This document shows positions 1-25,366 of a stretch of 25,366 nt of DNA, in pieces (position 1 is the stretch's first letter; the number at the start of each line of letters is the position of its first letter). The notes under the pieces are model-generated. The model saw only the letters and a list, made by a program, of their open reading frames with translations. It had not been told where the DNA came from and ran no database searches. Origin of the DNA: a virus (taxonomy: Duplodnaviria; Caudoviricetes). The position numbers and the translations under genes were made by a program. The stretch is taken from IMG/VR virus record IMGVR_UViG_3300028633_000382, positions 1 through 25,366 of that record. The stretch is one strand, 5' to 3'.

Positions 1-111
1 CACTCTCGCCATTCTGGTTACCAGTGACTTGTTGCTGTCACCATTGCCATAGATCTCCTCGTGAACCGAATCGATTTTCTCTTTGATCTCAGGTTTGCAC
101 TGGCAGTCCAT
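1..111 (-). CDS. 5' part of a small phage protein (XhlA/holin-associated-like), truncated by the window edge
   Basis: ATG at 111 preceded by AAGGAA. Open to base 1: MDCQCKPEIKEKIDSVHEEIYGNGDSNKSLVTRMARV. The YGNG..SLVTR.AR pattern resembles small coiled-coil/TM lysis-cassette proteins (inference). Confidence 0.4.
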   Translation of the reverse strand, partial: MDCQCKPEIKEKIDSVHEEIYGNGDSNKSLVTRMARV

Positions 112-154
112 AGCAGTTCCTTGTTTTCGAGTGTAGTTGCGTAGAGCGGTGATC

Positions 155-700
155 TTATACTCCCGGAGGGATATCCTTGAGCAGGAAGATCTTGTTGGAA
201 GTCACACCAGAGAACTCGGTGGAGATGACTACGTTGAAGAGGCCATCAGCCTCTCCCGACCAGTCAACTGTCCAGCGTAGTCCGGTGAAGATCACCACCC
301 GATCCAGTTCTTTGGAAGCAACTACGATAGTGGTATCCTTGCTCATGAACAGAGTGCTTTCCAGGAAGTTCTTCTGCTTGGTGGATAGTCCGGAGATGTT
401 TAGTTCGACTGTACTGGTGCGCTTGCCAGGAATGGTATAGTTGCGGGTCTTGAGCTTGGTCAGCTTAGAGTCCGTCTTACCGGGTTTCTCAGCCAGTTCA
501 CCAAGTAGATCAAAGTTAGTGGTAAGCTCCGTTTTGACCGAAGCCTGATTGGCGTACAGCGTATCGAGGGCTAATTGGTCGTAGGTGCCGATCCCGAAGT
601 AAACGAGATCGGCAACCAACACGTCCATCAGCTTGCTGAAGCCCAGATCACCCTCGGTCATGTTGGAGGGATAGGTGGGCTGCGAAATAGGCTGGGGCAT
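155..700 (-). CDS. Phage structural protein, possibly major tail (tube) protein
   Basis: 181 aa, beta-rich pattern, 1-nt overlap with the upstream gene, located downstream of the capsid gene. Function inferred from size and position only. Confidence 0.45.
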   Translation of the reverse strand: MPQPISQPTYPSNMTEGDLGFSKLMDVLVADLVYFGIGTYDQLALDTLYANQASVKTELTTNFDLLGELAEKPGKTDSKLTKLKTRNYTIPGKRTSTVELNISGLSTKQKNFLESTLFMSKDTTIVVASKELDRVVIFTGLRWTVDWSGEADGLFNVVISTEFSGVTSNKIFLLKDIPPGV

Positions 701-1050
701 CAGAACACCCCTTTGATCGCCTTGCCGATGCTAAAGAGCCATTTGCGGTTGTGGAACACGTATTCGATGGCTCCTCCGATGGTGCCGAAGACCTTGAGGA
801 TGACATTGGTCTGCTTGGCCGGGAGGGACTTGGTAGCCCGCTCCACCGCCAACTGCTTCTTGGCATAGTCGTCCAGGTCCTTGGTGGCAGGGTTGATCTT
901 GATATCCTGGATGATGTCCAGGATGATAGCCAGAGCCGAGTTGACCTTGGCCTTGTCGATCAGCGTGCCGGTAGTGCGGGATATGATCCAGACTACCAGA
1001 GCCGAGATCAGGCCCAGGAAAAACTCCTGATTGGCGATGATGAAGTCCAT
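700..1050 (-). CDS. Holin-like membrane protein
   Basis: 116 aa with an N-terminal hydrophobic helix (FFLGLISALVVWII), amphipathic helices and a basic C-terminus; AAGGAG RBS upstream. Confidence 0.5.
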   Translation of the reverse strand: MDFIIANQEFFLGLISALVVWIISRTTGTLIDKAKVNSALAIILDIIQDIKINPATKDLDDYAKKQLAVERATKSLPAKQTNVILKVFGTIGGAIEYVFHNRKWLFSIGKAIKGVF

Positions 1051-1075
1051 TGATACTCCTTTATCTGGTTATTTC

Positions 1076-2806
1076 TTAGGTTGTGAGTTTGAACACTTTC
1101 ACGAAGCCGGAGATGTAGGTGATCCCAGGACGGATACGGATGTACCAGTGGTACTTCCAATCGCTTCCGTGGTGTTCGACTTTGAGTTCGGCATCAGTGC
1201 GATAGCCGACGATGATGAACTTGGGCAGTCCGCCGATGATGTAATCGGCATCCATGAGACGGGGCTTTACGGGGATACCCGCAAAGGATACGTTGCCGCC
1301 TTCGAGCAGCAAGCGATCTCCGGCTCCGGTCTCACGCTTGGCGAGTTCGGCCCGGATGCGGATCAGATCCTTGTGAGCCACGTAGAACTTGAAGTTCTCC
1401 TGCTCTTCCAACATCTCGTCAGAGAAGGCAAGGAGAGCGGCTTCGAAGCGCTTCGCCCAGTCGGTATAGGTGGTCTTGGAGAGGTTAGTGACGTCGGTGG
1501 CGGTGGTAGCCAGTTTGACCACCCCATCCAGAGCCTTGATCTTGGCGGTGGCAGAGGCCCGATCACCCTTGAAGAGCAGCAAGCGGATGGCTTTCTCGGT
1601 CTTCTTGGCGATGTGGTTCTCCACATATGCTCCGAAGGCATCTTCGCCGTACTTGTCCTTGTAGAACTCGACCACATCCCTGCCCAGGGTGAACTCGGCA
1701 TTGAGTATCCCAGTGGGTACGGAGAGATCGGCAGTCGAAACGTTCTGAGCCGTTAGAGCGCCATCGAGGGAGTTCTTGAAGACCAGGTCATCGATCAGGC
1801 CGACGTCGATCTTCTCGTCCTTCAGCAGTGGCAATACCGAGATATCCGAGAGGGTATCTCCGGGCTGGCTGCCAATCACCTCATCGATAAAGAGGCTGGT
1901 GGTATTGGCTGAGAGGATGTTCATGGCCTTGCCGGAGTCCACGTCAGAGATGCCTTTGTATATCTCACGATGGTTTGCTTTGACCATGATCTTGTTGCCG
2001 TCGATGGTAACTTCTTTGTCCACATTGGACTGGTTAGCATCAGGCTCACCGGGAATGCTCTTGGAGATGGCTCTGCTCATGGTGACAGAGAGGTCTTTGA
2101 GGCTCTTCTCGATGCTGTGGATGGCATCGCCCAGCTGGAGGTTGGGGTTACCCTTCTCCAGTTCACTGATCTTCTCAGTGATGGCGGTAATGCCCTTCTG
2201 CAGCTCGGAGTTGTTGTTATGCTCCGCAACCTTACGAAGGCTATTCAGTTCGTTTTTGATCTCGGCAAGGCTGGCTTCCGCACTGCGGTAGTCATCGGCT
2301 CGACCGTAGATCGAGACTCCATTGAACTCTCCTTTCTCGACCTTCTGCCAGAGATCACTTGAGAGATCTTCGCACTTGAGGACTTGCACCCAGGAGCCAA
2401 CTTTAGTATCGGGAAAATGCTCTCTGTCACTGGTCTTGAGGATGTAGTTCTCGACCACGGTGAACTCAGGCACCGGTTGCATGTTGTGGTTCACATCGCA
2501 CTTGCCGACCAGGCCATGCTTAGCGAAGTGATCGCAGGACTTCTGAATCTCTTCCCGGGTGTAATAATCACCCTGGGAATCGTGGATATTGGGCTCCATT
2601 AGAGTGACGTAAAGCCGTCCCTGAGTGCCACTCGTTTCACTCTTGAACTTGGTGGAGTTGATCTTGTGTTCAAAGCTTCTGCCTGAGGCATTCTTGACCA
2701 CAAAGCCCTTCTGATTGGCGGGAGTCATCTCATCGAACAGAAGCGAGACCAGCTCGACTTCCACGTTGCGAAGTTCTCCCTTGAGAATGGTGCGTTTACG
2801 ATTCAC
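1076..2806 (-). CDS. Fused XkdF-like prohead protease / scaffold / major capsid protein (576 aa from GTG 2806)
   Basis: AAGGAGGT RBS before GTG 2806. The N-terminal part (ELRNVEVELVSLL...ANQKGF; EPNIHDSQGDYYTREEI; DVNHN; GSWV; LWQKVEKGEFNGVSIYG) matches the PBSX XkdF pattern. It is followed by a coiled coil and a ~300-aa C-terminal region consistent with an HK97-fold capsid. No other capsid-sized ORF follows the portal gene. Confidence 0.8.
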   Translation of the reverse strand: MNRKRTILKGELRNVEVELVSLLFDEMTPANQKGFVVKNASGRSFEHKINSTKFKSETSGTQGRLYVTLMEPNIHDSQGDYYTREEIQKSCDHFAKHGLVGKCDVNHNMQPVPEFTVVENYILKTSDREHFPDTKVGSWVQVLKCEDLSSDLWQKVEKGEFNGVSIYGRADDYRSAEASLAEIKNELNSLRKVAEHNNNSELQKGITAITEKISELEKGNPNLQLGDAIHSIEKSLKDLSVTMSRAISKSIPGEPDANQSNVDKEVTIDGNKIMVKANHREIYKGISDVDSGKAMNILSANTTSLFIDEVIGSQPGDTLSDISVLPLLKDEKIDVGLIDDLVFKNSLDGALTAQNVSTADLSVPTGILNAEFTLGRDVVEFYKDKYGEDAFGAYVENHIAKKTEKAIRLLLFKGDRASATAKIKALDGVVKLATTATDVTNLSKTTYTDWAKRFEAALLAFSDEMLEEQENFKFYVAHKDLIRIRAELAKRETGAGDRLLLEGGNVSFAGIPVKPRLMDADYIIGGLPKFIIVGYRTDAELKVEHHGSDWKYHWYIRIRPGITYISGFVKVFKLTT

Positions 2807-2851
2807 GCTACCTCCTTGTTGTTGATTGTCAGTTATGTAGTTGTGCATAGT

Positions 2852-4048
2852 TTACTGCGCTCCGAAGTTCCTGTTTTGCATGAAAAGCTGTTCGTCAGCG
2901 GTTTGCAGCACCTCGGTCAGATTACCAAAGTTGAAGTCCTCCGGTTTTACATTCCATCCGAAGTCGAAGTTGAACTCGTTCGCCAGAGCCAATGCGAGGC
3001 GATTCTGCAGCGGTCTAACTACGAACTGGTAGAACATCCGCATATCGCTACTGTTATCGCCACCAAGCTGCCCTGGGATAAGCTGTGAGACAATCCTGGC
3101 GGGTACCCTGTGATAGGCGAGGATACCTTCCCTGAGGTCTTTCTTAAGTCCTAAGAAGCCACCTTCTCTGTCCTGTTGACGGAGTGGCTCAAGGCGTATC
3201 TTCACGTCCCGGCTCTCACTCTCGATCAGCACTGTGGAGTGGCTCTTGGCATTACCTTTGACCTCAGTAAGAGCCTTCTCAATCTCGGTGTAGGCATCGG
3301 TCATTACCTCATTGCCCTGCTCATCAGTGACGGTGCCGTCTCTGAGAGTACCGCCTTCCACGATCACGAAATAGTCGATCATCAAGCCGTTCTTGAAGTT
3401 GTTGTAGTCGAAGGTCTTGATCTCACCCAAGATCTCGATGTTGATGGCAATCGGCAGGCAAGCCAGGCCCCATGCATTTGATCTATGTGTTGACTTCTTC
3501 ACATGGATGATGTCTTCGTAGGCGAAGTCCTTCTTCTGGTTGTTCTTGACCTGGATATAGTTGGGTTTGAAGAAGCCGAACTCGTCATAGTTCTCCACGA
3601 TCTGCACTTCAGAGGGCAGCATCCTCTCCAGACCCATCCACTGGCCTTGGGCATTGCGCATCTTGATCAGGAAACCGTTACCACAGGCCAGATAGAACTT
3701 CATCAATTCCGCCAGAATAGTAGTCTGGTCTTCACAGGCCGGGAACTCAGCATCTTTGATCCAAGCATTTACTTGGCTGTTCTTGCAGTCGAACTGCATG
3801 ATGGTTGCCATGGTCAGGGCATCGATACAGCCGGAGTGGTACTCATCAGTATCTAAGAGATTGAGCAGGTTGCTCATTGAATAGGGCTGAGAGACAACTT
3901 TCTTGGTCTCGGCTGCCTTGGATACCAACTGCTTACCGATCCGCTGATACTTGGATAGATCTAGGCATTCAGTCTTGTACTTGCTCTCCAATAGATCTGC
4001 AGCTGAACTGATCGCCAGGTTATAGGCTCCTATACGCATCACTCTCAC
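2852..4048 (-). CDS. Phage portal protein (PBSX/HK97-like)
   Basis: 398 aa; portal motifs GNGFLIKMRNAQG, DIIHVKK...WGL, ILAYHRVPARIV, FYQFVVRPLQ. Confidence 0.88.
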   Translation of the reverse strand: MRVMRIGAYNLAISSAADLLESKYKTECLDLSKYQRIGKQLVSKAAETKKVVSQPYSMSNLLNLLDTDEYHSGCIDALTMATIMQFDCKNSQVNAWIKDAEFPACEDQTTILAELMKFYLACGNGFLIKMRNAQGQWMGLERMLPSEVQIVENYDEFGFFKPNYIQVKNNQKKDFAYEDIIHVKKSTHRSNAWGLACLPIAINIEILGEIKTFDYNNFKNGLMIDYFVIVEGGTLRDGTVTDEQGNEVMTDAYTEIEKALTEVKGNAKSHSTVLIESESRDVKIRLEPLRQQDREGGFLGLKKDLREGILAYHRVPARIVSQLIPGQLGGDNSSDMRMFYQFVVRPLQNRLALALANEFNFDFGWNVKPEDFNFGNLTEVLQTADEQLFMQNRNFGAQ

Positions 4049-4446
4049 GATCCCGCTCCAGTGCCGTTTTTCAGCAGGTCAATCTTGGCGATCCTGACCA
4101 GTCTGGTACCGTCTATGCGGCTGGTATAGTATTCCACACTAGGCAGGTCCCGGTTCATCAGCTTGAGGTAGAAAGAGCGGAACTTTTCTTTGAGAGCATA
4201 GAGAACAGCATCCGGATCACTAACTTTCTGGGCATTGACGATCAGGAAGACTGTCCAGGCGATATCGGTGTCCACATACTGCCTGGATGTGCCATGCTTA
4301 CCTGTCTCGGAATCGAGGATCAGGATAGCGCAGGGCAGACTCTTGGGGATATTGTCCTTGTTATACATCACTTCGGAGATACCGGAGAGATTCAATGCTT
4401 GGGTTATGCGGTCTCTTTGGAAGATGAACTTCTCCAACGTGGTCAT
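4045..4446 (-). CDS. Phage protein, possible tail-completion/terminator
   Basis: 133 aa, overlaps both neighbours; the LPCAILILDSE beta-strand pattern resembles tail-terminator families (inference). Confidence 0.4.
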   Translation of the reverse strand: MTTLEKFIFQRDRITQALNLSGISEVMYNKDNIPKSLPCAILILDSETGKHGTSRQYVDTDIAWTVFLIVNAQKVSDPDAVLYALKEKFRSFYLKLMNRDLPSVEYYTSRIDGTRLVRIAKIDLLKNGTGAGS

Positions 4447-4934
4447 AGACTTACCTCGATGCTATTCAATTGCTGGTATATCCACTGCTCCCGGTTTGAG
4501 ATAACTTCAGCGAATACATTACGGGCAGTAATGCCTTCCCGCTTGATCTTGCCCCGGATGAGATAGGCGATCTCGGCTACGGTCAGCGCTTTACCTGTAT
4601 CTTTATCAGTCCAAGACAGGTGTTTGCGTTCGACCCAAGCGATTAGTGGAGCGATCGGAGTCCAGGAAGGCACTTTACCGCCCAAGACGAAAGGCTCGTG
4701 ACGCACGTTTGAGCCTACCCTTAGGATCATGGCTGTATCGGTGGTTTGGAGCAAATAGCCGGTATTGCCATAGAAGTCACCCTTGTCATAGATCTGCTGT
4801 GCCAGAATCTCCTTGCGGGACTCGGCATCGATCACAGAACCGATCAGATGCAGCCGGCTCTCCAAAGCAGAATAGATAGCTCTGTAGATCTCGATCATCA
4901 GCTCATCCGGAGATGTAACATCACGATCTGGCAT
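4443..4934 (-). CDS. HK97 gp10-like / virion morphogenesis (neck) protein
   Basis: 163 aa; YDKGDF...LRVGSNVRHEPFV.G and a C-terminal GITARNVF resemble the DTG.L...VG.N..YA.YVE.G...P.PF pattern of gp10-like proteins. Confidence 0.55.
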   Translation of the reverse strand: MPDRDVTSPDELMIEIYRAIYSALESRLHLIGSVIDAESRKEILAQQIYDKGDFYGNTGYLLQTTDTAMILRVGSNVRHEPFVLGGKVPSWTPIAPLIAWVERKHLSWTDKDTGKALTVAEIAYLIRGKIKREGITARNVFAEVISNREQWIYQQLNSIEVSL

Positions 4935-5392
4935 CAGATCACCCCCACACGGATGGGACGAGCTTGTCTGGGCTTGAGTTCGTTCAGGCGATCCAGACCG
5001 GCAGGATTGAGATAGGCTTGCAGGATGGTGAGTGCTCTCAGCTCAAGATTGGCTTTGAATGCGTCAATTTCGCTCCCTGTGAGCAGTTCGGTGGCAGACT
5101 GGTCTAATCCTACGGTCTTGACTATTCCCTCCCCCAGGGTCTTTAAATTGAGAAACTCAGCAGTGGAGTGCAGCATCAGGAACGAAAACCCAAAACGAAA
5201 AGAAATCAGGAATGGCTCCTCTTCCGGCATATCTTCGTGAGTTGCCCGATCATAGTGCTCCTGCATAACTAGTGAGTGGATCATCTCCAGAACCAAGCCC
5301 TGATGCTCTTTGAAGATGCCATTGTTGGACATCTCCTTGGGCAGGTTGAGGATGGCGAGCATGGCATCGGTCTCGACCGGGATAGGGATCAC
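4934..5392 (-). CDS. Phage protein, possible head-tail adaptor
   Basis: 152 aa, helical, coupled to the lysozyme and gp10-like genes; function inferred from size and synteny. Confidence 0.4.
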   Translation of the reverse strand: MIPIPVETDAMLAILNLPKEMSNNGIFKEHQGLVLEMIHSLVMQEHYDRATHEDMPEEEPFLISFRFGFSFLMLHSTAEFLNLKTLGEGIVKTVGLDQSATELLTGSEIDAFKANLELRALTILQAYLNPAGLDRLNELKPRQARPIRVGVI

Positions 5393-5814
5393 TGGCCCTT
5401 CCTCATCATCTCGGAAAGCTCAATGGCTCTCATTCCCACTTGCTTCGCCCACTTGGAGGCTAGCATGTTGTTTGCAGCTCGCTCCCAGTCTCCGGCACCG
5501 ATAAAACTCAGGGTGTTCTTGAACTCCAGGAGCCCCTTGATGCCCAAGTTGAAGCACATATTGAGCAGCACCGACTGGCGAACCTCATCGAGCTTATTGT
5601 AAACCTCAGGTATCTCATCAATCAGCCACTGCTCGCAGTCCTGGATATCTCTCTCCAACATGGCATAAGCTTCTTTCTGGGATATCCCCCGATCATCGAG
5701 ATTGCGGCCGATACCGATGGTCAGTTTGCCTGCGGTGCAGCGGTATGGCTTCAGTCGCAGACCCTCATGTCTGACTAACTGAGCCTTGATTCGGTTCATC
5801 AACGCTTCGGTCAT
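5389..5814 (-). CDS. Lysozyme/endolysin, glycoside hydrolase family 24 (T4-lysozyme-like)
   Basis: HEGLRLKPYRCTAGKLTIGIGRNL catalytic region, NMCFNLG, SKWAKQVGMRA. AAGGAG lies 5 nt before ATG 5814, preferred over 5832. Confidence 0.92.
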   Translation of the reverse strand: MTEALMNRIKAQLVRHEGLRLKPYRCTAGKLTIGIGRNLDDRGISQKEAYAMLERDIQDCEQWLIDEIPEVYNKLDEVRQSVLLNMCFNLGIKGLLEFKNTLSFIGAGDWERAANNMLASKWAKQVGMRAIELSEMMRKGQ

Positions 5815-5879
5815 GCTTTCTCCTTGTTCCATATGTGATCATTGATCCAGAGCCAGGAAAGCACTACCCTGTATGCTGA

Positions 5880-5908
5880 CAAATCAGGATGAGCAAGGAT
5901 GAGACAGT
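5880..5908 (-). promoter_or_regulatory. 29-bp motif upstream of the lysis/structural operon (copy 1 of 2)
   Basis: CAAATCAGGATGAGCAAGGATGAGACAGT; 25/29 identical to 18765-18793; internal direct repeat AGGATGAG at 10-bp spacing. Confidence 0.7.
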
Positions 5909-5916
5909 TTTTAGGA

Positions 5917-5952
5917 TTGACAGAAATCAACGCTGCATATCCTTGCTAAAAT
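5917..5952 (+). promoter_or_regulatory. Candidate sigma70 promoter of the defence cassette
   Basis: TTGACA at 5917-5922 and an extended -10 TGcTAAAAT at 5944-5952. The two are too far apart to be one canonical promoter; either could be the functional element. Confidence 0.4.
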
Positions 5953-6141
5953 AGAAATTCACACTGTGAGGGATAGGTGAGACAAATCAGTGAATATACG
6001 AGCAAAGCCTTGGAAGACAGGCTGTTGATTGCTGATGACAAGGAGCAATTGATGTTATGTTGCGCTTCTTTGTGCCAACATGAGTGTCTTTGTATGAACA
6101 AGCTGTCGAAACAGAAGTATTTGGATTATAAGAGGTAATCA

Positions 6142-9100
6142 ATGTCTGGTGATTTAACTTTTCTAACCAATGAAGCCAATCGTAGTCTCTTGCGGCGACT
6201 AGAAGTGTTAATGGCAAGCACCCAGTTTTTTGATTGCCTGGTGGGTTACTTTTTTGTGAGTGGTTTTTATAAGCTATACAAATCGCTTGAGCATGTAGAG
6301 AAAGTCAGAATACTTGTTGGCTTAAGTACGGATAAGAACACGTATAACCTCATTCAACAATCAAAAGAGCAAAGCGAAATTCCACTGATGTCTCAGGCGC
6401 AAATAATTGAAAAGGCACCTGATGCTATTCTTGATGAGTTGGAACACTCTGATGATTCTGTTGATGTTGAAGAGGGTGTCACCAAGTTTATTGAGTGGCT
6501 AAAATCTGGTAAGCTTGAGATAAGATCATATCCAGATGAAAGAATCCATGCTAAAGTATATGTAATGTCTTTCGTTAGTGGAGACAGAGATGCTGGTAGG
6601 GTGATAACAGGATCGAGCAACTTGACTCAGTCTGGATTAAGAGATAATCTGGAGTTCAATGTCGAACTTAAGAGTAGAGCTGATTATGATTACGCAAAAG
6701 AAAAATTTGAAGAGCTATGGCAAAAAGCTACTGATCTTTCAATAACATATGATGATACAATAAGAAACAAATCTCCTTTTGCTCAATTTACTCCATACGA
6801 ATTATACCTGAAATTTTTATATGAATACTTCAAGGAAGAGCTTAACCTACCAGACAATCTTGAGGATATTTATGTCCCAGAAGGGTTTATTAAACTAAAA
6901 TATCAAGAAGATGCTGTAGTAAGTGCCAAAAAAGTTTTAGAAGAGTACGGCGGGTTGTTTCTATCAGACGTTGTGGGGCTAGGAAAAACCTATATGTCTG
7001 CTTTGTTAGCACAGCAACTTGATGGGAGATCATTAGTAATAGCTCCTCCTCATCTTCTTGATAAGAATAATCGTGGGTCGTGGCCTAATGTTTTTGGAGA
7101 CTTTAGAGTTCCACACACAGACTTTGAATCAATCGGAAAACTTGAATCTATTCTCTCTCGGGATGTATCGAAATACAAGAATATATTCATTGATGAATCT
7201 CACAGATTCAGAACAGAGATGAACCAGACTTACGCAATGTTAGCACAGATTTGTCGTGGTAAGCGTGTTATCTTAGTTTCTGCTACACCTTTGAATAACT
7301 CGCCGGACGACATTCTCAGCCAGATGAAGCTGTTTCAAAATGGGAAAAACAGCACTATACCCAATGTCAGAAACTTAGAAGCTTTCTTTTCTCACTTAAA
7401 GAAGAAGCTCCAGGGCTTGGATCGAAAGACTGATAGGGATGAATATATTCGAATTGTTCAGGAAAATGCTGCCCAAACGAGAAACTACATCCTAAAGTAC
7501 TTGATGGTGCGAAGAACGCGGAATGACATCATCAAATACTATGCAGATGACCTCAAATCACAAGGGCTCACTTTTCCCAAGGTTGCCGATCCTGAGCCTC
7601 TATTCTATCAATTTAATGCTACAGAAAATGCAATATTCCTCGACACAATGAAGATAATCACCCAGTCCTTTGTATATGCTAGGTATCGTCCACTTACCTA
7701 CTATAAAGGTGATGTGGATCATAGGGATATACAGGGTCAGAGAAACTTGACCAAGTTTATGAAAATTCTACTAATCAAACGCTTGGAAAGCAGCTTCTAT
7801 GCTTTTAAGCTTACTATTGATCGCTTTCTAAAGTCCTACGAGAGGGTCATCAAGGAGTTTGAGAAGGGTCATGTTTACATAAGTAAGAAGCATATCACGA
7901 AAATCTTCGAGTTGTTAGATGCAGCCGATTACGACACAATAGAGAAATACCTTGAAGCTGATAAAGCAATTAAGCTTGATGCGAAGGATTTCCATCCCGA
8001 TTTTATCAAGCATCTGAAAAGTGACTTAGCGACACTAGAAGATATTCAAAAAACGTGGGCTACATTAACTCATGATCCCAAATGGGAGACATTCGCAGAT
8101 GTGCTAAAAGTAGATAAACATATAAACAAGTCAAAAGCAATCATCTTCACCGAATCAAAAGAAACTGCTGAGTATCTATTCAATAGAATAAGCAAAGAAA
8201 TAGACCCCAAAGCTCTCTTATTCTCCGGATCATCCAGTGAGTTACATCGTAAAGAAGTTATTTCGAATTTCGATGCAAAGGCCTATGATCCAAAAGATGA
8301 CTATCGTATCCTGATCACAACTGAGGTGTTATCTGAGGGAATAAACCTTCACAGATCTAACATTGTGATCAATTATGACATTCCTTGGAACCCAACCCGG
8401 CTGATTCAAAGAGTAGGGCGTATCAATCGTGTGGATACAGCGTTCAAAGAGATTTATACATACAATTTTTTCCCCACAGAAGAATGTAATGACGCCATTA
8501 AGCTCAAAGAGGCAGCAGAAGCTAAGATACACGCTTTTATAGAGATGCTTGGCAATGATGCTCGATTGCTAACTGATGGTGAAGAAGTCAAGTCTCACGA
8601 TCTATTTGCAAAGCTAAATTCGAAACAGACCATTACTGGGGAACAAGAAGAGGAAGATAGTGAACTTGAGTATCTAACGGAAATCAGAAAGATCAGAGAC
8701 GAAAACCCCGATCTGTTTACGAGAATTAAAAGACTTCCCAAAAAAGCACGCTCAACAAAGCTAATGCTGTCTCAAGGAAGTAAACACAATCTGGAGTTAC
8801 CCGGACTTCTAACATACTTTAGGCAGGGAAGACTGGATAAGTTCTTTGTTAGTACGATTGCGAGCAAAGACTCCTTGGAGTTAGATTTCTTCCAATCTGT
8901 ACGCATACTAAAACCTGATGACGTAAATGAAAATAGGAAAGATATCCCATTGCACTTCTATGAAATGCTAGCCAAAAACAAATCTGCGTTCGAATTTGCT
9001 ACCAGTATCGAATCTGAAGAGCAAATGCAGAGTCATAAAGGTAATACCAATGAAGTATATATTACCAAGAGGCTAAAATCTAATGAAGTCAAGAAGTATC

Positions 9101-9354
9101 ACGGTTTCACTGATATTGAGGATGACTATATAACCTCAGTGATAAAACTTCTTAATGATGGAGCATTGCCCAAACACACTGCGAAAAAGATAGCAGACAA
9201 GCTTAAGAATGAGGCAGACCCTTTGAAGATACTCGGTATCCTTAAGTCAAATATCTCACCAGACTTCTTTAATCCAGTTATAGCAAAAGACGCTTCTCAA
9301 GCGTTTAAACCGCGTGAAGTAATTCTATCATCATATCTTTTGGAGGGTAAATGA
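6142..9354 (+). CDS. PLD-family nuclease fused to an SF2 (SNF2/Res-like) helicase
   Basis: HAKVY...GSSNLT.SG...NLE PLD motif; Walker A DVVGLGKT; DESH; SAT; EGINL; YDIPWNP; QRVGRINR. Confidence 0.9.
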   Translation: MSGDLTFLTNEANRSLLRRLEVLMASTQFFDCLVGYFFVSGFYKLYKSLEHVEKVRILVGLSTDKNTYNLIQQSKEQSEIPLMSQAQIIEKAPDAILDELEHSDDSVDVEEGVTKFIEWLKSGKLEIRSYPDERIHAKVYVMSFVSGDRDAGRVITGSSNLTQSGLRDNLEFNVELKSRADYDYAKEKFEELWQKATDLSITYDDTIRNKSPFAQFTPYELYLKFLYEYFKEELNLPDNLEDIYVPEGFIKLKYQEDAVVSAKKVLEEYGGLFLSDVVGLGKTYMSALLAQQLDGRSLVIAPPHLLDKNNRGSWPNVFGDFRVPHTDFESIGKLESILSRDVSKYKNIFIDESHRFRTEMNQTYAMLAQICRGKRVILVSATPLNNSPDDILSQMKLFQNGKNSTIPNVRNLEAFFSHLKKKLQGLDRKTDRDEYIRIVQENAAQTRNYILKYLMVRRTRNDIIKYYADDLKSQGLTFPKVADPEPLFYQFNATENAIFLDTMKIITQSFVYARYRPLTYYKGDVDHRDIQGQRNLTKFMKILLIKRLESSFYAFKLTIDRFLKSYERVIKEFEKGHVYISKKHITKIFELLDAADYDTIEKYLEADKAIKLDAKDFHPDFIKHLKSDLATLEDIQKTWATLTHDPKWETFADVLKVDKHINKSKAIIFTESKETAEYLFNRISKEIDPKALLFSGSSSELHRKEVISNFDAKAYDPKDDYRILITTEVLSEGINLHRSNIVINYDIPWNPTRLIQRVGRINRVDTAFKEIYTYNFFPTEECNDAIKLKEAAEAKIHAFIEMLGNDARLLTDGEEVKSHDLFAKLNSKQTITGEQEEEDSELEYLTEIRKIRDENPDLFTRIKRLPKKARSTKLMLSQGSKHNLELPGLLTYFRQGRLDKFFVSTIASKDSLELDFFQSVRILKPDDVNENRKDIPLHFYEMLAKNKSAFEFATSIESEEQMQSHKGNTNEVYITKRLKSNEVKKYHGFTDIEDDYITSVIKLLNDGALPKHTAKKIADKLKNEADPLKILGILKSNISPDFFNPVIAKDASQAFKPREVILSSYLLEGK

Positions 9355-12300
9355 CTAAGCAACAGTCTTATGAGTTAATTAAAACCACATTTACACAATC
9401 GTTTGATAAAGACAGATTTGCTCATTTTGTCAATGAGCTGCTAAATGGTTATGATCAATCGAAAGCAACTTCTTATACTGGTCAGATGGTGAAGCATGCC
9501 TTCAAAGAACATGTGAATCATTGCCATCGATTAGGCACTTATACGACTCCTCAGAAAGAAACTATCGATATCCTTACAGTTCATCTTACCAAGGACAGCA
9601 AACTTGAGAAAGCACGAACAGCGATAAGAAACTATGTAGCTTATCACCTTGACCAACATGGGAAAGATGCTGCATTGGTTGCGTTTGTTTCTCCCTCAGA
9701 AAAGCAGTGGAGATTCTCCTATGTGAAGCTTGAGTACAAAACCGTCACCAAAGATTCCGGTAAGATAGCTACTGATACATCCTTGACCCCCGCTCGGCGT
9801 TTTTCATACATTGTGGGGGAGGGAGAAAGCTGTCACACGGCACAAACTCGTTTTGTTGGATTATTGGAAAACACGCTACTAAAACCAAGTATCGAAGACA
9901 TTCAAGAATCATTCAGTGTGGAGACAGTTACAAAAGAGTTCTTTAATCAGTATGTAGTGCTGTTTAAGAGATTCTGCAGCGCTTTAGAATCAATAGTTAA
10001 AAAAGATTCAAACCTGCATAACGAGATTCAAAGGAAAAACATAAATCAAGTAGAGTTCGTAAAAAAACTCATGGGACAGATAGTATTCCTCTATTTTTTG
10101 CAACGCAAGGGATGGTTAGGCGTCCCCAAGGGTTCGAACTGGGGAGAAGGCCCCAAGGACTTTCTAAGAAAGCTTGCAAACAAAGAATATGTAGATTATG
10201 TTAATTTTCACAACGATGTGCTTCAACCTTTATTCTATGATACTTTAGCAACTGATCGTGGTCATGAAGCATGGTCTAAAATACTCAACTGCAGAATACC
10301 ATTTTTAAATGGTGGCCTCTTTGAACCGATGGGAGATTTCGATTGGAAACGCAACCCCATATCGCTGCCCAACAACCTGTTTAGTAATTCTACATATATT
10401 GACGAGCATGTTTATGGAACTGGGATACTCGACGTATTTGATCGATACAATTTTACTGTGAATGAAGCCGAACCACTAGAAAAAGAAGTTGCCATTGATC
10501 CTGAAATGCTTGGAAAGATATTCGAGAGCCTGATTGAAGAGAATCAGCGCAAAGGGCAGGGAGCTTTTTATACTCCAAGAGAAATTGTACATTTTATGTG
10601 TCAAGAGAGCTTAATCAATTACCTTGATAGTCAATTAAACAAGACAGCTGTAACGGTAAACAGAGACGATATAGTAACATTTATTCAGATTGGGGACCAT
10701 GCTGCTTTCTATGAGGCAGCCAGACTTTCCGGATACAGTAGTTACCTTCAAGAAATACCAGATAGCATTATAAACAATGCCAGGATCATTGATGACAAGC
10801 TAACCACAATAACTGTTTGTGATCCAGCGGTAGGTTCAGGAGCATTCCCCGTAGGTATGATGAAGGAAATAGTACGATGCCGCAGTGCTTTAACACCATA
10901 TTTTAATGATGTGCATGACAGGACTCCCTACAATTTCAAGCGCCATGCTATTCAAAGTAGCTTGTACGGAGCTGATATAGATCTTGGGGCAGTAGAAATA
11001 GCTAAGCTCAGATTATGGTTATCCTTAGTAGTTGACGAAGAGAACGTACAGCAGATTAAACCTTTACCTAATCTTGATTACAAGATAGTTGCTGGCAATT
11101 CGCTAATTGGTATTGAGATAGATGCTCTTAATGACTACATGACCGTACAAATCGAAAAAGAGAAAGACTCTTTATTCGATGAAACAGATGCAGATAAAAA
11201 GGCTGAACACAAAAAGACCATTGACGTTTTGATTAACACACTAACCCATGGGATGAAAGTTTTCGATTTCGAGCTATTTTTCTCCGAGGTGTTTCATAAA
11301 AAAGATGGTTTTGACGTGATAATAGCTAATCCTCCCTATGTAAAAGAACAGGGTCACAAAGAGATATTCAGGGAAGTCAAGAAGGGCAAACTACGCAAGT
11401 TTTACAATGGTAAAATGGACTTGTTCTACTTCTTCTTTCACCTGGCATTAAACTTAACAGCCGATAATGGGTCCATTGCATTCATTACTACGAATTATTT
11501 TCCCACAGCAACGGGGGCATCGGTATTGAGATCTGACTTTTTCAATAGAGCGTGTTTCTTGCGCTTAATAAATTTTTATGAACTCAAGATTTTTGAATCA
11601 GCTCTTGGGCAGCACAATATGGTGAGTATTTTAAAAAAGGCTTTCAATCCTACTGTGGTCTGTAATACCTGTATTACGCGGAGGAGGGGCATAGCAACCC
11701 CGGAAATCTTAAAAAACATCTTTTCTGGCACAGATAAAGAAACCGTTTATCATTCCATCCCACAGAAGAATTTATACGATGGCGAAGAGCACTATATCCG
11801 ATTAGAAAGCGATATTATGTTGTCGGGCGTCAATATCCATAGTATATTGACAAAACTGCAAAGAACGAGTGTTACGTTAGGGAGTGTGTGCCAAGTAAAC
11901 CAAGGAATAGTAAGTGGTTGTGATAGTGTTTCAAATAGAAATATGGATGCAATTTATGATACTGAAGTACAAAGAGGTGATGGAGTATTCGTTTTTGATT
12001 TAAACAACTCACGTGATCAAACGGTTATCTCATCATTCAACGAAGCAGAAAACGCACTGTTGAAACAATTCTTTAAGAATTCAAATATAGGGAAATATGT
12101 TTGCCATGATACTACGCCAAGGAAGATACTCTATCTGGACAGGAACGTCATGTCATTGGCCGATTTACCTAATATAAACAGACACTTATGCAAATTCGAG
12201 GATGTTTTGAACCAACGCAGAGAGGTTGTTAATGGGGTAATTTCTTATTTTCAACTGCAATGGCCTAGATCTATAGATATTTTTACTAGTCCTAAAATCG

Positions 12301-12767
12301 TGGTCCCTCAAAGATCCAGAAGAAATACATTTGCATATAATGAGGACGAATGGTTTAGTAGTGCAGATTGTTACTTCATTACGAAGGCAAACTATAACAT
12401 CAGCCTTAAATACGTTCTTGCGCTTCTGAACAGTAAAGTCTACTACATCTGGCTATATCATAAGGGCAAAAGGAAAGGCGAATTGCTCGAATTGTATGCA
12501 AAACCTCTTTCAGAAATCCCCATCAAACTTATTTCTCCAGAAGATCAGGAATTGTTTATCGAGTTAGTCGATGAGATTATACTAAGTAAGCAGGACGATT
12601 CTTCTGCTGATACATCCTCACTCGAAAATGAGATCGATCAATTAGTATACAAGCTATATGATTTTTCTCAAGAGGAGATTGATTTCGTGGAAAATGAGTA
12701 TCAACAGAAGATTGCAATTAGCATGAATGATTCGATTATTGCGGACTCAACAGAAGAGGATTTATAA
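9351..12767 (+). CDS. Eco57I/type IIG-like N6-adenine DNA methyltransferase with C-terminal TaqI-like target-recognition domain
   Basis: PFLNGGLF, LGKIFESL, GAFYTPREIV, DPAVGSGAF (SAM motif I), NPPY (motif IV), and C-terminal PKIVVP...LALLNS...IPIK...IDQLVYKLY. Start overlaps the helicase stop (ATGA). Confidence 0.9.
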   Translation: MTKQQSYELIKTTFTQSFDKDRFAHFVNELLNGYDQSKATSYTGQMVKHAFKEHVNHCHRLGTYTTPQKETIDILTVHLTKDSKLEKARTAIRNYVAYHLDQHGKDAALVAFVSPSEKQWRFSYVKLEYKTVTKDSGKIATDTSLTPARRFSYIVGEGESCHTAQTRFVGLLENTLLKPSIEDIQESFSVETVTKEFFNQYVVLFKRFCSALESIVKKDSNLHNEIQRKNINQVEFVKKLMGQIVFLYFLQRKGWLGVPKGSNWGEGPKDFLRKLANKEYVDYVNFHNDVLQPLFYDTLATDRGHEAWSKILNCRIPFLNGGLFEPMGDFDWKRNPISLPNNLFSNSTYIDEHVYGTGILDVFDRYNFTVNEAEPLEKEVAIDPEMLGKIFESLIEENQRKGQGAFYTPREIVHFMCQESLINYLDSQLNKTAVTVNRDDIVTFIQIGDHAAFYEAARLSGYSSYLQEIPDSIINNARIIDDKLTTITVCDPAVGSGAFPVGMMKEIVRCRSALTPYFNDVHDRTPYNFKRHAIQSSLYGADIDLGAVEIAKLRLWLSLVVDEENVQQIKPLPNLDYKIVAGNSLIGIEIDALNDYMTVQIEKEKDSLFDETDADKKAEHKKTIDVLINTLTHGMKVFDFELFFSEVFHKKDGFDVIIANPPYVKEQGHKEIFREVKKGKLRKFYNGKMDLFYFFFHLALNLTADNGSIAFITTNYFPTATGASVLRSDFFNRACFLRLINFYELKIFESALGQHNMVSILKKAFNPTVVCNTCITRRRGIATPEILKNIFSGTDKETVYHSIPQKNLYDGEEHYIRLESDIMLSGVNIHSILTKLQRTSVTLGSVCQVNQGIVSGCDSVSNRNMDAIYDTEVQRGDGVFVFDLNNSRDQTVISSFNEAENALLKQFFKNSNIGKYVCHDTTPRKILYLDRNVMSLADLPNINRHLCKFEDVLNQRREVVNGVISYFQLQWPRSIDIFTSPKIVVPQRSRRNTFAYNEDEWFSSADCYFITKANYNISLKYVLALLNSKVYYIWLYHKGKRKGELLELYAKPLSEIPIKLISPEDQELFIELVDEIILSKQDDSSADTSSLENEIDQLVYKLYDFSQEEIDFVENEYQQKIAISMNDSIIADSTEEDL

Positions 12768-12769
12768 CA

Positions 12770-13678
12770 ATGGCAAGTTCTGAGTGCCCAATATGTAAAG
12801 CGGACAACATAACGCTCGCAGCGCATAGTGGTGGAGCTGATAGATCGGTTATTGTTTGCCCTAACTGCGGGCGGTATGAGATTTCGGGTACAGCATACGC
12901 TACTTTCAGTAATAAAGTGAAAGACGCAAAACTCTCATTCGCAATCAGAACAAGGTTTTATAGAGATGAGCATGTTTATGTTAGCGCATCAAATAGGGAG
13001 GAGATATTGGCTGGCATCTTTGTTCCTGTTAAAGTCAAAGACATTGCAGAATTGGTTTTAGTTAAAGTCTTCACTGATGAAGATAACATATCTAAGGAGT
13101 TGGCGCTTTCAATGGAGAACGCTCTTCAGTTTGGTATTGAAAACGATACTAAAATGCAAATGGTACTAAATTACATTGAGAGCAAAGGTTGGTTCAAACT
13201 ACTTAGATTTTCTGGCGGTGGTGCGCATTTATCTTTAACTGGGGAAGGTATAAGTCATGCTGAGGACATTATAAACCCAAATTATGAATCAAAACAGGTT
13301 TTCGTAGCCATGTCGTTCAACCCTGAGTTAGATACATTATACTCCGATGCTATTCAAGAAGCTGTTAAGCACTGCCATCTAACTGCGTTAAGAAGCAAAG
13401 ACTTTGATTTTAACGATGAAGTAATCAAGAATATACAACTCCAAATAGACAGTAGTAGATTTGTAATTGCTGACTTCACAGACAATAGACCAGGTGTGTA
13501 TTACGAGGCTGGATATGCCACTGGTCGATATATTCCGGTTATATACTGCTGTAGGGAGAGCGACAAAGTGAACATACACTTTGACATAGACCACTTCAAT
13601 TTTATCTTCTGGAGTGACCTGGAAGGCTTGAAGAGTGATCTAATTAAGCGTATTACAAATACTAACCTATCAGGCTAG
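12770..13678 (+). CDS. Zn-ribbon + winged-helix-like + nucleoside 2-deoxyribosyltransferase (NDT)-like domain protein
   Basis: CPIC...CPNC at the N-terminus; LNYIESKGWF...LSLTGEG wHTH-like segment; C-terminal QVFVAMSF...SRFVIADFTDNRPGVYYEAGYA with the NDT-type catalytic Glu. Confidence 0.75.
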   Translation: MASSECPICKADNITLAAHSGGADRSVIVCPNCGRYEISGTAYATFSNKVKDAKLSFAIRTRFYRDEHVYVSASNREEILAGIFVPVKVKDIAELVLVKVFTDEDNISKELALSMENALQFGIENDTKMQMVLNYIESKGWFKLLRFSGGGAHLSLTGEGISHAEDIINPNYESKQVFVAMSFNPELDTLYSDAIQEAVKHCHLTALRSKDFDFNDEVIKNIQLQIDSSRFVIADFTDNRPGVYYEAGYATGRYIPVIYCCRESDKVNIHFDIDHFNFIFWSDLEGLKSDLIKRITNTNLSG

Positions 13679-13708
13679 TCAAATAATACAATTGGATGAG
13701 GAGTTAAA

Positions 13709-14152
13709 ATGGAGAGAACCGATCTGATTCTGCACGAATCTCCAGCTGTAATCAAGCACTTGGAGATTTTGCAAGGGATTATATCAAGAATGGCAGGAAA
13801 TAGTGCATCTTGCAAAACATGGGCTTTAACAATCATCACAGGCATAATTGCCTTTTCGATTCAAAATCAAAGTATACCAATCTGGACTAGCCTTATCCCA
13901 GCTATTATGTTCCTTGCACTGGATGTTTTTTACCTTGGATTGGAAATCAAGTTCAGGGACTTGCAGAAAGTATTCGTTCAAAAGTTATCCTCAAATACGC
14001 TTACTCCTGGTGACATTTATATGTTCGAAAATGACAGTTCATCCCACATTCACCTTAAATACATTTGGGGTGGTATTAGGTCATTTTCTACCTCATTCTT
14101 CTATTTTCCTATTGTAACGCTAATTGCTGTGTTGTGGATTATTGGTTTCTGA
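13709..14152 (+). CDS. Small multi-pass membrane protein (3 predicted TM helices), candidate effector of the adjacent TIR proteins
   Basis: GAGGAG RBS; amphipathic HLEILQGIISRMAGNS helix; hydrophobic segments WALTIITGIIAFSI, IWTSLIPAIMFLALDVFYLGL, FFYFPIVTLIAVLWIIGF. Confidence 0.7.
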   Translation: MERTDLILHESPAVIKHLEILQGIISRMAGNSASCKTWALTIITGIIAFSIQNQSIPIWTSLIPAIMFLALDVFYLGLEIKFRDLQKVFVQKLSSNTLTPGDIYMFENDSSSHIHLKYIWGGIRSFSTSFFYFPIVTLIAVLWIIGF

Positions 14153-14168
14153 TTCCAGGGAGATAAAC

Positions 14169-14657
14169 ATGCCTAAAAGACAAGTATTTTACAGCTTTCA
14201 CTATGCTAATGACGTTTTTAGAGTACAGCTTATTAGGAACATTGGTGTTATCGAAGATAATAAGCCCGTTTCAGAGAATAGTTGGGAGGATGTGAAGAGA
14301 AAGGGGGATGAAGGCATAAAGAAATGGATTAATGACAATATGTACTACCGCTCATGTGTTATAGTTCTTATCGGAGCAGAAACAGCTACCCGCAAATGGG
14401 TCAGGTATGAAATTAAAAAGGCATGGGTAGACAAAAAAGGGTTGCTGGGTATCTATATTCATAACCTGAATTGTCCTAGAAACGGAACATGCTCGAAGGG
14501 AGATAATCCTTTTGACCATTTTACCTTTCAAGATGGAACTAAACTATCAAGCAAAGTGAAATGCTATAATCCCAATCCTAATGCTCCATACAAAGATATC
14601 AGAGACAATCTGGAAGCATGGGTTGAAGAAGCCATTCAAGCTTCATATAGGAGGTGA
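14169..14657 (+). CDS. thsB: ThsB-like TIR-domain protein (MTH538/DUF1863 type), 162 aa
   Basis: AGGGAG RBS before ATG 14169; RQVFYSFHY..D, IKKWI, SCVIVLIGAETATRKWVRYEI (catalytic Glu), GLLGIYIH. Confidence 0.85.
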   Translation: MPKRQVFYSFHYANDVFRVQLIRNIGVIEDNKPVSENSWEDVKRKGDEGIKKWINDNMYYRSCVIVLIGAETATRKWVRYEIKKAWVDKKGLLGIYIHNLNCPRNGTCSKGDNPFDHFTFQDGTKLSSKVKCYNPNPNAPYKDIRDNLEAWVEEAIQASYRR

Positions 14658-15415
14658 TGGTGTATAGAGGATTTAACGTAAAAAATATTACGTTTAATGG
14701 CAATTATATTGATATTGGATTGCACCAACAAAAACAATATAAAACAATCATAGATAAAACTCTGGATAGCTTCATACTTGACAGTGGTAATTTGGACGGA
14801 TCGAAAATGCAGAGTGACTGGTTTCCAACAATTGATGCTGATATCTTTGTCTCTCATTCTCATAAAAATATGGATTTAGCATTAAGTTTTGCCGGTTGGT
14901 TAAAAGATAGGTTTGGTTTATCAACTTTTATTGACTCAAGTGTTTGGGGTTATTCCAATGATTTACTAAAGAAAATTGACGATAAATACTGCACAAGAAT
15001 AACAGATGGTCTTTATGATTACGAAAAACTAAAAGCTTCTTCAAGTCATGTTCACATGATGCTCGCTAGTGCACTAACAATGATGATTAATAAAGCAGAA
15101 TGCTTGTTCTTCTTGAACACCCCTAGTTCCTTATCTGTAGATAATATTAAGCAAAAAACAATGTCACCTTGGATATATTTTGAGTTAACGACTAGCAGGT
15201 TTATCAGAAAACCTATTCCAGAAAGGAGAATTCAAAAGGTAATAACAGAAGCATACGCTATCATCAAAAAAGCTGAATTGAACATAGAATACACAGTTGA
15301 TTTTTCGGACTTTATCACATTAGGTGCAGATGAACTCAAAGCGTGGTCTAACGGTATTGGCATAAAAGGGATTGAAACTTTAGATAAATTGTATGAGCTA
15401 CATCCTTTACACTAA
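14654..15415 (+). CDS. Second, divergent TIR-domain protein (true start may be 14657 or 14660)
   Basis: DIFVSHSHKN, LSTFIDS, ECLFFLNTPSS, SPWIYFEL (catalytic Glu); AGGAGG RBS at 14649-14654 overlapping the end of the first TIR gene. Confidence 0.82.
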   Translation: MMVYRGFNVKNITFNGNYIDIGLHQQKQYKTIIDKTLDSFILDSGNLDGSKMQSDWFPTIDADIFVSHSHKNMDLALSFAGWLKDRFGLSTFIDSSVWGYSNDLLKKIDDKYCTRITDGLYDYEKLKASSSHVHMMLASALTMMINKAECLFFLNTPSSLSVDNIKQKTMSPWIYFELTTSRFIRKPIPERRIQKVITEAYAIIKKAELNIEYTVDFSDFITLGADELKAWSNGIGIKGIETLDKLYELHPLH

Positions 15416-15422
15416 TCTTTAA

Positions 15423-16298
15423 TTAGACTATTGTAGTCGTCGTCCTGCACTTCCAATGAAATGGTGGGAACGGAGTATGTGCTCCAGATACGCCTACCGG
15501 GTTCATCTCTGAGTCGTATTCGATCTGATCGTCTTTGATCCAGGGTGCGAGTGCTTTGATGTAGTCTCTGGCATCATCCAGGCTGCTGGATTTGGTATCC
15601 AGAGCCATGAGATTATCCATCACTTCGATTGCATCGTTTAGGGGATAGATCTTATCCTGGGCAGCCAGTGCCCGGCAGATGTCACTGGTGCGGTCATCCA
15701 GGATCACCACGAGCTTGTAGTATCTGGCTTTGGCTTTCTTGTATCCCTGCAGCCTTCCGAACTCTCTGATTCTGAGTGCTGTGTGCTCAGCCAGTCCTTG
15801 CCAGTAGCTGGATGATCTATTGGCAATGTCATTGAACTGGTCTTTGAGAGTCTTGGCAAGCATCTCTTTGGTATAACCTTGCTCAATAGCTTTGGAGAGG
15901 GTATCTGCGAAGTTCTGACGTACATCAGCCTCGAAGTGATTCCCGATCCAGAACAACTGCTGCTTCTGAATGGTGGATGAGAGATGTTGATCTTCAATGC
16001 CCCAGAGTCCGATTGATGTCTTGGATGGTGCTTGCACTTGGGTGTCTCTCAGACCGAGACGCACACAGCGGTCTATTATCGCTTTGGTGGGCTCATTGAC
16101 CAGTGCTGCGAAGTCATCTCCCAACTGAGTATTGATGATGCCCATAAGCTTATCTATGGAGTCCTTGTTGAGCTTCTCGGCTCTTGGCATGTCACTCAGC
16201 ATCTGGATGGCAAGCCTGGCAGCATCCTTGATCTCGGTCTTCCAGGCATTATTGAGAACCCGGTAATAATCAAGCATGAGCTTATCGTAGTAGTTCAT
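15423..16298 (-). CDS. Phage head morphogenesis protein (Mu gpF / SPP1 gp7 family)
   Basis: ILDDRTSDICRAL and the C-terminal PPFHWKCRTT signature. Confidence 0.88.
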   Translation of the reverse strand: MNYYDKLMLDYYRVLNNAWKTEIKDAARLAIQMLSDMPRAEKLNKDSIDKLMGIINTQLGDDFAALVNEPTKAIIDRCVRLGLRDTQVQAPSKTSIGLWGIEDQHLSSTIQKQQLFWIGNHFEADVRQNFADTLSKAIEQGYTKEMLAKTLKDQFNDIANRSSSYWQGLAEHTALRIREFGRLQGYKKAKARYYKLVVILDDRTSDICRALAAQDKIYPLNDAIEVMDNLMALDTKSSSLDDARDYIKALAPWIKDDQIEYDSEMNPVGVSGAHTPFPPFHWKCRTTTTIV

Positions 16299-17851
16299 CA
16301 GAAGGAGAACCTCCGGACCTTAACTCTGTTCCTGCCTAAATCATATTCTGAGAACCGTTCCAGGCATCCTGCCAGAGCATCACAGCCATCGATATATCCA
16401 TCAGGGTAGGTGAGGAACTGGCTGATGAGAGTGGGAGTATCCTGTCCCTCCGGAAAGAGCACCTTGGCTGTCTCAATGATGGTCTCTGTCCTTTCTATTC
16501 TCAGGTTCTTGTTATCCTTGTTATCTATCCGCTTGATCCTATGCGATATTGGAGGCAGATGGTTGTCTTGTGCCCACCTGTCGAAATCAGCCAGGATTCG
16601 TGCCTGCCCATAGGTAGTTTCACAGGCAGCTCTGGCTTTGACTCTATATGTTCGATCAAGCTCCTGATAGGCATCATAGTAGTATCTGAAGAACTTGGTG
16701 TTCTCGGTTTGCCTTATCCAGGCATGGATCACGTAGAAACGATTACCATCATAGCCAATGGAGATGATGGCCTTGAAGCAGCCCTTCTCTCCCCAGGCTG
16801 GATCGGCATAGATCCAGACCCGCTTCATCTGGGATGGCTCTGGTAGAGATCTATACTTGGTGAACCAGTGGTTCTTGAAGATGTTACCTTCGATTACCGG
16901 CTGCCCAAGCATCTCTCTTTGATAACCGGTATGTCCGAACTTGGCTCGCAGGTTTGGCAGAGTTGCTGTGGGGTATTGAGCCTCCCAAGTGGACTTACCA
17001 TGCTGATCTTCGAGAGAGAAGCGCAAAATCGCTTTCTGGTGCGTTTTCAGAACCGATTGGTATCCCAAGTCCAAATCTGGATTATCGGCCCGCATTTCGC
17101 CTAATATGAGTTCCTGAAATTGGCAAATGGAGTAATTTGGATGTACCAGGTTACCGAGCCAGACGATCTTGCCATTTCCCTCCGGTGAGAGAGCTCCGGC
17201 AAGTTCCTGGGTAATCTTCTCCATGCGTCTCTTACCGATGGACTGGTTACCCATATTCTCTTCTTTATCGATGTCATCACAGACGATCATTCCGGGTCGC
17301 TTGGCAGTCTTGGGATTGATAGTCCCTCTATGACTCTGCTTGATGCTTCTGGCTCTGATCCTGGCTTTGTTCTTGAGATAGAAGTCCAGATCAAAGGCAT
17401 CCACAGGTTGCAGCTCCGGATAGTCGATGGTGAGCCGCTTGTTGTTCTGCAGCTCATGCAGAGTGAAAGCGGTGCGCTCTTGAGCCAGATCTATGTCTGC
17501 TGCAGTATGGATTACGTAGCGTTCACCTTTGATAATCATCCAGATCGGATAGACCACTCCCATGAGAACCGTTTTGCCCAGCCCACGAAAACCAGTGATG
17601 GCGATAATGCCTGAGCCCTTATCAGTCTCATCGAACATGGTCTCGTGCGCTGGGCAAAAAGGTAGCGGGAAGATATGCGGGAAATAGGTATGGCAGAAGA
17701 ACGAGAAGGCGTCCCATCCCTCTGATGTGGTGCGCCTTATCCGCTCAGTCTTGGCTTCAGGATTATCGTCTATAAAAGGCAAGACGGAGATCGTTTTGGA
17801 TGCGATCTCCGTCAGAGCCTTGTTATGCCGCTGAATGAACTTCTTAGGCAT
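16298..17851 (-). CDS. terL: Terminase large subunit
   Basis: Walker A GFRGLGKT, Walker B IVCDDID, coupling motif WLGN, YQREM, RNase-H-like YADPA...DGCDA. Confidence 0.9.
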   Translation of the reverse strand: MPKKFIQRHNKALTEIASKTISVLPFIDDNPEAKTERIRRTTSEGWDAFSFFCHTYFPHIFPLPFCPAHETMFDETDKGSGIIAITGFRGLGKTVLMGVVYPIWMIIKGERYVIHTAADIDLAQERTAFTLHELQNNKRLTIDYPELQPVDAFDLDFYLKNKARIRARSIKQSHRGTINPKTAKRPGMIVCDDIDKEENMGNQSIGKRRMEKITQELAGALSPEGNGKIVWLGNLVHPNYSICQFQELILGEMRADNPDLDLGYQSVLKTHQKAILRFSLEDQHGKSTWEAQYPTATLPNLRAKFGHTGYQREMLGQPVIEGNIFKNHWFTKYRSLPEPSQMKRVWIYADPAWGEKGCFKAIISIGYDGNRFYVIHAWIRQTENTKFFRYYYDAYQELDRTYRVKARAACETTYGQARILADFDRWAQDNHLPPISHRIKRIDNKDNKNLRIERTETIIETAKVLFPEGQDTPTLISQFLTYPDGYIDGCDALAGCLERFSEYDLGRNRVKVRRFSF

Positions 17852-17863
17852 AACCGGGTATCA

Positions 17864-17943
17864 CCCCAACCCCCAGCAAGCTGTTGGTTGGGGACCCCGA
17901 GTTTCCGGAAGGATCAGCGGAGCCGAGGGGATCGGCTCCGCTG
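17864..17943. repeat. Two GC-rich inverted repeats in the terS-terL spacer
   Basis: CCCCAACC-cc-CAGC-aa-GCTG-tt-GGTTGGGG (17864-17893) and the perfect 12-bp stem CAGCGGAGCCGA-gggga-TCGGCTCCGCTG (17915-17943). Confidence 0.8.
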
Positions 17944-18053
17944 TCAGGCAGGCAGGATGTCGTGGAGCAGGAGGAAGCAGCTCCACTCGTTGGAGGGTAG
18001 GCAGGATGGGTATGTAGGTGTGTTTGGAGGCAACCATGTCCGTGGCTGTAAAT

Positions 18054-18503
18054 CTATCCATTTCTGATCCTCAAGTACTCGGCCAGGTCTATCACGATGC
18101 TTTGGAACTGCTTAAGCTGGGTCTCGTGACCTCTTTCAATCATGAAGTCGGTCACCTGATCAAGGAAACGAACAATGTAGTCATTGAGCTCCTTTGATGG
18201 CACCGCGTCCTTCTGATTCTGCTTGATGAGTGAGACCAGGCTCTGCAGAGCGGTATCGGCAGGATTCTTGGCATACTCACGTAGTGCTTGGATGAGAGCC
18301 TTCTTGCGAGCCAAGTTGATCTCATGGTCAAGCTTACGCTCTTCCTTGAACATCTCGTCCCACTTACCTGACTTGATCCACTTGCGGACGGTGATATCGG
18401 ATACTCCGAAGATCACCGCCAACTCAGTGGGTTCGGTTTTGCCGTTCAGATAGGCTTCTTTGCAGTTATCCCGCTTGATGCGGAACTCAATGGAGTTACT
18501 CAT
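18054..18503 (-). CDS. terS: Probable terminase small subunit (N-terminal HTH; Mu gp27-like position), 149 aa from ATG 18503
   Basis: KEAYLNG...ELAVIFGVSDITVRKWIKSGKWD HTH followed by helical oligomerisation-like segments; upstream of terL; ATG 18503 overlaps the end of the previous gene. Confidence 0.7.
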   Translation of the reverse strand: MSNSIEFRIKRDNCKEAYLNGKTEPTELAVIFGVSDITVRKWIKSGKWDEMFKEERKLDHEINLARKKALIQALREYAKNPADTALQSLVSLIKQNQKDAVPSKELNDYIVRFLDQVTDFMIERGHETQLKQFQSIVIDLAEYLRIRNG

Positions 18504-18741
18504 ACTCGGGTTTGACCTGGTTCTTGAGGACATATTGGTTAAGGTCTTTTCCGGAGCAGCGCAGCTGTCCGTTTTCAGTTGTGCGAAATGCTCGCAGAGG
18601 GTTGGCAATGTCTCTAATCCAACGATAGACGGTTTTCCTGCTCACTCGGAGAGCGGTGGCTACTTCGTCCGGTCGGTAATTGCGATTGACGTCGAATACT
18701 TTCATTGGCTCCTCTGCTGTTATCGTTTCTATGGATGCCAT
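18496..18741 (-). CDS. Excisionase-like / HTH_17 DNA-binding protein
   Basis: YRPDEVATALRVSRKTVYRWI...LRAFR...LR; AAGGGAG RBS. Confidence 0.8.
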   Translation of the reverse strand: MASIETITAEEPMKVFDVNRNYRPDEVATALRVSRKTVYRWIRDIANPLRAFRTTENGQLRCSGKDLNQYVLKNQVKPEYE

Positions 18742-18764
18742 GTTTCAATCTCCCTTGCTTTGAT

Positions 18765-18793
18765 CAAATCAGGATGGGCTACCATGAGACAGT
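18765..18793 (-). promoter_or_regulatory. 29-bp motif upstream of the HTH-terS-terL operon (copy 2 of 2)
   Basis: CAAATCAGGATGGGCTACCATGAGACAGT; 25/29 identical to 5880-5908; same orientation. Confidence 0.7.
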
Positions 18794-18795
18794 AT

Positions 18796-19407
18796 CTACA
18801 GGGCACTGAAGTTCAGCACGATTCGGTTGTAGTTACCGGCTTCGTCTCTTACTGCGAAAGAGATGTACTGCTTGGTGGAAGTGACCAGGATGGCTTTATC
18901 GATCAGCTCCATCGCTTCCTTCCAGACTGGATCTTTGATCTTGTATCTGCGGAGAGCGAAGATACGGTAACGTGCTAATTGCCCTCGCTTATCTACTTGG
19001 AATGCTTCGTTGATGATAGCCTTGAGATTGTCACTGGAGTCGGCAGACCAGGCTTTGATGCACTCGTCTATCTTCTGCTTGGCGAGTTGCAGCTCAATGC
19101 CAAACTGAATCTTCTCCCTGAAACGCATCTCGATGCGATACTTCTCATCGAAGCTGATGAGCAGGGCATTGCCCTTCCATTCGAGGCCATTTCTGCGAGC
19201 AGCGTCGTTCAGATAGTTCTCGATGATCTGGATCATTTTCTGTTTGTCGGATAGAATACGTTCTTGCAGTTTGATGGCGCAGTCCATCGCTTTCTTGACT
19301 GCGGCGTCCTTTTCCACTATTTCGGTGTGCAGCACCTTCACAGGGATTTCCCTACCTTGAGCATCGGTTAAGGTGCGTTCTTTGACTGGCTTGCTCGCTT
19401 TACTCAT
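18796..19407 (-). CDS. DUF3164-like protein of Mu-like phages
   Basis: DAQGREIP, KGNALLISFD, LQLAKQKIDECIKAWS, AFQVDKRG, WKEAMELI, KQYISF...LNFSAL. Confidence 0.8.
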   Translation of the reverse strand: MSKASKPVKERTLTDAQGREIPVKVLHTEIVEKDAAVKKAMDCAIKLQERILSDKQKMIQIIENYLNDAARRNGLEWKGNALLISFDEKYRIEMRFREKIQFGIELQLAKQKIDECIKAWSADSSDNLKAIINEAFQVDKRGQLARYRIFALRRYKIKDPVWKEAMELIDKAILVTSTKQYISFAVRDEAGNYNRIVLNFSAL

Positions 19408-19837
19408 TTGAATCCTCCTTAGGATCGCTTTGTTTATTTGGTGATTGATTGATCTCTTGTTTCTTGATGTAGGACTGGAACATAGCGATAACCGCTCTGC
19501 GCTCCTTCTTGTTGAGCAGGTTCCAGTGGCTTTTGGAATAGTGACTGATCGTGAATGCCCGCAGCTGGGACTCGGTCCAGCCGGCTTGCTTCATCAGTGC
19601 ATGCATGTACTTGCCCTGTTTATCGTAGTTGTATTCGAGGGGTCTGCCATGTCTGCGGTACTTCAACATAATGGCTTTGAACTCGAGCAGCTTATCTTCG
19701 GATAGGGCTCTGAGCGAATCGCCATAGCCCATACCATTCATGATGAACTTGAAGGCGTCCATCGGCCAGTGGAACTTCTTGACCCGCAGGCCATGTATCT
19801 CTTGGCGTAGTTTTCGTTCTCTCAGTTCCTTATCCAT
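19400..19837 (-). CDS. GemA/Mu gp16-like regulatory protein
   Basis: QEIH...G.DSLRALSEDKL...KYMHALM...LRAF...LLNKKERRAVI pattern and position in the Mu-like early region. Confidence 0.65.
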   Translation of the reverse strand: MDKELRERKLRQEIHGLRVKKFHWPMDAFKFIMNGMGYGDSLRALSEDKLLEFKAIMLKYRRHGRPLEYNYDKQGKYMHALMKQAGWTESQLRAFTISHYSKSHWNLLNKKERRAVIAMFQSYIKKQEINQSPNKQSDPKEDSNE

Positions 19838-19860
19838 AGAATGCCCCCGATTGGCTGATC

Positions 19861-20409
19861 TTACAGTGCTTGCTGTGATTGTTGATCCGTGCGCTTCTTA
19901 GTTTGGTAAGGCGCTCTTGGCTTGGGTGGCATCCCGGCCTTGCTACGCAGTTCACCCAGGATGCCCTTGATCACAATCGATCCCACCATGGGGATTTTCT
20001 GGGGTTCTAATACGCAGTATCCGCTCTGATCGATGCCGATCACCTTAACCGAGGCCATCGCTTCCAGATAGAGGTATATCCACTGCCTGCTACGTCCATA
20101 GATATCAGCCAGTTGACGGATGCTGCGTATCTTCTGGCTGGCGATCACCTTAAGCAGTTTACTACACTCCATCTTACTGAAGTCCAACTTCTGCGAGTGC
20201 GTATTAACCAGCTTGAAGTCGTAGCGATGGGCATAGACATAGATCTCTTGATCTTTGCAGATACACTTGATGTTGCCTTCGGCAAGCATCGTGCGCATCA
20301 CCTCGTTGACGATATCTAGGGGAGCGTCCGTCATCTCGCAGACCAGTTTCTGGTTGAAGGGACGTCGGAACTGGAGCATGAAGCGGCGTACCAGATCTTG
20401 CTGTGTCAT
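19861..20409 (-). CDS. HTH DNA-binding protein, possible Mor/C-like activator
   Basis: SIRQLADIYGRSRQWIYLYL HTH plus an N-terminal wHTH-like segment; coupled to the MuB-like gene. Confidence 0.55.
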   Translation of the reverse strand: MTQQDLVRRFMLQFRRPFNQKLVCEMTDAPLDIVNEVMRTMLAEGNIKCICKDQEIYVYAHRYDFKLVNTHSQKLDFSKMECSKLLKVIASQKIRSIRQLADIYGRSRQWIYLYLEAMASVKVIGIDQSGYCVLEPQKIPMVGSIVIKGILGELRSKAGMPPKPRAPYQTKKRTDQQSQQAL

Positions 20410-21116
20410 AAGGCCTCCCTCAGCACCAGCTCAGATAAGGGGGTTTCTTTGTCAGTGCGGGTTTCCAGCATATGCATGACCTTCATGGCCTGCCGCAGGT
20501 TGCCCTTGCTGTAGTTCCAGACAAAGTCTGTGGTGGTCTTATCGACCGGATCGGTCATCACTTTCTTGGTGACTTTCATAATATCCTCCTTGGTATTATC
20601 TTGGAATTCGTAGAAGTAGTTGCAGCGGTCAAAGTAATGGGAATCGATACGGGATAGCTTATCCTTTGCTTCCTGCATCCCGATCAGCAGGATCACTGCC
20701 AGAGTCTCGTCAGCCAAGTCCCGGATCGAACCTAGCAGTTCGTAATAGCGGAAGGCATAGTCGATCTCATCGATGATGACCACCGCGTCCTGCTGTTCAC
20801 ACAGGACTTGGACACACTGCTTGAACAGCGTGTTGGTCGATCCATGCGGGATGTAATCGCCATAGCCATAGTTACGGTATAAGCTGCTTAGCAGTTCCTT
20901 GGCGAAGGTCTTGGGAGTTGATGTAGCCTCCAAGCGCAGGTATGTATAACCATTGCGAAAGGCCGTTCTGGTGGCGAAGGTGGTCTTACCCAGTCCCGGT
21001 TTGCCATAAAGCATGCCCAACCCGACGATCTCCTGCTTGGGTCTAGTGAGCAGGAAGTCGATGCACTGCTGGGCTCTGATCACATTGACGGTTTGGATGA
21101 GTTTTCCTTGTTCCAT
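20406..21116 (-). CDS. MuB-like AAA+ transposition ATPase
   Basis: Walker A GKPGLGKT, Walker B VIIDEID, ILLIGM, GNLRQ; immediately follows the transposase. Confidence 0.9.
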   Translation of the reverse strand: MEQGKLIQTVNVIRAQQCIDFLLTRPKQEIVGLGMLYGKPGLGKTTFATRTAFRNGYTYLRLEATSTPKTFAKELLSSLYRNYGYGDYIPHGSTNTLFKQCVQVLCEQQDAVVIIDEIDYAFRYYELLGSIRDLADETLAVILLIGMQEAKDKLSRIDSHYFDRCNYFYEFQDNTKEDIMKVTKKVMTDPVDKTTTDFVWNYSKGNLRQAMKVMHMLETRTDKETPLSELVLREAL

Positions 21117-21118
21117 GA

Positions 21119-23272
21119 TTATTTCCTCTCTACTCCGATCCGGTTCAACATCTCTTTCAGGCTGATATCCGACTGGGGATGTTTAGCCTGGCTATCACTA
21201 TCATCTTTGGTCTGCTCCTGGATTATCTCCGCCTCCAGCATCGCCATCTCTTCCAGAGGCTCCGGAACTTCCTGAGCTACCTGATTCTGCTCGTGGATGA
21301 CTATCTGCTCCAGTCTGGCTATCTCCTGCTCAGGACCCGGCTGGGGAGCTTCCAGCATGGGCGGTTGAATGAAGGTGGGGTTCGCAGTGGACATCAGCAG
21401 TGGCCTGACCAGGTTCTCGACTACATCCGAGCTATGGCGGACGGTGAGTTTGGTGCGCTTCTCGATCTGCTTGTGATAGCGTTTGATCTCCCTGGACTCC
21501 TTGTTCAACTCGGCCTGGGAGATGGGATTGCTCTTATCGAGATGCACGAAGGGGTTCTGCGACCTGCGAACCTCGGCTTGGCAGATAAAGTTGTCTTGCA
21601 GGTCATAGACTACGATCCAGCGCAGATCTGCCATATCGTAGCGGATAATGACTTCCTTGCCGATATGTTCCATCAGCTTCGTATCCCAGTACATCAGCTT
21701 GTTGAGGACGATACCGTTATTACGCAGGGTCTTGCGTTTCTCGGTCATCATCAGGAAGTTGAGTCGCTTGGCTTCGATTCTGCGTTCCGCTGGCGGCTTG
21801 ACTGCGCTATACACCGACCAGGGGGTCTTGCCGCCCAGTCCGCTGTGAGGAGTCTCGCCATACATCTTACGGATATAGAACCCGATCATCTGCATGGCTT
21901 CTTCCAGAGTGGGAGGATTGGCTTCATACAACTTCTTTGCCCACTTCTCGTTGCGCATCAGCGTGGCAGGTTTATCGGCCACCGATGCTCCCCGGAAGCT
22001 GCTGATGAAGCGTTCGAACTGCTCCTGGAAGGTCTTGAAGAAGCGCTCGATGATCTTGGCTTTGGCATTGTAACTTTCTGCGAAGGCCACTTCGATGCCC
22101 AGCCTGGGGAATATTCCCGCAAGGTCACTGGTGAGGTCATGATCCTGCCATTTCTCATTGAACAGTTTAGATCGGAAGGCCTTGCCGTTATCGAGATAGA
22201 CGTACTTGGGAACTCCACCCCAGTTGAGGATGGCATTTCTGAAGGCGATCTGGATGTGTTGGCTGTCTTCAGTAAAGGCGAGCGTGGCTCCCACCGGATA
22301 GCGGCTTGCCCAGTCAAAGACCATGATCATTGTCATGCGTTGGGCTTTCCCGGTCTTGGGATTGATAATATCGAAGGCGAGGGTATGACCATCGGCTACC
22401 CAGACCTGACCCACTTTCAGTAGCTCATTATCCCGTTTGATGGTCTTGACTATCTCTTCCGCCACTGCCTTGCTACCCTGCCTGGCCTGAGTCCAGACGG
22501 CAGGATTGTTCCGCATGTAGTCTTCGCACCAGCGTCTCAGGGTCGGTATTGAACTGGGAGACTCCAAGGAACCCAGCCTGGCATAGCTCTTGAGGGTCAC
22601 GATGGCAGAGCCGATCTTGATCTTCTGCGGCGAGAGCAGCAGCTTCATTAGGAAGTGCTGTTCCAGATAGGTAACCTTGCGGCCTCGAAGCTGGTTCTTG
22701 CTCTTGTGGATCAAGGCGAACATATCCCGGTTGCTTTCGGTGTACTTCTCCACCCATAACCTCAGAGTACGTTCCTGGCGAAGTCCCTTGATCGTTTTCA
22801 ACTCGGGCACCAGGAGCCCTTCATTGTACTCCTTGGCGATCAGCTTCCACTCTTCCAGCTTGGCTTCCGTCTCTGCCAGGCGATTTAGAACCGTCTCGCA
22901 GAACTGGGAGTGGAGTTGAGCCTCGACCATGCAACTGAGCAGTTCCTTACTCTCCGGCTCCAGATTCAAGCTGGCGGCTTCGATCTGCTCAGAGATCGTT
23001 ACCGGCTCGATAGCCTGTGGTTCCTCTACCTTATATATAGGAGAGGCGATCTCAGTTGCAGATGGTGCTTCCTGTACATTTTCGATTGGAGCAGGCTTGA
23101 TTCTGCCGACCACCTTCGCTTTTATCTCCGTTTGGATAGTTTTATCTGATCCAGTGGCATACTTCGTGAACTTGATCGGGACTCCGGACTTGATTAGTTC
23201 CGCTATCCTCCGGCAGTCTGCGTCATATTCTGCTCTGTCATACTGGCCGATGATCTCTTCCAGTGTTTCCAT
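21119..23272 (-). CDS. MuA-like DDE transposase
   Basis: DDE triad in WVADGH, YLDNGKAF and AKIIERFF; PHSGLGGKTP; Mu-type C-terminal beta domain (NNGIVL...Y...VIIRYDMADL). Confidence 0.93.
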   Translation of the reverse strand: METLEEIIGQYDRAEYDADCRRIAELIKSGVPIKFTKYATGSDKTIQTEIKAKVVGRIKPAPIENVQEAPSATEIASPIYKVEEPQAIEPVTISEQIEAASLNLEPESKELLSCMVEAQLHSQFCETVLNRLAETEAKLEEWKLIAKEYNEGLLVPELKTIKGLRQERTLRLWVEKYTESNRDMFALIHKSKNQLRGRKVTYLEQHFLMKLLLSPQKIKIGSAIVTLKSYARLGSLESPSSIPTLRRWCEDYMRNNPAVWTQARQGSKAVAEEIVKTIKRDNELLKVGQVWVADGHTLAFDIINPKTGKAQRMTMIMVFDWASRYPVGATLAFTEDSQHIQIAFRNAILNWGGVPKYVYLDNGKAFRSKLFNEKWQDHDLTSDLAGIFPRLGIEVAFAESYNAKAKIIERFFKTFQEQFERFISSFRGASVADKPATLMRNEKWAKKLYEANPPTLEEAMQMIGFYIRKMYGETPHSGLGGKTPWSVYSAVKPPAERRIEAKRLNFLMMTEKRKTLRNNGIVLNKLMYWDTKLMEHIGKEVIIRYDMADLRWIVVYDLQDNFICQAEVRRSQNPFVHLDKSNPISQAELNKESREIKRYHKQIEKRTKLTVRHSSDVVENLVRPLLMSTANPTFIQPPMLEAPQPGPEQEIARLEQIVIHEQNQVAQEVPEPLEEMAMLEAEIIQEQTKDDSDSQAKHPQSDISLKEMLNRIGVERK

Positions 23273-23592
23273 TATTCCTCCTTATCTCCTACTTTGATGT
23301 ATGCTGTGACGAACCGGCAGTCCCGTTTATCGGAGCCCATATTCATGAGTTCCCGATCCAGGCAGACTCCATGCTGGTTCTTGCTCTTGCAGTCAGCTAT
23401 CTCCAGATCGAGAAGCTCACCTGCCGCCAGAACGAAGGTCTTGGTGGTATGGCTCTTCCCGCTGGGCACCAATCTGTTGACCGCAGGCAGGTTTCCTTCT
23501 TTCACCAGTCTGCGGATCGTCTTGATCGACTTGCCTGTCAGTTCCGCTACCCGTGCAAGGGGCAGCCAGATCATCGTAAAATCTCTCTCCAT
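23272..23592 (-). CDS. Small HTH DNA-binding protein in the ner position (106 aa from ATG 23592)
   Basis: GGGAAGGA RBS before ATG 23592; WLPLARVAELTGKSIKTIRRLVKEGNLPA; TAATG stop/start overlap with the transposase. Confidence 0.75.
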   Translation of the reverse strand: MERDFTMIWLPLARVAELTGKSIKTIRRLVKEGNLPAVNRLVPSGKSHTTKTFVLAAGELLDLEIADCKSKNQHGVCLDRELMNMGSDKRDCRFVTAYIKVGDKEE

Positions 23593-23629
23593 TTCATATC
23601 CTTCCCATGATATCCGATTACCTGTAATT

Positions 23630-23827
23630 GGACTTGGACAAATTGAAGGTGCCGGACCTGGACTTGGACATGGACATTCCCCTGGACTTGGACATGGACT
23701 TGGACATTTTCCGTAGCACTTGGACACAATTTCGCACAAAGAATGGATATTGTGCCCGGATGCTATGCGCAGTGAGAGCTTGAAGCCATTTTGTCCAAGT
23801 CCGAGTGGATATGGTTGGACTTGGACA
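23630..23827. repeat. Cluster of GGACTTGGACA motifs including a GGACNT hexamer tandem array
   Basis: Exact copies at 23630, 23660, 23684, 23696 and 23817, and an inverted copy at 23792. Nine 6-bp units across 23654-23707 (eight GGACNT, one TCCCCT). Confidence 0.9.
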
Positions 23828-24040
23828 TTCTGCACTTGGCAGGCTTCGCAGCTCGACTTTTTGCACTGTTTCGCGGTCATTTTCACCTCTCTGGTTAGTT
23901 TTAACATGGTGCTAAGTACCTTGCATCCAATATCTTGGGAAGTCCTTTCTGCAGTCCAGCGGATTTTTCCGGCACTTTTCTGAAGGGTGCCAAACTTGCC
24001 GGCACGAATGCCATTGGGATAGACCCCCTCCGAAAATAAT

Positions 24041-24112
24041 CATTGACACAACTATACGGCTATATATTGATGTTCTGAGTTCACTATAAATCCGTATGGA
24101 AATATGTCAATG
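24041..24112. promoter_or_regulatory. Imperfect inverted repeat containing face-to-face promoter elements (lysis/lysogeny switch)
   Basis: Minus strand TTGACA (24110-24105)-N16-TATAGT (24088-24083); plus strand TTGACA (24043-24048)-N14-TATATT. Confidence 0.65.
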
Positions 24113-24135
24113 GCAAATTGAACAATGGAGGTATT

Positions 24136-24864
24136 ATGGCAGCCCCAGAGGTTGGACAACGATTGGCTATGCTGATGAAGAGTATGAAGTTAAAAAACTA
24201 TCAGTTCGCCAAAAAATATGGCATCTCGGCCGCCTCGTTATCGAGGTATAAGGCCGGAGAACGCTACCCAGATCCCGAACTTTTACTCAAGTTATCCGAG
24301 TCCGAAGTGAATGTAAATTGGCTTCTGACTGGCAAGGGTACGACCCGGATCGTGCAGGATTTTGATGGTTGGATGAAGGAGAGATTGGAGGAGAAACTCA
24401 AGGTAGTCGACAGCAAGACCGGGCTAATCCAAGCCCCTACAATAGATTACACCCGCACCGTGAACCTCACGATTATCGGCGATATTTCCGCCGGACCCAG
24501 AGAGGACATCATAGACTGCCGGGATTTAGGCGAGAATCTTGAGCTCCCTCGTTCCTTGCTCCCCGGGCATACTGATAAGTATATGGCATTTAGAGTAAAT
24601 GGACACAGTATGGAACCCAATATCCTGCATGAGGACATTGTGGTCATCAAACAGGAGCTGGATTGGGAAATTGCCAATGAAAGGGTCTGTGCGATCAGAG
24701 CCGACGATGGAGTTACTCTTAAGAAAGTGGAACTTGATCCCACCAATAGACGTATTATTTTACAGCCATTTAATTTAGACTACAAGGTCCAGATTATAGA
24801 CTCAGATCAGGGTCTCGAAGCATTTTTGATTGGAGTTTTGTCACTTCAGTTGCGGCTTTTCTAA
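24136..24864 (+). CDS. CI/LexA-like phage repressor (XRE HTH + S24 autopeptidase), 242 aa from ATG 24136
   Basis: GGAGG RBS; QFAKKYGISAASLSRYKAG...VNVNWLLTGKG HTH; Ala-Gly cleavage site (ISAG); catalytic Ser (GHSMEP) and Lys (TLKKV). Confidence 0.93.
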   Translation: MAAPEVGQRLAMLMKSMKLKNYQFAKKYGISAASLSRYKAGERYPDPELLLKLSESEVNVNWLLTGKGTTRIVQDFDGWMKERLEEKLKVVDSKTGLIQAPTIDYTRTVNLTIIGDISAGPREDIIDCRDLGENLELPRSLLPGHTDKYMAFRVNGHSMEPNILHEDIVVIKQELDWEIANERVCAIRADDGVTLKKVELDPTNRRIILQPFNLDYKVQIIDSDQGLEAFLIGVLSLQLRLF

Positions 24865-24870
24865 ATCGGT

Positions 24871-24913
24871 ATTTTGGGCTGGAGCTGGCGGATGTCCAAC
24901 TCCAGTCCAAAAT
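24871..24913. terminator. 18-bp inverted repeat just after the repressor stop (possible terminator or protein-binding site)
   Basis: ATTTTGGGCTGGAGCTGG-cggatgt-CCAACTCCAGTCCAAAAT, 2 mismatches; no clear U-tract. Confidence 0.45.
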
Positions 24914-25041
24914 CAGCCCTATTTGCAATTATTACTGATACAAAGACGTCCAGAAACGTCCAAAACAGCCGATGTCCAAGTCCAAACCTAGTCCGTCATA
25001 TCTCCCCACCTCATAAAGCGTTATCCCCACTTGTCCAAGTG
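24893..25041. repeat. TGTCCAAGT(CC)-like motifs near the prophage end; candidate transposase-binding end sites
   Basis: TGTCCAACTCC (24893), CGTCCA (24947 and 24957), exact TGTCCAAGTCC (24973), TGTCCAAGT (25032) inside the palindrome CACTTG-tc-CAAGTG. Confidence 0.65.
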
Positions 25042-25117
25042 AGACGGGCTTGCAACTTTGGGTGAGAGTTTATAGAGATTTTGCAACAGATGGTTTGACA
25101 GGAGGTTGAACACTGGC

Positions 25118-25366
25118 TTAAATCCCTTTCAGGGTGAGGCCTTCCCAGGGTTTTTTGAGGGTGTAGGCCATCACCAGGCGCTCTTTGCCACAGAGGCCGT
25201 CGGGAACGATGTCCGCGTAAGCGTCCAAAACCAGATAGTGCCTGAAAGGCAAGCCGGTGAGGCGGCAACATTCCTCCAGAATTTCGATGCCCTCCTGTAT
25301 CACTTCCGGGGTGGTGTGTTCCATCAGGTTGTTGTTGCAGACGAACTCCGTTATCTTCAGTTTGGA
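25118..25366 (-). CDS. 3' end of a probable host gene (resembles the C-terminus of a P-loop ATP-binding protein of anaerobes); start lies outside the window
   Basis: The frame is open to the window edge (SKLKITEFVCNNNLMEHTTPEVI...KKPWE), so ATG 25324 is internal. No phage-like motifs. The product call is weak. Confidence 0.5.
   Translation of the reverse strand, partial: SKLKITEFVCNNNLMEHTTPEVIQEGIEILEECCRLTGLPFRHYLVLDAYADIVPDGLCGKERLVMAYTLKKPWEGLTLKGI

Follow-up and report, generated by a model that had tools for sequence, protein, structure and literature searches.

A probable two-TIR type V Thoeris module in the variable defence slot of a Mu-like phage

Does a compact operon of two different TIR genes and one minimal membrane protein gene form an undescribed antiphage system, or is it a version of a Thoeris type that has already been verified? 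The question is raised by a linear IMG/VR virus record (IMGVR_UViG_3300028633_000382), of which the stretch of 25 366 nucleotides analysed here is called the window. The record is that of a Mu-like phage and includes genes for a Mu transposase, an S24 repressor, MuF and a lysozyme. A block at ~6142-15415, bounded by the lysozyme and MuF genes, has a GC content of 0.35-0.40 against ~0.50 for the flanking phage genes. It is read on the + strand, antiparallel to the flanking structural genes, and encodes six proteins: a PLD/SNF2 helicase, a type IIG restriction-modification (RM) enzyme, a zinc-ribbon/NDT-like protein, a membrane protein of 147 aa and two TIR proteins (TIR1 and TIR2). The features of the region are as follows.

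5389..5832, - strand: phage lysozyme (Pfam PF00959), left edge of the variable defence slot
6142..9354, + strand: PLD-nuclease/SNF2 helicase, leading gene of the low-GC cassette (profile matches, GC content)
9351..12767, + strand: type IIG restriction-modification enzyme (PADLOC E 6e-215)
12770..13678, + strand: zinc-ribbon + NDT-like protein, 302 aa, same-strand neighbour of the module
13709..14152, + strand: three-helix membrane protein, 147 aa, PADLOC PDC-M50A, likely ThsF-type effector
14169..14657, + strand: TIR1, ThsB/DUF1863-type, 162 aa, likely signal synthase (Pfam, PADLOC, PDB)
14657..15415, + strand: TIR2, second ThsB subfamily, ~252 aa, likely exchangeable sensor/synthase (PADLOC ThsB PDLC00430)
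14677..15421, no strand: segment divergent in the close relative G009 (DNA identity ~57-68% across TIR2)
15423..16298, - strand: phage MuF (Pfam PF04233), right edge of the variable defence slot

The host is probably a Cloacimonadota bacterium, since the membrane protein has its nearest genomic relatives in Cloacimonadota assemblies and a 100% identical copy (genome G009) occurs in the Cloacimonadota sample. A promoter scan returned 28 sites for a chance expectation of 28.5. A promoter-like 10/12 match at 13581-13608, 5' of the membrane gene, was therefore not taken as evidence of a promoter.

Hydrophobic segments of the membrane protein were located at approximately residues 37-53, 59-78 and 126-147 (Kyte-Doolittle peaks 1.5, 1.7 and 2.2), the first being only moderately hydrophobic. 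The AlphaFold2 model (pLDDT 93) is all-helical, with two long helices, a C-terminal helix and no beta strands. Both results bear out an earlier note on this DNA, which had described a 147-aa protein with three transmembrane segments. The protein itself had no match in Pfam or NCBIfam. Foldseek gave no match to the model at E <= 0.001, and the best PDB sequence match obtained with the family profile reached only E ~0.9. The ESM Atlas returned unnamed clusters only, with 8xMP as a sub-threshold lead (0.87). The best VIA matches to the model (Z up to 8.9) were generic helical bundles and ESCRT-III-like hairpins, and they were judged uninformative.

The family of this protein is very large (4,639 clusters at 50% identity, E <= 0.001). 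When the centre of each sample is included, 7 of the 301 Bacteroidota genomes sampled had a member, as did 5 of the 201 from Pseudomonadota and 11 of the 201 from Cloacimonadota. Once five already known loci had been excluded, 20 family loci remained from these phylum samples, and 12 of them had a TIR gene within ~1.5 kb. Plasmid copies of the membrane gene adjoin TIR genes in E. coli, in Vibrio and in three of the four Bacillaceae records examined, and a Bacillus thuringiensis protein (P0308) is a member of the family. Ten residues are 93-99% conserved among 268 members (Gln22, Arg27, Asn31, Ser32, Lys36, Trp38, Asp72, Glu79, Ser125 and Tyr132), and in the sequence they group where the membrane segments begin or end. 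Gln22, Arg27, Asn31, Ser32, Lys36, Asp72 and Glu79 are candidate residues for an inter-subunit pocket that would take up the signal. Such a pocket would make a separate ligand-binding domain unnecessary in an effector of 147 aa. Another member, P0043, is a fusion protein of 438 aa in which a SLOG cluster 3 domain (Pfam E 2e-27) precedes the three-helix effector domain; this is possibly an effector with an added nucleotide-binding domain. Copies with no TIR within 1.5 kb were seen in cyanobacteria (L020, L021, L026, L030-L032, L036, L040, L054), Dehalococcoidia (L012, L016, L024, L033, L064) and Alphaproteobacteria (L041, L045, L056-L058). These may be orphans or may be partnered with a distant TIR.

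The most likely start of TIR1 is the ATG at 14169, which has a GGGAG site upstream and lies 16 bp from the membrane gene. TIR1 matched the Pfam family ThsB_TIR (PF08937, E 6e-26) and the PADLOC models ThsB (E 3e-73) and PDC-M50B (E 6e-64). In the PDB, it matched 8WCF (E 3e-57), which we take to be E. coli ThsB, and 9B7D/6LHY (E 3e-20), 6LHY being presumably the type I ThsB of B. cereus; the alignment spans the WVRYEI motif. Nothing relevant was found in the literature on PDB entry 8WCF. TIR1 carries Phe7 and Glu81 (WVRYEI), and this Glu is kept in 23 of 24 aligned sequences. The start of TIR2 overlaps the stop of TIR1 (TGATG). TIR2 has an N-terminal extension of ~60 aa, and its Phe64 and Glu176 (WIYFEL) are invariant in 18 of 18 aligned sequences. 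It matched the PADLOC ThsB model PDLC00430 (E 4e-74); Pfam and NCBIfam gave no match for TIR2 itself. No significant similarity between TIR1 and TIR2 was detected by BLAST (best E 3.2). The TIR2 model has a TIR-like order of strands and helices, with Glu176 on the helix that follows the third core strand. Foldseek gave no significant match to this model, and the PDB profile search returned only TIR proteins, all weakly (E 0.2-0.4). The earlier note was thus right that the first TIR is of the ThsB/DUF1863 type, that the second is unrelated to it with an overlapping start, and that both retain the catalytic Glu. It had also reported no SIR2-SLOG, macro or caspase domain in the cassette, and profile searches of the six cassette proteins with SIR2, SLOG, macro and caspase families agreed, giving no match. 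None of the effectors of Thoeris types I-IV (SIR2-SLOG, TM-macro, SLOG, caspase-like) is present among these six proteins.

The earlier note considered the operon the best candidate in the window for an undescribed system and allowed that a recent catalogue might already name it. PADLOC-DB 2.0.0 does hold a candidate, PDC-M50, made of adjacent PDC-M50A and PDC-M50B, and the same adjacent pair is found in the window. The membrane protein matched four PDC-M50A models (best E 1e-23), TIR1 is ThsB/PDC-M50B and TIR2 is ThsB. This assignment rests on PADLOC profile matches and adjacency, not on the PADLOC rule file. Unlike PDC-M50, the window has TIR2 as an extra ThsB-family TIR. No paper text naming PDC-M50 was found in the literature. 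The available text of another catalogue (PMC11350192) lists TIR-I to TIR-IX, one membrane-containing system among them. The module also shares with type VII Thoeris (ThsB and the SLATT effector ThsH, cADPR) a TIR beside a small membrane effector with no classical ligand domain; unlike ThsH, the window protein has no SLATT match.

A closer counterpart is type V Thoeris (ThsB and ThsF), verified in a preprint (Yirmiya et al., December 2025, bioRxiv, 10.64898/2025.12.03.692087). The available text of the preprint reports the verification of seven new Thoeris types and lists 29 putative ones, mostly untested, with 'a variety' of effectors that have membrane helices. ThsF is described there as a protein with three membrane helices and a DUF2270 annotation, for which a heptameric ring was modelled that has positively charged pockets at its subunit interfaces. 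ThsF of a B. thuringiensis system was activated by 3'cADPR; a second Bacillus type V system was unresponsive. According to the same text, type V occurs in ~1.2% of genomes with an enrichment in Bacteroidota, and DUF2270-linked TIRs cluster with type I and type IV TIRs. Literature searches on ThsF/Thoeris and on DUF2270 found no paper beyond this preprint.

The link of the window protein to DUF2270 was examined with profiles. The protein itself did not match Pfam DUF2270 (PF10028) even at E <= 1. Among 129 family members, DUF2270 was the commonest Pfam match, seen for 17 at E <= 1 with a best E of 9e-4; other weak matches were 8xMP (6 of 129) and SLATT_6 (1 of 129, E 0.008). Small membrane families besides this one, such as 8xMP, might also have been annotated DUF2270. 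A canonical DUF2270 profile was built from 83 proteins and ranked against 2,923 sequences. Its top 50 non-canonical matches included 45 family members, several of which are identical copies of the window protein, for a background of 9.6%. In the reverse search with the family profile, canonical DUF2270 made up 30 of the top 40 non-family matches. Profile-profile comparison of the two families gave a weak similarity (probability 15-22%, E ~1e-3, 37-39 columns) and failed in global mode. Its score of 26 exceeds those of 40 column shuffles (18 at most) and of the reversed profile (14), and its register places Trp38 and Asp72 on a Trp and a Glu of DUF2270. From these comparisons, the membrane protein appears to be a remote relative of DUF2270. 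Canonical DUF2270 itself was rejected as the TIR partner: none of its 10 loci, which include some from related genomes, had a TIR neighbour. Canonical DUF2270 and the membrane-protein family were found in 1 and 7 (one being the sample centre) of 301 Bacteroidota genomes, and in 9 and 5 of 201 Pseudomonadota genomes, respectively. Within these samples, the TIR-linked DUF2270-like family is therefore that of the window protein and not the canonical one, a TIR being present at 12 of 20 loci for the former and at 0 of 10 for the latter.

Compared with ThsF by its published description, the family is quite probably the ThsF of the preprint. With type V Thoeris, as far as it is described in the available text, the module shares a ThsB TIR with the catalytic Glu beside a three-membrane-helix effector, a probable remote link to DUF2270, the lack of a classical ligand domain, a similar frequency and an occurrence in Bacillus and Bacteroidota. 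It differs from type V by its two TIR genes, although multi-ThsB islands are described in the preprint, by an effector with no direct Pfam DUF2270 match, and by being phage-borne in Cloacimonadota. The module is a real, intact two-TIR Thoeris, and we consider it likely that it is of type V and acts via cyclic ADP-ribose on the membrane protein. Observed directly were the set of genes, the catalytic Glu of each TIR, the pairing of effector and TIR across the family, and the divergence of TIR2 in an otherwise near-identical relative. Phage infection would activate a TIR, which would then make a cyclic ADP-ribose isomer, likely 3'cADPR, from NAD+. This signal would bind the small membrane protein, predicted to form a ring-shaped oligomer. 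The ring would then cause membrane damage, or growth arrest or death of the infected cell. The two TIRs would be parallel sensors of different phage cues; that multiple TIRs broaden phage recognition is cited in the available texts of PMC13069673 and 10.64898/2026.01.22.701046. The cassette would be cargo of a Mu-like temperate phage, the lysogen being protected against other phages.

The module is probably not an undescribed system, because PDC-M50 is in PADLOC and type V, with its three-helix DUF2270 effector, has been verified. The Thoeris-like reading of the earlier note keeps two of its parts, the small membrane protein as effector and signal binding with no classical ligand domain, and loses the claim of novelty. 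As a probable type V copy and a PADLOC candidate already, the module adds little that is new in kind.

The alternative that survives best places the membrane protein in a sister family of Thoeris effectors, not ThsF (equivalent to PDC-M50), that possibly reads another ADP-ribose-derived signal. It draws on the missing direct Pfam DUF2270 match and the weak profile similarity, and the putative types in the available preprint text, mostly untested and including various effectors with membrane helices, leave room for such a family. The three helices, the DUF2270 link, a presence in ~2% of genomes and an occurrence in Bacillus and Bacteroidota nevertheless fit ThsF as published, and the linkage to TIR genes is found here and is absent for canonical DUF2270. 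We therefore regard a sister family as unlikely. A wider version combines several departures: an untested, abundant Thoeris effector other than ThsF would read another NAD+-derived signal through a pocket formed by Arg27, Lys36, Asp72 and Glu79, TIR2 would be swapped like the target-recognition domains of restriction enzymes, and the NDT-like neighbour would modify the signal. This combination appears improbable.

The partners of the effector were examined at 67 GTDB loci fetched via the membrane-protein family, TIRs being called within 1.5 kb at strict thresholds. A TIR was found at 38 loci and none at 29, and the count favours near genes because the TIR seeds were taken from direct neighbours. 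Eleven loci have the TIR1 family without TIR2, eight have the TIR2 family without TIR1, two have both and 17 have other TIRs only. An iterative search showed a TIR2-family gene at four of the 29 TIR-less loci. Among close relatives, TIR1 is absent in L006 and L108. In L007 (5464-5948), TIR1 is split into frames of 99 and 71 aa, and the effector and TIR2 are intact. Neither TIR is therefore obligatory for the family, single-TIR loci being frequent. In the effector tree (61 of the 67 homologues), 23 changes of TIR partner were counted, for a possible minimum of 4 and a mean of 32.5 after shuffling; the deep forks of this tree are unreliable because the branches are long. Across these loci the effector does pair with TIRs, and the two TIR families stand together at just two of 67.

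TIR2 was the variable gene in the comparison with the nearest relatives. Between G009 and the window, protein identity is 99% for the NDT-like protein, 100% for the effector, 100% for TIR1 and 57% for TIR2. At the DNA level, there is one mismatch over 13530-14676, followed by ~57-68% identity up to the MuF gene. The comparison of the window with G010 gave 95-98% identity for the catalytic half of TIR2 and ~55-65% for its start and for the effector gene. TIR2 looks like a recombining module, likely swapped between otherwise near-identical copies. Its 57% identity beside an unchanged effector and TIR1 in G009 suggests an exchangeable sensor. The type IIG gene also has a stretch near its end (11943-12279, C-terminal in the enzyme) strongly divergent from G009 (L115), with flanks 85-100% identical, which is likely a swapped target-recognition region.

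The earlier note had proposed a TIR-to-TIR relay or a TIR as receptor gating a pore. In an obligate relay, a phage protein would be sensed by TIR2, and TIR1, recruited or activated by TIR2, would alone make the signal. A precedent is the S. aureus type I system ThsA-B1-B2 which, in the available text of PMC12578639, also has two different TIRs and one effector. ThsB1 is the TIR that binds the capsid protein, and it activates ThsB2, so that TIR cooperation is already published; Phe6 and Glu81 of the short TIR, ThsB2, are needed and the Glu of ThsB1 is dispensable. Phe7 and Glu81 of TIR1 resemble this pair, and TIR2 is the variable gene. The S. aureus effector is a SIR2 NADase, of which the cassette has none. 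An obligate relay is nonetheless hard to reconcile with the single-TIR versions, which are common (TIR1 family alone at 11 loci, TIR2 family alone at 8), with the loss of TIR1 in L006 and L108 and its split in L007, with a TIR1 that stays 100% identical beside a 57% identical TIR2 in G009, and with the invariant Glu of TIR2 (18 of 18). A TIR as obligatory receptor is likewise disfavoured, because at many loci the effector stands with only one of the two TIR families, whichever it is, or with TIRs of another kind. Together, these two proposals are very improbable. Conditional cooperation of TIR1 and TIR2 could still occur; if true, it would not be new in kind, such a relay being already published for type I (PMC12578639, available text). 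The G009/window allele pair, with the same effector and TIR1 and a different TIR2, offers a clean test of parallel sensors against a relay.

The zinc-ribbon/NDT-like protein was also weighed as a working part of the module, be it signal receptor, converter or second effector. A CMP hydrolase annotation of the type VIII Thoeris effector presumably denotes the NDT fold. That annotation is given in the available text of the preprint (10.64898/2025.12.03.692087). In four Cloacimonadota genomes, the membrane gene is immediately preceded by an NDT-like gene (35-99% identity to the window protein), and in L214 and L154 such a gene precedes a different pair, made of another membrane protein and a ThsB. 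However, 22 matches were found in 20 of 201 Cloacimonadota genomes, with the gene directly 5' of a window-type effector in only four and 5' of the different membrane-protein/ThsB pair in one. No close homologue was found directly upstream of the effector in 64 loci besides L005-L007. In the phage slot, the gene accompanies the other pair in L154, L187 and L192 and occurs without Thoeris genes in L190 and L194. Pfam gave no TPR match in the protein. A working role in the module is thus hardly credible, and the obligatory receptor suggested by the earlier note is disfavoured. The gene is most likely independent defence cargo, and there is a small chance that it is an accessory of the Thoeris module. 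In L107 (372-1920), a kinase-like N-terminus (recognised by eye) is joined to an NDT-like C-terminus 5' of an effector-family gene, and no TIR was present in the 1.5 kb fetched on each side.

In Mu-like phages of Cloacimonadota, the lysozyme-MuF interval (window 5832-15423) is a hypervariable defence slot. It was sampled with the best 80 of 232 IMG/VR relatives of MuF (92-100% identical, loci L118-L197). Of these best 80, 35 span MuF to lysozyme, with at least 24 cargo layouts, and the module was found in only 2. A PADLOC match at E <= 1e-20 was obtained for 50 of 93 representative slot proteins (from 151 clusters) and none for 43. The matches include type I, II, IIG and III restriction-modification, BREX, SIR2-HerA, Old/Gabija-like, PD-Lambda-2, PDC-M71, PDC-S06, PDC-S18 and another ThsB. 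The defence role of the cassette is supported by this context, since the cargo of the slot matches PADLOC defence models. The slot is also a good hunting ground for undescribed defence systems, because at least 24 layouts occur and many genes match no PADLOC model. A second Thoeris-like module was observed in the slot in L154 (10359-14935), also in L187 and L192, with a similar one in L214. It comprises a radical-SAM-like gene, an NDT-like gene, a membrane protein of 255 aa with no Pfam match and a ThsB TIR. The 255-aa protein may be a type X ion-channel effector.
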